From contig CAVRAY010000001.1 in assembly GCA_963719225.1 (NCBI GenBank), forward strand, positions 3,680,001 to 3,744,000: a stretch of DNA of 64,000 nt. Direction: 5' to 3'. The translations under genes and the position numbers were made by a program. Every line of letters begins with the position of its first letter. Position 1 is the stretch's first letter. This DNA is from Thermoanaerobaculia bacterium. Its GTDB lineage: Bacteria; Acidobacteriota; Thermoanaerobaculia; UBA5066. The notes under the pieces were generated by a model. It saw only the letters and a list, made by a program, of their open reading frames with translations, did no database searches and was not told the origin of the DNA. Shown here in pieces: positions 1-64,000 of this stretch.

Positions 1-1225
1 CGACCTTGATGCACCCTCGCGCTTCTGACCTTTCGCGCGCCTTTCCATTGCCCCGCATCTCGAAGAGTCCCACCCGGATGTCGCGTCCCGCCTTGCGCAG
101 CTCCTCCTCGGTCGCGCCGACGCGGCCGAGCTCCGGATCGGTGTAGACGGCATAGGGCACGATGCGCCGCGTCGTGCGCGTGCCGTCCCCCGCGAGCTGC
201 GAGAGCAGGATGCGGTGGTCGTCCCAGGACGTATGCGTGAACATCGGCCAGCCCCGGATGTCGCCGGCGGCCCAGATTCCCGGCACGCTCGTGGCGAGAC
301 GCTCGTCGACCGCGAGGATCCCATGGTCGTCCGCCTTCAGGCCGACCGTCTCGAGGCCGAGATCGTCGGTGTTGGCCCGTCGACCCGCCGAGACGAAGAG
401 GTGTGACGCCGTGAAGACCTCGCGGGCGTCCTCCTTCTCGACGGTCGCCGCGAGGCCCCCTCTCCGTTCCACCACGTTCGTGACGCGGCAGTTCAGGCGG
501 AACCGGATCCCCTCCGACTCCAGGAGGTGCTGGAGGCTTGCGGCGATGTCCCGGTCTTCCCACTTCAGCACCTGATCTCCGTGGTCGACGATCGTCACCC
601 GGCATCCCATCCGGCGGTAGAACTGCCCCATCTCGAGCGCGATGTAGCCGCCTCCCGCGAAGAGGATGTGGCGCGGCAGCTCGTCCTGGTCGAGCCAGTT
701 GCTCGCGTGGAGAAACGGAATGCTCTTCAGGCCGCGGATCGAGCCCAGGTCGCTCCGTGTTCCGGTGTCGAGGACGACCTGGCGCGCCGACAGGGTCTCT
801 TTCCCGATTCGAACCCTGAAGTGCTGCCCCTCGCGTCCCTCGAGACGCGCGTGGCCGCGCACGAGCCGCGGGTTGTCGGATTCCTCGAAGCTGCGCCGGA
901 GTCCGGCGCGCGACGACGTCAGGATGCTGCGCGCGCGATCGAGGACGGCCGGGAAGTCGATCTCGACCTTGGGGACTCTCAGGCCGAAGACAGCCGCGCG
1001 GCGCGCGAGATATGCGGCGCGCGCCGAAGCGATCACGGCCTTCGTCGGCGTGCAGCCGAAGTTGACGCACGAGCCGCCGAGATCCTTCCGCTCCACGATC
1101 GCGACGCGCTTTCCCGCCTTTGCGAGCGCGTGCGAAAGAGGAATCCCGGCCTGGCCCGCGCCGATGATGAGGACGTCGAGAGGAGGCTCGGGCGTCAACG
1201 GCACCTCAGCCGACCGCGGTGGCAT
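1..1225 (-). CDS. Pyridine nucleotide-disulfide oxidoreductase (mercuric reductase/dihydrolipoamide dehydrogenase-like), truncated at window edge
   Basis: Manual translation from ATG 1225: LDVLIIGAGQAG (FAD fold), GGSCVNFGCTPTK redox disulfide, GGGYIALE NAD(P)H motif, VPYAVYTDPELGRVG; not in the ORF track because it runs off the edge. Confidence 0.9.
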   Translation of the reverse strand, partial: MPPRSAEVPLTPEPPLDVLIIGAGQAGIPLSHALAKAGKRVAIVERKDLGGSCVNFGCTPTKAVIASARAAYLARRAAVFGLRVPKVEIDFPAVLDRARSILTSSRAGLRRSFEESDNPRLVRGHARLEGREGQHFRVRIGKETLSARQVVLDTGTRSDLGSIRGLKSIPFLHASNWLDQDELPRHILFAGGGYIALEMGQFYRRMGCRVTIVDHGDQVLKWEDRDIAASLQHLLESEGIRFRLNCRVTNVVERRGGLAATVEKEDAREVFTASHLFVSAGRRANTDDLGLETVGLKADDHGILAVDERLATSVPGIWAAGDIRGWPMFTHTSWDDHRILLSQLAGDGTRTTRRIVPYAVYTDPELGRVGATEEELRKAGRDIRVGLFEMRGNGKARERSEARGCIKV

Positions 1226-1378
1226 TTCCTGACATTCCCCGGAGGAGTGCGATGCGAGATGAGTGCCACGTCAAAGAGGAACTATTTCCGCTTTTACCCT
1301 TCCGGAAATTCGCATGGGACTTGCAGGTTTCCCCGAATCCGGGTGCCCAGCGCCCGCGGAACGGTGAAGGAGGTAAAG

Positions 1379-1786
1379 ATGCCAGAGCTCAGGACTCTCA
1401 AGCGGGCCAGGAAAGACGCGCGCGAAGGCAAAGCGCCCTCGACGCAGGCGGGCGAGTTCGTGCGCGAGGAGATCGAGCACGTCCGCGAGGGCAAGCACGG
1501 AGTTCGATCGGCGAAGCAGGCGATCGCGATCGGGTTGTCGAAAGCGCGCCGCGCGGGAGTCCCTCTGGAACCCCCCAAGCCGGGCACCGCTCCGGAGGAG
1601 ATCCGCGAGCGCGCGAAGAAGGACTATGCCAAAGGGCGGAATCATGCGTTGTTGAGACCGTCACGCACGAGGTCTCAGGCGACCTCGAAGGCCCTGAACC
1701 GCGAGGGCAAGGACGCCGTCTCGCGCGAGGCCCTGTCGCGACAGGCTCGACAGGCTGCACGGAAGAGGAGGCGGGCGGAAAGATAA
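1379..1786 (+). CDS. Small basic DUF6496-type putative DNA-binding protein
   Basis: AGGAGG SD then MPELRTLKRARKDAREGKAPSTQAGEFVREEIEHVREGKHG..SAKQAIAIGLSKARRAG signature. Confidence 0.8.
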   Translation: MPELRTLKRARKDAREGKAPSTQAGEFVREEIEHVREGKHGVRSAKQAIAIGLSKARRAGVPLEPPKPGTAPEEIRERAKKDYAKGRNHALLRPSRTRSQATSKALNREGKDAVSREALSRQARQAARKRRRAER

Positions 1787-1877
1787 GGGACCGCTCCTCG
1801 AGGTTTTCCGGCGCGGGAAATTCCGCGGCATTGCGAAATAGTTCGCACCTGAAACCGCAAAACCCCTTATTTATCAG

Positions 1878-1893
1878 TGGCATCTCCCTTGCG
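1878..1893 (+). promoter_or_regulatory. sigma54 (-24/-12) promoter upstream of PAS-LuxR gene
   Basis: TGGCATCTCCCTTGCG = GG-N10-GC, preceded by an AT-rich tract, 27 nt before ATG 1921. Confidence 0.7.
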
Positions 1894-1920
1894 CTCCTCT
1901 GGTTCCCAAGGAGCGCCCAC

Positions 1921-2469
1921 ATGAAGTCAAACCACGGTCTCTTGGAAGCCTCGTCCTTCAGCGAGCCGCCCGCGATCGCGACCGATGGGAAGCGTCGTGT
2001 GGTTTTCGTGAACTCCGCCGCCGAGCAAATTCTCGGAGTCCGAAGGAAAGAGGTCCTCGGGGCCGAATTGAGCTCGGTGCTCTCGCGTGATGCCCTGAGC
2101 TTGCTCACGCGTTCGGCGACGCTCAAGATCCCGGGCGCCGTGCCGCGCGCCGAGAGGACGGTCTACATTCTGGATCCCGCGGCCGTGCGCGCGGGCTCCT
2201 GTCCCCTGTCGAAACGGGAGCACGAGATCGTGGCGCTCCTCGCCGACGGATGGGCGGCTCTCAACATCGCGGCGCGCCTGAATCTGTCGCACGCGACGGT
2301 CCGAAATCACATTCAGAACGCCCTCAGGAAGCTCGAGGTCCACAGCCAGGTCGAGATCGTCGCCCTCGCGCTCCGCAGCGGCTGGGTGGACCGCCGGGAG
2401 CCCCGCTGGAACGCGGCCCCTTTCACGAGCCCCCGTTCTCACGTCGAAGCGATGGTCGCTGATGCCTGA
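1921..2469 (+). CDS. PAS-like domain + LuxR HTH transcriptional regulator
   Basis: AAGGAG SD; PAS-like VVFVNSAAEQILG; LSKREHEIVALLADG..IAARLNLSHATVRNHIQNALRKL. Confidence 0.85.
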   Translation: MKSNHGLLEASSFSEPPAIATDGKRRVVFVNSAAEQILGVRRKEVLGAELSSVLSRDALSLLTRSATLKIPGAVPRAERTVYILDPAAVRAGSCPLSKREHEIVALLADGWAALNIAARLNLSHATVRNHIQNALRKLEVHSQVEIVALALRSGWVDRREPRWNAAPFTSPRSHVEAMVADA

Positions 2470-2479
2470 AATCCGGACC

Positions 2480-3949
2480 TCAGCGGCGTTCGGATCCAGG
2501 GCCTTGCGCTTCTCCAGGAGGTTTCTGCCCGAGCAGAGGCAGGCGGACGATCGCGGCCGTGCCTCCCTCCGGCGGGCAGCTCAGGAGGATCCCGCCGCCG
2601 TGAGCCTCCGCGACGCGCTTCGCGACCGGGAGGCCCAGTCCGCTTCCCCGGTGCTTCGTCGTGAAGAAGGGATCGAAGACCTTGGCTCGAATTTCTTCGG
2701 GAATGCCCGGTCCCGAGTCGATCAGAGAGACCTCGCAGTGCCCGTCTCGCTCGGCCGTAACCACGCGCAGCGTGCCTTTCCGCCCCGCGGCCTGCGCGCC
2801 GTTCAAGGCGAGATTGAAAAAGACGCTCCTCAGGAGCTCCGTGTCCCCGCGGATCCAGGGATTGTCGCCCGCCATCTCGATTTTCAGCCCCCGGAAGGCG
2901 GGATCGCGGCGAAGTTCGGCGACAGTCTCCCCGAGCAACGGCGCGATCTGGATCGGCGCGAGCTGCGGCGCCCGTGGGCGTGCGAAGACGAGCAGGTCGC
3001 GCACGAGCGCGTTCAGCCCTCCGAGGCGGGCCAGGATCTCCCCGATGATCTGTCGGTCGGCGTGATCCTCCGGCAGGCGGTCCCGGATGATCTGCAGAGC
3101 GCCTCCGATGCCGGCGAGCGGGTTCTTGACCTCGTGAGCGACGATCGCAGCCATCTCGCCGAGCCGGGCGAGGGCCGCCTGCTCCCGAAGGGCCGCCTGA
3201 GCCAGCCGCTGCTCCGACACGTCTCGTTCGATGGCCGAGGCCCCGACGATCTCTCCGAAGTCGTCCTTGACCGGCGACAGCGTGAGGGACACGTCGAACT
3301 CGGTGCCGTCACGCCTCAGGCGGCGCGTTTCGAGATACGCGACGTGCTCCCCGCGGGAGACCCGCTCCAGAAGCTTTTGAAATTCGTCCTTCCGGTCCCC
3401 CGGGAGGATTCGAGCGACGGACTCGCCGAGGATCTCGTCGCTTTTCCAGCCGTAAATCCGCTCCGCGCCCGTGTTCCACGTGGTGATCAGGCCCTCGAGG
3501 GATTTTCCGATGATCGCATCGTTGGAATTCTCGATGATCGCCGCCGCGCGCCGGAGCTCCCCCTCGGCTCGCTTTCGGTCCGTGATGTCGGCGCGAATAG
3601 CCAGGTACTGGTAGGGTTTCCCGTCGTCACCCAGGAAAGGCACGATCGTCGTGTCGACCCAGTAGATGCTCCCGTCCTTGGCCCGATTGCGGATCTCGCC
3701 TCGCCAGACCTGTCCGCTCGCGATCGTGCTCCAGAGGTTCTGGATGAACTCCTTCGGGTGGTAACCCGAATTGATGATCCGGTGGTCCTGCCCGAGGAGC
3801 TCCTCGCGGGAGTATTTCGAGATCTCGCAGAACTTGTCATTGACGTAATTGATGATGCCGCGCTGGTCCGTCCGCGCGACGATCGCCGACTGATCGAGGG
3901 CATAGACGATGTCGTCGAGCTCGCGGCTTCCGGCCCTCTCGTCCGTCAT
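2480..3949 (-). CDS. Cytoplasmic double-PAS sensor histidine kinase
   Basis: Two PAS/PAC domains; H-box AHEVKNPL; N, G1 (DSGPGI), F and G2 (GSGLGL) boxes. Confidence 0.93.
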   Translation of the reverse strand: MTDERAGSRELDDIVYALDQSAIVARTDQRGIINYVNDKFCEISKYSREELLGQDHRIINSGYHPKEFIQNLWSTIASGQVWRGEIRNRAKDGSIYWVDTTIVPFLGDDGKPYQYLAIRADITDRKRAEGELRRAAAIIENSNDAIIGKSLEGLITTWNTGAERIYGWKSDEILGESVARILPGDRKDEFQKLLERVSRGEHVAYLETRRLRRDGTEFDVSLTLSPVKDDFGEIVGASAIERDVSEQRLAQAALREQAALARLGEMAAIVAHEVKNPLAGIGGALQIIRDRLPEDHADRQIIGEILARLGGLNALVRDLLVFARPRAPQLAPIQIAPLLGETVAELRRDPAFRGLKIEMAGDNPWIRGDTELLRSVFFNLALNGAQAAGRKGTLRVVTAERDGHCEVSLIDSGPGIPEEIRAKVFDPFFTTKHRGSGLGLPVAKRVAEAHGGGILLSCPPEGGTAAIVRLPLLGQKPPGEAQGPGSERR

Positions 3950-4026
3950 CGCGGGCAGGATATGGCACTTTCGACGCGCGGCGAAGATCGAGGCACGACT
4001 GCGGCCGCTGTCGCCGCGGAGGAGGG

Positions 4027-4392
4027 ATGAGGCCCGTGATTCTGATTGTGGACGACGAAAGTCTCATCCGCTGGTCGCTCCGCGAGAAGCTCGCGGCCGC
4101 GGGCTATGCGGTCCTCGAGGCCGAGACGGGGCTCGACGCGCTCGACGTCGTCTCCAGGGAGGCCGTGAGCCTCGTTCTCCTCGATCTTTCGCTGCCGGGA
4201 TTGAACGGTCTCGGAGTCCTCGAGCGCGTGAAGAAGGACCACCCGGATTGTCCGGTCATCCTCATGACCGCTTTTGATTCGCCCGGCTCGGCCGAGCGCG
4301 CGGCCGCGCTCGGCGCGGCGCACTTCGTGACGAAACCGTTCGACTTCGACCGGATGGTCCGTCTCGTCGGCGAGGAGCTCAAGTCGGCGTAA
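4027..4392 (+). CDS. Single-domain response regulator
   Basis: ILIVDDE, LLDLSLPG, MTA, KPF receiver motifs; 121 aa. Confidence 0.9.
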   Translation: MRPVILIVDDESLIRWSLREKLAAAGYAVLEAETGLDALDVVSREAVSLVLLDLSLPGLNGLGVLERVKKDHPDCPVILMTAFDSPGSAERAAALGAAHFVTKPFDFDRMVRLVGEELKSA

Positions 4393-4424
4393 AGCTGGCT
4401 CGATTCCCCGTCTAGAATGCGCGC

Positions 4425-5780
4425 GTGGCGCCGGTCCGGATCCTCATCGTCGATGACGAAAAGCTGATCCGCTGGTCGCTCCGCCAGCGGCTGGAGGCGG
4501 CCGGCTACGAGGTCCTGGAGGCCGAGGACGGCGCGGAGGGGCTCGAGCGGTGCCGCGAGAACGTCGACCTCGTGATCCTCGACTTCCGCCTCCCCGATAC
4601 GGACGGGATCTCGCTCATCCCGAGGATCAAGCAGCTTGATCCGGACATCGTCGTCATCCTCCTGACGGCCTACGCGAGCGTGCCGAGCGCGATCCAGGCG
4701 ATCAAGCTCGGCGCGTATCACTACGTCAACAAGCCGGTCGAGCTCGAGGAGATGGTGCTTCTCGTCGAGAAGGCGCTCGAAACGACGCGGCTGAAGCGCG
4801 AGGTGCGTGCTTTGCGCGCGCGCGAGTCGGCGCCGTACGCCTTCGACCGGATCGTGGGCGAGTCCGCGCCGATGCAGGGCGTGAAGGCTCTCCTCAGGAA
4901 GATCGCCGCGAGCCCGTCGTCCACCGTCCTCCTCACGGGCGAGAGTGGGACGGGGAAGGACCTGGCCGCGAAGGCGGTCCACTTCGGCAGCGCGCGCGCG
5001 ACCGGCCCCTTCCTGAACATCACGTGTTCGGCCATTCCCGAGACGCTCCTCGAGAGCGAGCTCTTCGGCCACGAGAAAGGCGCCTTCACGGATGCCAAGG
5101 GCCAGAAGAAAGGCCTCCTGGAGCAGGCGGACGGCGGAACCGCTTTCCTCGACGAGATCGGCGAGATCGCGCCGGTTCTGCAGGCAAAGCTCCTTCGTTT
5201 CCTCGAGGAGAAGGCGTTCCGGCGCGTGGGAGGCAGCGACGACCTGCGCGTCGACGTGCGAATCGTCGCCGCCACGAACCGCAACCTCGAGGACGCCGTT
5301 CGCGAGGGACGGTTCCGCGAAGACCTCTACTACCGCCTCCGCGTCCTGCCCGTGGAGCTCCCGCCGCTCAGGGAACGGGACGGCGACGTGCTGCTTCTGG
5401 CGAATCATTTCGTCGACGGCTTCAACCGCGAGTTCAAGAAATCCATCCGGGGGTTCGTGCCAGAGGCTCGCGCCGCGCTCCAGACGTACCCATGGCCCGG
5501 CAACATCCGCGAGCTCCGCAACGTGCTCGAGCGCGCCGTCCTCCTCGCCGAGAAGGATCTTCTCGAGAAGGAGGACGTCCTCGCGGTCACGCCGGCGTCC
5601 CTCTCCGCCGGCTTTCAACTTCCCGTGGGCGGACTCGATCTCGAAAGGCTCGAGCGTGACCTCCTCGTGCAGGCCCTGAAGCGAAGCGGCGGCAACCAGA
5701 CGCACGCGGGAAAGCTGCTCGGCCTCAACCGTGACCAGATCCGCTACCGGATCGAGAAGTTCGGCCTCGAACGAGACTGA
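4425..5780 (+). CDS. NtrC/AtoC-family sigma54-dependent response regulator
   Basis: REC domain, GESGTGKD, ESELFGHEKGAFTDA, WPGNIREL, Fis HTH. Confidence 0.95.
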   Translation: MAPVRILIVDDEKLIRWSLRQRLEAAGYEVLEAEDGAEGLERCRENVDLVILDFRLPDTDGISLIPRIKQLDPDIVVILLTAYASVPSAIQAIKLGAYHYVNKPVELEEMVLLVEKALETTRLKREVRALRARESAPYAFDRIVGESAPMQGVKALLRKIAASPSSTVLLTGESGTGKDLAAKAVHFGSARATGPFLNITCSAIPETLLESELFGHEKGAFTDAKGQKKGLLEQADGGTAFLDEIGEIAPVLQAKLLRFLEEKAFRRVGGSDDLRVDVRIVAATNRNLEDAVREGRFREDLYYRLRVLPVELPPLRERDGDVLLLANHFVDGFNREFKKSIRGFVPEARAALQTYPWPGNIRELRNVLERAVLLAEKDLLEKEDVLAVTPASLSAGFQLPVGGLDLERLERDLLVQALKRSGGNQTHAGKLLGLNRDQIRYRIEKFGLERD

Positions 5781-5824
5781 TTCTTATTTGCCGAAAGCGT
5801 CGACGCGCGCGATAAGATCAGCGG

Positions 5825-6976
5825 ATGAATCCCTCCCAGAAGGACTGGACGAACCTCCTCTTTCTCCTGATCTCTCCCGTCGTGGGTATCGCGGGGACGA
5901 TCCTCTACGCGGCCCGCTACGGCGTCCAGTGGTGGGAGCCGGTACTCTGCCTGACGCTCTTTTTCGCAATCGGGCTCTCCATCGGCTCGGGCTATCACCG
6001 GTATTTCTCGCACCGCACGTACGAGTGCCACCCCGCGGTCGAGTCCGTCATGCTCTTTTTCGGGGCGATGGCGCTGCAGAACTCGGCCCTCCAGTGGGCG
6101 CGCGACCACCGCGAGCACCACCGCTTCGTCGACACGGACCGGGACCCGTACAACATCAAGCGCGGCTTCCTCTGGGCGCACATCGCGTGGATCTTCTACA
6201 AGCAGGGGCCGCACCGGAATTTCGACAACGTCCCGGACCTCAAGCGCAACCCGCGCGTCATGTGGCAGCACCGGTTCTCGAAGGTGATCGGCATCGGCGT
6301 CGGCCTCGGGCTTCCGACCGTCGTGGGCGCGTTCTTCGGACGCCCGCTCGGCGGCCTCCTGTGGGGCGGCTTCCTGCGCATCGTCCTCATCCACCACACG
6401 ACGTTCTTCATCAACTCTCTCGCGCACATGTGGGGCGCGCGTCCGTACTCGACGGAGAACACGGCGCGCGACAACTGGTTCCTCGCCTTCTTCACGCACG
6501 GCGAGGGCTTCCACAACTTCCATCACGCGTTTCCGTCCGATTTCCGGAACGGTATCCGCTGGTACCACTGGGATCCGAACAAGTGGCTCATCCAGACCTT
6601 CCGGGCGACGCGGCTCGCGCGCAATCTCCGCGTGACTCCCCCGCCGCTGGTCGAGAACGCGAAGCTGAAGGTAGCGGCGGTCAGCGCCGAAGCGCGGCTG
6701 GCCCGCGTCCCCACCGGGATCGCGGACGACCTCCGCGCCCGCGCGGAGCAGGCGCGCGCTCGCATGGAGGAAACGCTGAATCTCTGGAAAGAGGCCTACG
6801 CCCGGCACGGCGAGCTGAAGGCGGCGAAACGGAAGGGTCAGCGCCTGCCGTCCGAAGCGATGCGGGAGATCCGCCGCCAGATGCGCGAATACAAGAGGCG
6901 CTTCCGCGAGACGCACCTCGAGTGGAAGGCCGCGCTCGACCGGTTCACCGAGCTCCCTGCGGTCCAGGGCCTCTAG
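5825..6976 (+). CDS. Acyl-CoA (delta-9) fatty acid desaturase with C-terminal helical extension
   Basis: His boxes HRYFSH, HREHH, HNFHH; transmembrane segments. Confidence 0.92.
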   Translation: MNPSQKDWTNLLFLLISPVVGIAGTILYAARYGVQWWEPVLCLTLFFAIGLSIGSGYHRYFSHRTYECHPAVESVMLFFGAMALQNSALQWARDHREHHRFVDTDRDPYNIKRGFLWAHIAWIFYKQGPHRNFDNVPDLKRNPRVMWQHRFSKVIGIGVGLGLPTVVGAFFGRPLGGLLWGGFLRIVLIHHTTFFINSLAHMWGARPYSTENTARDNWFLAFFTHGEGFHNFHHAFPSDFRNGIRWYHWDPNKWLIQTFRATRLARNLRVTPPPLVENAKLKVAAVSAEARLARVPTGIADDLRARAEQARARMEETLNLWKEAYARHGELKAAKRKGQRLPSEAMREIRRQMREYKRRFRETHLEWKAALDRFTELPAVQGL

Positions 6977-6980
6977 TTCG

Positions 6981-8399
6981 TCAGGCCGCAGGCATCAGGA
7001 ATCCGAGGTCCGCCGGCGCGAAGCGATAGAGCAACGGAAAGATCGTCTGGACGTCCACCGCCGAGACGCCGAACCACCGCGCGAGCGTCGCCCCGTACTG
7101 GTCCACGGAGCACGTCGGGATCCACCGGCCTCGACTGTCCGTGTCGAGCGGGTTGGCGTTGCCGAGCGTGAGGTCCTGAAAGACGCTGCCGTTCGGCCCC
7201 GCGACCCCGTAGAAGTCGCCGCCCTTCACGGAAGCGCCCATAATGAACTGGTGATTGCCCCAGGCGTGGTCCGAGCCGACGGTCGTGCCCGTGCCCGAGG
7301 CTTGTAGCGTCCTCCCAAAATCGGATCCCGTGAAGGTCGTGACGCGCCCCGAGATTCCGAGCTCGACGGTCGCGTTGTAGAAGGCCGTCATCGCGGCCGA
7401 GAGCCGCCCGTAGAGCGTCGTGTGCGCCGCGAGCTGGTCCTGGTGCGTGTCGAACCCGCCCAGCGAGCAGAAGAAGACCTGCCGGTTCAGGCCGAGCTGC
7501 GGGGCCGACTGGTTGAGCTTCATGATCTTCGCCACCTGCTTGAGCTGATTTCCGATGCTCGTATTCGGGAAGACCGTCGTCAGAGTCGGATCGACGGCGA
7601 GCGCGGCCCCGATGTTGAGCGCTTCCTGCGTCACGTCGCTCGTCGCTTTCACGAGAGGCACGCCGGTGTCGAACGTGCGCAGGGTGTTCATCGCGTTCTT
7701 CCGCGCGACGTCCGTCGCGGAAGCCGTGAACCCGTTCAGGACGAGGATCTGGTTCAGCGCGGTGGGAGCGGGAGCGGCGCCGAGCGGCTTCGTGATCTGC
7801 CCCTTGTTGAACTGGTTGTTCCCCGCGAGAGACGTCACGGGCGGGAACGCCGAGCCGCCGTTCAGGGCGAGCTGGTTGTCGGCGGAAAGGCCGCCCCAGC
7901 CGAGCGTCGTCTTCTGGTCGGCGCGCGTCGCCATCCAGAGGGACTGCTGGTCGCTGTGGGAGAAAAGCTGGTACGGGCGGAACGCGGGGTTCGTCTTGTA
8001 CTGGTTCTTCGTCGTGGGCTGCGTGAGGGGGCCCACGTTCGTGACGACCGCGAGCTTGCCCGAATTCCAGAGGCCCTGCAGGCCCGTCATCGCGGGATGA
8101 AGGCCGTACGCGAGGCCGATGCTCGCGGGTGTGATCTGGAGAAGGCTGCCCTGCGCGAGCGCGAGGCTGCCGCCTCGGGAGCCCAGGTATGCGGAGTACC
8201 CGGATCCGTAGGCGGGGACGACCATGTTGTTCGCGTCGTTCCCGCCGAACAGGAAGATGCAGACGAGCGCCCGGTAGTCGTTCGGCGCGGCCTGGGCCTG
8301 GTGCGCGACGAGGCCGAAGCGCTCGAGAGTTTCGGCGAAGGCGGCCATTCCCACGGCGCCGCACGCGGAGATACGGAGGAAGTCCCTGCGAGTTTTCAT
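6981..8399 (-). CDS. DUF1501 domain protein with Tat signal
   Basis: True start MKTRRDFL at 8399 (GAGG SD); ALVCIFLFGGNDANN, LFSHSDQQ, GGFDTH, SDFGRT, GSDHAWG. Confidence 0.9.
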   Translation of the reverse strand: MKTRRDFLRISACGAVGMAAFAETLERFGLVAHQAQAAPNDYRALVCIFLFGGNDANNMVVPAYGSGYSAYLGSRGGSLALAQGSLLQITPASIGLAYGLHPAMTGLQGLWNSGKLAVVTNVGPLTQPTTKNQYKTNPAFRPYQLFSHSDQQSLWMATRADQKTTLGWGGLSADNQLALNGGSAFPPVTSLAGNNQFNKGQITKPLGAAPAPTALNQILVLNGFTASATDVARKNAMNTLRTFDTGVPLVKATSDVTQEALNIGAALAVDPTLTTVFPNTSIGNQLKQVAKIMKLNQSAPQLGLNRQVFFCSLGGFDTHQDQLAAHTTLYGRLSAAMTAFYNATVELGISGRVTTFTGSDFGRTLQASGTGTTVGSDHAWGNHQFIMGASVKGGDFYGVAGPNGSVFQDLTLGNANPLDTDSRGRWIPTCSVDQYGATLARWFGVSAVDVQTIFPLLYRFAPADLGFLMPAA

Positions 8400-8401
8400 G
8401 T

Positions 8402-10396
8402 TCACCTCTCCACCTGGAATTGGGAGGACGTCGCGACGAGATACGTCGCCTGCTGCGCCATCGAGCGCGGGGTCGCCGGCGAAACCGCGTTCACGGCGGT
8501 GACGATGGCCGCCTTGGCGCTCGCCGAGAGAAGTCCGTGGCAGAGCCGCTGGTTCAACTCTTCGACCATCGCAGCGGGATTGCCAGAGAGCGTCTGGATC
8601 CCGCCGAGGTCCAGCGAAGTGCCGAAGGGATTGTTCGTCCCGACGGGGATCGTCGAGTAGACGAGCGTGTTCACGAGATTCGCGCGGCGGAGGGAGGTCG
8701 ACGCCGAGAGGATCCCGAACTCCGGCCCGAGAAGCGACGTGCCGGGCGTCAGGTAGTCCGCGGGGTAATAGCTGAATACCGTATCGGGCTGGAAAATGTT
8801 CTGCCCGAGGCTCGTGACCTGCGGGTTGAGGATGCCGTCGGACAATGAGGCGCCGTTCGCCGAACGCGCGCCGAGGCTCCTGAGGAGCGAGATCGTGAAC
8901 ATCGCCGGATCTCTGAGGGACCCGAAGCCGGAGCTCGCCGCACCCGCGAGCGCTTCGGGGTCCGTCACGATCTGGGTGACCACTGCCTTGAGGTCGCCCC
9001 GCACGCCGAAGCCGTTGTTGTTGAACTTCGCGGCGACCCGCGCGACGTAGGCGGGAGAGGGATTGGACGTCACGAGGTTCCGGATCAGCGCGCCGCCGAT
9101 GAACGGTCCCACGTTCGGGTGGTTGAAGACGTTGTCGATGGCGTCGTTCAAGTCCTTGTCGGCCGTCTGGGTGGTGACGCACGGCGCCACGGCGCCGCGG
9201 CAGGGAAGGACCGTGCCATTCAGAAGAGTCTTGGCGCCCTTGTCGTGTTTCGTGTCGTCGAGGACCATCGGGGTGATGTAGTCGTCGGTGTTGGGGGCGG
9301 GATCGGGGGCGAATTTCCAGCCCGTGAAGACCCGTGCGAACTCGGTGATCGTCGCCTGGTCGTACGTCGGGATCGGATCCCCGTTGATGTCGAGCTGCGG
9401 CGTCCCGTCGAGGTTGAGCTTCTCGAGGCCGATGGAGAAGAGCTGGAGGACCTCCCGCCCGTAGTTCTCGTTGGGGAGAGACAGCGTGGAGGTGTTCATG
9501 TTGAGGTAAGAGCCCATCGCCGGGTTCAGCGTCATCTGATAGAGGATGGTCCGGTAGTTCCCGAAGGCGTTGTTCACGAGGATGTTCAGGTACGGAACCA
9601 TCCGGCTGGGCTGGCCGATGTCCTGCCCGTTGATCGGAATGATCTTGTGCAGCGCCCACGCGACGCGCTGCCGCAGCTGGTCCGAAAGATAGATCGAGTT
9701 GTAGAAGAACTGCTTCTGAAGCAGGTACATCGTGTAGTTGTCGCGAGGGCACGTGCCGGTGCAAGCGGAGCCCTGCTGGTTCGGGAAGAGCGCCATGGAC
9801 GCGTATACCGATGGCGGCGCCGCGAACTGCTCGGTGAGGAAACCACCCATTCCGACATCGCGAATGTGACTAACGAGCCCCGGACTCGACCCGAACGTCG
9901 CAGTGTTCGCAAAGGCGGCGAGGGTCGTGGCGGGAGTCGTGGGCGGATCCTCGAAATACCCCGACACGTCGATGAGGAAGTGAGTCGTGCCGAGCGTCTG
10001 CTGGCAGATGACGACGATGTCTCCGTTCGTGCCGAGCCGGGCGATGAAGTTGTTCGCCCGCGTCTTGCCTGCCTTGTAGCTGATCGCCGTCGATGTCCCG
10101 GTCGGAGCGCCTCCGGGGAAGATCGCGAGAGAACCGCCCGCGCCGGGCGTCACGACCGCGATGTTCATGTTCACGGCGCGCGCCGTCGCCGGGATGCCGC
10201 ACGTCCCCACGAGCGTGAACGCGCGTGACGCCCCGAACGAGAGCGCGGGCCCGCCGTAGGCTCCGTTCGGGTTGCGCGTGTCGGCGACGCGGCAGGGCGT
10301 GATCGGGAAGAACTTTGTCTGAGGGAGGCTCTGAGCGGCGAGGGGGGTCGAGAAGAGGAGCGCGAGAAGTAATGAGCGATTCGAGCAATGCTTCAT
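8402..10396 (-). CDS. Secreted DUF1800 domain protein with extra N-terminal beta domain
   Basis: Signal peptide; ITPCRVADTR..HFLIDVSGYF domain; QLRQRVAWAL, NPAMGSYLN, PNENYGREVLQLFSIG, LVTSNPSPAYVARVA. Confidence 0.9.
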   Translation of the reverse strand: MKHCSNRSLLLALLFSTPLAAQSLPQTKFFPITPCRVADTRNPNGAYGGPALSFGASRAFTLVGTCGIPATARAVNMNIAVVTPGAGGSLAIFPGGAPTGTSTAISYKAGKTRANNFIARLGTNGDIVVICQQTLGTTHFLIDVSGYFEDPPTTPATTLAAFANTATFGSSPGLVSHIRDVGMGGFLTEQFAAPPSVYASMALFPNQQGSACTGTCPRDNYTMYLLQKQFFYNSIYLSDQLRQRVAWALHKIIPINGQDIGQPSRMVPYLNILVNNAFGNYRTILYQMTLNPAMGSYLNMNTSTLSLPNENYGREVLQLFSIGLEKLNLDGTPQLDINGDPIPTYDQATITEFARVFTGWKFAPDPAPNTDDYITPMVLDDTKHDKGAKTLLNGTVLPCRGAVAPCVTTQTADKDLNDAIDNVFNHPNVGPFIGGALIRNLVTSNPSPAYVARVAAKFNNNGFGVRGDLKAVVTQIVTDPEALAGAASSGFGSLRDPAMFTISLLRSLGARSANGASLSDGILNPQVTSLGQNIFQPDTVFSYYPADYLTPGTSLLGPEFGILSASTSLRRANLVNTLVYSTIPVGTNNPFGTSLDLGGIQTLSGNPAAMVEELNQRLCHGLLSASAKAAIVTAVNAVSPATPRSMAQQATYLVATSSQFQVER

Positions 10397-10647
10397 CCTG
10401 TACTCCCGCGGGCGTCCCGCACGTCGATGGTTTGTCGTTCACATTCGGCCGACAGGCCGGGAGAAAAAGTGGGCTGGATCTCTTGACGAGTAGTGACTCA
10501 AGCTACCCCGGTCTTGCGTTCAAATGCAAGGTTTTTTGAGGCTCCGCGTAAGGTATTGAGAATAAGTCTCTTGCGCGATCCACCCCGAGGGCGGGTTCAG
10601 GTTCGTCGTCCAGTTTCTAGCGCCCGCACGTGAACAGCTAGAATGGA

Positions 10648-12003
10648 ATGGCCTTGCCACCTCTCGGCCTTCGCACGCTTCGTATCGCGGTCGTCGACGA
10701 CGACGAAGGCGTGCGCGACCTGATTCGCACGGCGCTCGACCGCGTCGGCGCGACCGTCGACCTCTTCCCCGGCTCGCAGGTCTTTCTGGACCGCGCCATC
10801 TTCACGGACTACGACGTGATCTTCTGCGACCTGATGCTCCCGGGAATGTCGGGCATCGATCTCCTCTTCGAGGTGCGCGGCAAAGCGCCGGCCGTCCCGT
10901 TCGTCATCATCTCGGGCCAGGCCGCGGTCTCGGATGCCATCGAGGCGATGAAGGCCGGCGCGACGGACTTCATCGTGAAGCCCTTCCGCATCCAGAGCCT
11001 CCTCGACGTCGTGAAGCGCCTCACGCAGGACATCGCGCCGCGCACGGCCTCCGGCATCTGGCGGCGCGAGAAGGAGCAGAACTTCGCAGTCGGACACGCT
11101 CCCTCCTGGAAGCTCCTGCTCGAAAAGGCGCGCCGCGTCGCCGAGCTCTCCTCGACGGTTCTCATTCGCGGCGAGACGGGCACGGGCAAGGAGGTCGTCG
11201 CGAAGTACATCGCGTCGTTCGGCCCGCGCGCGGGCAAGCCGTTCGTCACGCTGAACTGCGCAGCGATTCCCGACGACCTCATCGAGAGCGAGCTCTTCGG
11301 ACACGTGCGCGGCGCCTTCAGCGGGGCCACGAACGCGCGGCGCGGCCTGTTCGAGGAAGCCGAGGGCGGAACGCTCCTCCTCGACGAGATCGGCTCCATG
11401 CCGATGGCGGCCCAGGCGAAGGTCCTGCGCGCGCTCGAGGAGTTTCAGATCCGCCGCGTCGGGGACAACCGCAACGTCGCGGTCGACGTCCGCATCCTGG
11501 CTTCCACGAATCTCGACATGGAAGCGGCCATCCAACGGCACATCTTTCGCGACGACCTCTACTACCGCCTCGCGGTCGTCACGCTCTGGGTGCCCCCGCT
11601 GAGGGAACGCGGCGAGGACAAGCTCGCGCTCGCCGACCACTTCCTCCGGATGTTCTCGAAACCCTCCCAGTACCCTCGGCGGCTCTCGGCCGAGGCGAAA
11701 GACCTCATCCTCCACGACCCGTTCCCCGGGAACGCGCGTGAGCTGAAGCATTCCATCGAGCAGGCCTGCGCACTGTCGGCCCACGAGGAGCTCGTGGCGG
11801 ACGATTTCCCGCTGCTCATGGCGCGTGCCGACGCCATCAGCCCGGACGATCTCGAGGCCGTGACCGAAGGCCCGCGCACCGTGACGCTCGAGCGCCTCCA
11901 GGAAGCTCTCGAGAAGACCGGCGGTAACCGCGTGGAGGCGGCGCGCCAGCTCCACATCAGCCGCTCGACGCTCTATCGAATGCTCAGGAAGCAGGCTGGA
12001 TAG
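10648..12003 (+). CDS. sigma54-dependent response regulator (REC-AAA+-HTH)
   Basis: VVDDD, CDLMLPG, GETGTGKE, ESELFGHVRGAFSGA, ISRSTLYR. Confidence 0.93.
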   Translation: MALPPLGLRTLRIAVVDDDEGVRDLIRTALDRVGATVDLFPGSQVFLDRAIFTDYDVIFCDLMLPGMSGIDLLFEVRGKAPAVPFVIISGQAAVSDAIEAMKAGATDFIVKPFRIQSLLDVVKRLTQDIAPRTASGIWRREKEQNFAVGHAPSWKLLLEKARRVAELSSTVLIRGETGTGKEVVAKYIASFGPRAGKPFVTLNCAAIPDDLIESELFGHVRGAFSGATNARRGLFEEAEGGTLLLDEIGSMPMAAQAKVLRALEEFQIRRVGDNRNVAVDVRILASTNLDMEAAIQRHIFRDDLYYRLAVVTLWVPPLRERGEDKLALADHFLRMFSKPSQYPRRLSAEAKDLILHDPFPGNARELKHSIEQACALSAHEELVADDFPLLMARADAISPDDLEAVTEGPRTVTLERLQEALEKTGGNRVEAARQLHISRSTLYRMLRKQAG

Positions 12004-12012
12004 CGTTCCTCG

Positions 12013-12477
12013 TCAGCGCGGACTCGCGCTCAGAGCGACGGGCCACGGGTAAACCCCGGGCCGCGCGTCGCCGGAGAGGAAGAAGCGATAGCCGAGCGAG
12101 GCGGTCACGAGCGTCTTGCCCGCGTACGGCTGCGCGAGCCAGCCGCCGGCGGCGCTCACCTGCGCGGTCGAGCCCAGGCCCGTCACCTCGAGCGCGCGAT
12201 AAGGGCCCTGCAGGGGCTGAAACTCGAGGAGCCAGCCGGCAGGCGAATTTGCCCGGACCCGAACGAGCGAGGCTCCGGGCGCCTCGACCCAGCCGCGCGC
12301 CACGTCCTGCTCGGTGATCTCGAGGCCCGCCGGCTGGGACTCGACAGAAAGGACCGCCCGCGCAGGCACGACGACCGAGACGGAGAGCGACGCGGAAATG
12401 GTGCCCGCGTGGGCGGGGAGCGCGGCCGCGAGGAAGGCGGCGAGAAGGAGGACCGAAGTTCTTTTTCCGTTTTGCAT
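12013..12477 (-). CDS. Secreted hypothetical protein, likely pilus-associated beta-rich subunit
   Basis: Signal peptide (AHA cleavage), alternating SASLSVSVVV strand, follows the Csu operon on the same strand. Confidence 0.6.
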   Translation of the reverse strand: MQNGKRTSVLLLAAFLAAALPAHAGTISASLSVSVVVPARAVLSVESQPAGLEITEQDVARGWVEAPGASLVRVRANSPAGWLLEFQPLQGPYRALEVTGLGSTAQVSAAGGWLAQPYAGKTLVTASLGYRFFLSGDARPGVYPWPVALSASPR

Positions 12478-12502
12478 GACTCACGTCCCTCGACGGAGTC
12501 AT

Positions 12503-12518
12503 TGCGGGAGTCATGCCG
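12503..12518 (-). promoter_or_regulatory. Possible internal sigma54 promoter
   Basis: CGGCATGACTCCCGCA (GG-N10-GC, imperfect -12) with IHF-like GCTCAATGACTTA at 12545-12557. Confidence 0.4.
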
Positions 12519-12634
12519 GCGCAAATTCTCCCGACACCCTTGTGGCTCAATGACTTAGAGGGCGGGCTCGCGGGAGCGCGGCACAGGTGAAACGTGCCGG
12601 ACACGTGCCTGGAACAGCCGGGCTTGCGGCCTAG

Positions 12635-13099
12635 CTAGAAGTTCAAAGTCACGGTGATCGTGTCGGTGTAGTTCCCGACGCCGACGTCCTGGCCGGCGGG
12701 GATTGTCCCGTAGACGGTGAGCGTGTGAACGTTCGTGTCGTTCGGATTGACGGAGAATTCGTAAGTGGTCCCGGTGCCGTCTCCCCAGACCTGACTGTTC
12801 GCCGCGTCCTTGTAGAGGTTGTAATAGAAGTTGCTGCCCGACCCGAGAGTGCGGTTCGCGAACGTCCCGGAGCCCGCCGAAAGATCCATCGTCATCCTCT
12901 TGTTTCCCTGCACGTCGGTGCACGAGTAGCTGATCGACCCTGTGGCCGTCTTGGGGCTGGCGCTGAAAACGTCGTAAGAGCCAAAGTTCACGCCGGTCAC
13001 TCCGTTGAATATGCATGTCGGGTTCGCGCCGACGGCACGCGGCGCGAGGGCGAAGAGCGGCAGGAGCGCGAGGCACGCGAGGACGAGGCTTTTCTTCAT
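12635..13099 (-). CDS. Spore coat U (SCPU/Csu-type) pilin subunit
   Basis: MKKSLVLAC signal; C..VNFGSYD..C..YNLYKDAA..VYGTIPAGQDVGVGNYTDTITVTLNF. Confidence 0.9.
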   Translation of the reverse strand: MKKSLVLACLALLPLFALAPRAVGANPTCIFNGVTGVNFGSYDVFSASPKTATGSISYSCTDVQGNKRMTMDLSAGSGTFANRTLGSGSNFYYNLYKDAANSQVWGDGTGTTYEFSVNPNDTNVHTLTVYGTIPAGQDVGVGNYTDTITVTLNF

Positions 13100-15402
13100 G
13101 GGTTCTTCCCGCTTTCCTTGGGGGCTTCGCAGCGCAGAGTTCCGAGATTGACGAACGCGGACTTGGACGCGGGAACGGCGAGCGTGAACCGGCAGACCTT
13201 TTCCTTGAGCTCGACCGCGGCGGGATAACGGCCCGGCGAGAGGTTCTCGAGATAAAAGCCTCCGTCGCCGCCCACGGGCGAAACCTGCTTCCTGCCGTCC
13301 GGACTCGTCACGGTCAGCTCTCCGTAAGAGGGAGCTTTCTCCGTTCCCGCCTCGACGATCAAGAGGCGGCCCGTCACGGTCGTGACGCGCTTCACCGGAA
13401 ACTCGACGACCGCGCCGCCACGATACGGCGTCGCCACTATGCGCTCCACCGACCCGATCTCGTAGTCGACGGGCACGTCCCGGTCCGCGATTCCGATCCG
13501 GTTTCCGTAATAGGGGATCAGGCCCGGAACCAGGAGGTCGCCGTTCGCGTTCGTCGTCCCGACGTCCTGATTGCTCGCGGTGCCATGAACGCCCGAGAGA
13601 CCGGGCACGCGGATGAGCGCGAAGCTGTCGATCACGGGGCGCGTCGGAAGCAGCGTTCCGCCGAGCGCCACGATCCCGCCGGACGCGCTGAGCGTCGACG
13701 AGGTCTCGCCGCCGAGGCGCAGCACCGAGGCCTCGTAGCGTCCGAAGGGGGCGTTGTATTGGACGACGCCGCTCGCGCTGCCCGGCCCGTCCCCGGCGGT
13801 CCCGTTGAAGCGATACCCGAAGCCGGTGCCGACCGGCAGCGATTTCTGGACGTCGATCGACCCCGTGTTCTGTCCGTCCTGATGGCTGTACGAGGCAAGC
13901 GCCGTCGTGTTCTTCCCGAGAAAACAGCTCAGCCCGACGAAGGCCTCGTTCGACTGCGCCGATCCCTGAAAGACTCGCGCATAGGTGAAGAAAAGAGTGA
14001 GATCGCGCGTGAGGCTCGAGGAGTTCGACAGCGAGGCGCGCTGGAACGAAGGTGCGTCGCGTGGAATGGTTCCGCTGTATTGCAGCGTGAGGCTCGCGAG
14101 CCGTCCGAGCTGGATTCCGACGAAGGCGTTCCCGTCCCAGCGGGGCCGGTCCCGATCGGCGGACAGGCCGAGTGCCGCGTAGTGAGGGCTGAGCGTGCGG
14201 GCGAAGACGCCGAAGTTGACGGGCCGGCCGACATAGCGATACGAGAGCGACGCCGCGCTGCCGGCGAGGCCGGACTGCCGGCTCGCGGCGACGTACCCCT
14301 CGATCTCGCCGAACGAAAGGCGCCAAGCGAAGCCGGGACCCCCGCTCACGAGATGATCGTCGGCCTCGAGGCGCAGCTCGGCCGTCAGCGAGCTCGAAAA
14401 GCCATAGCGGTGGCGGCCGAGGAACGAAAGCGAGCCGTAGTCCCAGCTCTCCGTCGAAAGGTTGTCCCTTCGAAAGCCGAGGTTGTATGTGAACTCCGAC
14501 AGCCCCTTGGCGAGGACGGCGGTCGAAGCATAGAAGCCGCTCGTGATCTCGCGCTCCTGCCCGAAAACGTCCTTGACGACGACGCGCGTCGTGCCGTTGC
14601 CGGCCGGCAGGAGCAGGTTCGAAAGCTGGAACGTGCCCGGCCCGATGGCCTCGCGCTTCACGATGTTGCCGTTGACGTAGACGTCGACCGTGGAGGGCGT
14701 CGTCGCGGCGCCCGTGAGCGCGAACGACGGGTAGCGCACGAAGTAGGGGTCGAGGTCGAAGCTTCGCGAGACGCTGAGCCCGGCGAAGAAGAGCGAGCCT
14801 CCGATGCCTCCCGCCGCGGCGAAGGAGTCGCCGGCGACCCATCTCACGAGCCTCGTGCGGTCGTCGCGCGTGCCGTTCGTGAGGCCGCGGACGACGCTTC
14901 CGTCCTGGGTGCGCAGCACCGCGCCGTAGAAAAGATTTCCGCCGAGGCTGAGTCCCGCCTCGCCGAACCCGTTCCAGGTCTTCAGGTCCGTCACGTTGAC
15001 GGCGTAGTTCGCGAACAAGCTCGGGCTCGAAAGGAAGGCGAGGCCGGCGGGCCGCGTTACGCCGAGATCGAGGACCTGTCCGGCGAGCCAGGTCGGCGGG
15101 ACGGTCACCGAGAGGGTCACGGTCTCGGGATCGAGCCGGTAGGTGGCGGCGGGGGCGAGCGAAGCGAGCGAGATCCATTCCTCGCCATCGCGCGACTCGC
15201 GGCGCCCCTGAAAACCGCTCACGCCGGCCGCCGAGAAGTCCCGCACCCGGAGAAGGACGTCCTCACCCACGAACACCGCCAGCACATCGCCCTTCGGCAC
15301 CGTGTTGACGGAAAGGGGAACGACGGCCCGCTGGGACGGCGCGGCCACAGCCGTGGCGGCGAGCGTGACGGCGAGAGCCAGAAGAAGACATCGCGCTCTC
15401 AC
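13096..15402 (-). CDS. Fimbrial outer-membrane usher (CsuD-like)
   Basis: Probable GTG start 15402 with signal peptide; PSTVDVYVNG, VVKDVFGQE, LAKGLSEFTYNLGFRR, GTTNANGDLLVPGL. Confidence 0.9.
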   Translation of the reverse strand: MRARCLLLALAVTLAATAVAAPSQRAVVPLSVNTVPKGDVLAVFVGEDVLLRVRDFSAAGVSGFQGRRESRDGEEWISLASLAPAATYRLDPETVTLSVTVPPTWLAGQVLDLGVTRPAGLAFLSSPSLFANYAVNVTDLKTWNGFGEAGLSLGGNLFYGAVLRTQDGSVVRGLTNGTRDDRTRLVRWVAGDSFAAAGGIGGSLFFAGLSVSRSFDLDPYFVRYPSFALTGAATTPSTVDVYVNGNIVKREAIGPGTFQLSNLLLPAGNGTTRVVVKDVFGQEREITSGFYASTAVLAKGLSEFTYNLGFRRDNLSTESWDYGSLSFLGRHRYGFSSSLTAELRLEADDHLVSGGPGFAWRLSFGEIEGYVAASRQSGLAGSAASLSYRYVGRPVNFGVFARTLSPHYAALGLSADRDRPRWDGNAFVGIQLGRLASLTLQYSGTIPRDAPSFQRASLSNSSSLTRDLTLFFTYARVFQGSAQSNEAFVGLSCFLGKNTTALASYSHQDGQNTGSIDVQKSLPVGTGFGYRFNGTAGDGPGSASGVVQYNAPFGRYEASVLRLGGETSSTLSASGGIVALGGTLLPTRPVIDSFALIRVPGLSGVHGTASNQDVGTTNANGDLLVPGLIPYYGNRIGIADRDVPVDYEIGSVERIVATPYRGGAVVEFPVKRVTTVTGRLLIVEAGTEKAPSYGELTVTSPDGRKQVSPVGGDGGFYLENLSPGRYPAAVELKEKVCRFTLAVPASKSAFVNLGTLRCEAPKESGKNP

Positions 15403-15431
15403 GAGCAGGCAGAGCGCAAGCGACGCTCCTC

Positions 15432-16220
15432 TCAGTGCGACGCCGGCCCGCAAGCCTCCGGCGTCACGGCGAGCGAGGCCTTCCAGGCGTCGCGCTCGGT
15501 CTTCGCCTCGAGGGAGATCGTCTTCGTCCGCAGGCACTCGGCCGGCGGAATCGCGATCTCGTAAGCGCGCTCGCCCCCCGCGAGGACGTACCAACCCGCA
15601 GCCTGATTCTCGAACGTCTTGGCCCCGTCGGCGCCCGCCCCTGACGTACGCACCGAAATCAGCGAGAACGCCGCGTTGCCCGTGTTCTTCACCTGGAACT
15701 TCACGGTTCCGGATTCCAGCTTCGCGTTCTCGATCGCTCCGCTTCGGGTGATCTTCGCCGGCTGGACGAAGATCGGAACGCCGAAGCGCGTCAGGACTTT
15801 GACCTCGGACTTGTTTCCGGCCTCGGAAGGCTTCTCCAGAGGCGGAAGCTCCTCGACGAAGACACGATACGTTCTTTCGACCGCTCCCGGAGGCTTCGAG
15901 ACGCCGATCCGGATCTTTCGTTCTTTCCCTGGCTCGAGCGTGAGGAGAGCCGGGAAGAACACGACGTCTTCCGTCGGCGCGAGCTCGATCTCGCCGCGAG
16001 GGCTCTGGTTCCACCCGAAGGCGGTCACCTGGAGGCGCACGCTTTCCGCGCTCTGGTTCTCGACCGCGAGGAGCTCGGTGGCCTTGCCGGCGGACAGGTA
16101 GATCTGGATCGGCGAGACTTTGAACGTGGCGGCGGCCGCCGGACAGGCCGCGAGAAACACGAAAAATGCGAGCGCTGTCCGGCGGAGCCGCCCATTCCTG
16201 GCGGAAAAGACTTCGTCCAC
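15432..16220 (-). CDS. Fimbrial assembly chaperone (CsuC/PapD-like)
   Basis: FKVSPIQIYL, FFPALLTLEPG..IRIG, ERTYRVFVEELP, RFGVPIFVQP, VKNTGN; start uncertain. Confidence 0.88.
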   Translation of the reverse strand: MDEVFSARNGRLRRTALAFFVFLAACPAAAATFKVSPIQIYLSAGKATELLAVENQSAESVRLQVTAFGWNQSPRGEIELAPTEDVVFFPALLTLEPGKERKIRIGVSKPPGAVERTYRVFVEELPPLEKPSEAGNKSEVKVLTRFGVPIFVQPAKITRSGAIENAKLESGTVKFQVKNTGNAAFSLISVRTSGAGADGAKTFENQAAGWYVLAGGERAYEIAIPPAECLRTKTISLEAKTERDAWKASLAVTPEACGPASH

Positions 16221-16237
16221 GATCGAGCCCCCTCTTC

Positions 16238-16765
16238 TCAGAAGTTGGCCGTTGCCACGACCGCATCGAAGTAGGTGGCGGCGAGAACGTCCTGAGCTTC
16301 TGGAATGCGACCGCAGACATTGTACGACCTGGGTTCCCGGCTGGGGGCGGAAGAGGGTGTGAAGACGGCGTCGCCGGCCGTACCCCATGTCTTCGGGGAC
16401 GCGAAGCTGCACGGCGCGCCTGGGCTCTCGGAAGCCGGCTTGTAGAGCTCGTAATTGATGAAACCCGTCCCGCCGCGCATCCGCCGCGCCGAGCCGGACG
16501 GGTTCGCGCCGGGACCGAGCGTGAGAGACGCCGACGTTCCCCGCGTGCACGTGATCGTGACTCCTCCGGTTCCGGTCACGGGAGCCGTGAGGTTCGCCAC
16601 GATGGGGTCGTACGAACCAAAGGCGACGGAGGAAGCGGAGATCCGGCAGTTGCCGGAGACCGTGACCGACACGCTCAAGGTCGCCGTGGCGCTTGCTCCG
16701 GCAAGCGGGCCGGCCCCGACGAGGGCGAGGGCGGCGGCGAAGGCGATGGCGAGCGGTCGTTTCAC
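16238..16765 (-). CDS. Spore coat U (Csu-type) pilin subunit
   Basis: Signal peptide, NCRIS..VAFGSYDP, ITCT, YELY, C-terminal ANF. Confidence 0.9.
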   Translation of the reverse strand: MKRPLAIAFAAALALVGAGPLAGASATATLSVSVTVSGNCRISASSVAFGSYDPIVANLTAPVTGTGGVTITCTRGTSASLTLGPGANPSGSARRMRGGTGFINYELYKPASESPGAPCSFASPKTWGTAGDAVFTPSSAPSREPRSYNVCGRIPEAQDVLAATYFDAVVATANF

Positions 16766-16876
16766 GGGGAGTTCCTTTCGGTCACCGCTGGCAGGATGCT
16801 GTTCTCGATTCGGCCATCAGGGTGACGCCGCCCGCGGATCGTGGACCCGGGGCGGCGTCGGATCGGTGGAGGAACT

Positions 16877-17344
16877 TCAGAAGTTGACGGTAAAAGTGAT
16901 CGTGCCGGTGTAGGCCGAGACGCCCACGTCCTGTCCGCCAGCGATCCGGCCGTAGATGTTCAGGTTGCGGGAGGCCTTCCCAGGAGCCGCTCCCATCGAG
17001 AAACCAGGGACAAAGGACGTTGTGCGGCCGGAGTCCGAAAAGAGAAGGTAATTCAGCGAGTCAGCACCGCCGGTCATCGCGCCGCCCGGAGCAGCGGTCG
17101 TGATGCTGGGGTTTACCCCCTTCGTGCAGGCAACGGCCATCGTGGTCGACCCGTCGAGAGCGGCCACGGCATTCGTGACGACCGGGTCGTAAGCGCCGAA
17201 GTTCAGCGTCCCGGCGCCGATCGTGCAGTTAGCCGCGACGCTCGCGTTCACGGTGAGCGTGCCGGTCGCGGTGGCCGCCAGGGCGGCCGGGGCGATCGCC
17301 ACGAGGGCGAAAGCGAGGGCGGTGATGGCGAGTGTCTTTTTCAT
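16877..17344 (-). CDS. Spore coat U (Csu-type) pilin, probable major subunit
   Basis: First gene of operon, strong AAGGAG SD; ANCTI..LNFGAYDP, VACTKG, IYGRIAGGQDV..TVNF. Confidence 0.9.
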   Translation of the reverse strand: MKKTLAITALAFALVAIAPAALAATATGTLTVNASVAANCTIGAGTLNFGAYDPVVTNAVAALDGSTTMAVACTKGVNPSITTAAPGGAMTGGADSLNYLLFSDSGRTTSFVPGFSMGAAPGKASRNLNIYGRIAGGQDVGVSAYTGTITFTVNF

Positions 17345-17460
17345 GGGATTCTCCTTTTTCTCTCTTTCCTCTTCGTGTTTTTCTTTTTCTGTTTGACACC
17401 CGAGGCGGCCTCTTGTGCTCCACGGAAGTGTGTCAGTCGTGTTTCACTGACACATATGTT

Positions 17461-17476
17461 AGCAACAAAAATGCCA
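17461..17476 (-). promoter_or_regulatory. sigma54 promoter of the pilus operon
   Basis: Minus strand TGGCATTTTTGTTGCT, near consensus; AT-rich IHF-like tract upstream at about 17515-17550. Confidence 0.8.
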
Positions 17477-17663
17477 TCCCTCTAGGAGAACAAAAACGCG
17501 GCCTCAAATTGCCAGCTAAGTATTTGTGCAAATAGGGATTTAAATACTAGGTATAGGCTTGGATCCAGGGTCAATCACCGGCTCTCCAGAGGGAGTTTGT
17601 GGACAAATTGTGTCGCTTCCAAGACCAGGGAGCAGCCGTTTACTCGAAGTCGGGCTTTTGCGG

Positions 17664-18608
17664 TCAGACGTTCTCCGCGGCTCCCCTGTACCAGTCGATC
17701 GTCCGCCGCAGGCCCTCGACCAGAGAGACCCGCGAACGCCAGCCGAAGAGCTGCTCCGCGCGCGTCACGTCCAGCTTCCGCCGAGGCTGACCGTTCGGCT
17801 GCGAGGCGTCCCATCGGATTCCGCCGCCGAATCCCGTTTCCCTGGCGACGAGCGCCGCGAGATCCCTGATGGAGATCTCGTCGCCGGAACCGAGGTTGAC
17901 CGGATCGGCGCCGTCGTACCGTTCCGCGGCCGCGAGGATGCCTTCGGCGGCGTCCTCGACGTAGAGGAACTCGCGCGTCGGCGAGCCGTCGCCCCAAAGG
18001 ACGACCTCGCGCGCGCCGCTTTCGTGCGCCTCGAGGAACTTGCGGATCATCGCGGGGATCACGTGCGAGCTCTCGAGATCGAAATGGTCTCCGGGGCCGT
18101 AGAGATTCACCGGAAGAAGGTAGATTCCCGGGAATCCGTACTCCTCGCGGTACGCCTGAAGCTGGACGAGGAGCATCTTTTTCGCGAGGCCGTAAGGAGC
18201 GTTCGTCTCCTCCGGATATCCGTTCCAGAGGTTCTCTTCGCGAAACGGGACGGGGGTGAGCTTCGGGTACGCGCAGATCGTCCCGAGGCAGACGAACTTT
18301 GCGATCCCCGCGCGCCGAGCCTCCTCGATGAGCTGAACGCCCATGATCGCGTTCTCGAAGAAGAAAAGGCCCGGATGCTTGCGGTTCGCGCCGATGCCGC
18401 CGACGATCGCGGCCAGGTGCACGACGAGCTCCGGCTTTTCGCGCGCGAGGTACGCGCGCACGGCGTCTCGCTCGCGCAGATCGAGCTGAGCGGAACGCGG
18501 CGCAAGGATTGCTCCCGGACCGCGTCCCTCGAGCGCGTGAACGAGGGAGCGCCCCAGAAAGCCCCCCGCTCCCGTGACGAGAACGCGGCGACCTTCCCAG
18601 AATTTCAC
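17664..18608 (-). CDS. fcl: GDP-L-fucose synthase
   Basis: [62 protein letters not shown]; GTG start after TACACT-N6. Confidence 0.93.
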
Positions 18609-18700
18609 GCAGAAAGTGTAACCGCTCGTGATCCCCCGCACTTCCGCCGCGTCCAACCGGCGTGAGACACTCGACCCTGAGGCCACTCCCGGGGAGGATC

Positions 18701-20089
18701 ATGAAAAATCGTGCCCTGCTTTTCGTCGCACTCGCTCTCACGGCGAGAGCCGCCCTCGGCGACGTCGTGATCCCATCGTCCGCTTTCGTGAACGGCCAGA
18801 ACTTCGCCGAGTTCCATTCCGACGTGCGCGTCTTCAACCCGACGAACTCGCCCGTGAACGTGACGCCGGTGCTCTACAACCAGGCGAACGGGCAGACCAT
18901 CGTCGCGCCCGCTCCCGGCTTCGTGACGGTGCCTGCGCGCGGACAGGTTGCCTTCGACAACATCCTTGCGACGCTCTTTCTGCAGGCCAAGGGTGCCTTC
19001 GGGCCGATTCGCTTCGAGACGTCGGCACCGATCATCGTCTCCTCGGGCGTCAACAACGTGAATGCGTGCGGCAACGGATCCACGTCCGGTCAGTGGCTGC
19101 CGGGAATCGACGTCGGGCAGGCTCTCAAGGCGGGGACACTCGTCCAGCTCGCCGCAAGTGCGGACGGGGGCTCAGGCTACCACTCGAACGTCGTCTTCAT
19201 GAATCCCGGCACCGCGGCCGCAAACGTGACCTCGAAGCTTCGCATGGGAGACGGCACGCTCGTCGCCGCGTTCACGCTCGATCCGCTTTCGGCGAACGGC
19301 TTCAAGCAGATCAACAACCTCACGGCATGGCTCCCAAGCCCGAACACGATCACGGACACGAACCTCTGGCTCGAATTCACGAGCGACCAGCCCGTCCTCG
19401 CCTTCGCCTCCGTCATCAACAACGCGTCCGGGGATCCCTTCGCGATCGTCATGACGGCCGAGCCGAACGTCTCGTCGTCCGTACCCGTCGCGTCGTACAC
19501 GGTGAATCCGGCCAGCCCGAACGCGGGGCAGAGCGCCACGTTCACGGACACCTCGACGAACGCGCCGACGTCGCAGCTCTGGGCGTTCGGTGACGGGACG
19601 ACGGCGACGTCCGGCGCGACGGTCCAGCACACGTATTCCGCGGCGGGAACCTACCGGACCTCTCATTTCGTTTCGAACGCCTTCGGCACGTCGGCGGCCA
19701 CGAAGGACGTCGTCGTGGGGACGGTCCTGCCGATTACGTTCACGGTGAGCGCGACGACGAACAACGACACGCACTGGACCTTCACGCCAAACTCCGTCAC
19801 CTGCCGGGTCAACGTCCCGTGCCGGATCACCTGGACGACGCCGCAGTCCGAGAACAAGCACCACGGTCTCGGGGGCTTGGGCGTTTTCGGGGTCACGCTG
19901 TGCGACGACGGCCAGTCGCTCGACAACCTCATTCCGAGCCACGCCTGCACGGTGACCTTCACGCCGACTGCGTTCTCGCTCAACAACCAGCCGACGGGCG
20001 GCTGGGTCTACACGTGCACGCAGACGATGTGCGCGCCGACGCAGGCCCTCCACGACGGGATGACCGGCAAGATCGTCATCGCGCCGTAG
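18701..20089 (+). CDS. Secreted PKD-domain protein with C-terminal cupredoxin-like domain
   Basis: GGAGG SD, signal peptide; PKD (FTDTSTNAPTSQLWAFGDG..HTYSAAGTY); FTPNSVT..H..YTCTQTMC..LHDGMTGKIVI. Confidence 0.72.
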   Translation: MKNRALLFVALALTARAALGDVVIPSSAFVNGQNFAEFHSDVRVFNPTNSPVNVTPVLYNQANGQTIVAPAPGFVTVPARGQVAFDNILATLFLQAKGAFGPIRFETSAPIIVSSGVNNVNACGNGSTSGQWLPGIDVGQALKAGTLVQLAASADGGSGYHSNVVFMNPGTAAANVTSKLRMGDGTLVAAFTLDPLSANGFKQINNLTAWLPSPNTITDTNLWLEFTSDQPVLAFASVINNASGDPFAIVMTAEPNVSSSVPVASYTVNPASPNAGQSATFTDTSTNAPTSQLWAFGDGTTATSGATVQHTYSAAGTYRTSHFVSNAFGTSAATKDVVVGTVLPITFTVSATTNNDTHWTFTPNSVTCRVNVPCRITWTTPQSENKHHGLGGLGVFGVTLCDDGQSLDNLIPSHACTVTFTPTAFSLNNQPTGGWVYTCTQTMCAPTQALHDGMTGKIVIAP

Positions 20090-20098
20090 GCGCGGGGC

Positions 20099-21031
20099 TC
20101 ATTCTTCCCGCTCCTCCCATCGGCACTCGGTAGGCTTCTTGTCGTTTCTGAGCCCGAGGAACGCGGGCTGCCGCAGCTTCTCGTCGGCCGTCCACTCCGC
20201 GAAAGCGACCTGCGCGACGAGCTTCGGCGCGACCCAGCTCGCGTCTTTCACCTCGCGCGAAACCGTCGCGAAGGGGCACGCGTCTCTCTGGAGCGGCTGG
20301 AGCTTCTCGAGGAGGCCGAGGAGGACCTCGTCCGAAAAGCCCGTCCCCACCGCGCCACAGAACCGGAGCGCCTTCCCCTCGTAGAGCCCGACGAGGAGCG
20401 CCCCGAAATGCAGCCGGGTCCCGCGCGGCAGCGTGAACCCGCCGATCACGAACTCCGATTCCCTTCGCGACTTGATCTTCAGCCAGCGCAGGGACCGGCG
20501 TCCCGCCTCGTAGCGCGAAGCGAGATCCTTCCCGATGATGCCCTCCCAGCCTTCGGCGCGGGCGCGCGCGAACGCCTTCGCGCCGTCCGCGCCGAGGCGC
20601 TCCGAAAGAACGAGCGGTTTTTTCGGCCGTCGCCCGAGGAGCGATTCGAGAGCGGCGCGCCTCTCGGCGAGCGGACGTCGGACGAGGTCGACTCCGTCCT
20701 TCTCGAGACAGTCGAACAGAATCAGGCTCGGCGGCAACGCACCCGGCTCAGCCCTTTTCTGGAGAAGCGAGAACCGCGGAACTCCGTCCTTTCCGAACAC
20801 GACGAGCTCGCCGTCCACGACGAAGTCGCCGTCTCGAAGCGACGCGAGCGCCGCGACGACGCCCGGCTCGCCGGCGGTGAGGTCCAGGCCGTTGCGCGAA
20901 GAGAGCGTCACCCGCCCTGCCCGGCGGCTCGCGAGGACGCGCCAGCCGTCGTACTTCGGCTCGAACTCCCAACCTGCGCGTGAGAACGGAGCCTCCACGT
21001 GCGTCGCGAGCATCGGGGCGGGTGCGATCAT
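20099..21031 (-). CDS. ligD: ATP-dependent DNA ligase, stand-alone LigD ligase domain
   Basis: PMLAT, FEPKYDGWR (motif I), DGELVV, EGIIGK, WLKIK, FVIGGFT, LRQPAFLGLRNDK. Confidence 0.88.
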   Translation of the reverse strand: MIAPAPMLATHVEAPFSRAGWEFEPKYDGWRVLASRRAGRVTLSSRNGLDLTAGEPGVVAALASLRDGDFVVDGELVVFGKDGVPRFSLLQKRAEPGALPPSLILFDCLEKDGVDLVRRPLAERRAALESLLGRRPKKPLVLSERLGADGAKAFARARAEGWEGIIGKDLASRYEAGRRSLRWLKIKSRRESEFVIGGFTLPRGTRLHFGALLVGLYEGKALRFCGAVGTGFSDEVLLGLLEKLQPLQRDACPFATVSREVKDASWVAPKLVAQVAFAEWTADEKLRQPAFLGLRNDKKPTECRWEEREE

Positions 21032-21120
21032 GAGCGCGGCGCGCACCCTCGCTTCCACGCGATGCCCTTCCGCTCCTCTTTCATTTGCAGAAAATTCTAT
21101 CGTACGGTTCTTGCGAGCGC

Positions 21121-22515
21121 TCAGCCGAAGAGCCGGTCGATCGGCGCGTAAACACCGTCCTTCGCGGACGGCACGTACTCGAACCCGCGATTGAGAGGAT
21201 CGTCGTGGCGCGTCGTCGTCCAGTCGATCCCGAGCGCGGAGTAGACCGTGCACGCGACGTCCTCGACACGGAGCTCCGTCCGGCCCGACACTCCCGAGTC
21301 CGAAACGGTCGCCCCCGAAGAATCGGTCGCGCCCAGGACCTGCCCGCCCTTGACCCCGCCGCCCGCGAAAACGGCGCTGTTCACGGCGTAGTGGTCGCGT
21401 CCCGCCTGACCGTTCAGATTCGCGACCGTCCGCCCGAACTCGCCGGCCACGACGACCAGAGTCTCGTCGAAGAGCGTCTTGCCCGGTGCCGAGCCCGGCA
21501 CGGCCTTGAGGTCGGAAAGCAGCGCGGCGAGGGCGGTATCGAGCTGCGGGCACAGCGAATAGAGGCTCGTGCCCGTCTTCGAGTAGATGTTGCTGTGCAT
21601 GTCCCAGCCGGTCAGCGTCACCTGGACGAAACGCGCGCCGCGCCTGCCGGCGAGGACCTGCTTGGCCACGAGGCAGGAGTTGCCGAAGGCCGCCGCGCCG
21701 TAGCGCTGGCTGTCGGACGTGGAATACGAGAAGAGCGCGTTGACGTCGGGACTGTCCATCATCGTCTTGGCCTGGTTATAGAAACCCACCGCGTCGGCAG
21801 CGTCCTTGCCCAGCGGCTCCCCGTTCCGAAGCGTGGCGTCCAGGTTCTGCAGGTCGCTCCAGCGCAGGGCGAAGCGGGCCGAGCCGTCGGGGTGGGTGAG
21901 GCTCGTCAGGCCCGTCGCTGAAGGCCGCACGGAGAATGGGGAGTAAACCGACGGGAAATAACCCGCCCCGACGATCGATCCCGTGTTGAGCGCGATGAAG
22001 GAGGGAAGCACGTCGGTGGGCTGCCGTTGCGCCTCGAGCTCCAGGGCCGCGATGGCGCCGAGGTGGGGAGCGATGGCGCCCGTCGCGCCGGTCGGATTGC
22101 GCGCGATCTGGAGCCAGGTCTGTCCCAGCCCGTGCACGAGGGCCGAGGCTTTCAGGGATCGCACGATCGCGACGTCGCCGAGGCGGTTCGCCATCTGGGG
22201 CAGGAGGCCCGCGGGAAACCGCAGGCCCGCCCCGAAGCTCGTCGGGGCGAAGTCGGAGGGAGTCCAGGAGCCTTCCTTCAGATCCCACGTGTCGATCTGG
22301 CTCGGTGCGCCCGGCAGGAAGACGAGGATGACGTTCTTCGCCGTGCCCTTCGGAGCGACTCCGGTGGCCGTCGCGGCCCAGGCGGAGGCCGGCGACTTCA
22401 GGAACCACGACGCCACGAGCCCCGAGGCTCCGAGCTCGAGAAACGCCCGTCTCGAGAGGCCGGGGCCTTCGAGGGCGGAGGAGCCGGACGAGAGGACGGG
22501 AAGCGTCGATTTCAT
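21121..22515 (-). CDS. DUF1501 domain protein with Tat signal
   Basis: Start MKSTL 22515; SRRAFL; KNVILVFLPGAPSQIDTWDLK, GWDMH, GEFGRT, GRDH. Confidence 0.9.
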   Translation of the reverse strand: MKSTLPVLSSGSSALEGPGLSRRAFLELGASGLVASWFLKSPASAWAATATGVAPKGTAKNVILVFLPGAPSQIDTWDLKEGSWTPSDFAPTSFGAGLRFPAGLLPQMANRLGDVAIVRSLKASALVHGLGQTWLQIARNPTGATGAIAPHLGAIAALELEAQRQPTDVLPSFIALNTGSIVGAGYFPSVYSPFSVRPSATGLTSLTHPDGSARFALRWSDLQNLDATLRNGEPLGKDAADAVGFYNQAKTMMDSPDVNALFSYSTSDSQRYGAAAFGNSCLVAKQVLAGRRGARFVQVTLTGWDMHSNIYSKTGTSLYSLCPQLDTALAALLSDLKAVPGSAPGKTLFDETLVVVAGEFGRTVANLNGQAGRDHYAVNSAVFAGGGVKGGQVLGATDSSGATVSDSGVSGRTELRVEDVACTVYSALGIDWTTTRHDDPLNRGFEYVPSAKDGVYAPIDRLFG

Positions 22516-22523
22516 CGCGGGCC

Positions 22524-24503
22524 TCAATAGTTGTTGAAGAAGTCGATCTTGTTGAGCAGCGCGAGCTGGAGGTCCTCGGCGACGGTCGTCCGGGTCTGAC
22601 CGGCTCCGAGGTTCGAGAACATCGTGAGGGCCGCCGTGAGCTCCGCCGACGTGGGGAGCCGGCTGAGCGACGAGAGGTAGAGCGAGGTCACGATCTCGGC
22701 GGGCGTAGCGTTCGCCGCAATGAGCTTGCTCACCGCCGAGCCGGATGCGGAGCTCCTCACCCGGCTCGTCACCGTGACGTCGTTCAGGAGCGAGAGCGCC
22801 TGGGAGATGGAGAACTCGTTCGACCGCGCCTCGCTGTCCCGGTCGCCCCTCATGAACGTATTGAGGAAGGCGGCCTGCTGACCGCGCGGCTCGTTCACGT
22901 CGGGGAGCTGGCCCGCCCACACGACCGGACTCGATCCGGTGACGCCCAGGCTGGCCGGGACACCCGTCGCCTTCGTGATCGCGTCGAAGATCTCCTCCGA
23001 CCGCAGACGGCGCGTGAAGTGCCGCGCGAAGTACGGCGCGTGCGCGTCGCTCCACGTGCCCGGATAGAAGGACGAAAGCTGGTACGCGCTCGATTTCGCC
23101 ATCAGGGAGAGGGCGTAACGGATGTCGTACCCGTGCGCGGCGAAGTCCTGCGCGAGCCTCACGAGGAGGTTGGGATGCGTGGGCTGGATCGTCCAGGTCC
23201 CCGGAGGCGGGTTTCCCGGGTCCTGGCGGAAAAGGTCGAAGTTGTCGGCGGGCTCCACGATGCCGAGCGTGAACATCTCCTTCCAGAGATAGTTCACGCC
23301 GGCCCGGGCGAACTGGGGGTCCGCCGTGACGATGCGGCCGACCGCCGCGCGATATCCCTCGCCCGGAAGCGGCGCGCCACCCTGCGGGTTCGTGGGCGTC
23401 TTGAGGTACGTCGGCGTGATGTTCGTGAGGCCGGCGGGGATGGTCGTGTAGTACGCCGCCGTCCGGTCCGTCTTGTTGCCCGTGGTCGTGTTCAGCCGGT
23501 AATCGGGCAGGCTCGGGTCGTCGATGACGGTGTAATAGTAGTCGGCGGCCTGCGTGCCGGTCCGCGGCATGCGGACTTTCGCGAAGAACGCGGCCAATCC
23601 CCAGAAATCCTGCCGCCTCACGGTGGACCCCCAGAGGTTGATCTGGTCGAGATGGCCCGTCCCGTTGTGGCACGACGTGCAGAAGACGGCCGTTTCGCCC
23701 AGAAGGGCCGTGCCGGTCGTCGCGGCCTGATTGTCGTAGGTGTCCTGCGCGGGTCCGTTGGTCTGGATGTTCCGGACGGAGAAGTTCGCCGGAGCGTTCG
23801 TCGTGTTGACACCCGCGCCGGAGAGGAGCTCGCGGGCCATCTGGTCGTATGGTTTGTGTGAGCGAACCGCGTCGACGAAATAGGCGTGGTACGCGTTGCG
23901 GCCCGTGAAGTAGAGCTGCCCGCTGTCGGCGTTCGACGTGTTCCGGAACAGCTCGTCATAGAAGAACGCCCAGCGGTCCACGAACGCGTCGGAAGCGAGG
24001 AGCGCGTCGACCATCCGGCTGCGCTTGTCCGCCGTCGGGTCGCTCAGGAAGAGCGTCACGGTGGCCGCGTCGGGAATGCGCCCCGTGAGATCGAGCGTGA
24101 CACGCCGGAGGAACTCCGCGTCCGACGCGAGCGGCGCGGGCGTGACATTCGCGGCGGCCATCGCGCCGAACACCTCGTCGTCGATGTAGTTCACCCGACG
24201 GATATGAAGAGCCACACCCGTCAGCGGGGCCGCCACCGCGCCGGACGCCGCATGAGACGCCGCGAATGCCTGTGTGATGCGGGACACGCCGGCGCGGCGT
24301 CCATGCCCGTCTGGATCGAAATGAGAGGGGACGAGGGCGCAATCGGCGATTGCGGCGATGCGTCCCGAGCCGGCCGCCAAGTCGCTCCGGCTCTGAATGT
24401 TAGAGGCGGACTCTCCCTGGTCGGCCGCCTTCAGACGTGGCCCGGCCGCCGGAAGGACCGTCAGGGCGGCCGCGGCAAGAATGTGAAATCGGGCGGACTG
24501 CAT
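22524..24503 (-). CDS. DUF1549/DUF1553 (planctomycete cytochrome-type) protein
   Basis: Signal peptide; ASDAEFLRRVTLDLTGRIP, KPYDQMARELL, CTSCH, QDFWGLAAFF, THPNLLVRLAQDF, RRLRSEEIFDAI. Confidence 0.88.
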   Translation of the reverse strand: MQSARFHILAAAALTVLPAAGPRLKAADQGESASNIQSRSDLAAGSGRIAAIADCALVPSHFDPDGHGRRAGVSRITQAFAASHAASGAVAAPLTGVALHIRRVNYIDDEVFGAMAAANVTPAPLASDAEFLRRVTLDLTGRIPDAATVTLFLSDPTADKRSRMVDALLASDAFVDRWAFFYDELFRNTSNADSGQLYFTGRNAYHAYFVDAVRSHKPYDQMARELLSGAGVNTTNAPANFSVRNIQTNGPAQDTYDNQAATTGTALLGETAVFCTSCHNGTGHLDQINLWGSTVRRQDFWGLAAFFAKVRMPRTGTQAADYYYTVIDDPSLPDYRLNTTTGNKTDRTAAYYTTIPAGLTNITPTYLKTPTNPQGGAPLPGEGYRAAVGRIVTADPQFARAGVNYLWKEMFTLGIVEPADNFDLFRQDPGNPPPGTWTIQPTHPNLLVRLAQDFAAHGYDIRYALSLMAKSSAYQLSSFYPGTWSDAHAPYFARHFTRRLRSEEIFDAITKATGVPASLGVTGSSPVVWAGQLPDVNEPRGQQAAFLNTFMRGDRDSEARSNEFSISQALSLLNDVTVTSRVRSSASGSAVSKLIAANATPAEIVTSLYLSSLSRLPTSAELTAALTMFSNLGAGQTRTTVAEDLQLALLNKIDFFNNY

Positions 24504-24623
24504 CGTCGGAGCCTCCCCGGTTGAGAATCGGACGCAGTCGGCGGGAAGAAGATTACCCAGGACACGCGAAGCGGCTCTCGAAGTTGTACCCTACGCATCT
24601 AACCGCCTTTCCGGCGCGAACGC

Positions 24624-26135
24624 ATGAATCTGGAACGCCTCCGCCAACGCTTCTTCGAGGGACTGACGCGCTACCGATGGCAGGAAACCGTCGGTCGCGG
24701 CGGCATGGGAATCGTCTTCAAGGCGCAGGATCTGGATCTCGACGACGTCGTCGCCATCAAGGTCCTGTCTCCCGACTGGGAGACGGACGACCAGCAGCTC
24801 CTCCTCCGGTTCAAGCGCGAGATCAATCTCAACCGGAAGATCAAGCACCCGAACGTGGCGCGCATCCACGACTTCGGAATGAGCAACGACTTTCCCTACA
24901 TCACGATGGAATACGTTCCGGGCAAGGACCTGAGGACGATCATCCAGCTCGAGGGGAAGCTGCCTCAGGCACGCGCGATCTCGATCCTCCGGCAGATCGC
25001 CCTCGGGACGGAGGCGGCGCACAAGCTCGGCATCATCCATCGCGACCTCAAGTCGCAGAACGTCATGGTCGAGGACAACGGCGCCGTCGCGATCCTCGAC
25101 TTCGGGCTCGCGCGCGGAAAGACGACCGAGCAGCTCACGCTCGACAGCGTGATGGTGGGGACCCCCCACTACATGTCGCCCGAGCAGGCGCTCGGACGGC
25201 CGACGGACGCGCGCAGCGACGTCTACTCCATCGGCGTGATGGCGTACGAGATCCTCACGGGCAAGGTCCCTTACGACGGCGAGTCGCCGCTCGTGATCGC
25301 GATGAAGCACGTCTCGGAGCCGCCGCCGGACGACCTGCGCAAGGCGACCTACGTCGCGCCCGAGCTCATCGCCATCACCTACCGGGCCCTCGCGAAGGAG
25401 CCCTCGTCTCGATTCGCCTCGGCCGCCGATCTCGAAGCCGAGCTCGCGATGCTTCGCCCTTACGAGTCCGGCACCGTTTCGGTCGTGTCGGCGCCGCACC
25501 CGGCCATCCCGGCGGTCTCTTTCCCGAGCGCTCCGGGAATGTCGATCGAGTCGTCCGCGGCCCGCGGAGGGCCACCCGAGATCGGGGCGATGCCGACGCC
25601 CGCGGCGCCGGCGTCCGGCCTACCGGCCACCTCGGGCGCGACCCCCGTCGAAGCGAAGAACCGCCCGCCCGTCATCCTCCTCGTCGAGGGCGACGCCAAG
25701 GAGCGCAAGCGTCTCGCCGACGTGCTCGGCCGTCATGGATGCCGCACGTTGGAGGCCAAGGACGGGCCCGAGGCTCTCGAGCGGCTGCTCAAGGACACCG
25801 TCGATCTCGTCCTCATGGACATCGCGCTTCCGGGGATGGACGGCTTCGACGTCACGCGCGTGATCAAGGCGCAGGCCGCGACGATCGCGCTGCCCGTCGT
25901 CCTGACCACGGCGCGACTCGATCGAAGCCACTTCGCGTTCGCGATCCAGACGGGAGCGACCGACGTCATCGCCAAGCCGCTGCAGTCCGAGGCCGTCGTC
26001 GGGCGGCTCTGGCACATCCTCACGCACCACGGCTTCCAGCCGCCCGCGGGGAACGAGCCCGTCCTCGCCGCGATGAAGAAGACGCTTCCTTCCGCGATGA
26101 CGCCGCCTTCGGGTCCCGGCAAGAGCAGCCGCTGA
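24624..26135 (+). CDS. Hanks-type Ser/Thr kinase with C-terminal receiver domain
   Basis: GRGGMG, VAIK, HRDLKSQN, DFG, GTPHYMSPEQ; Pro/Ala linker; LVLMDIALPGMDG receiver. Confidence 0.92.
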   Translation: MNLERLRQRFFEGLTRYRWQETVGRGGMGIVFKAQDLDLDDVVAIKVLSPDWETDDQQLLLRFKREINLNRKIKHPNVARIHDFGMSNDFPYITMEYVPGKDLRTIIQLEGKLPQARAISILRQIALGTEAAHKLGIIHRDLKSQNVMVEDNGAVAILDFGLARGKTTEQLTLDSVMVGTPHYMSPEQALGRPTDARSDVYSIGVMAYEILTGKVPYDGESPLVIAMKHVSEPPPDDLRKATYVAPELIAITYRALAKEPSSRFASAADLEAELAMLRPYESGTVSVVSAPHPAIPAVSFPSAPGMSIESSAARGGPPEIGAMPTPAAPASGLPATSGATPVEAKNRPPVILLVEGDAKERKRLADVLGRHGCRTLEAKDGPEALERLLKDTVDLVLMDIALPGMDGFDVTRVIKAQAATIALPVVLTTARLDRSHFAFAIQTGATDVIAKPLQSEAVVGRLWHILTHHGFQPPAGNEPVLAAMKKTLPSAMTPPSGPGKSSR

Positions 26136-26144
26136 CGGGCGCGC

Positions 26145-26825
26145 CTAGAAGAGCGGCTTGAGGTCGGCGAGCCGGGTCACGAAGACCACCGGCTCGGGCG
26201 CTCCGTGGCCGTGGCGGTCGAAGAAGATCGGGAACCACCCCGCCTCCTTCGCGCCCACGACGTCGGTTGCGAAAGAGTCCCCCACGTAAACGCGCCGCCC
26301 CGCCTGGCCGCCGGCGGCTTGCCAGGCGGCGTCGAAAATTGCGCGGGACGGCTTCATGGCGCCGACGTCCTCGGACAGGATCACGTGCTGCACCCAGCGG
26401 TCGAGGCCGAAGCGCGCGATCTTGGCTCGCTGTGTCTGGCGGAAGCCGTTCGAGAGGATGCCCACGATGCCAAGCTCCGCGGCGTGTTGGAGAACGTCCT
26501 CCGCGCCCTCGATCAGCCGCCAGTGGCGGTTGTAGGCATCGATGTAGAAGGAGCTCACGGACGCGCCTCCCTCGACGTCGAGGCCGAGGTCGGCGAGCGG
26601 CAGCGCGAAGCGCCGCGTCGCGAGCGTCGGCCTGTCGATCTCGCCCTTCCCGTATTCGTGCCAGAGACGCAGGTTGTTCCGGCGATACGCGGCGAGCCAG
26701 TCGTCGAAGGCGATGCCCGAAAAGAGCGATGCGTGCGACGCATGCGTTTCGCGATGCGCGTCCTCCTCGGCGGCGTGGTGGTCGACGAGCGTGTCGTCCA
26801 GGTCGAAGAAGAAGAGAGGCTTCAC
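26145..26825 (-). CDS. HAD-superfamily hydrolase (YjjG-like nucleotidase)
   Basis: FFDLDDTL, LSNGF, KPSRAIF, YVGDSFATDVVGA. Confidence 0.88.
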   Translation of the reverse strand: MKPLFFFDLDDTLVDHHAAEEDAHRETHASHASLFSGIAFDDWLAAYRRNNLRLWHEYGKGEIDRPTLATRRFALPLADLGLDVEGGASVSSFYIDAYNRHWRLIEGAEDVLQHAAELGIVGILSNGFRQTQRAKIARFGLDRWVQHVILSEDVGAMKPSRAIFDAAWQAAGGQAGRRVYVGDSFATDVVGAKEAGWFPIFFDRHGHGAPEPVVFVTRLADLKPLF

Positions 26826-26850
26826 TCAGACACCACACTGCGACCTTGCT

Positions 26851-28362
26851 TCACGGCTGGACGCCGGGCAGGTGGAAGGGGCCATACGTCGCGAGCAGGA
26901 AAACCGCCGCGCTGAGGAGCGCGGTCAGGTACGTGACGCGGTCCCGCGTCGCGAAGAGCACGGGATCCTCGTCCATCTCTCCCCGGTTGACGAGAACCCA
27001 GATCCGGCTGATCCAGTAGAGGAAGACCGGGACGAGGAGCCAGAGCCATGCCGGGCTCGCGTAGAAGCGCCTCACGGTATCGCTCTGGAGGTAGAGGGCG
27101 AGGACGATGGCGGCCAGGTAGCCGCTCGTGATGCCGCTCGTCTGCACGACGAGGTGATCCCACGTGAAATACGCGCGTCCGTGGGCCTCGATCGCCTCGG
27201 ATCGCTTCAGCCGGACGAGCTCGGAGGCTCTCTTGCAGAACGCGAGGCTCAGGAACGTGAAGACCGAGAACGCGAGGAACCACGGCGAGAGGAGGAGCCC
27301 CGTGGCGGCGCCGCCGAGCAGGACGCGCAGGGTGTAAAGGAACGACAACGTGAAAACGTCGAGGAGAACCAACCTCTTCAAAGACACGGAGTAGGCCGTC
27401 GTCACGACGAGGTAGACGCCGATGAGCTTCGCCGCGTCGGGCGGAAGGCGCAGCGAGATCGCGAAACCCGCCGCAATCAGGACCAGCGACAGGACGAAGG
27501 CGTACGGGATCGGCAGGCTGCCGGTCGCGATCGGCCGGCCGTGCTTTCTCGGGTGCTTGCGGTCGGAATCGAGGTCCAGAAGGTCGTTGATCAGGTAGAT
27601 GCCCGACGCGCAGAGCGAGATCGCGAAGAACGCCAGGGCCCCTGCCATGAGGACGGTCGTGTCCTGGGCCTTGTGAGCAGTGATGATCGGGATGAAGACG
27701 AGCAGATTCTTCACCCACTGGCGCATCCGGATCGCTTCGACGACCGTCGCCACGGTCAGCGGAGCCGACGGGAAAGACTCGGCCAGGTTTCCATCCCGCC
27801 GCAAGCCGCTTTCGATGCCGGAAGAAGCGTTCACGGCGATGGCGCGCCGCGCCTTCTTCCAGACGGGAAGATCGGCCGGCCCGTTCCCCGCGTAGTCGAA
27901 TCCCCGATCGCCGAAACGCTCCACGAGCGCCCGAGCCTTCGTCTCCCCCTCGAGGTTCGTCGTCCCATCGCTCCCCATCACCTCGTCGAAGAGCTCGAGG
28001 TGCGCGGCCACCTGCTCGGCCCACCGGACGTCGGAAGCGGTGACGAGGACGAGACGCCGTCCACGGCTCTTCTCGGTGCGCAGGAATTCGACGAGGCGCT
28101 CGTTGTAAGGCAGAGAGGAAGCCTCGAGGACGACGCGTCGGGCGACTTCCCTCTTGAAGCCCGCCCTCCCTCGCGAGAGCCAGAAAGGCGCCTGGACGAG
28201 AGGGACGAAGCCTCCTTTCGAAAGGCGCGCGAGACCCTCGTAAAGGAGATCGCTCCGGATCAGGGTCCCGTCGAGGTCGACACAGAGGGGAATGCCGGCG
28301 CTCGAGGAGTCCTCGGGCTCCTGGCCTTCCTCCGTTCCGGTTGCATCCGAACGAAACCCCAA
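26851..28362 (-). CDS. UbiA-family prenyltransferase with N-terminal HAD-like domain
   Basis: CVDLDGTL..YAGN..DLPVW; RQWVKNLLVF, YLINDLLDLDSDRKHPRK..RPIA; TTG start after TAGAAT-N6. Confidence 0.88.
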   Translation of the reverse strand: MGFRSDATGTEEGQEPEDSSSAGIPLCVDLDGTLIRSDLLYEGLARLSKGGFVPLVQAPFWLSRGRAGFKREVARRVVLEASSLPYNERLVEFLRTEKSRGRRLVLVTASDVRWAEQVAAHLELFDEVMGSDGTTNLEGETKARALVERFGDRGFDYAGNGPADLPVWKKARRAIAVNASSGIESGLRRDGNLAESFPSAPLTVATVVEAIRMRQWVKNLLVFIPIITAHKAQDTTVLMAGALAFFAISLCASGIYLINDLLDLDSDRKHPRKHGRPIATGSLPIPYAFVLSLVLIAAGFAISLRLPPDAAKLIGVYLVVTTAYSVSLKRLVLLDVFTLSFLYTLRVLLGGAATGLLLSPWFLAFSVFTFLSLAFCKRASELVRLKRSEAIEAHGRAYFTWDHLVVQTSGITSGYLAAIVLALYLQSDTVRRFYASPAWLWLLVPVFLYWISRIWVLVNRGEMDEDPVLFATRDRVTYLTALLSAAVFLLATYGPFHLPGVQP

Positions 28363-28420
28363 GCGGAGATTCTAAGCCGATGCTCACGCGGCACCCGCCG
28401 GCGGCGCTAGACTTCGCCCT

Positions 28421-30951
28421 CTGGCGATCGCGGCGGGATCACGTCTAGGGCCCTATGAGGTGCTTTCTGCCCTCGGCGCGGGCGGGATGGGAGAGGTGTA
28501 TCGCGCAAAGGACACGCGGCTCGGACGAACGGTCGCCTTGAAGGTACTGCCGGAGGATTTCCTGGAAGATGAAGATAGGAGACAGCGGTTCGAGAAAGAG
28601 GCGCGCCTCCTTGCGACCCTCAATCATCCCGGAATCGCCGCCATCTATTCATTCGAAGAAATCCCCGATTCTTCGGGCTCCCCCGGCTCTCCAGCCTCCT
28701 CGGCCCGCCACGTCATCGTGATGGAGCTTGTCGAGGGCGAGACTCTGCGCCACGCATTTCCGCCGGAACCGCTTCCCACGAAGAAGCTTCTCGAGATCGG
28801 GGCGCAGATCGCCGACGGGCTCGCGAAGGCGCACGCGGCCGGAATCGTCCACCGCGACCTGAAGCCCGAGAACGTCATGGTGTCCCGCGAGGGCTGGGTG
28901 AAGATCCTCGACTTCGGTCTCGCGAAGGCGGTCGAGAAGCCGTCGGACAATCTCTCGGTTGCCGCGACGGCGTCCGGAACGGTCCCGGGCATGGTCATGG
29001 GCACGGTCGGATACATGTCCCCGGAGCAGGCGAGCGGCAAGCCGGCGGACTTCCGGTCGGACCAGTTCTCTCTCGGAACGATGCTCTACGAGCTCGCGAC
29101 GGGACGGCGCGCCTTTCAGCGTGACAGCGCGGCGGAGACACTCGTGGCCGTCATCCGGGAAGAACCCGAGCCGCTCGCGAAGCTGAACGCGCGTCTTCCG
29201 GCGCCGCTTCGCTGGATCGTGGAGCGCTGTCTCGCGAAAGACGCGGACGGCCGCTATGCCTCCACGCGTGACCTCGCGCGGGACCTCGCCACGCTCCGCG
29301 ACCGGCTGTCGGAGACCGTCTCCGGCGAGATCGCCGCGGCCGATACGGTCGAGGCGCCGGCAGGCGAGCTTCCCACGTTTCAGCGACTCAGCTTCCGGCG
29401 GGGAACGATTCTCTCCGCGCGCTTCGCCCCGGATGGGCGCACGGTGATCTACGGCGCGGCGTGGGAAGGCGAGCCCTGCCGGCTTTTCTCGACGCGCCCC
29501 GAGAGCCCCGAGTCGAGCCCGCTCATGCTGCCGGACGCCGAGATCCTGGCGATCTCGCGCACGGGCCAGCTCGCGATTTCCCTCGAGCGCCACTGGGCGG
29601 GCCGGTTCATCTGGAGCGGCACTCTGGCGCAGGTTCCGCTTTCTGGCGGGGCCCCGCGCGAGCTTCTCGAAAACGTGCACTGGGCGGATTGGGGACCCGA
29701 AGGCACGCATCTCGCCGTCGTGCGCTCCGTAGCGGGCAAGACGCGGCTCGAATATCCGATCGGCAAGGTGCTTTACGAGACCGGCGGCTGGGTCAGCCAT
29801 CCGCGTGTCTCGCCGAAGGGCGACCTCGTCGCGTTCCTCGACCACCCGACCCTCGGCGACGACGAGGGCTCCGTCGTCGTGGTGGACCGCGCCGGCAAAA
29901 GCACGGTGCTCTCGAAAGACTGGATCACCGCGTACGGACTCGTGTGGTCGGGCGACGGAAAGGAGATCTCGTTCACGGCGACGCGTGTCGGCGTCGCGCG
30001 ATCGATCTGGTCAGTCACTCTCGAGGGAAAGGAGCGGCTCCTCGTCCGCACGCCCGGCGAGCTGACGATCCAGGATGCGTCCGCCGACGGCCGCATCCTC
30101 CTGACGAGCGACAACGGGAAGGTCGGGATCATCGGGCGTCCGCCCGGCACGGACCGCGACCGGGATCTCTCCCTCCTCGATTGGTCGCTCGTGCGCGACA
30201 TCTCACCGGACGGGAAGCTGATTCTTTTCGACGAGAGCGGGGAAGGCGGCGGCGCGCGCCACGCGGTCTACGTGCGCCGCACGGACGGCACGCCCGCCGT
30301 GCACCTCGGCGAAGGCTGGGCCGGGAACTTCTCGCCGGACGGCCGGTGGGTTGCGTCGCAGAGCATGGCGCCCGAGGGCCGGCGGATCACGCTCCTGCCG
30401 ACGAAAGCCGGCGAGCCCCGGGAGCTTCCGAAGGACGAGCTGCGCGTCCACCGGGCGTGGTGGCTCCCGGACGGCAAGCGAATTCTCGTGGCGGCGAACG
30501 CGCCCGGCGAGGGCCTTCGCGTCTTCGTGCAGGGCCTCGAGCGCGAGCCTCCCGGCCGATCACACCCGAGGGCATCGGGATGGGCTTCTTTCCCGTTTCT
30601 CCGGACGCGAGCGCCGTCGCAGCGCAGGGTCCGGACGGGCTCTTCTACGGATTTCCGATCGAGGGCGGAGATCCCGAATTCGTTCCCGGCCTCGTCGCGG
30701 AGGACCGCCCCATCCGGTTCTCACCCGACGGCAAGTCTCTCTTCGCCTACCGCCGCGGCGAGCTACCCGCCCACGTCATCCGCCTCGACCTCGGAACGGG
30801 CGAGAAGCATCCCTCCCAGGAGCTGATGCCGCCCGACGCCGCCGGCGTCGTGGAGATCGTTTCGGTCGTGCTCACGCCGGACGTCTCGTCGTACGCCTAC
30901 AGCTACCACCGAATCCTGTCGGACCTATTCCTCGTCGACGGGCTGAAATGA
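28421..30951 (+). pseudogene. Ser/Thr kinase + PD40/TolB-like beta-propeller, split by a frameshift near 30545 (true lesion or assembly error)
   Basis: RLGPYEVLSALGAGGMGEVY, HRDLKPEN, DFG; SPDG repeats; frame changes at VQGLE / ASRPITPEG and continues to SDLFLVDGLK stop. Confidence 0.75.
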
Positions 30952-30968
30952 GCCGGTCGGCCTGACGG

Positions 30969-32105
30969 TCAGGCAGCCGCCGCCTTGACGGGGACGACCT
31001 CGCCGAGCGCGGAGACGAACACCTGCGTCTGCGGCCGCGTTCCGACGCTGACCCGCAGCCAGTTCGGGAGCGACGGGAACTTCCGCCCGACCAGGATTCT
31101 CTTCGACCGGAACGCCTCGATGACGGGCGCCACGTCTCCGCCGACGTCGATCATGACGAAGTTCGTCTCGGATGGCATCGTGCGACGACCCTGCTTCGCG
31201 AGCTCGGCGACGAGCCACCGGCGCGTGTCGTTCAGGGCCTTCCTCTGGCGGGGCACGAGCTGCGGATCGGCGAGGCATTCGAGGGCCGCGGCGAGAACTG
31301 CCGAGTTCGTGTTGCTCCACGAGGCGAAGGGTTCCATCGTCTTGATCTTCGGCGCGGCGCCGACCGCGTATCCGAGGCGCAGCCCGGCCATCCCGTAGAT
31401 CTTCGAAAACGTGCGAGCCACGACGACGTTCGGGTGCGCCGCGATCAGCTCGCACGAGCTTCTGTAGCGCGGGTCTTCCACGAAGTGGTGGTAGGCCTCG
31501 TCGACGAGGATCGTCGTGGCCGCCGGCACACGCGCCACGAAGGCTGCCATCTCGTCGCCCGAGACGAGCGTCCCGGTCGGGTTGTTCGGGTTGCACACGT
31601 AGACGAGACCGGTCGACGCGTCGCAGGTCTCGGCCATCCGCGGCAGGTCGTGCCGGAAGTCGGCCGTGAGGGGAACCTTGACGCCGTCCGCGTGGAGCAC
31701 CTTCGCGAACATGAGGACCGCCTCGAAGGTCGGCTCGGCCGCGATGACCCGCCGGCCCGGGCCGGTGAAGGCCATGTCCGCCATGCGGAGGATCTCGGAG
31801 GAGCCGCAGCCGAGGACGACGTTGTCCGTCGCAACTCCGTGGTGTTTCGCGATCGCCGCGCGGACCTCGTCCTCGAGCCCGTCGGGATACCGGTTCGGGG
31901 CGGCCTTCGCCGCGGCTTCGAGCGCTTTCGAGGACGGCCCATACGGGTTTTCGTTGGAGTTCAGGAGAACGGCGTCCAGAGGACGCGGCCGACGCGAGGT
32001 CGCGGCCTCGGCCGTGCGGCACACGAGCGGCGAGTCCAGGAGGGCCGCTCCGGCGGCGGCGCCGAGCGTTCCGGCAAACGTACGGCGTGAGATGGCAAGC
32101 GGCAT
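30969..32105 (-). CDS. HisC-like PLP aminotransferase with Tat signal
   Basis: ISRRTF signal; LNSNENPYGP, NPNNPTG, DEAY, RTFSKIYGMAGLRLG. Confidence 0.88.
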   Translation of the reverse strand: MPLAISRRTFAGTLGAAAGAALLDSPLVCRTAEAATSRRPRPLDAVLLNSNENPYGPSSKALEAAAKAAPNRYPDGLEDEVRAAIAKHHGVATDNVVLGCGSSEILRMADMAFTGPGRRVIAAEPTFEAVLMFAKVLHADGVKVPLTADFRHDLPRMAETCDASTGLVYVCNPNNPTGTLVSGDEMAAFVARVPAATTILVDEAYHHFVEDPRYRSSCELIAAHPNVVVARTFSKIYGMAGLRLGYAVGAAPKIKTMEPFASWSNTNSAVLAAALECLADPQLVPRQRKALNDTRRWLVAELAKQGRRTMPSETNFVMIDVGGDVAPVIEAFRSKRILVGRKFPSLPNWLRVSVGTRPQTQVFVSALGEVVPVKAAAA

Positions 32106-32194
32106 GACGTCCTCCTCGTTCAGATCCATCCGATCATCTCGCACTTCGGAAGGTGTCGGCGCCGGCGAAATGCCGGCAGATAGAATCGCGAGAC

Positions 32195-33207
32195 GTGACG
32201 ACCCTTTCGGTTGCGGGACGCTTCGGCCTCGTTGCACTTCTTCTCGCCGGTACCGCGCGAGGAGAAAGTGTCGTTCGTCTCAGCGCCGTCAACCCGAAGG
32301 CGGTGTACCGGCCGGGCGAGACGATCGCCCTCGAAATGACGTGCGCGCCGGGCATGAAGGGAACCGCCGTCATACGCCTGGAGGCCGGCGCTTTGCCGCC
32401 ATGGGAGGACGGAAACGTTCGCAATGCCGTTCCGAAATGCCCCCGCGCGCGCTTCGAGGTCCAGGTCCCGCCCGACTTCGTAGGCCGTGCCAAGGTCTCG
32501 GCTCTCCTGGGCGGCAGAGTTGTCGGCACTTTCACGTTCAAGGCGAAATCCCTCATGGCCCCGATCGATCTCCACATCACGTCGTCCGGCGCCCAGATCG
32601 ACCCGGACGAATGCTCGACCATCGCTTTCGATCCCGACCATCCAGGTCGCGTGTGGGTGCAGTTCGTCGCCGAGCAACCGGACGGGACGATCTTCGACCT
32701 GTGCAGAGGAGCGGACATTCGGGTGACGACGGACCCTTCCGAGTGGTTTCGCTTCAAGGCCGACGGTCACGCCTGCTCGATCACGTCCCGACGAGAGGGC
32801 ACGTTCAAGCTCGCGGCGTCGTACGGCGGCCTCCGCAAGGAGTTCGCCTGTCGAGTCCAGAACTTCGAGGGCCCGTCGAGCGTGGAGCCGGCAGCTTCGC
32901 CGGTGCCCCTGCCCAAGGTCTCAACGCCCCCGGCGGGACAGCGCGCGGAGGAGTCCCCCCGCGTCGACCCGGAGACCCCCCGAGGATCTCGATTCCGGAT
33001 TTCCGGCAGGATCCTCACAAGCTCGACCGTCATCCGATGGACGTCGGCCGCTGCCGTCTCGTCGAGCACTGGACCACGGGTTATTGCTACATCTACAGTC
33101 TTCGCAGGTCCGAAAAGGTGTCTCAAAACACCGACGCCCCCTGCGACGACTTCGACGAGCTCCGAAAGCGCATGACCCGGGCGATCGAGAAGGGCCATTG
33201 CGACTAG
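32195..33207 (+). CDS. Secreted Cys-containing hypothetical protein, possible frameshift near 32955-32981
   Basis: GTG after TAGAAT; signal peptide; annotated frame ends 33175, but a protein-like tail lies in another frame ending 33207 after two C6 runs. Confidence 0.5.
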
Positions 33208-33251
33208 TCGTCGTGGAAGCGCGCGCGTGGAAGTAGGTTGCGCGTCTCCGC

Positions 33252-33280
33252 TTGACTGATGCATATTGAATCACCATACT
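33252..33280 (+). promoter_or_regulatory. sigma70 leaderless promoter of vapBC
   Basis: TTGACT-17-CATACT, 7 nt before ATG; TGCATAT repeats as possible operator. Confidence 0.75.
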
Positions 33281-33287
33281 TCTGCAT

Positions 33288-33506
33288 ATGCGAACGACGC
33301 TGATCCTCGATGATTCGCTGATCGAGAAGGCCAGAAGCCTGACCGGCCTGAAGGAGAAGACTGCGATGGTCCACGCCGGTCTCGAGGCGCTCATCGCTCG
33401 CGAGAGCGCCCTGCGCCTCTCGGCGCTCGGAGGCTCCGAGAAAGGCGCCCGGCTCCCGCTGCGGCGACGCCCCGCTCCCGCCCGGAGGCCGAGGACGAGT
33501 CGTTGA
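33288..33506 (+). CDS. vapB: VapB antitoxin (RHH type)
   Basis: MRTTLILDDSLIEKARSLTGLKEKTAMVHAGLEALIARE; overlaps PIN gene. Confidence 0.88.
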   Translation: MRTTLILDDSLIEKARSLTGLKEKTAMVHAGLEALIARESALRLSALGGSEKGARLPLRRRPAPARRPRTSR

Positions 33507-33859
33507 TCCTCGTCGACACGTCCGTCTGGATCGATCACTTGAGACGCAAGAACGCCCGCCTTTCCGCGCTCCTCGAAGGTGGGCTCGTCCTTCTTCATCC
33601 GTTCGTCGTCGGGGAGTTGGCGCTCGGCCACCTCCGGCGGCGCACGGAGATCCTCGGGCTTCTCTCGGAGCTGCCGCAGGCCAACGCGGCGCAACATGAC
33701 GAGGCCCTCGAGTTCGTCGAACGACACGGACTCACGGGCAGCGGTGTCGGATGGGTCGACGCCCACCTCCTCGCTTCCGCGGCGCTCAGCCACGCGTCGC
33801 TCTGGACGCTAGATCGAGGGCTCGTCCGGGCAGCCGCGCGGCTGGCCCTCTCCGCCTGA
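33503..33859 (+). CDS. vapC: VapC PIN-domain toxin
   Basis: ILVDTSVWIDHLR, VVGELALG, VGWVDAHLLASA, LWTLD. Confidence 0.92.
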   Translation: MILVDTSVWIDHLRRKNARLSALLEGGLVLLHPFVVGELALGHLRRRTEILGLLSELPQANAAQHDEALEFVERHGLTGSGVGWVDAHLLASAALSHASLWTLDRGLVRAAARLALSA

Positions 33860-33862
33860 TCC

Positions 33863-34150
33863 TCAGACGTCGGAGGGCGCCGGCACGTCCACTTTGTCCA
33901 CGATCGCCACGATGAGCGATCTCACGGGCGCCCTCGGGTCCGCGAGGATCTGGCGCGCGGAATTCCCTTCGTCCTCCACGAGGACCGTCTCCCCCACTCC
34001 GGCGCCCACCATGTCGAGCGCGAGGATGTAGCGGGTGCCGTCGAGCGTTCCGTCCGGCAGGACGGCTCCCACGAGGAGCTGTTTTCTCCCGCTGTAATAA
34101 GGGTGCTGGACCGTGCTGACGACCGTTCCGAGGACGCGGCCGAGGATCAT
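33863..34150 (-). CDS. BMC-P pentamer vertex protein (EutN/CcmL family)
   Basis: MILGRVLGTVVST..ALDMVGAGVGETVLV..GNSAR..IVAIVD. Confidence 0.9.
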   Translation of the reverse strand: MILGRVLGTVVSTVQHPYYSGRKQLLVGAVLPDGTLDGTRYILALDMVGAGVGETVLVEDEGNSARQILADPRAPVRSLIVAIVDKVDVPAPSDV

Positions 34151-34156
34151 CAGCGC

Positions 34157-34211
34157 CCTCGCCTTTCGGCTCGGCCGCCGCACGTACCTGCGATCCTCGC
34201 CTGTGGCTCGG
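34157..34211. repeat. Two imperfect direct repeats (REP-like) between BMC-P genes
   Basis: CCTCGCCTTTCGGCTCGG (34157-34174) and CCTCGCCTGTGGCTCGG (34195-34211). Confidence 0.5.
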
Positions 34212-34220
34212 CTCTCCGGT

Positions 34221-34508
34221 TCATCGCGCCGGCTCCGGTTTCTCCAGAAAGTGTTGGTCGACGATTCCGACGACGGCGTGATCCACGGGGATGAACCACG
34301 GTTCGTGGAGGAGCGCCGCCTCGCGGGCCGCCTCCCACGTGACGAGGTCGCCGGAGGAGGCCTGCGCCGAGGCATCCGTGGCGACGAACGGGTCGCCGTC
34401 GTCGAGGAGGTCCGCCGTGAGCGGCCGGACGATCAGGAGCTTCAGCCCCTTCATCGCGTCGGGTTTCACCGTCGCGACGAGCGTGCCGATGACCCTTCCG
34501 AGCCTCAT
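34221..34508 (-). CDS. BMC-P pentamer vertex protein (EutN/CcmL family)
   Basis: MRLGRVIGTLVATVK..GLKLLIVRPL..PVDHAVVGIVD. Confidence 0.9.
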   Translation of the reverse strand: MRLGRVIGTLVATVKPDAMKGLKLLIVRPLTADLLDDGDPFVATDASAQASSGDLVTWEAAREAALLHEPWFIPVDHAVVGIVDQHFLEKPEPAR

Positions 34509-35116
34509 CCGCGAAACTCCTTGAAGAAACGGCTCGGTGAGCCGAGCGTTTCCCGCACGGCAGCGTCGGCTCGCGGGATGACGGCCGTCGAGGTGCCTTG
34601 CGTAGCGGCCTTCTCGAACGAGATCCGCGCGAGGGAGATCGCGGCCGCCACGTCGTGCGTCTCGCCCCAGAGGCTCGCGATCGCTTTTCCGCCCAGCCCG
34701 TCCCCGAGGCGCAGCTCCACGAGGTCCACGAGCGCTCCCTTGAGCGCGGCGTCGACGGCGCGAACGAGAGCCGGAGGCGTCGCGGCCTGAAGGACGCCGA
34801 GGGTGTCGCCCGGGGCGGGCCAGCGGATCGCACCCGTTCCGATCGCGGGCGCGAGCCGGGCCTCGGCGTTCGGAAGGAACACCTCGTCGACGGCGTGCGA
34901 GCCCGCGACGTCGAGCGCCCGGCGCCACGAGCGCTCCACGGGCCCGACCTCGCCGGAGAAAAGGATCAGATAGCGGCCACCGTGGATCGTGCCCGCCTGA
35001 AGCACGTCCACGTCCGCTTCCTTCGCGAGCGCGTCGAGAACCCACAGGCCCGGCGGAACCTCCTCGAGAAGGAGCATCGCGAGCGCGGGGCCGGGAGCTT
35101 CGCCTTTCACCGGCAC
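34505..35116 (-). CDS. Tandem BMC-domain shell protein (BMC-T, PduT-like)
   Basis: Two BMC repeats: LDALAKEADV..GRYLILFSGEVGPV and VDAALKGALV..GLGGKA..GETHDVAAA. Confidence 0.88.
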   Translation of the reverse strand: MPVKGEAPGPALAMLLLEEVPPGLWVLDALAKEADVDVLQAGTIHGGRYLILFSGEVGPVERSWRRALDVAGSHAVDEVFLPNAEARLAPAIGTGAIRWPAPGDTLGVLQAATPPALVRAVDAALKGALVDLVELRLGDGLGGKAIASLWGETHDVAAAISLARISFEKAATQGTSTAVIPRADAAVRETLGSPSRFFKEFRG

Positions 35117-35117
35117 G

Positions 35118-36596
35118 TCACACGATCCGGAAGTGGTCGACGAGGGTGCAGCGGCGCCAGCGGGAGAACGAGCGCGGGCTCGTCATCCCTTCGCCCGTCG
35201 GCGATGCGATCGTGAACGAGGTGTAGCCCTCGCCCCCGTACCCGAGGCCGGCCAGGTTCGAGCCGTTCTTCACGAAGATCGAGCAGTTGCACCGGCGGGC
35301 CATCGTCGAAAGGGCCGCGATGTCGTGGGAGTGCATCGTGGCCGTGTGATAGTTCGCTCCCTCGGCCGCGACGGCGAGATCGATCGCGTCGTTCACGTTC
35401 CTGACGCGGGTGAGCGGCAGCACCGGCATCATCTGCTCGGTCCAGATGAGGGGATGCTCGTTCGGCACCTCCACGAGAACCGTGCGCACCTCGGGTCCCG
35501 CCGTGATCCCGAGCTCCCTGAGGATCACCGACGCGTCCTTGCCGATGTACTTCTTGTTGACCACGGCGTGCCCGCGCGGCCCCGCCCCTTTCTCGAAGAT
35601 CAGGTTCTCGAGGCGCGAAAGGTCGCGGGCGGGAAGCTCGAAGGCTCCGGCTTTCTTCATCGCCCCCTTCAGCGCGTCGGCGATGGAATCGACGGCGATG
35701 ACTTCCTTCTCGTCCGTGCAGATGACGTTGTTGTCGAACGAGTGTCCGAAGACGACGTTGCGTCCGGCCATCTCGATGTCGGCCGTCTCGTCGACGATGG
35801 CGGGCGGGTTGCCGGGCCCGGCGGAGATGGCCCTCTTGCCGGAGTTCATCGCGGCGGCCACGACGGCGCCGCCGCCCGTCACGACGAGGAGGCGGATCCG
35901 GGGATGCTTCATCAGCTCGCCGGCGGACTGAATCGTCGGCTCGGCCGTACACGCGACCGTGTTCGGCGGTCCGCCCGCGCGCGTGATCGCGGCGTCGAGG
36001 AGCCGGACCGTCTCCTGGGACACCCTTTTCGCCGAGGGGTGCGGGTTGAACACGACGGCGTTCCCCGCGGCGATCATGCCGATGGAGTTGCAGATGATCG
36101 TTGAAGAAGGGTTCGTGACGGGCGTGATCGCCCCGATGACGCCGAACGGAGCCGGCTCGATGAGGGCGAGGCCGTGATCTCCGGAGGTGGCCTGGGGGAA
36201 GAGCTCCTCGGGGCCCGGCGTCTTGTTCGTGACGAGGCTGTTCTTCTGGACCTTGTCCTCGACGCGGCCGAGGCCGGTCTCCTCCACGGCCAGCGCCGCG
36301 AGGGAGCGGGCGTTCTGGCGCATCGCCTCGCGCATCGACTCGATGATCGCGTGCCTCTTCTCCAGACCGAGCGCGTCGAGCCCTCGGAACGCCGCCGAGG
36401 CCGCCGCGACCGCGTCGTCGAGCTTCGAGAAGACACCGCCTCCGAGACTCGACGATCCGCCGATCTGCTGCGAGAGTTGCGGCGCCCGGCTCTGCGCCGC
36501 CGGGGGCGGCAGGGGTCCCGCGTTCCCTTCCGCCGCAAGCTCGCGGGCGATCAGCTCCGCGAGGCGCCGGATCTGGTCGGGGCTAGACGCGCTCAT
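35118..36596 (-). CDS. Acylating aldehyde dehydrogenase (EutE/PduP family) with N-terminal encapsulation peptide
   Basis: [17 protein letters not shown] helix; [49 protein letters not shown]. Confidence 0.93.
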
Positions 36597-36906
36597 CGCC
36601 GTAGCCGTGCTCGGACGAGTTCTTCTCGAAGAGCGTCTCGCCGCCGATCTCCCACGTGTCCACGATCGCCATGACGACCGCGTCGCAGGGGCGGTCCTTC
36701 GTGACCTCGGTCTGGCGCGCCGAGGAGCCGGACGCGTAGAGGACGTACTCCCCGAGGCCGCAGCCGACGGCGTCGTTGGCGACCACGAATCCACCCTCCT
36801 TGAGGTTCTCGGGGTTCACCTGCCGGAGCAGGAGGAACTTGAGCCCCTCGATCTTCGGGTCCTTCCGCGACGCCACTACGGTTCCGACGACCTTTGCCAG
36901 GAGCAT
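36583..36906 (-). CDS. eutN: BMC-P pentamer vertex protein (EutN/CcmL family)
   Basis: [48 protein letters not shown]. Confidence 0.9.
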
Positions 36907-36939
36907 GGCCTCACCGCCTCCCTTGCACCGTGGCGCCGC

Positions 36940-37257
36940 TTACTTCTTTCCGTGCGCGCCGGTCTCCTTCCCGGCCTCGGCCGTGCGGCCGAGCGGAAGG
37001 ACGAGATCGACGTTCACGTGCGGGCGGGCGATGATATGAGTCGTCACGATCTCGCCGATGCGGGCCGCTCCGTTCTGCCCGGCGTCGACGGCCGCTTTCA
37101 CCGCCGCCACGTCGCCGCGGATGATGGCGGTGACGTAGCCTCCCCCCGTCTTCTCGTAGCTCACGAGCTCGACCTTCGCGGCCTTCACCATCGCGTCGGC
37201 CGCCTCCACCATTGCCGCGAACGAGCGGCACTCGATCATTCCCAGTGCTTCGGCCAT
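36940..37257 (-). CDS. BMC-H hexamer shell protein (EutM/PduA-like)
   Basis: ALGMIEC..EAADAMVKAAKV..GDVAAVKAAVDAG..HIIARPH. Confidence 0.95.
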   Translation of the reverse strand: MAEALGMIECRSFAAMVEAADAMVKAAKVELVSYEKTGGGYVTAIIRGDVAAVKAAVDAGQNGAARIGEIVTTHIIARPHVNVDLVLPLGRTAEAGKETGAHGKK

Positions 37258-37321
37258 CTGGACCCTCCCTGTTTCCTTCTCTCCCCGCCTCCGGGTTGCT
37301 TCTCTCTCGTCATGCCGTGTT

Positions 37322-37945
37322 CTACGACTTTGCCGCTCTTCCGGAAAGGCCCTGGACCGCCCGCTCGGCCGCGGGCAGAGCCACGTCGATGTCGCGGTCG
37401 GCTCCGGCCAGGTAGACCCTGCCGAACGAGCCGAACGTGACGATCTCGAGGACCTTGATGTGCGCGGCTTTCTCCGCCTCGTTCGCCGCCAGCGCGGCGT
37501 TCGCGGCCGGCTGGCATTCCAGGATGTAGAGCGACTGCCCCGCCACGATCATGTGCCCATGGCGTGTCCGGTTGATGAGCTGCGTCTGCCGGTCGTCGAG
37601 GCCCCGGATCACGGTCGAGGAGAGGATCTCCGGCTTGATCCGGTCGCCTTCGGTCTTGCCGATCTCGCCGAGAATCGCCTCGCCCGCGCGGCGCACCTCG
37701 GCCTGGTCGTCGTGATGGATTTCCAGGAGGCCGTAAAGCCTCTCCACGATCTGCATGCCGGGCGTGACCGAAGTTCCCTTGACCGCGATGTCCGTGAGCC
37801 GGTTGATCGCGATCCCGGGGGAGACCTCGATGAAGAGGGACGCCTGTCCGCCGACGGGCAAGAAGCCCTTCGCGACCGTTCCGATGAAGGCCGCGTGCTG
37901 CTCCTGGAGCGAGTCGAGGAAGACGTAGCTCCTGAGGTCGATCAC
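37322..37945 (-). CDS. Permuted BMC-T shell protein (CcmP/CsoS1D-like)
   Basis: [49 protein letters not shown]. Confidence 0.9.
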
Positions 37946-37949
37946 GCTC

Positions 37950-38585
37950 TCAGTCCCTCCGGCCCTTCTGCGCTTCGCGCCCGGTGAGCGACTCGATCGC
38001 CCGGATCGCCGCGACGGACCCCACGTCGATGTCGCGCTGCTCGCCGCCGAGGTAGACGCGTCCGAAGGCGCCCGTCATCCTCACGTCCACGACGTTGATC
38101 TCCGCCGCTTTCTCCGCCTCGTTCGCGGCGAAGCCCGCGTAGCCCGCCGGCTCGACCTCCAGGATGTAGAGCGACTCGCCGGCGACGAGCATCATTCCCT
38201 GGCGATCGCGGTTGATGAGCTGCGCCTGGAGCGCGTCGACGCGGCGGATGACCTGCGAGGAGAGGACGCGCGGCTTGATCCGGTCGGTCTCGTTCAGGGA
38301 AAGCGCGGCGAGGATCGCGGCGCCGGCCTGCCGGACCTCCGCCTGCGACGCGCTGTGGACCTCGAGCATCCCGTAGAGCCGCTCGACGACCTGCATGCCG
38401 GGGCGCACGTCGGTCGCCTTGACGGCGATGTCGGTCACGCGGTTGATCTCGATGCCCGGGGAGATCTCGACGATGAGGGATGCCTCGAAGGCGACCGGAA
38501 GGAAGCCGCGGGCGATCGTTCCGATGTACGCCGCGACCTGCGGCTGCAGAGCGTCGAGCGTCACGAAGCTCCGAAGGTCCGCCAT
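37950..38585 (-). CDS. Permuted BMC-T shell protein (CcmP/CsoS1D-like), paralog
   Basis: [51 protein letters not shown]. Confidence 0.9.
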
Positions 38586-40024
38586 CAGTACGCGCCCTTA
38601 GCCTCTTTGGAGGACGCGGTGAGTCCTCGCGCTTCCTTGACGATCTTCACGCCGACCGATGCCCCGATGCGGGTGGCGCCGGCCGCGATCAGCTTCTGAG
38701 CGTCCTCGGCGGACCGGATTCCTCCCGACGCCTTCACGCCGAGCTTCCGGTCGACGGCCTGCGCCATGAGCTCCACGTCGCGCGCCGTGGCGCCGCCCGT
38801 GGAAAAGCCCGTCGAGGTCTTCACGAATTCCGCGCGCGCCTTTCGGGCGGCCACGCAGCCGGCCACTTTCTCTTCGTCCGTCAGGAGCGACGTTTCCAGG
38901 ATCACCTTGAGGATCGCGCCGCCGTCGTGAGCGGCCTCCGCCACGGCGCGGATGTCCTCCTCGACGGTGCGCAGGTCTCCCGACTTCAGCGCTCCGATCG
39001 CGATGACCATGTCGATCTCGCTCGCGCCCTCGCGGACGGCCCGCCGCGCCTCGAGAGCCTTCATTTCCTTCGGAATGGCCCCGAGCGGGAATCCGACGAC
39101 GGTGCACACGACCGATGAGCTGCCGGCCAGGCGGGCGGCGCAGCGCTTGACGAAGACGGGGTTGACGCACACCGACGCGAAGCCGAACTGGGCGGCCTCG
39201 TCACAGAGCTTGTCGATGTCCGCGTACGTGGCGTCGGCCTTCAGGAGCGTGTGGTCGATGAATTTCGCGAGGTCCTTGGGCACCTCGCCGATGCCGGGAG
39301 CGGCCGACACCCGGCAATCCGGTCCGACGCACGCGATCATCGAACGGACCGTGTCGGGACAGCGCGTCGCGCAGTGCCCGCCCGCCGGACACTCGGTGGC
39401 TCCGGCGGCCGCGCATCCCGCGCACCCCGCGCACGTGGGCGGAACGAGGAGCGAGGGATTCGCCGCCAGGATCTGCGTGATCCGGTCGACGAGCGAATCG
39501 AAGGAAGGTGAGGTCATGGGCCCAGAGCTCCTCGAAGTCGCCGGACGTTGTGGACCCCCCGGCGCGTTCCCACGGCTGGCATCGATGGCGTCGATCATAG
39601 CGACTCGGCGCCTGTGCCGCTCCGCGGTGCACTCGGTCGACAGGAAGACGTCCACGATCTGGAGAGCGAGGTCCTCGGCGAGGTACCCGGCGCCGAGCGT
39701 CAGGACGTTCGCGTCGTTGTGCTCGCGGGCGTTCTTCGCCGTCGCGAGGTCGAAGGCCATGCCGGCGCGGACTCCCGCGACCTTGTTCGCGGCCATGGCC
39801 GAGCCGATGCCCGCGCCGTCGACGACGATGCCGCGTTCGGCGCGGCCGGAGACGACGGCTTCGGCGGCGGCGCGCGCGAAGACGGGATAGTCGACGGGTT
39901 CGGTCGAGCTCGTCCCGACGTCGAGAACGTCCACGCCCCGCGACTTCAAATGCCGTTTGATCGCTTCCTTCAGGGCGAAGCCGCCGTGGTCCGCGCCCAC
40001 GACCACTCGTCCGGCGGCGGCCAT
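38585..40024 (-). CDS. rpiB-deoC: Ribose-5-phosphate isomerase B / deoxyribose-phosphate aldolase fusion
   Basis: [42 protein letters not shown]; [39 protein letters not shown]. Confidence 0.93.
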
Positions 40025-40122
40025 CCCTACCGCCGCCCGCGGACGATCGCCGACCGAAATTCGAGGCCAATTTTCACGGCGCGAAGTCTACTGCCTGCGC
40101 GCGACGCGTGCGGAATCGGCGC

Positions 40123-41232
40123 TCAGCGGCGCAGCATGCGGGAAAGCGTTTCTTCGGCGGCGCGCGGCTTTCCCGCAGCACGGGCAGCTGCCTTCATTCG
40201 CCCGAGACGCGCCGAATCCGAAAGCAGGGATTTCAGCTTGAAACGCAGCGAGTCGGAGCCGTGCGCCTTCACACCGGCCCCTGCCTCGAGAACGAAATCC
40301 GAGTTCCTTTCCTCCTGGCCGGGAATCGGATCGCGGATCACCATCGGAAGAGAAGAGGCGAGACATTCGGCCGTCGTGAGGCCGCCCGATTTCGTGACCG
40401 CGACGTCCGCGGCCGCCATCAGGTCGTGCATGTTCGTGACGAACCCGAAGACCGAGAGAGCCGATCCTTTCGGCACGGCGATCTCGCGGAGCTTCTTCTC
40501 CAGTGCGCCGTTGCGGCCCGCGACCGCGAGCACGTGAGCGCGTCCCGCGCCGAGCGCCGCCTCGACCGCTCCCCGCATCGAGCCCACGCCCGAGCCGCCA
40601 CCCATCACGAGGACGGCGGGGATCCCCTCCGCGATTCCGAAGCCCGCGCGGAGGCGCCGCCGGTCGTGCCTGGCGGCGAACGCGGGCGTGACCGGAATTC
40701 CCGTCACCGCGATTTTCTTCTCGTCGACGCCCCGCCCGGCCAGGATCGCGCGCAGCTCCTCCGTCGCCACGAACATCACGTCCACGTGCGGCTGCACCCA
40801 GAAGGCGTGGACGTCGAAATCGGTCACGACGAGGCCGAAGCGGAACCGGATCTTGCGGCGCTCTCCCGGCGTGAAGACCTGCGCGGAAAGGAAATGGGTG
40901 GCGAGGACGACGTCCGGAGCGAAGTCCGCGACGAAGGACCGGAAGCGCGCGAACTCCACGTGGTCGAACGCGCGCACGAGCTTTCGGCGAAGACCTTCGC
41001 GGGGCACGCGGTCGCTCGTCTCGTAGAGGTATCCCCAGAGCTCCGGCGCACGGTCCACCATCGCGAGATAGCCGCCTGCGTAGGTTTTCCGGTACACAGG
41101 CCCCACGAAGTCGAGGACGTCGACGTGTTTCACGGCGACGTCCGGGAAGCGAAGCTGCGCCGTCTCCTCGAGCGCCTGAGCGGCGTGCGTGTGGCCGGCT
41201 CCGGCCGAGGCGGAAAGAAGGAGGAGCTTCAC
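40123..41232 (-). CDS. MGDG synthase/UgtP-family glycosyltransferase (GT28-like)
   Basis: SASAGAGHTHAA, VTDFDVH..W, TGIPV, LVMGGGSG, TKSGGLT..E, PIPGQEERN. Confidence 0.9.
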   Translation of the reverse strand: MKLLLLSASAGAGHTHAAQALEETAQLRFPDVAVKHVDVLDFVGPVYRKTYAGGYLAMVDRAPELWGYLYETSDRVPREGLRRKLVRAFDHVEFARFRSFVADFAPDVVLATHFLSAQVFTPGERRKIRFRFGLVVTDFDVHAFWVQPHVDVMFVATEELRAILAGRGVDEKKIAVTGIPVTPAFAARHDRRRLRAGFGIAEGIPAVLVMGGGSGVGSMRGAVEAALGAGRAHVLAVAGRNGALEKKLREIAVPKGSALSVFGFVTNMHDLMAAADVAVTKSGGLTTAECLASSLPMVIRDPIPGQEERNSDFVLEAGAGVKAHGSDSLRFKLKSLLSDSARLGRMKAAARAAGKPRAAEETLSRMLRR

Positions 41233-41666
41233 TCGCCGCCGGCGAGAAACGGGTTTACGGCGAGGACGGACCCATAGAGCCGCCCGTGCTGAAAATCTTC
41301 CGAGATGATCTGCTCGAGTCCATTCGTCTCTGCGTAGGCCCACATGTGCGCGTCATACCAGGAAAGCCGATAGGCCCCCATCCCGCGAAGGGCGGTGCGG
41401 ACCAGGGCGTCATCGGGATATAGAACGACGAACTGACTCAGGAGCTCCTCCGCTTCGCGCCGCGCATCGTCTTGTGACAGCAAGGCGGCTCCAAATCGGA
41501 TAGGACGTGTGACCGCCGAAACGAACTCCACGATGGCCTGATGCGACAGACGAACTTCGTCTTCTGCGACTCCTTTTCGCAGAATCCCCGTCGCGATCGT
41601 GCGCTTACGGGGCTCGCGCGGATCGAACCGATAGACGAGGACGTTCGTGTCAACGAGGAAGGCCAC
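41229..41666 (-). CDS. vapC: PIN-domain toxin (VapC-like)
   Basis: FLVDTNVLVY, SHQAIVEF, LSWYDA, ISEDFQHG..VNPF. Confidence 0.88.
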   Translation of the reverse strand: MAFLVDTNVLVYRFDPREPRKRTIATGILRKGVAEDEVRLSHQAIVEFVSAVTRPIRFGAALLSQDDARREAEELLSQFVVLYPDDALVRTALRGMGAYRLSWYDAHMWAYAETNGLEQIISEDFQHGRLYGSVLAVNPFLAGGE

Positions 41667-41940
41667 GAGTATAGAGATCCTCACGCGTCCATCCGCGGTC
41701 CTTCGGCGGACGGCGGCCTTTCCAGCTCAGATTTCGTTTTTGCTGTCGGGCCGTCGAGGCGTCGAACAGGGAGAGCCGTTCTTCGACGCTGAGCTTCGGA
41801 CGCGTCTCCCGCCCCGCGACTTCGACCCGGACGGCATCGCCTGCAGGCTTCCAGCTGATTTCATCGCCGGGGCGAATTCCGTACTGATCCGCAATGGCCT
41901 TCGGAACGGTGACTTGGAGCTTGCTCGTGACCTTCGACAT
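41650..41940 (-). CDS. AbrB/MazE-type antitoxin
   Basis: MSKVTSKLQVTVPKAIADQYGIRPGDEI; C-terminal WTREDLY. Confidence 0.88.
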   Translation of the reverse strand: MSKVTSKLQVTVPKAIADQYGIRPGDEISWKPAGDAVRVEVAGRETRPKLSVEERLSLFDASTARQQKRNLSWKGRRPPKDRGWTREDLYTRGLPR

Positions 41941-41974
41941 ATCCTTACTCTAGCAAGGACGGAATCCTTGTCAA
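41941..41974 (-). promoter_or_regulatory. Leaderless sigma70 promoter with palindromic operator
   Basis: TTGACA-16-TAGAGT-6-ATG; inverted repeat CAAGGA-N5-TCCTTG in the spacer. Confidence 0.75.
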
Positions 41975-41976
41975 CC

Positions 41977-43209
41977 TCACTCGTACCGCAGCGCGTCCGC
42001 CGGATTCATCCTCGCGGCGCGGCGCGCGGGGAGCGCGGAAGCGCCCAGGACGAGCAGGAGACCGATCGCGAGGATCCCGAGAACGTGCAGGGGCTCGGGC
42101 CGGAACGGCATCCACGAGAGGTAATACACTTTCGCGATCTCGGGCGGAAAGCGCACGACGCGGAAACCCGTGAGGAGCGCGCACACGAGGGTTCCGAAGG
42201 CGACGCCGAGCGCGAGCCCCGTGCCGCCGAGCAGCATGCCCGAAAGCCGAAAGGCGCGCGCCACCAGGGCGGGCGGCGCGCCGAGCGCCGCAAGGACGCC
42301 GACTTCCCGCGTCTTCTCCGCGAGAAGGACGACGAGCGAAGAGACCACGGTGCCGGCCGCCACGGCCACGATGAGCGTGAGGACGACGAACAGCAGCGTC
42401 TGCTGGACCGCGAGCGCCTCGAAGAGATCGCGGTTCAGGATCTTCCAATCGAGCACGGTGGCGTTCTCGCCCAGGAGCTTCCGCGCCGCGGCCACGGTTT
42501 CCGAAGAGAGGGAAGGACGGACGAGCTTCATCTCCCAGACGCCCTGACGCGCGCCCGGGGGCGCGAGCCGTTCGAAGACCGGGAGCGGCACGACGGCCCA
42601 CCCGTCGTCCACCTCGGAGAACCCGGTCTCCACGACGGCGGCCACGGAAAGCGGAGTCCGCGCCGGCACGGCAAGACCGGCCGCGAGCGCGGCGGAGGAG
42701 GTCTCGAGGGCCAGCGCACCGCCCGCGGAAACCCCGAGCTTCCTCGCGAGCCCCACTCCGAGGAGAACGGGGGTTTTCCCCTTCGCCTCGAGCTGGGCGA
42801 AAGCGTTCGCAAGGCCCGGCACCGCGCCCAGGAGTCGCGTCGTCGCGAGGCCCTCGGGCACCTCGAGCGCCTTCACGAGAGCGTCGACGCCCTCCGGCGT
42901 CCGTGAGGACAGGAGAAGGGCCGGCGCGAATGCCGTGCGCGCCACCGCCGTCACGTTCGGGAGGGACCGCAACTGCGCGCGCTGCGCCTCGACGTTCGCG
43001 CCCGGTTCCGGCACGGCGATCACCTCCGCGCTCGTGCCGGCGAGCTTCTCGGCAAGATCGTGGCGGTAACCGGACATGAGGCCCATGGCGACCACGAGCG
43101 ACGCGGCTCCCAGGGCGACTCCGAAGAGAGCGAGGAGCGAGACCGTCTTCGGCAGCCCGCGCCGGCTGCCGAAGAGGAACCGCTTTGCGAGGAATGCGGA
43201 AACGTGCAC
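41977..43209 (-). CDS. ABC transporter permease, LolC/LolE (FtsX/MacB) family
   Basis: GVALGAASLVVAMGLMSG, LDWKILNRDLFEAL, EKTREVGVLAALGA, PARRAARMNPADALRYE. Confidence 0.9.
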   Translation of the reverse strand: MHVSAFLAKRFLFGSRRGLPKTVSLLALFGVALGAASLVVAMGLMSGYRHDLAEKLAGTSAEVIAVPEPGANVEAQRAQLRSLPNVTAVARTAFAPALLLSSRTPEGVDALVKALEVPEGLATTRLLGAVPGLANAFAQLEAKGKTPVLLGVGLARKLGVSAGGALALETSSAALAAGLAVPARTPLSVAAVVETGFSEVDDGWAVVPLPVFERLAPPGARQGVWEMKLVRPSLSSETVAAARKLLGENATVLDWKILNRDLFEALAVQQTLLFVVLTLIVAVAAGTVVSSLVVLLAEKTREVGVLAALGAPPALVARAFRLSGMLLGGTGLALGVAFGTLVCALLTGFRVVRFPPEIAKVYYLSWMPFRPEPLHVLGILAIGLLLVLGASALPARRAARMNPADALRYE

Positions 43210-43214
43210 GCGGC

Positions 43215-44075
43215 CTAGTTCTTCCACTCCTCCCGCTGCACCTTCCACGCGCCGCCTTCCTTGACCATGTGGACCGTGCCGTTCGCGACCTTGCCGTCCT
43301 GCTTGCCGTTGACGGTCAGCTCCGCCGTGTCGCCCTTCTCGGCGACCTTCAGGACTTTGATGTCCGTCGCAGACATCAACTTGATCATGCCGACCATCTT
43401 CTTCGCGTCCGGGCTGTCGAGGCTCGTCGCCTGATCCTTCGTCATAAATTTTTTCATCGCACCGAGGTCCTCTTTCTGGATGGCCTGAAGGAAGTCCGCG
43501 TAGACCTTCGCCTGCGGGCTCTTCTGTGCGGCCGACGTCTCCGCCGCAGACGGCGGCACGGGCTTGGCCTTGCGCGTGATGTCGGCCTTGAACGCCACGT
43601 CGAAGGCATACGTGTTTCCGAAGAACTCGTGCGGTTTCGCGCTCCTGTATCGGCCGTCGATGGTCTTTCCATCGAACGTTTTCTTGTCGAAGACGTCATC
43701 GCTGGACAGGCCGCTCGGGCTGGCCTTCATGAAGCCGTCGTGCCGGAAAGACGTCGAGATGGGCTTCGCATCCGCGCCGAAGGTGATCTCGAACGCGTGG
43801 AGCTTGCCCGCGTCGGCCATCTTGATCCGCTCGAACTCGTCCTCGAGCGCTTTCGCGTCGAGCGGCACGTCACTGACGATCACGGTGACGTCTTCCTTCG
43901 TCTTGTCGAAGAAACCCGGTGCCGCGAACGCATAGGCGTACTTCACGTCCGTCGTCTTGCCGTTGACGGTGAGCTTGCCCTCCGCCTTTCCGTCGGCGGC
44001 GGCGGCCCCTGACGCCAGGATCGCGACGGATGCGAGAACGAATCCAGCGAAAAACACACGAACTCCTGAACTCAT
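43215..44075 (-). CDS. Secreted Lys-rich hypothetical protein with NTF2-like C-terminus
   Basis: AAGGAG SD, signal peptide, biased codon usage; GDTAELTV..VHMVKEGGAWKV. Confidence 0.7.
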   Translation of the reverse strand: MSSGVRVFFAGFVLASVAILASGAAAADGKAEGKLTVNGKTTDVKYAYAFAAPGFFDKTKEDVTVIVSDVPLDAKALEDEFERIKMADAGKLHAFEITFGADAKPISTSFRHDGFMKASPSGLSSDDVFDKKTFDGKTIDGRYRSAKPHEFFGNTYAFDVAFKADITRKAKPVPPSAAETSAAQKSPQAKVYADFLQAIQKEDLGAMKKFMTKDQATSLDSPDAKKMVGMIKLMSATDIKVLKVAEKGDTAELTVNGKQDGKVANGTVHMVKEGGAWKVQREEWKN

Positions 44076-44100
44076 CTGGTGCTCCTTTGCCTCGAACACG

Positions 44101-45210
44101 TCATTCCCCTTCACCGCGCGTCACGAGGCTCACGAACTCGTCGAACAGGGCGTCGGAGTCGTGCGGTCCGGGGGCGGATTCCGGGTGGTACTGAACGGCG
44201 AAGACGGGACGATCCGTCGTCCGGAAGCCCTCGCACGTGCCGTCATTGAGGTTCACGTGCGTGAGCTCGACGTTGGGCGGCAGCGAATCGGCCGCGACCG
44301 AGAAGCCGTGGTTCTGGGAGGTGATCGCGACGCGCCCGGTCTGGAGGTTCTTGACGGGATGGTTCGCGCCCCGGTGGCCGAACTTGAGCTTGTACGTCGT
44401 GCCGCCGAGCGCAAGGCCCAGGAGCTGCTGCCCGAGACAGATTCCGAACACGGGCTTGCCGGACTCGACGAGGCGCTTCACTTCCGCGACGCACGACGGC
44501 AGCGCGTCGGGATCGCCGGGCCCGTTCGAAAGAAAGTACCCGTCGAACCCGCCGGCGAGCATCTCCCCGGCGGTCGCCGCCGCGGGAAAGACCGTGGGCT
44601 CGAGGCCCCGCGCGGCGAGCATCCTCAGGATGTTTCTCTTGATGCCGTAGTCGATGGCCGCCACGCGTCCTTTTCGCGGGACGCCCGCGGGCAGGGGAAA
44701 ACCGTAGCGTGCCGTGGTTCCGACGGTGAGCGCGAGGGCGGCTCCCGCCATCGTGGGCTGCTCCCTCACCCGTTCGACGAGCGCCTGGGCGTCGGCATCC
44801 GAGGCGGTTTCGGTGGAGATCGCGCCGCGCATGACGCCCCGGCTCCTGAGGTGCCGCACGAGAGCCCGGGCGTCGAGCTCGTCGATTCCCACGATGCCGC
44901 CCTCGAGGAGACCCTGGCCGATCGGCTCCTTGCCCCGGGCGTTCGAGAAGTGCTCCGGGAAATGCCGCGCGGCGAAGCCGGCGACCTGGATCCGCGACGA
45001 CTCGACGTCCTCGTCGTTGAGCCCGTAGTTGCCGATGTGCGCGGCCGTCATGACGACGATCTGCCCGCGATAGGACGGGTCGGTCAGCGTTTCCTGGTAC
45101 CCCGACATCCCCGTGTTGAAGACGACCTCGCCGAAGGTCGTTCCCGCCGACCCGGCGGCGCGGCCCGAAAAGGTCCGGCCGTCCTCGAGGACGAGGACCG
45201 CGCGGCTCAC
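44101..45210 (-). CDS. carA: Carbamoyl-phosphate synthase small subunit
   Basis: GEVVFNTGMSGYQETLTDPSY, LSNGPGDP, GICLGQQ, SQNHGF, QYHPE. Confidence 0.96.
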   Translation of the reverse strand: MSRAVLVLEDGRTFSGRAAGSAGTTFGEVVFNTGMSGYQETLTDPSYRGQIVVMTAAHIGNYGLNDEDVESSRIQVAGFAARHFPEHFSNARGKEPIGQGLLEGGIVGIDELDARALVRHLRSRGVMRGAISTETASDADAQALVERVREQPTMAGAALALTVGTTARYGFPLPAGVPRKGRVAAIDYGIKRNILRMLAARGLEPTVFPAAATAGEMLAGGFDGYFLSNGPGDPDALPSCVAEVKRLVESGKPVFGICLGQQLLGLALGGTTYKLKFGHRGANHPVKNLQTGRVAITSQNHGFSVAADSLPPNVELTHVNLNDGTCEGFRTTDRPVFAVQYHPESAPGPHDSDALFDEFVSLVTRGEGE

Positions 45211-46220
45211 GCGGTCCTCCCGACCGCCGACGCGATGGGACGGATCTGGTCCATGAGCTCACTGAACATGTCGGGCGTGAGCGCCTGCGGACCGTCCGAC
45301 AGAGCTTCGGCCGGCTTGTGGTGAACCTCGACCGCGATGCCGTCGGCGCCGGCCGCGATCGACGCGCGCGACATGGGCACGACCTTGTCGCGGCGCCCCG
45401 TTCCATGGGACGGGTCCACGACGATCGGCAGATGCGAGAGACGCTCGACGGCCGGCACGACCGAGAGGTCGAGCGTGTTGCGCGTGAAATCGGAGAACGT
45501 GCGGATGCCTCGCTCGCACAGGACGACGTTGGGGTTGCCCTCGGAGAGGACGTACTCGGCCGCCAGCAGGAACTCCTCGAGCGTGGCTGACATTCCGCGT
45601 TTCAGAAGCACGGGTTTCCCGGTGCGGCCCGCCTTCTTCAGGAGCTCGAAATTCTGCATGTTGCGCGCGCCGACCTGGAGGCAGTCGGCGTACGAGGCCA
45701 CGAGGTCGACCGTCTCGGTGTCGAGCACCTCGGTGACGACGGGAAGGCCCGTCGCCTCGCGTGCTTCCGCGAGGATCTTCAGGCCCTCTTCGGCGAGACC
45801 CTGAAAAGCGTACGGAGAGGTCCTGGGCTTGTAGGCGCCGCCTCGCAGGAGGTCGGCGCCGCGCGCCTTCACCTCGCGTGCGATCGTGAGGGTCTGCTCG
45901 CGGCTCTCGACGGCGCAGGGACCCGCGATGACGACGACGTGGGTTCCACCGACGGGGACGCCCCCGATGGAGACGATGGTGTCCTCGGGATGGAACTCGC
46001 GCGAGACGAGCTTGTACGGGTGCGAAACCCGGATGACCTCGAGAACGCCCGGCAGGCTCTCGAACGCGGCCGGCCCCACGGTGCCCTTGTTGCCCGTGAT
46101 CCCCACCGCCGTGCGCTGCGCGCCCGGGATCGGATGAGCTTTGAGCCCGAGGCGTTCCGCGGCGGCGACGACGCGTCCGACGTCTTCGCCCGTGGCGCTC
46201 CGGTCCATGACGATCAGCAC
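45207..46220 (-). CDS. aroF: DAHP synthase type I-beta with N-terminal regulatory domain
   Basis: [48 protein letters not shown]. Confidence 0.94.
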
Positions 46221-46298
46221 GCGGAGGGTCCTCTCTTCCGGCGACGTTTATACTTCATCCCGCCGCGTCTCCTTCCATGGCGGCTCCCGGAGGCACCG

Positions 46299-47084
46299 AT
46301 GTCCCCACGCGCGCGCATTTCCCTCCTCCCGGCCGCGGCTCTCGTCGTCGCGGCGTTCTGGGCCATTCCCGCCGAGGCAACGTACGTGATCTACACGAAG
46401 GACGGCCATCGGATCGAAGCGCGGGACAAGCCGGTCGTCCAGGGGCGGCGCGTCATCTACATGACGCCCCTCGGCACGTCCCAGACGATCGCGTTCGACG
46501 AATGGGATCAGGAGCGCAGCGAGAAGGCGAACCGCGAGGGTTTCGGCGGCGCCTATGTCCTCGACGATCCGGGCGGGCAACGGTCCTCTCTGCCCGCTCC
46601 GGAAGCGAAGAAGCCCTCCCTCTCGGAATACATCAGGAAGCATGGCCGGCCGCTGGATGCCGAGCGCCCGGAGCCTCGAACCGGCGTCGTGTCCGAACGG
46701 GAGACGCGCGCGCCGCGCGCCGCGGCCGGCAAGGCGATCGAGCCGCCGCCCGTCGTCCTCGACCCCGTGATCAGCGACGCCTTCATGCGCGCTCTCGACG
46801 GAAGCAACGTGAAGGGCGTCAAGCTCGGGAACCTTCCCTCAGCCCTGCGCGTCCAGGCCGTCACGGACAACGAGCAGCAGGTCTTCCTCGCCCTCATGGC
46901 GTCGGCGCGAGGCCTGAAGGAAGCACGCGCCGCGGGCAAGCCCCTCGAAAAGGTGGAAGTCCTCCTCGCGACGGCCGCCGGAGAGACGGCCGCGCACTTC
47001 GAGGTCTCGCCCGACGACGCGGACGCTCTTCTCAACGGGCGCATCTCGCCCTCGAAATATTTCGTGACGCGCGTGATCTTCTGA
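46299..47084 (+). CDS. Secreted hypothetical protein
   Basis: GGAGG SD, signal peptide (AEA), YVIYTKDG N-terminal beta module, typical codon usage. Confidence 0.7.
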   Translation: MSPRARISLLPAAALVVAAFWAIPAEATYVIYTKDGHRIEARDKPVVQGRRVIYMTPLGTSQTIAFDEWDQERSEKANREGFGGAYVLDDPGGQRSSLPAPEAKKPSLSEYIRKHGRPLDAERPEPRTGVVSERETRAPRAAAGKAIEPPPVVLDPVISDAFMRALDGSNVKGVKLGNLPSALRVQAVTDNEQQVFLALMASARGLKEARAAGKPLEKVEVLLATAAGETAAHFEVSPDDADALLNGRISPSKYFVTRVIF

Positions 47085-47091
47085 AATTCCG

Positions 47092-47436
47092 ATGGACGCC
47101 GGCACGCTCGTCCTCGTCCACCTCGTCCAGCCCAAGGAGAAGTACTGGGGCGTGCTTCTGGCGCTCGGCCCCGCGGGCCTGACGCTGCGAGGTCTCGAGC
47201 TCGACCTGTTCGACGACTGGGCCCGACAGCAGAGGCCCGGTTCCGACGCCGAGCTGGGGGTCGCGACGCTCTTCGTCCCGCTTCACCGGATCGAGAAGCT
47301 GTTCGAGGACGCGCGCGTGGGGAGCGTCGCGAGCTACGCCGAGCGGTTCTTCGAGATCGTGGGCTCGGACGTGCGGAGCTTCCTCGGTCCGCAGGTGGCG
47401 CACGCCGCCCCGCCCGCCACCTCGCGCCCGAACTGA
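47092..47436 (+). CDS. Small hypothetical protein, possible Sm-like fold
   Basis: LVLVHL..KEKYWGVLL..GLTLRGL..TLFVPLHRIEKL; 7 nt after previous gene. Confidence 0.7.
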   Translation: MDAGTLVLVHLVQPKEKYWGVLLALGPAGLTLRGLELDLFDDWARQQRPGSDAELGVATLFVPLHRIEKLFEDARVGSVASYAERFFEIVGSDVRSFLGPQVAHAAPPATSRPN

Positions 47437-47442
47437 GGCTCC

Positions 47443-48870
47443 TCAGACCGTTTTCGTCCTCTTCTCCGACAGCTCGAGGAGAATGCCGCCCGTCGCGGAC
47501 GGATGGACGAACGCCACGAGACAATCGTGCGCGCCGTCGAAGGGCTCCTCGTTCACGAGCCTCACGCCCGCGGTCTTGAGCCGCGCGAGGACCGAGCGCA
47601 CGTCCGTCACCTCGAGGCACAGATGGTGGATTCCCGGTCCGCGCGTCGCGAGCGCCCTCGCGACCGGCCCTTCGGGCGACGTCGACTCGAGGAGCTCGAG
47701 GTGCGACTCCCCGACCGCGCGGAACGACGTCACGACCTCTTGAGACGCGACCTCCTCCCGATGCTCCTCGACGAGGCCGAGGAGGTCCCAGAACGCTCCG
47801 CCTTTCTCGAGCGACGGAACGGAGATGCCGAGGTGGGAGATGCGGGAGACGAGAGAAGGGACCGGGGATGAAGATTTCTGAGAAGGTGAAGAGGGGTGAG
47901 GAGGGGCGTCGGCGGCGCCGCTTTCGAGGCGGTCGAGTAGGCTGCGCGCGGCGCTCAACGGATCTTCCGCCCGCGCCTCCACGCGCTCCGCAGCAGCCTC
48001 GAGCGCTCCACGGTCTCCCCTGAGCCTCTCTACCCTTCTAAGAAAATCTTCTTTGATCAACCCCTCGATTCGCATCTTCGTCCGCTCGACGCGCCGCGCG
48101 GCGCCCTGCGGCCCGTCGAGGAAGGCGCGGTGCTCCGCGAGCTTCGCGGCCAGCTCGTCGAGTCCCGCGCCGGTCGTGGCGACCGTCTTCACGACCGGCG
48201 GCACCCAGGCCCCGTGCTCGCCGAGCTCGAGCATCTGCAGGATCTCCTGGACGACGCGGTCCGCTCCGTCGCGGTCGGCCTTGTTCACGACGAAGAGGTC
48301 CGCGACCTCCATGAGGCCCGCCTTGATCGCCTGGATGTCGTCCCCCATGCCGGGTGTCAGGACGACGACGCAGGTCTGGGCGAGCCGGAAGACCTCGACC
48401 TCGTCCTGACCGACGCCCACCGTCTCGACGAGGATCTCGTCGTAGCCCGCGGCGTCGAGAACGTCCACGGCATCGGCCGACGCGCGCGCGAGGCCGCCGA
48501 GATGGCCGCGCGTCGCCATCGACCGGATGAGGACGCCGGGATCCGTGTAGAGGCCCTGCATCCGGATGCGGTCGCCCAGGATCGCCCCGCCCGAGAACGG
48601 CGACGACGGGTCCACCGCGACGATGCCGACCTTTCGTCCGAGGGCGCGGGCCTTGCGCGCGAGCGCAGCCGTCAGCGTGGACTTGCCGGCCCCAGGAGAG
48701 CCGGTCAGCCCCGTCACGCGTGCGCCGCCCGTTTTCGGAAAGACGAGAGCGAGGAGCTCGCGAAAACGGGGATCTCCGGCTTCGGCCCACGTGATCGCGC
48801 GCGCGACCGCGGGCACGCGCCCCTCGAGGACGCCTTCGGCGAGATCCTGTACAGCCCGCGGGACCGGCAT
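47443..48870 (-). CDS. meaB: MeaB (ArgK) GTPase fused to methylmalonyl-CoA epimerase
   Basis: GLTGSPGAGKST, VDPSSPFSGGAILGDRIRM, RSMATRGHLGGL, ETVGVGQDE, NKAD; then ISHLGISV, LELLE, GPGIHHLCLEV, GAH..AFVHPSATGGILLEL. Confidence 0.92.
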   Translation of the reverse strand: MPVPRAVQDLAEGVLEGRVPAVARAITWAEAGDPRFRELLALVFPKTGGARVTGLTGSPGAGKSTLTAALARKARALGRKVGIVAVDPSSPFSGGAILGDRIRMQGLYTDPGVLIRSMATRGHLGGLARASADAVDVLDAAGYDEILVETVGVGQDEVEVFRLAQTCVVVLTPGMGDDIQAIKAGLMEVADLFVVNKADRDGADRVVQEILQMLELGEHGAWVPPVVKTVATTGAGLDELAAKLAEHRAFLDGPQGAARRVERTKMRIEGLIKEDFLRRVERLRGDRGALEAAAERVEARAEDPLSAARSLLDRLESGAADAPPHPSSPSQKSSSPVPSLVSRISHLGISVPSLEKGGAFWDLLGLVEEHREEVASQEVVTSFRAVGESHLELLESTSPEGPVARALATRGPGIHHLCLEVTDVRSVLARLKTAGVRLVNEEPFDGAHDCLVAFVHPSATGGILLELSEKRTKTV

Positions 48871-48912
48871 CTTCGAAGTGTAGTCGACCGCGAGGCCTAG
48901 AATGACCGCCCC

Positions 48913-51003
48913 ATGGAGTCGGGAACGGCCGCCCTCGTCCCGGTGCTTTCGGAGATCGCCCGCGTCGCGTCGGAGACGCTCGAGCTCGACGTCGTCTTCC
49001 AGCGCATCTCGGCGGCGGCGGCGCGGGTTCTCGCCTTCGACGCGATGACCCTGACCTATAACGAGGGAGGAACGGGATTCTCCCTCTACACGATCGCAGG
49101 CCCGACGCTGAACGACGAGGAGCGTCGCGCATACGCGCGCTTCGTCCCGCGAAAGGATTATTCGCCTGCGCTCTGGGCCTTGTTGACGCGCGCGGGACGC
49201 ACGGACGACCTCCATTCCTTCTTCGACACGTCCTTCCCTCGAGACCAGGACCTCAAGGACGCGAAGATCCGGTCGATGCTTCGCGTGCCGCTCACCGGCA
49301 CGTCGCGCGACGGCTACCTGTCGCTTCTGAGCCTCAAGCCGGGGGCCTATACCGAGGTAGACGAGGTCCTCGTACGGCCGATCGCGGACGTCATCGCGAT
49401 GGCGTTCGAGCACGAGCGCCTCGCCTCGGACGAAAAGGACCGGCGCCGGAAGTACGAAGCGCTGCAGGCTCTCGCGCCGGCGCTCGCAAAGGCGCTCGAC
49501 GTGCGCGACGTCTTCGACCGGATCTCGGAGATCGTCCGGCCCGTCGTCCCGCACGACCGCATGGCGCTCGGCCTTCTCACCGAGGATCGCGCGGCCGTGC
49601 GCGTTTACGCGATCTCGGGCACCGGCTTCCCGGAGATCAGGGAGCCGATCCGGCTGACGCCTGCCGACCGGGCGCGCGAAGACTGGTCGACCGAGATCGT
49701 CCGTGACGTGCTCGCCGAGCTGGACCCCGCATCCGACAAATGTCGGCACCTCACTGCGGATGGGGCGCGCTCCATTCTGCGCGTGCCCATCTTCTTCGAA
49801 GGCCATTGGCAGTTCGCCGGTGGCCTGCTCTTCATCTCGCGCACGCCGAACACGTACGGCGAGGACGACATCCCCTTCGCCCGGCACGTCGCCGACCAGG
49901 TCGCCCTCGCGCTCTCCCACCAGCGCCTCGCGGAGGAGGCACGCCGAGCGGCCGACGCTCGCGCGGAAGCGGACACGCTCGAGAAGAGGGTGGCCGTCCT
50001 TTCCGTGGAGCTCGCATCGCGCGGCGGATTCGACCGGATCGTGGGAACGTCGAAGGGCTGGCACGACGTCCTCGTCCAGGCCGGCAAGGTCGCGCCCCTC
50101 GAGACGACCGTCCTCCTGACCGGCGAATCCGGCACCGGCAAGGAAGTCGTCGCCCGCGCGATCCACCGGAGCTCGGCGCGCGCGGCCGGCCCGTTCATCG
50201 CACTCAACGGGGCCGCGTTGCCGGATCAGCTCCTCGAGTCGGAGCTCTTCGGCTACGAGAAGGGCGCATTCACGGGCGCGACGGGCGGAAAGCCCGGCCG
50301 TCTCGAGCAGGCCGCCGGCGGCACGCTCTTCCTCGACGAGGCGGGCGAAATGAGCCCGGCCGTGCAGGCGAAGCTCCTGCGCGTTCTCGAGGAGCGCGAG
50401 TTCCAGCGGCTCGGAGGGACGAAGGTCCTCAAGACCGACGCGCGCGTCATCGCCGCCACGAACCGGGATCTCGCCCGCGCGATCGAGAAGGGCGAGTTCC
50501 GGGAGGACCTCTTCTACAGGCTCTCCGTCTTCGGGATTCACCTTCCACCCCTGCGCGAACGGCCGGAGGACATTTTGCCGCTCACCGAGATGTTCCTCGC
50601 CGAGCTCGGCCCGGCGGTCGGCCGGCCCGTGCCTGGCGTCTCGCGCGAGGCGAAAGAGCTCCTGCTCGCTTACCCGTGGCCCGGCAACGTCCGGGAGCTC
50701 CGGAACGCGCTCGAGCGCGCGGCGATCCTCGTGGAGGGCGGCCTGATCACGGCAGCGCATCTCCCGATCTCCGTGACGCGCCAGGATTCCCTCCCCCGCG
50801 CCGCGGCGCCGGGCGCGGCCGCAGCTTTTCTTCCACCGGAGGGCCTCGACCTCGAATCGCTCGAGCGCGACTTCGTGAAAGAGGCTCTGAAGAAAGCGCG
50901 TTTCAACAAGAGCAAGGCCGCGAAGCTCCTCGGCCTGACGCGCGCGCAGCTCTACTCGCGCATCGAGAAGTACGGGCTCGAGGGAGGTCCGGGGGGAGAC
51001 TAG
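48913..51003 (+). CDS. GAF-GAF sigma54-dependent activator (FhlA/NifA-like)
   Basis: Two GAF domains, [22 protein letters not shown], Fis HTH. Confidence 0.93.
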
Positions 51004-51026
51004 GAAATCTCCCCCGCGGCGGCACG

Positions 51027-51968
51027 CTACTTGTTCAGGCGGTAGGCCGTGAACTGCTCGCTCATACGCGAGGACTGATCCACCGTGAAGTTGTCCATGC
51101 AGGCGTCATCGGTGTAGTCCATGAAGTTCGTGATCGGGTCCTCGCCCGGAGCCTTCCGGTTCGTGCAGGAATCGCGGCCAACCGGACAGCCGAAGGCGGG
51201 CGATCTCTCGGCGTTGGTGTCGTCCACGTAGTCGCCCTTGCCGTTACACCCGCCCTGGAACGTGTGGTACAGGCCCATCCAGTGGCCCACCTCGTGCGTC
51301 GCAGTGTCGCCCTGGTCGTACGGAGACGCCGAACCGCCCGGGAGCGACGAGAAGAGAATGACGACTCCGTCGTTCGACGGAGCATGCCGGTAATCGGACG
51401 GGAACGTCGCCCAGCCCAGGAGGTTGTCTCCGATGTTCGCGGTGTAGATGTTGAGATCGTCCGCCGTGCCCTGCCGCAGCGCTCTCTTCGCCTGCCGTTC
51501 GGCCGTCGAGCCGGGAGTCATGGTGTACCAGGTCGCGTTCGTCGTCCGGTCCGTGGAGACGAGGGTGAACGAGACGCCCGACGGAAGGTAGGCGGCGTTC
51601 AGGACGTTGATCTGTTCGGCGATCTGAGAGTCCGGGACGTCCCCATTCTGGGTTCCGCTCCCACCCCTGATGACGTGAACGTACACCGGGATCTGGATGC
51701 CGGTGGCGAGGGATCGCCGTCCTCCTCGCTCGGCGAGTAGCTGCCGGGCCTCGACTTCGATGAACTCCTGCTCTTCGACGTCCACGTTGCGGGTGCCGCA
51801 GCGCCGTCCGCTCTCGATGAAGGCCCGTTGATCCACCCAGCTCGTGCCCTGGAAGACGAAGGGCTGACCCTCGCTCGGGCCTGGCCCCTGCGTGTCCCGC
51901 GGCATTTCGGCAAAGGCGGGAAGCGCGAGGAAGCAAAAAACCGTGAGAAGCCTCACCACCGACTTCAT
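51027..51968 (-). CDS. Secreted M43 zinc metalloprotease (ulilysin/pappalysin-like)
   Basis: Signal peptide, RRCG cysteine switch, [16 protein letters not shown] Met-turn. Confidence 0.93.
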
Positions 51969-52068
51969 AGGACCTCCTGAGATTCGGACTCAAGATAGGT
52001 TCGCATTCCCGCTTTCGCCAGGAGAATTCTTACGCTTCACGGTCGAGGGGGTCGCGGCGTGAGCGAGG

Positions 52069-52485
52069 CTACGTCCGCGCTTCTTTCGCCGCCGCTTTCA
52101 TGACCGCGCTGATGCGATCGAACGCGGCGCGCCAGGCCTCCGCCGTCTCGGGCGTGAAGTCGGGGCCGAGGCGCTGCGCGAACATGCACAGGAGAGCCTC
52201 GCGGAACGTGTCGAAATGGACGTCCTTCGCCCCGTAGAGCACGTGGCGGCGTCCGAGCTCTCTGAGCGACTCGTCCACGGCGCCGTCGTCATCGAGACCC
52301 TTCAGCGCGAGGCCGAGAGCCACCACGAACATCGCCCCCTGGTTCTCGACGTCCGAGGAGAAGAGACTCCTCAGAGAGGGATCGAGCGCGAACAGAGTCT
52401 CGTAGAAATCCTTGCCGGCCCCACGGGGGATCGGTCGCAGACGGTCGAAGCTCCTCCTGACGAGAGCGATCTGCTCACGGGTCAT
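52069..52485 (-). CDS. Single-domain globin (flavohemoglobin-type globin fold)
   Basis: MTREQIALVRRSF, FYETLF..P..RSLF, Q(E7), LGRRHVLYG, FTPETAEAW. Confidence 0.88.
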   Translation of the reverse strand: MTREQIALVRRSFDRLRPIPRGAGKDFYETLFALDPSLRSLFSSDVENQGAMFVVALGLALKGLDDDGAVDESLRELGRRHVLYGAKDVHFDTFREALLCMFAQRLGPDFTPETAEAWRAAFDRISAVMKAAAKEART

Positions 52486-52601
52486 CTCGCACCTCGCGAA
52501 GCTTCGCATGCACGACGCTCCGCACCCCGGAAGATACATCCCGCGGGCACGTCGCGACCCGATCCATTAGCACTATATTGATCGTCAGCGGAGGAGCGGG
52601 C

Positions 52602-53393
52602 ATGACTCACGAAGAATTTCTGAACAGCCTCCTGGCCGCCAACGCGGGCCAGACGTCGCCGTCCCTTTCCAGCCTGACCGAGGACGAGGCCGTGTGCCGC
52701 TGGCTGGCCTTTCTCGTGATGTGCTACGTCCGAATGACGTACGCGGAGGCCGCCCGGGCGGGACTCGCGCCGTACGTCAGGAGGACATGGTCCAGATGGG
52801 GAAGCGCCCGGGGCGAAGAGGTCGAGCTGGCGATGCCCAACCCGGGCGGGGAGCTGACGTTCCGCGTCCACGTTTCACCGGTGAACGGCTACTTCTTCCG
52901 CCTCGAAGACGCGGCACGCCACAACTGGTTCGACGTGCGCGGCATCGCCAGCCGGGAGGGCGCCCGCATTTCCATCCAGGTGTCGCATTGGGACACGTGG
53001 GTCATGGTGGATGCCCCGAGGGCGCCCGTTCGCCCGACGACGCTGACCTTCCAGCCGGCCGCCTGCTGCCGGCGGTCGCTCGCGAGGATCCGCGAGATCA
53101 CGAGCAGCCTCGCGGCGGCGCGGGCTCTCCTGGGCGTGGGACAGTTCGAAGGGCTGTTCACGGCCGTCACGGCACGCCCGTCGAGCGCCGCCGACGTCGT
53201 GGATTCCGTGAGCGGCGCCTATGACCTGTCCGACTCGGACTGGGAAACCTGGGCACAGGCCATGGCGTCGTTTCCAGCCGTCCAGCAGGAGCAAGTCCAG
53301 AACGTGGCGTTCGAGGAGATCGACACCCACACGAGCGAGCCGGCCCGGTTGCGCTTCTGGACGATCGTCTACGACAGCGGGAGAGTCCAGTAG
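52602..53393 (+). CDS. Hypothetical protein
   Basis: GGAGG SD, 263 codons, no recognisable motif. Confidence 0.65.
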   Translation: MTHEEFLNSLLAANAGQTSPSLSSLTEDEAVCRWLAFLVMCYVRMTYAEAARAGLAPYVRRTWSRWGSARGEEVELAMPNPGGELTFRVHVSPVNGYFFRLEDAARHNWFDVRGIASREGARISIQVSHWDTWVMVDAPRAPVRPTTLTFQPAACCRRSLARIREITSSLAAARALLGVGQFEGLFTAVTARPSSAADVVDSVSGAYDLSDSDWETWAQAMASFPAVQQEQVQNVAFEEIDTHTSEPARLRFWTIVYDSGRVQ

Positions 53394-53484
53394 ATCCTCG
53401 ATCTCCGTCCTGAGCGCCTTTCTCCGATCCGGAGAGCTTCGAGAGCGGATCTTTCCTCCAGGCCCGCAGGGCGGGCCTGGAATG

Positions 53485-53503
53485 TACTTTGCGACGCAAA
53501 GTA
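53485..53503. promoter_or_regulatory. Palindromic operator upstream of creD
   Basis: TACTTTGC-GAC-GCAAAGTA perfect 8-bp inverted repeat ending 3 nt before ATG. Confidence 0.65.
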
Positions 53504-53506
53504 GAC

Positions 53507-54907
53507 ATGCGATATCCGCTCCTCGCCCGCTCTTTCGTCGTCCTCTCCCTCGTCGTCCTCCTCCTCGTGCCGCTCCAGATGATCCGCGGCGTCATCGACG
53601 AGCGCGCCGCCCGCCGCGCGGCGGCGATCGCGGAGGTGGCTTCGACGTGGGGCGCCGCCCAGACGCTCGTCGGACCCGTCATCGTCGTGCCGTTCCAGGT
53701 CGAGAGGAAAGAAACCTGGGTCGATCCGGCGGTATCGCCGGGAGCACCTCATGGCGGCGTCGTCCGTGAGCGCTCGCGCGTGGACGTCGAGCAGGCGATT
53801 TTCCTTCCGGACACCCTGAAGATCGAAGGACGCCTCGTTCCCGAGCGTCGCTGGCGCGGCATCTTCGAAGTCGTCGTGTACCGCACCGAGCTCGCCGTGA
53901 GCGGGACGATGCCGGCCCCGGACCTCGGTCCGCTCGGGATCCCGGCCGAGGACATCCACTGGAAGGACGCCTTTCTGTCCGTGGGGCTCTCGGATACGCG
54001 GGGTATCCGCGAAGAGGTCCGGCTCCTCTGGGACGGGGACCCGACGCCCTTTCGCCCCGGCCCCGGCGCCGCGTGCCTCGCGCCCTCCGGCATCCACGCG
54101 CCGCTTCCTTCTCTCGAGGGATCCTCGGCCCTTCCGCACGAGTTCGCGTTCACGGTGAGCCTTCAGGGCACGGAAGCGCTCGCCATGACGCCGCTCGGGG
54201 CCTCGACGGACGCCGTGCTGAGGTCTCCGTGGCCGTCCCCGAGCTTCTTCGGCGCGTTTCTTCCCGACCGGCGGGCGGTGACCGCCGAAGGCTTCGACGC
54301 GGCGTGGAAAGTGTCGTCGTTCGGACGGAGCTACCCGCAGCGCTGGCGGAGTGACCGCGGCTTTCCAGGCGATGCCGTCGCGAAATCCGCGTTCGGCGTG
54401 CGTCTCTTCCTTCCCGCCGACGCGTATCAGCAGGCGACGAGGTCTCTGAAGTACGCGATCCTCTTCGTGGGGCTCACGTTTCTCGCCTTTGCGCTTTTCG
54501 AGACGTTCGGGGGGCTGCGCCTCCACCCTCTCCAGTACCTCTTCGTCGGCTTCGCGCTCGTCCTCTTCTATCTGCTCCTCGTCTCCCTCTCCGAGCACGT
54601 CGGATTCGGCGTGGCCTATCTCGCCGCGGCGTCGGCAACGACCGCACTCGTGAGCGCCTATTGCGCGTGGGTGCTCGTCGTGAAGGCGCGTGCGCTCGTC
54701 ATGGCGGGAGCGCTCGCGGCGCTCTACGGCTACCTTTTCGTCCTCCTTCGACTCGAAGACTGTGCGCTCCTTCTCGGATCGATCGCGCTCTTCATCCTTC
54801 TCGCCGCGCTCATGCTCGCGACACGGCGCGTGGACTGGTGGTCCGTAGGCGGCCCGGCGCGGCCGCCCCGGAGCTTCACGCCTCCCCAGCGGGCGACCGC
54901 TCCATGA
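53507..54907 (+). CDS. creD: Inner membrane protein CreD
   Basis: LLLVPL.MI..VIDER, WGAAQTLVGP, SPWPSPSFFGAFLP, YQQATRSLKYAILF, LHPLQYLFVG, TRRVDW. Confidence 0.92.
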   Translation: MRYPLLARSFVVLSLVVLLLVPLQMIRGVIDERAARRAAAIAEVASTWGAAQTLVGPVIVVPFQVERKETWVDPAVSPGAPHGGVVRERSRVDVEQAIFLPDTLKIEGRLVPERRWRGIFEVVVYRTELAVSGTMPAPDLGPLGIPAEDIHWKDAFLSVGLSDTRGIREEVRLLWDGDPTPFRPGPGAACLAPSGIHAPLPSLEGSSALPHEFAFTVSLQGTEALAMTPLGASTDAVLRSPWPSPSFFGAFLPDRRAVTAEGFDAAWKVSSFGRSYPQRWRSDRGFPGDAVAKSAFGVRLFLPADAYQQATRSLKYAILFVGLTFLAFALFETFGGLRLHPLQYLFVGFALVLFYLLLVSLSEHVGFGVAYLAAASATTALVSAYCAWVLVVKARALVMAGALAALYGYLFVLLRLEDCALLLGSIALFILLAALMLATRRVDWWSVGGPARPPRSFTPPQRATAP

Positions 54908-54978
54908 GAAGGCATGACGACGCGCTCGCAGCCGCGGCGCGCGCCTCGTGGGCGACTGTCGCGTTCTATGCTCTGCCC

Positions 54979-55662
54979 GTGTCCGGGCCCGCGCTTCCCC
55001 ACTTCGACGCCGTTCCGCTCTTCCGGTGCCTCAACGAGGAGGAGCGAAAGCTCCTCGGCCCCGTTTGCCGGGCCGTCGCATACGAAAAGGGAGAAGAGGT
55101 CTTTCGCGAAGGGGACGAGGCGGCGGACCTGTGCTTCGTGGCGATCGGCCGCGTGAAGGTCGTCAAGGCGGGTCCGGACCGCGACGTGATCCTCGGCCTC
55201 TTCGGCGCGGGCGAGCCCATCGGAGCCGTCGCGCTCTTCGAAGGCAAGCGCTTCCCGGCGTCGGCCGTCGCGCTCGAGCCTTCCACGATCCTGCGCGTGC
55301 CCGAGCGGGATTTCTTCGCGACCATCGACGCGCACCCCGAGATGACGCGGCGCCTCCTGCAGGGCCTCATGCTCCGGCAGTTCGAGATCTCGCGCCGCCT
55401 CGCGGACCTGACCGGCCCGGTCGAGAAGCGGATCGCGCGGCTCTTCCTCATGCTCGCGCGGCGTGTCGGGAGGCGCGAGGGCGCCAGCGCGACCATCCCC
55501 CTCGCGCTTTCCCGCCAGGAGATCGCGGACCTGACCGCGACGACCGTCGAGACCGCGATCCGCGTCATGAGCCGCTGGGGAAAGGAGAACGTCGTGATCA
55601 CCCAGCCGGATGGGTTCACGGTTCCAGATCTCGGCGCGCTCGACGCGCTGACCGAGGACTAG
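54979..55662 (+). CDS. Crp/Fnr-family regulator (DNR/NnrR-like, no FNR Cys cluster)
   Basis: VPLF..L, FREGD, GRVKVVK, FPASAVALE, VEKRIARL, LSRQEIADLTATTVETAIRVMS; GTG after TATGCT-N6. Confidence 0.9.
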   Translation: MSGPALPHFDAVPLFRCLNEEERKLLGPVCRAVAYEKGEEVFREGDEAADLCFVAIGRVKVVKAGPDRDVILGLFGAGEPIGAVALFEGKRFPASAVALEPSTILRVPERDFFATIDAHPEMTRRLLQGLMLRQFEISRRLADLTGPVEKRIARLFLMLARRVGRREGASATIPLALSRQEIADLTATTVETAIRVMSRWGKENVVITQPDGFTVPDLGALDALTED

Positions 55663-56960
55663 GCGGTCGCCACCCGTACCGGACCGCTCTTCGGGCGGAG
55701 CTTCCACGCGACATACGGCTTCGCGAGCGTGCGCAGCGCCGCGAGCTTCGTCTCGTAGAGACGCGAGGAGAACGTCGGCGGCACGAGGTCGGCCGCTTCT
55801 TCGGGCTGGACGACGAGCGACACCTGGATTCCCGGGAGGATTCCCACGGGGAGTCCGGCGCGCTGGACCGCTTTCCAGAGATACGCGAAGACCTCGCGCA
55901 TCTCCTGCGGCTTCGGCGGAGGCTCGTTCTCGAGCGCGCTCCCGACCGTGGGACGGAAGATGCAGACGGTGGGAAAGGCTCCCGCATTCACGATGCGGTC
56001 GATGCCCCGCAGCGTGGCCTCGAGAGGCTCGAGCCCCGCGATGATCTCACCCGAGACTTTTCCCGGCCCGAGCTTCTTCGCCGTGTACTCCATCGCCTCG
56101 AAGAACGCGTTCTGGCCGAGCGTCATCTCCTTCCCGGGGCAGAGCTTCGCGAACGTCGCGGGGTCCTCGAATTCGTAGCAGAACGAGAAGTGATCCGTTC
56201 CGGCGGCGATCAGGTCGTCGTACTCGTTGAACTTGCGGCGCGGCACGGGAACGGCCTGGACGCCGATGAAGCCGCCCACCTCGGCGCGGAGCCGCTTCAC
56301 GAAGGGCTCGCACTGCCTGAGGCCGTGAACCAGCTCGAGGTCGTCGCGATCCTCGAAGTGATACCCCGTGTTCAGGTGCGTGAAGATGGAGCCGGATTCG
56401 TCGCGCGCGGCCTTCGCGACCTCGATCACGTCGTCCACCTTCTTCTTCGATTCCTCGGCCGTGCCCACGTTGCGGCCGGTCGTGCAGAAGGCGCACGCCG
56501 GCGACGACGGCAGGTTCCAGTACAGGCAGGCGTTCGAGACGTAGATTCCGAGGTACGTGCCCTGCAGGACGCCGACGCGGCTCATCTCGACGCCGCTCGA
56601 CGTCTTCCGCGAATACCAGACGGGCTCCTCGGGGATCTCGACGGGATAGTGGTCGCCCTGACGCGCGTCGCACAGGATGTAGCCGCGCGTCGTCTTCATC
56701 AGCAGGAAGGGAGACCTCGCCGCGAAGGGCTCGACGACGGGCACGTTCACCCAGATCTTCTTGCGCGGCGACGGAAGGATCAGCTCCAGGCCCGAGCCGA
56801 GGCCAGCACGCGTTCGCGAGATGCGCCGGCCGTCGGCATTCACGTCGAAGGACGGGTCGACACGCAGGCCCCAGCAGAAGAGCTCGATTTCGAGCTCCAC
56901 GGGTTTGAACAAAGTCGTCCTCCCACCGGGAGCATGTGGTGCCGGGGCCGGAGCGGCCAT
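55659..56960 (-). CDS. Radical SAM protein with CX10CX2C motif
   Basis: CLYWNLPSSPACAFC, LNTG, FAKLCPGK, IIAGLEP, VCIFRPTVGS. Confidence 0.8.
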   Translation of the reverse strand: MAAPAPAPHAPGGRTTLFKPVELEIELFCWGLRVDPSFDVNADGRRISRTRAGLGSGLELILPSPRKKIWVNVPVVEPFAARSPFLLMKTTRGYILCDARQGDHYPVEIPEEPVWYSRKTSSGVEMSRVGVLQGTYLGIYVSNACLYWNLPSSPACAFCTTGRNVGTAEESKKKVDDVIEVAKAARDESGSIFTHLNTGYHFEDRDDLELVHGLRQCEPFVKRLRAEVGGFIGVQAVPVPRRKFNEYDDLIAAGTDHFSFCYEFEDPATFAKLCPGKEMTLGQNAFFEAMEYTAKKLGPGKVSGEIIAGLEPLEATLRGIDRIVNAGAFPTVCIFRPTVGSALENEPPPKPQEMREVFAYLWKAVQRAGLPVGILPGIQVSLVVQPEEAADLVPPTFSSRLYETKLAALRTLAKPYVAWKLRPKSGPVRVATA

Positions 56961-56984
56961 GATGCAGGGACTTCAGGGAGCGGG

Positions 56985-57026
56985 ATGACGCCCGTCATAC
57001 CGGTCGGGCGCCGTCAGGGCTAATTT
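56985..57026 (+). promoter_or_regulatory. FNR/DNR-like box and -10 element of nnrS
   Basis: ATGAC-N4-GTCAT palindrome centred at 56991.5; TAATTT at 57021-57026. Confidence 0.7.
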
Positions 57027-57042
57027 GGCCGCGGAGAGAGAC

Positions 57043-58386
57043 ATGGCTTCCATCCAGACCGCTCCCTGCTGCAGCGCCTGCGGGTCGAACGCCCCGGCCG
57101 CACCTCCCCGTAACCTCCTCCCCTTCTTCGTGCTGACCGCCCTCGCCCTCGCTGTCACATTGGGGGTCTCGACGGGCGGCTGGGCGATCTGGCAGATGGC
57201 CTTCGCCACGGGCACGGTCCTGCCGTCCCATCTCCAGCTCCACGCGCACGTCCAGCTCCTCGGGTTCGCCGGCCTCTTCATCCTCGGCGTCGCGCTCCAC
57301 GCCCTGCCGCGCATCCTGGGAGCCGCCCCGCCATCCCGAAGGGTGCTTCTGGCCGTGCTTCTGGGCCTCGGCGGCGGCGCCCTGCTGCGCGCGTTCGGCC
57401 AGCCGCTCGCGCCCTGGGCGGGCGGTCGATTCCTTTCGCTTCTCTCGGGTGCATTCGAGCTTGCCGGAGTCTTCGCGTTCCTCGCGTGGGCGCTGCCGGT
57501 CCTCGCCGTGCGCCGCTCCTTCGGCGACCCGCTCTCGTTCCATGTCCTGCTCGGATCCTTCTGGGCCGCGCTCGCCGCCGTACTCTCCGGCGCGCAGTCG
57601 ATCTTCCTCGCGGGCCATGCGGAAGCCGAAATGCCGGGCGCTCTCGTCGAGCCCTTCTATGCAGTCGCTCTCTACGGACTCGTCCTCTCGTTCGTGCTCG
57701 GGTTCGGCTCGAGAATGGTGCCGGCATTCCTCGGGCTTCCCCGGCCCACGCCGAAGAGCGCGCGTCCCGTCGCCGGTCTCCAGGCGACGGGCGTCCTGCT
57801 CCTCGCGGCCGCGTGGATCCCCGGCCTGACGCCTCAGGTGTCGCGCGGCCTCGTGCTCGGAGGAACGCTTTTCCTGGCGTCGGCGGTGGTCCTCTTTCTC
57901 GCGGCAGCCCGGATCTTCGCGCCGTTCTCCAAGGCTCCCGGAGCGCTCTCCTTGCGCGCGCCGTTCGCCTTTCTCGGGCTCTTCGCGGCGATCTCCGTCG
58001 CGGCCGGGATCGGCGAGCTCTCCGGGGTGTCAGTGCACAAATTCGTGTGGGACGGCGCGCGGCACGTCTACACGATCGGGTTCCTCACCCTTCTCGTCGT
58101 CGGCATGAGCCTGCGCGTGGTCCCGGCCTTCACGGGGAAGGCGCTCGTGCGTCCCCGGCAGGCGCGTCTCGCGCTCGCCTTCGTGGGCGCCGCGGCCTTC
58201 GTCCGCGCGCTGCAGATCCCGGTCGCGATCGGCTGGGGCGGCCTGCCTCTCTACCGGCTCGTCGGCACGACGGGCGTGTTCGCGACGGTGGGGCTGCTCC
58301 TGTGGGCTCACGTCCTCGTCGGGACGCTCAGGCCGAGGGCGAAAGCCGCCGCTTCGCTCGTCTTGCCGGCGCGTGCGCCCGCCTGA
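57043..58386 (+). CDS. nnrS: NnrS-family membrane protein
   Basis: About 12 hydrophobic segments; HAHVQLLGF..ILG, SRMVPAF, ARHVYTIGF..VGMSLRVVPAF. Confidence 0.7.
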   Translation: MASIQTAPCCSACGSNAPAAPPRNLLPFFVLTALALAVTLGVSTGGWAIWQMAFATGTVLPSHLQLHAHVQLLGFAGLFILGVALHALPRILGAAPPSRRVLLAVLLGLGGGALLRAFGQPLAPWAGGRFLSLLSGAFELAGVFAFLAWALPVLAVRRSFGDPLSFHVLLGSFWAALAAVLSGAQSIFLAGHAEAEMPGALVEPFYAVALYGLVLSFVLGFGSRMVPAFLGLPRPTPKSARPVAGLQATGVLLLAAAWIPGLTPQVSRGLVLGGTLFLASAVVLFLAAARIFAPFSKAPGALSLRAPFAFLGLFAAISVAAGIGELSGVSVHKFVWDGARHVYTIGFLTLLVVGMSLRVVPAFTGKALVRPRQARLALAFVGAAAFVRALQIPVAIGWGGLPLYRLVGTTGVFATVGLLLWAHVLVGTLRPRAKAAASLVLPARAPA

Positions 58387-58400
58387 CGCCCGGAGCGCTC

Positions 58401-58604
58401 CTAGCCCTTGAAGCGCTTGCGGCGCGGGAGCATGTCGTTGATCTCGCGAAGCGCCATCTCGAAGCCCTTCGTCACGCCCTCGGGCTCCTCGCCGCGCTGG
58501 ACCTTCATCGTGTATTCGTCCCTCAGGCGCGCCAGGCGATGGCCGAGCGCCCACAGGATCGTTTCGACGGCCTTTTGCTCGCCCTCGGATCTCTGTTTCG
58601 ACAT
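58401..58604 (-). CDS. Small helical hypothetical protein (67 aa)
   Basis: MSKQRSEGEQKAVETILWALGHRL..; typical codon usage; fills the gap; CAGAAT-N7-ATG. Confidence 0.65.
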   Translation of the reverse strand: MSKQRSEGEQKAVETILWALGHRLARLRDEYTMKVQRGEEPEGVTKGFEMALREINDMLPRRKRFKG

Positions 58605-58631
58605 GCGCGCCATTCTGGACCAGGATGCGTC

Positions 58632-59369
58632 ATGCCCCTCCGCGTCGTTCTCGTGAGGACGCACAACCCCGGCAATCTCGGGGCGGCGGCGCGGGCCGCG
58701 AAGAACTTTGGAGCAGAGATTTCTTTGCTCCGACCGCGCACCCGTCTCGATCATCCCGATGCCGTGGCTTTCGCGTCCGGCGCGGAAGATTTTCTTAGAA
58801 GGGTGAATGTCGTCCCGGCGTGGGGCGACCTGCTCGCCTCTCGAGACACCCTGGTCGCCCTTTCGTCGCTGCGCGGCCGGGTCCCGCGCGGGCTGCCGCC
58901 TCCCACGACTTTCGAAGAAGTCTCCTCCTCTCTTCGCCGCGGCCGGCGCGTCGCGCTCGTGTTCGGGCCCGAGCGCGGCGGGCTCACGACGGAGGAGCTG
59001 CGGCTCTGCGACGCGCGCCTCCGGATCGAAACACGCGACGAGTTTCCAACGCTCAACCTGGCACAGTCAGTGGCGATCACTCTCGCGTCTTTATTCCCTT
59101 TCGAAGCACCGCGCCGAAGGCGCGGAACCACCGGTGCGAAGAGAGAGGTGGCAACCGCAAAGGAAATCCGCCGCCTCCTGGCCTCTTTCAAAGAGACTCT
59201 CTCTTCGGCGGGTTACCCGGGCCGGGGCCACTCGAAGGAGGTCGTGGCGGAGCTCGAGTCTTACCTGCGCCGCGGAATGCCGACTTCCCGTGAAGTCACG
59301 CTGCTTCTCGGCGCTCTCGCGGCCGTGAGCCGCGCGCTCGGCGTCGACCGTTCGAAACGCCGGAGCTGA
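58632..59369 (+). CDS. SPOUT RNA methyltransferase (TrmJ/TrmH family)
   Basis: RVVLVRTHNPGNLGAAARAAKNFG, ASGA, ALVFGPERGGLTTEEL, LNLAQSV. Confidence 0.9.
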   Translation: MPLRVVLVRTHNPGNLGAAARAAKNFGAEISLLRPRTRLDHPDAVAFASGAEDFLRRVNVVPAWGDLLASRDTLVALSSLRGRVPRGLPPPTTFEEVSSSLRRGRRVALVFGPERGGLTTEELRLCDARLRIETRDEFPTLNLAQSVAITLASLFPFEAPRRRRGTTGAKREVATAKEIRRLLASFKETLSSAGYPGRGHSKEVVAELESYLRRGMPTSREVTLLLGALAAVSRALGVDRSKRRS

Positions 59370-59393
59370 ATCGCCGCGGCGTAGCCTCCCTAG

Positions 59394-60722
59394 CAGGCTG
59401 CTGAAGAAAGGGCTCTTTTTCAAAGGAGCTTGAGCGGGAGAAGACACGTCAAGCTGAAAGAGGGGATTGCTTCGAGAGAGTGAGTCCGTGCTGCTCGCCT
59501 TTTTCGGCCCGCTTCGGTCGCACCGAGGGGCGCTTCAGGGGGAATCAGGCGGTCGAGGACTCCATTCGCGCCATTCGGACGAGGTTGTAGGCCGTCATCA
59601 CGCTGAGGACGTGAGCCGCCACGCGGGCGAGTCCTCGGAAGCGCGTCTTGGCCAGGCCTCCGATGGTCTTACTCCAGCCGAAGATTTCTTCGACGCGCTT
59701 CCTGATTCGCTGGCTCACGGCGTAGCCCGCGTGTCTCGTCGTCCTTCGGTCGATGGCGCTGCGCCTGTTGGTGGTGTTCTGGGCCACGTGGGGCGTGACG
59801 CCTCTCTCTCGGAGCCTTTCGATGAAATCCCTCGTGTCGTAGCCCTTGTCGCCGGCCAGCGTGATGCGCTTGTCCGAGCCCAGCTCGTCGACCATGCCCA
59901 GTGCGGCCGACCTCTCCCCGTAGCCGTCGGCCGTCGTTACGCGCGCCTTCACGCACAGTCCGTTTCTGTTCTCCATCAAGACGTGGCCGAGGTAGCACAG
60001 CTGCGAAGGCTGGCCGTCTCCCTTCTTGTAGAGCTTGGCGTCGGGATCGGTCGTCGAGGCGTGCGTGTCGTTGCGCCTCTTCTGGCCGCGAAAGTCGACA
60101 TCGGCGTTGCGGCCGCCAGGAGCTGGCGGCTCATCGCCGCCCTTACCGTCCTTGTCCTTCCGGGGCTGGAAGCTCTTCAAGGAGGCGTTCGCTTCGATCA
60201 GCGTGCCGTCCACGGTGAAGTGCTCGTCCGAGAGAAGAAACTTCTTGCGGGCCTGTGCGACGACTTCCGAGAAGAACTCCTCGAAGACCTCGGCCTCCAA
60301 CAGTCTCTGGCGGTTCTTCGAGAAGGTCGTCGGATCGAAGGCCGGTGCAAGCCCCGGCATGTCCAGGAACCAGCGGAAGAGAAAGTCGTACCCGAGCCGC
60401 TCGCAGAAGAGCCGCTCGCTTCTCACGCTGTACAGCGCGATGAGGATCTGCGCCTTGAGAAGCATCTCGGGCGGAATCGATGGACGCCCTCGCTCCGAGT
60501 ACAGCCTGGCGAGCTTGGGCTCGAGACGCCTGAGCGCTTCGTCTGCAAGCGCCTTCACCTTGCGGATCGGGTGGTCCCGCGGCACGAGCTCCTCGGGCGT
60601 CATCGTCACGACAAGATCGACCTGCTTTTCGTTGTCTCCACGCATGCACACCAAGGTGCAGCCGCATCGCGCAGCAGTCAATGCCTCGCCGCGATTTTCA
60701 GGAGCCCTTTTTCAGCAGCCTG
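59394..60722 (-). mobile_element. IS5-family insertion sequence, 1329 bp, CTAG target duplication
   Basis: Ends CAGGCTGCTGAAGAAAGGGCTC and (reverse complement) CAGGCTGCTGAAAAAGGGCTC; CTAG at 59390-59393 and 60723-60726. Confidence 0.93.
59545..60645 (-). CDS. IS5-family DDE transposase
   Basis: VPRDHPIR, GRPSIPPE, YSVRSER, FTVDGTLIEA, TTDPDA, DKGYD, RKRVEEIFGW, AYNLVRM. Confidence 0.94.
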   Translation of the reverse strand: MRGDNEKQVDLVVTMTPEELVPRDHPIRKVKALADEALRRLEPKLARLYSERGRPSIPPEMLLKAQILIALYSVRSERLFCERLGYDFLFRWFLDMPGLAPAFDPTTFSKNRQRLLEAEVFEEFFSEVVAQARKKFLLSDEHFTVDGTLIEANASLKSFQPRKDKDGKGGDEPPAPGGRNADVDFRGQKRRNDTHASTTDPDAKLYKKGDGQPSQLCYLGHVLMENRNGLCVKARVTTADGYGERSAALGMVDELGSDKRITLAGDKGYDTRDFIERLRERGVTPHVAQNTTNRRSAIDRRTTRHAGYAVSQRIRKRVEEIFGWSKTIGGLAKTRFRGLARVAAHVLSVMTAYNLVRMARMESSTA

Positions 60723-63844
<3,122 letters not shown>

Positions 63845-63886
63845 GGCCGACGAATTCTATGGCTCGGCGTCCTGTACCATCTCCCG

Positions 63887-64000
63887 ATGCCGGATGCCGC
63901 GTCCGCCCCGGGAGCGCCGCACGAGCTTCGGCGCACCCTCGGCCTCTGGAGCGCCGTCGCCGTCGTCATCGGCTCCACGATCGGCTCCGGAATCTTCCGC
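63887..64000 (+). CDS. APC-family amino acid permease, truncated at window edge
   Basis: Manual translation MPDAASAPGAPHELRRTLGLWSAVAVVIGSTIGSGIFR. Confidence 0.85.
   Translation, partial: MPDAASAPGAPHELRRTLGLWSAVAVVIGSTIGSGIFR

Follow-up and report, generated by a model that had tools for sequence, protein, structure and literature searches.

A hyper-abundant polar DNA site arranged in facing pairs and biased toward the chromosome terminus in two related bacterial genera

An identical 20-mer within two coding sequences of the window, a 64,000-nucleotide stretch of Thermoanaerobaculia DNA analysed here at full length, raises the question of whether it reflects chance, a shared peptide or a DNA signal superimposed on the protein code. 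Both copies lie at the coordinates and on the strands given by an earlier interpretation made from the letters without database searches (the sequence-only reading), and both encode EDFLRRV, one in a MeaB-Mce fusion and the other in a SpoU/TrmH methyltransferase (Table 1). The variant at 47870-47887 (plus strand) in the meaB-mce linker is likewise found as described. The window holds no other match with up to three mismatches, none of 100 dinucleotide shuffles contains any match to the 20-mer, and TTCTNAGAA occurs four times in the window against 0.34 expected. Across the genome, the 20-mer has five exact copies, 21 at up to one mismatch and 166 at up to four. Each 20-mer has a facing partner, at 160 bp in the meaB pair and 119 bp in the trmH pair; that of the trmH copy had been overlooked by the sequence-only reading.

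Table 1. Positions of the sites, spacer and host genes in the window
Feature	Position	Strand	Remarks
Weak match without partner	21074..21101	-	17.6 bits; may be chance
Site, left arm of third pair (93 bp)	28550..28577	+	21.8 bits; precedes called start of Ser/Thr kinase-like gene
Site, right arm of 93-bp pair	28642..28669	-	28.6 bits
Host gene: MeaB GTPase fused to glyoxalase-fold (Mce-like) domain	47443..48870	-	
Site, left arm of meaB pair	47867..47894 (core 47876-47884)	+	33.5 bits; in MeaB-Mce linker; reads PSSPSQKSSSP on gene strand
Spacer of meaB pair	47895..48025	.	centre distance 160 bp; ordinary coding DNA, end of MeaB and linker
Site, right arm of meaB pair	48026..48053	-	38.9 bits; contains 20-mer 48032-48051
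Host gene: SpoU/TrmH-family RNA methyltransferase	58632..59369	+	
Site, left arm of trmH pair	58783..58810	+	31.1 bits; contains 20-mer 58785-58804; at same place in 20 of 21 full-length orthologs
Facing partner in trmH pair	58901..58928	-	19.2 bits; 119 bp; reads PTTFEEVSS; present in 19 of 21 orthologs
Weak extra site in trmH	59090..59117	-	13.9 bits; up to 27 bits in some relatives, two without the 58901 site among them
Weak extra site in trmH	59177..59204	-	15.5 bits; up to 31 bits in relatives

The 20-mer belongs to a polar site of about 28 bp, in which the consensus T-TTCTTNGAARG is bordered by purines on both sides. This motif is the most over-represented word in the genome, with 781 sites against 81 in controls, an excess of the kind that the sequence-only reading had proposed to count. 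The palindromic core it described holds only for the TTC-N3-GAA dyad; the site as a whole is not palindromic, its flanks being unequal and its central bases uneven (TTA 341, TTC 213, TTT 69 and TTG 53 among the 781). All 28 relatives in the genus and all 8 in a sister genus, both made up of uncultured Acidobacteria, are enriched for the motif, with background levels elsewhere, and outgroup G028 shows no dialect of it, the oriented words there being 7-bp tandem repeats and a REP-like family. Chance and peptide convergence are ruled out by the shuffles, the genome-wide excess and synonymous resampling, and an assembly artefact is rejected because the motif recurs in metagenome contigs and 36 further genomes. 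A triplex-forming mirror repeat was also considered, and no mirror axis stands out.

The unit is a convergent pair. Among 358 neighbours at most 300 bp apart, 269 are convergent and nine divergent, with about 14 expected per orientation. Spacing sets in near 65 bp, peaks at 75-77 bp and declines gradually up to 300 bp. Per 100 bp, the density of pairs is 47 at 30-60 bp and 310 at 60-100 bp, followed by 192, 114 and 54, and reaches the background level at about 400 bp. In seeded sets, the cutoff of 64 is a product of the search pattern, and the floor is read from unseeded data only. Neither a helical period (10-11 bp) in the spacing (p 0.43-0.86) nor helical phasing of A/T dinucleotides is detected. 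Spacers consist of unrelated host DNA, conserved coding DNA included, and that of the meaB pair diverges faster than its arms in related populations, which are represented by contigs from sequencing runs only, with shares up to 0.20. The sequence within a pair is GC-rich and that outside it, for about 100 bp, AT/purine-rich, alike in genic and intergenic pairs. One gene encloses both arms in 158 of the 269 convergent pairs, clusters are unevenly spaced (CV 1.23), and about a quarter of the strong sites (190 of 781) stand without a facing partner (at least 12 bits, at most 300 bp). The sequence-only reading had mentioned neither convergent pairing at 65-300 bp nor a gradient toward the terminus, which together form the main feature of the motif.

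Either strand of a pair presents a purine arm followed by its complement across a loop of free length, an arrangement that would suit a single-strand structure or recombination substrate whose arms pair in RNA or single-stranded DNA (attC- or terminator-like) or flank a segment that can invert. Such a role is scarcely credible against the remaining evidence: the arms do not covary within pairs (15.61 versus 15.49 ± 0.13, the observed identity being reached in 391 of 2000 shuffles), their duplex energy is the same as with swapped partners, spacers show no folding, short loops are the rarest class and Rfam yields no match. The spacer is kept in frame, with no inversion, in 21 full-length trmH orthologs, and no strand-changing joint appears among the 15 of 22 joint rows listed (related-population contigs only). 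The absence of covariation, duplex-energy gain and spacer folding therefore points to arms that act as independent double-stranded sites.

About two-thirds of the sites lie in genes, where they occupy all six frames and are as frequent in sense (261) as in antisense (259). This parity, together with the scatter of sites along genes, rules out a role as promoter, operator or ribosome-binding site. Coding sequence contains 369 core matches, against 12-20 in ten synonymous resamplings, and rare codons in sites are conserved in orthologs at 81% versus 22%; the proposal, made from the two copies, of a dispersed signal within genes that is selected over and above the protein code is thus borne out, the selection being purifying. 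Conserved sites favour gene regions in which the proteins diverge more (amino-acid identity 0.63-0.70 versus 0.80). Compared with the outgroup, sites accompany short in-frame insertions of about eight residues (599 extra residues versus 25).

REP, REPIN and BIME elements form inverted doublets, and Rickettsia palindromic elements (RPEs) insert in frame in genes. These likenesses, along with the insertions that accompany sites and the intergenic inverted repeat elements that outgroup G028 possesses, could suggest a decayed mobile repeat (REPIN, MITE or RPE-like), the pairs being ends of a widely inserted and then retained element. Unlike REP/REPIN, however, the present pairs are often genic and have neither a conserved spacer nor a hairpin, the inserted unit is a single arm (20-30 bp) rather than the whole pair, and the lack of arm covariation and the strong synonymous conservation across the genus likewise count against such an origin. 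The RAYT/IS200 domain (Y1 transposase, PF01797) was not found in G000 or G001 and was found in G013 and two motif-less genomes. A mobile origin is thus largely refuted and is considered very improbable.

Neisseria DUS and Pasteurellaceae USS resemble the motif in several respects: according to parts of two reports, they are not palindromic, number in the hundreds with copies on both strands, lie in ORFs in about two-thirds of cases, are conserved in permissive, divergent parts of core genes, are scarce in islands and newly acquired DNA, and have reshaped the proteome (PMC2817400, PMC2397512). A comparable self signal for uptake or transfer would spread by molecular drive, pair-bearing DNA being preferentially taken up, packaged or recombined and sites accumulating where proteins tolerate them. 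Accessory islands are nearly empty of sites here too, gain and loss often involve a whole block (25 of 32 absent cases differ by at least 12 bp), and ComEC is present. Yet ComEC is found in all five genomes tested, both motif-less ones included. Moreover, DUS and USS are described in the same partial sources as more even than random and as sufficient singly (PMC2817400, PMC2397512), and inverted pairs are reported, in the part available, solely as close intergenic terminators of at most 21 nt (PMC2397512). In contrast, the present sites form pairs 65-300 bp apart, mostly within genes, with uneven, terminus-biased clusters and net peptide insertions. Uptake drive is accordingly rated unlikely, though deserving serious weight; the uptake-type analogy of the sequence-only reading survives in several population features and fails on even spacing and short terminator pairs.

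The chromosome has one origin and one terminus, as located by GC skew, parS and dif, and when sites are mapped onto it their density proves about three-fold higher in the terminus half than in the origin half. Per 100 kb, the terminus and origin halves contain 17.3 and 6.2 sites in genes, 80.8 and 26.6 in intergenic DNA, and 20.5 and 5.9 in genes with an outgroup ortholog, and the origin half keeps 7-10 sites per 100 kb. The bias recurs in G044, where 54 of 80 plus-strand matches lie within 1 Mb of dif (p 0.001). In G000, dif is flanked by two pairs, and a site lies within 212 bp of dif at 17 of 21 dif loci of the genus, which are kin rather than independent, compared with 34 of 162 comparable intergenic regions; the other four loci have no such site. 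Leading-strand skew is absent (376 versus 405), while other G-rich words in the same genome are skewed, and the motif consequently differs from KOPS, Chi and AIMS, whose skew flips at dif.

Tracking enzymes are characterized by asymmetric sites, a head-to-head rule and spacing without phase, and type III restriction-modification likewise relies on asymmetric sites acting head to head. The motif shares these traits, and its near absence from islands would also suit a self mark for a DNA-tracking nuclease or translocase, offering Chi-like protection or a reversed type III/McrBC-like two-site logic that spares or processes facing-site DNA. Nevertheless, this appears improbable: besides the missing strand skew and the unexpected terminus gradient, restriction target pairs should be avoided rather than strongly enriched, and no strong ResIII (PF04851) match occurs in G000, G044 or G451 (best E about 1e-12), whereas two motif-less genomes possess one. 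Copies in phage were rejected, since 16 of the 17 viral matches lie in contigs of 24-42% GC and are read as chance.

The explanation tentatively favoured, at slightly less than even confidence, is that the polar conserved sites, mainly as facing pairs, are bound by a putative lineage-specific protein whose complexes meet or bridge and thereby organise the terminus half. Such a protein would read double-stranded DNA, and two oriented complexes would come together across the 65-300 bp between facing sites. The soft floor near 65 bp may represent two abutting footprints, and the lack of helical phase would fit sliding, or a link with some flexibility, better than a rigid loop. A facing pair reads alike from either direction and would therefore serve either chromosome arm with no strand skew; its job would probably be chromosome folding or late segregation. 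A more specific form, in which the roughly 300 convergent pairs serve as oriented loading or anchoring points where ring- or clamp-like complexes stand head to head and pattern the terminus half, is possible but doubtful. It could be likened to CTCF or opposed ORC sites in eukaryotes and would require selection strong enough to build eight-residue insertions into hundreds of proteins.

By analogy only, the spacing curve bears a likeness to loading in yeast from a pair of opposed ORC sites, which, in the part of the study available, peaks at 70-90 bp, remains efficient at 300 bp and needs no fixed register for the asymmetric sites that load the MCM double hexamer (PMC12440816). ORC and MCM are, however, eukaryotic proteins, and the present chromosome has a single origin and terminus, so nothing indicates initiation at the pairs. 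Against an architectural role, an advantage in transmission for each site would account for peptide insertions in hundreds of genes more readily than a slight structural benefit per site, the bias is three-fold rather than a matS-like confinement, about a quarter of strong sites are partnerless, and the screen described next found no binder.

The gene-content screen for such a binder took in 821 of the 4057 genes and, for one outgroup, 2.0 of its 3.8 Mb; it yielded no binding protein, seven candidates or families being common to motif-less relatives or non-discriminating. ParB2, encoded beside dif, is present in 87 of 91 genomes of the order. Its recognition helix is unchanged in genera that lack the motif, and its candidate site is a different palindrome; a canonical parS, distinct from the motif, is located at C2:333828. 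Two families that lack the motif have an extra HU paralog (59 of 61 genomes in one, 6 of 7 in the other), a Myb/HTH-like TPR protein is found in 58 of 61, and SMC and XerC/D-type integrases in all five genomes. A 70-residue ORF beside trmH is family-wide, an ECF sigma factor with a likely anti-sigma has a genus-specific ortholog and only distant paralogs in the sister genus, and a 133-residue Cys-rich ORF is missing from G013. A 95-residue basic ORF (G000 C1:1828525), with a strong match in G013, a weak one in G451 (E 4e-4), none in G439, G449 or G469 and no Pfam or Atlas match, is a weak candidate lead.

parS/ParB and NBS/Noc employ a 16-bp palindrome, and matS/MatP a palindrome confined to the terminus domain. 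Like the motif, these are position-biased protein sites that may lie in genes, and the parS and NBS half-sites loosely recall its TTC...GAA dyad. They differ, however, in being single palindromes with tens of copies, against about 800 polar paired sites here, and parS and NBS have four central bases instead of three; as the order's extra ParB does not follow the distribution of the motif either, the parS/matS comparison drawn in the sequence-only reading does not stand. The highly repetitive motif (HRM) of Lactococcus lactis is mostly intergenic with fixed distances, and preferred pair distances were reportedly noted by Mrazek in 2002. It is similarly abundant, non-palindromic and, in the part of the source available, absent from phage and transposon genes (PMC2526093), but has another sequence and belongs to another phylum. 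Cyanobacterial HIP1, on a partial account, is hyper-abundant, conserved beyond codon needs and without a promoter link, with a proposed role in chromosome structure and an unproven function (PMC5861425). The motif is similar in these respects; HIP1, though, is an 8-bp palindrome, GCGATCGC, with tens-of-kb periodicity, whereas the present site spans 28 bp, is polar and combines local pairing with a gradient toward the terminus. The motif thus joins the hyper-abundant selected motifs as a class in a loose sense. Its novelty rests on an anatomy that fits none of the systems compared, and the mechanism is put forward as a proposal.

Few abundant chromosome signals are known in bacteria, namely Chi, KOPS, parS, matS, uptake sequences and HIP1, and none of them, to our knowledge, depends on two polar sites that lie within genes and face one another over 65-300 bp of unconstrained spacer. 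The reader of the motif would be a new sequence-specific DNA machine that probably arose in the ancestor of the two genera. The boundary between presence and absence is sharp within one family, separating 29 + 8 motif-bearing genomes from the other 26, and the gene that reads the motif should therefore be findable by a full comparison of gene content. In addition, the signal adds low-complexity peptides (EDFLRRV, SPSKKS and FLEGE) to core proteins, and such signal-derived peptides matter when linkers and indels in these proteomes are interpreted.

Both 20-mers and their variant are present at the positions claimed by the sequence-only reading, and each 20-mer encodes EDFLRRV, one in a MeaB-Mce fusion and the other in a SpoU/TrmH methyltransferase; the 20-mer was matched in 0 of 100 shuffles of the window. 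In the genome that holds the window (G000; 4.75 Mb, contigs C1 and C2, 68% GC), TTTCTTAG is the top 8-mer, with 216 copies against 11 expected under an order-4 Markov model. An iterated weight matrix describes the site as ~20 purine-rich bases, then (A/T)T TTC TT N GAA (G/A/T) G (G/T) GAA, then purines. Because its symmetry is limited to TTC-N3-GAA, the site has a direction. A score of at least 18 bits is reached by 781 sites, compared with 81 in controls (reversed and complemented), and one of at least 25 bits by 539, compared with 17. The motif is a genuine DNA signal, under selection and specific to its lineage, whose two-site grammar is unusual; the mechanism proposed for it below is tentative, with a probability slightly short of even.

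The 11-mer TTCTTNGAARG is enriched in all 28 other genomes of the genus (162-633 matches; controls 7-30) and in all eight of the sister genus (23-133; controls 2-17). These tallies take in genome G025 as one row, and none of the conclusions depends on that genome by itself. In 26 genomes from eight further genera of the family, counts stay close to background (0-17; controls 0-16). An exact 12-mer was not found in 16 genomes of two other families, and an exact 11-mer reaches at most 7 matches outside the genus among 400 genomes drawn from the phylum. Of 151 genomes from the class, 12 carry the paired pattern, and every one of them belongs to the genus or the sister genus. A scan for this pattern in one genome per species gave at least 80 loci in relatives; of the 80 listed, 79 bear the title Thermoanaerobaculia or Acidobacteri(ot)a and the remaining one Patescibacteria. 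The outgroup G028, over 2.0 of its 3.8 Mb, yields a single 18-bit match and nothing equivalent to the pair system. That stretch (C1:1-2000000; L414-L513) contains dozens of elements in which 7-bp tandem repeats of the AAATTCG/AAATCCG type are arranged as inverted copies; another 7-bp type, TTGCGAG, and a REP-like family spaced at 55 bp also occur there. Heptamer repeats occur beside four-helix-bundle genes, and the 7-bp elements may, by analogy, resemble these.

Gene calls by the analysis's own caller (4057 genes, 90% coding) place 520 of the 781 sites within genes, 261 sense and 259 antisense, in all six frames and distributed along genes, and the weight matrix is identical for genic and intergenic sites. 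The sequence-only reading took the 20-mer for a dispersed intragenic signal (parS/matS-like or uptake-type) atop the protein code; this holds in part, a selected DNA signal being supported by 369 cores in coding sequence versus 12-20 across ten synonymous resamplings. Sites contain 56 of the 270 TTA codons in the whole genome. Among 217 alignments of 93 genes with relatives (kinase paralogs and alignments outside 60-95% identity being left out), A/T-ending codons are kept in 81% of cases in the core (n=619) versus 22.5% beyond 150 bp (n=4069). Site retention (213/268) is biased upward, since these loci were fetched by motif. The trmH orthologs, fetched by protein and thus free of this bias, keep the rare codons CTT (8% usage) in 19 of 21 and AGA (2.6%) in 18 of 21. 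Amino-acid identity near sites is 0.63-0.70 versus 0.80 in the same 93 genes; against outgroup orthologs, it is 0.22 at sites and 0.56 elsewhere (72 genes, 134 sites, 26 of them outside the alignment). Extra residues near sites number 599 in G000 versus 25 in the outgroup (72 versus 10 events), and 799 versus 403 away from sites. A site is missing in 32 of 677 close comparisons, where gain is not separable from loss and three of the cases shown are artefacts of how the compared segment was cut; in 25 of the 32, the version with the site exceeds the other by at least 12 bp. In G000 genes near sites, GC at four-fold sites falls toward the site within ~150 bp (0.75, 0.82 and 0.87, then 0.89-0.90) and codon use in the spacers is relaxed.

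Features of the window and of G000 (other contig coordinates refer to fetched loci, L)
Feature	Location	Remark
20-mer, meaB copy	window 48032-48051 (-)	
20-mer, trmH copy	window 58785-58804 (+)	
20-mer variant	window 47870-47887	
MeaB fused to Mce-like glyoxalase domain	window 47443-48870 (-)	
meaB pair	window	spacing 160 bp
trmH pair	window	spacing 119 bp
Third pair	window 28550-28669	
Basic ORF, 70 residues	window 58401-58613 (-)	divergent from trmH
Weak motif match, 16.8 bits	window 59459-59486	beside transposase gene 59545-60681
Same 28-mer at second transposase copy	C1:2035040	
Ser/Thr kinase tandem array	C1:2293000-2320000	
parS	C2:333828	
dif	C1:2037575	
Second parA-parB operon	C1:2037575-2039524 (L155:671-2620)	also L159-L218
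HU paralog by ftsK	C1:2998739 (L278:1492-1776)	
Myb/GcrA-like TPR protein	C2:189237 and C2:628873; L130:4128-4982	two copies

Within the window, MeaB-Mce has a match, mostly full-length, in 27 of 28 genus genomes, and its linker is largely motif-encoded. The short ORF beside trmH has no Pfam match; 26 of 27 family genomes have it, compared with 0 of 33 from two sister families. The 16.8-bit match, which adjoins both transposase copies, is probably part of the element's end.

Among 844 sites of at least 16 bits, 358 neighbours lie within 300 bp, of which 269 are convergent (facing each other), 46 and 34 tandem, and 9 divergent, where local density predicts ~14 each; 158 of the 269 pairs have both arms inside one gene. 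A strong facing partner accompanies 533 of the 781 strong sites, and one of at least 12 bits 591, versus 12 and 17 for divergent partners. Unseeded neighbours in relatives' loci follow the same pattern (137 convergent, 7 divergent, 74 tandem). Pairs are sparse at spacings under 60 bp, densest at 60-100 bp and down to background by ~400 bp, without 10-11 bp periodicity; a spacing of 75-76 bp occurs in 61 of 199 strong seeded pairs of relatives (search span 64-99 bp, orthologous pairs included). Spacers are mutually unrelated, apart from small clusters no stronger than chance and a group of 16 members that fall mostly in paralogous Ser/Thr kinase genes. About nine such paralogs form a tandem array, each with a 93-bp motif pair near its start. 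GC inside pairs is 0.73 (genic) and 0.72 (intergenic) versus 0.68 and 0.64, and the outside flanks are richer in AT and purines to ~100 bp.

Pair arms show no covariation, their duplex energy is no better than that of swapped partners, and spacer folding does not exceed that of controls. Indifference to strand and frame, together with the lack of arm covariation, points to independent double-stranded sites for a putative protein. Two oriented complexes at facing sites might meet by sliding or via a flexible link. The orientation rule, soft floor, mode of ~76 bp and phase-free tail would fit this better than a rigid short loop, an expectation that comes from looping repressors. Comparison features of matS, NBS, parS, KOPS, Chi, REP, RPE, attC and type III enzymes are general background, and the likeness to Lactococcus HRM is partly drawn from features of this kind. 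Yeast ORC/MCM shows a similar spacing curve (PMC12440816). No description of the motif or of such a bacterial pair rule was found in the full-text literature searched, which included PMC5217627, PMC2817400, PMC2397512, PMC13404874, PMC12440816, PMC5861425 and PMC2526093; the exact word turned up in one paper on an unrelated subject, and supplement motif tables (e.g. PMC5217627) or subscription journals could contain a description.

As candidate readers of the motif, ParB2, HU paralogs, SMC, tyrosine recombinases, ResIII, RAYT, ComEC and five proteins from a partial gene subtraction have distributions that do not convincingly track it. The subtraction covered 821 of 4057 genes in relatives and half of a single outgroup, and it is quite plausible that the factor lies outside this set. 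The second parA-parB operon adjoins dif order-wide, with ParB2 in 87 of 91 genomes of the order. Inside parB2 lies a 16-bp palindrome, TGTCGGCGCGCCGACA, conserved in most loci and single-copy in G000; operon and palindrome probably make up a ParABS system at the terminus, distinct from the motif. The HU paralog next to ftsK is present order-wide, but a search of 24 genomes in six genera of the family did not find it. Another order-wide protein has TPR repeats and an N-terminus that looks Myb/GcrA-like by eye.

GC skew, parS and dif define a single origin and a single terminus in G000. Per 100 kb, the five deciles on the origin side have 7-10 sites and the five on the terminus side 18-30, without strand skew. 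The ratio is about three in genes, intergenic DNA, outgroup-ortholog genes and core-rich windows, and two- to three-fold inside the main GC classes. Of 80 plus-strand matches in the related genome G044 (66 with listed positions), at least 54 are no more than 1 Mb from dif. Accessory islands are almost devoid of sites; the ribosomal protein cluster does carry them. The main rival is that an uptake-type drive spread the sites. It would account for the empty islands and for what proteins pay, but not for long convergent pairs or the terminus gradient (PMC2817400, PMC2397512). G-rich words skewed to the leading strand, e.g. CGGGGGAG (292 versus 95), are KOPS candidates, and TAACGATA (29 versus 1.3) and CTAGAATC (58 versus 5.6) are also over-represented.

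The dif of G000 is flanked by two pairs. Of 21 dif loci in the genus, 17 have a site no more than 212 bp away, as does 1 of 3 in the sister genus, compared with 0 of 5 elsewhere in the family and one weak match among 30 loci from the two remaining families; these genomes are kin, and the dif association therefore represents one or a few events. From its terminus gradient and its presence at dif, the motif may have a role in chromosome folding or late segregation.
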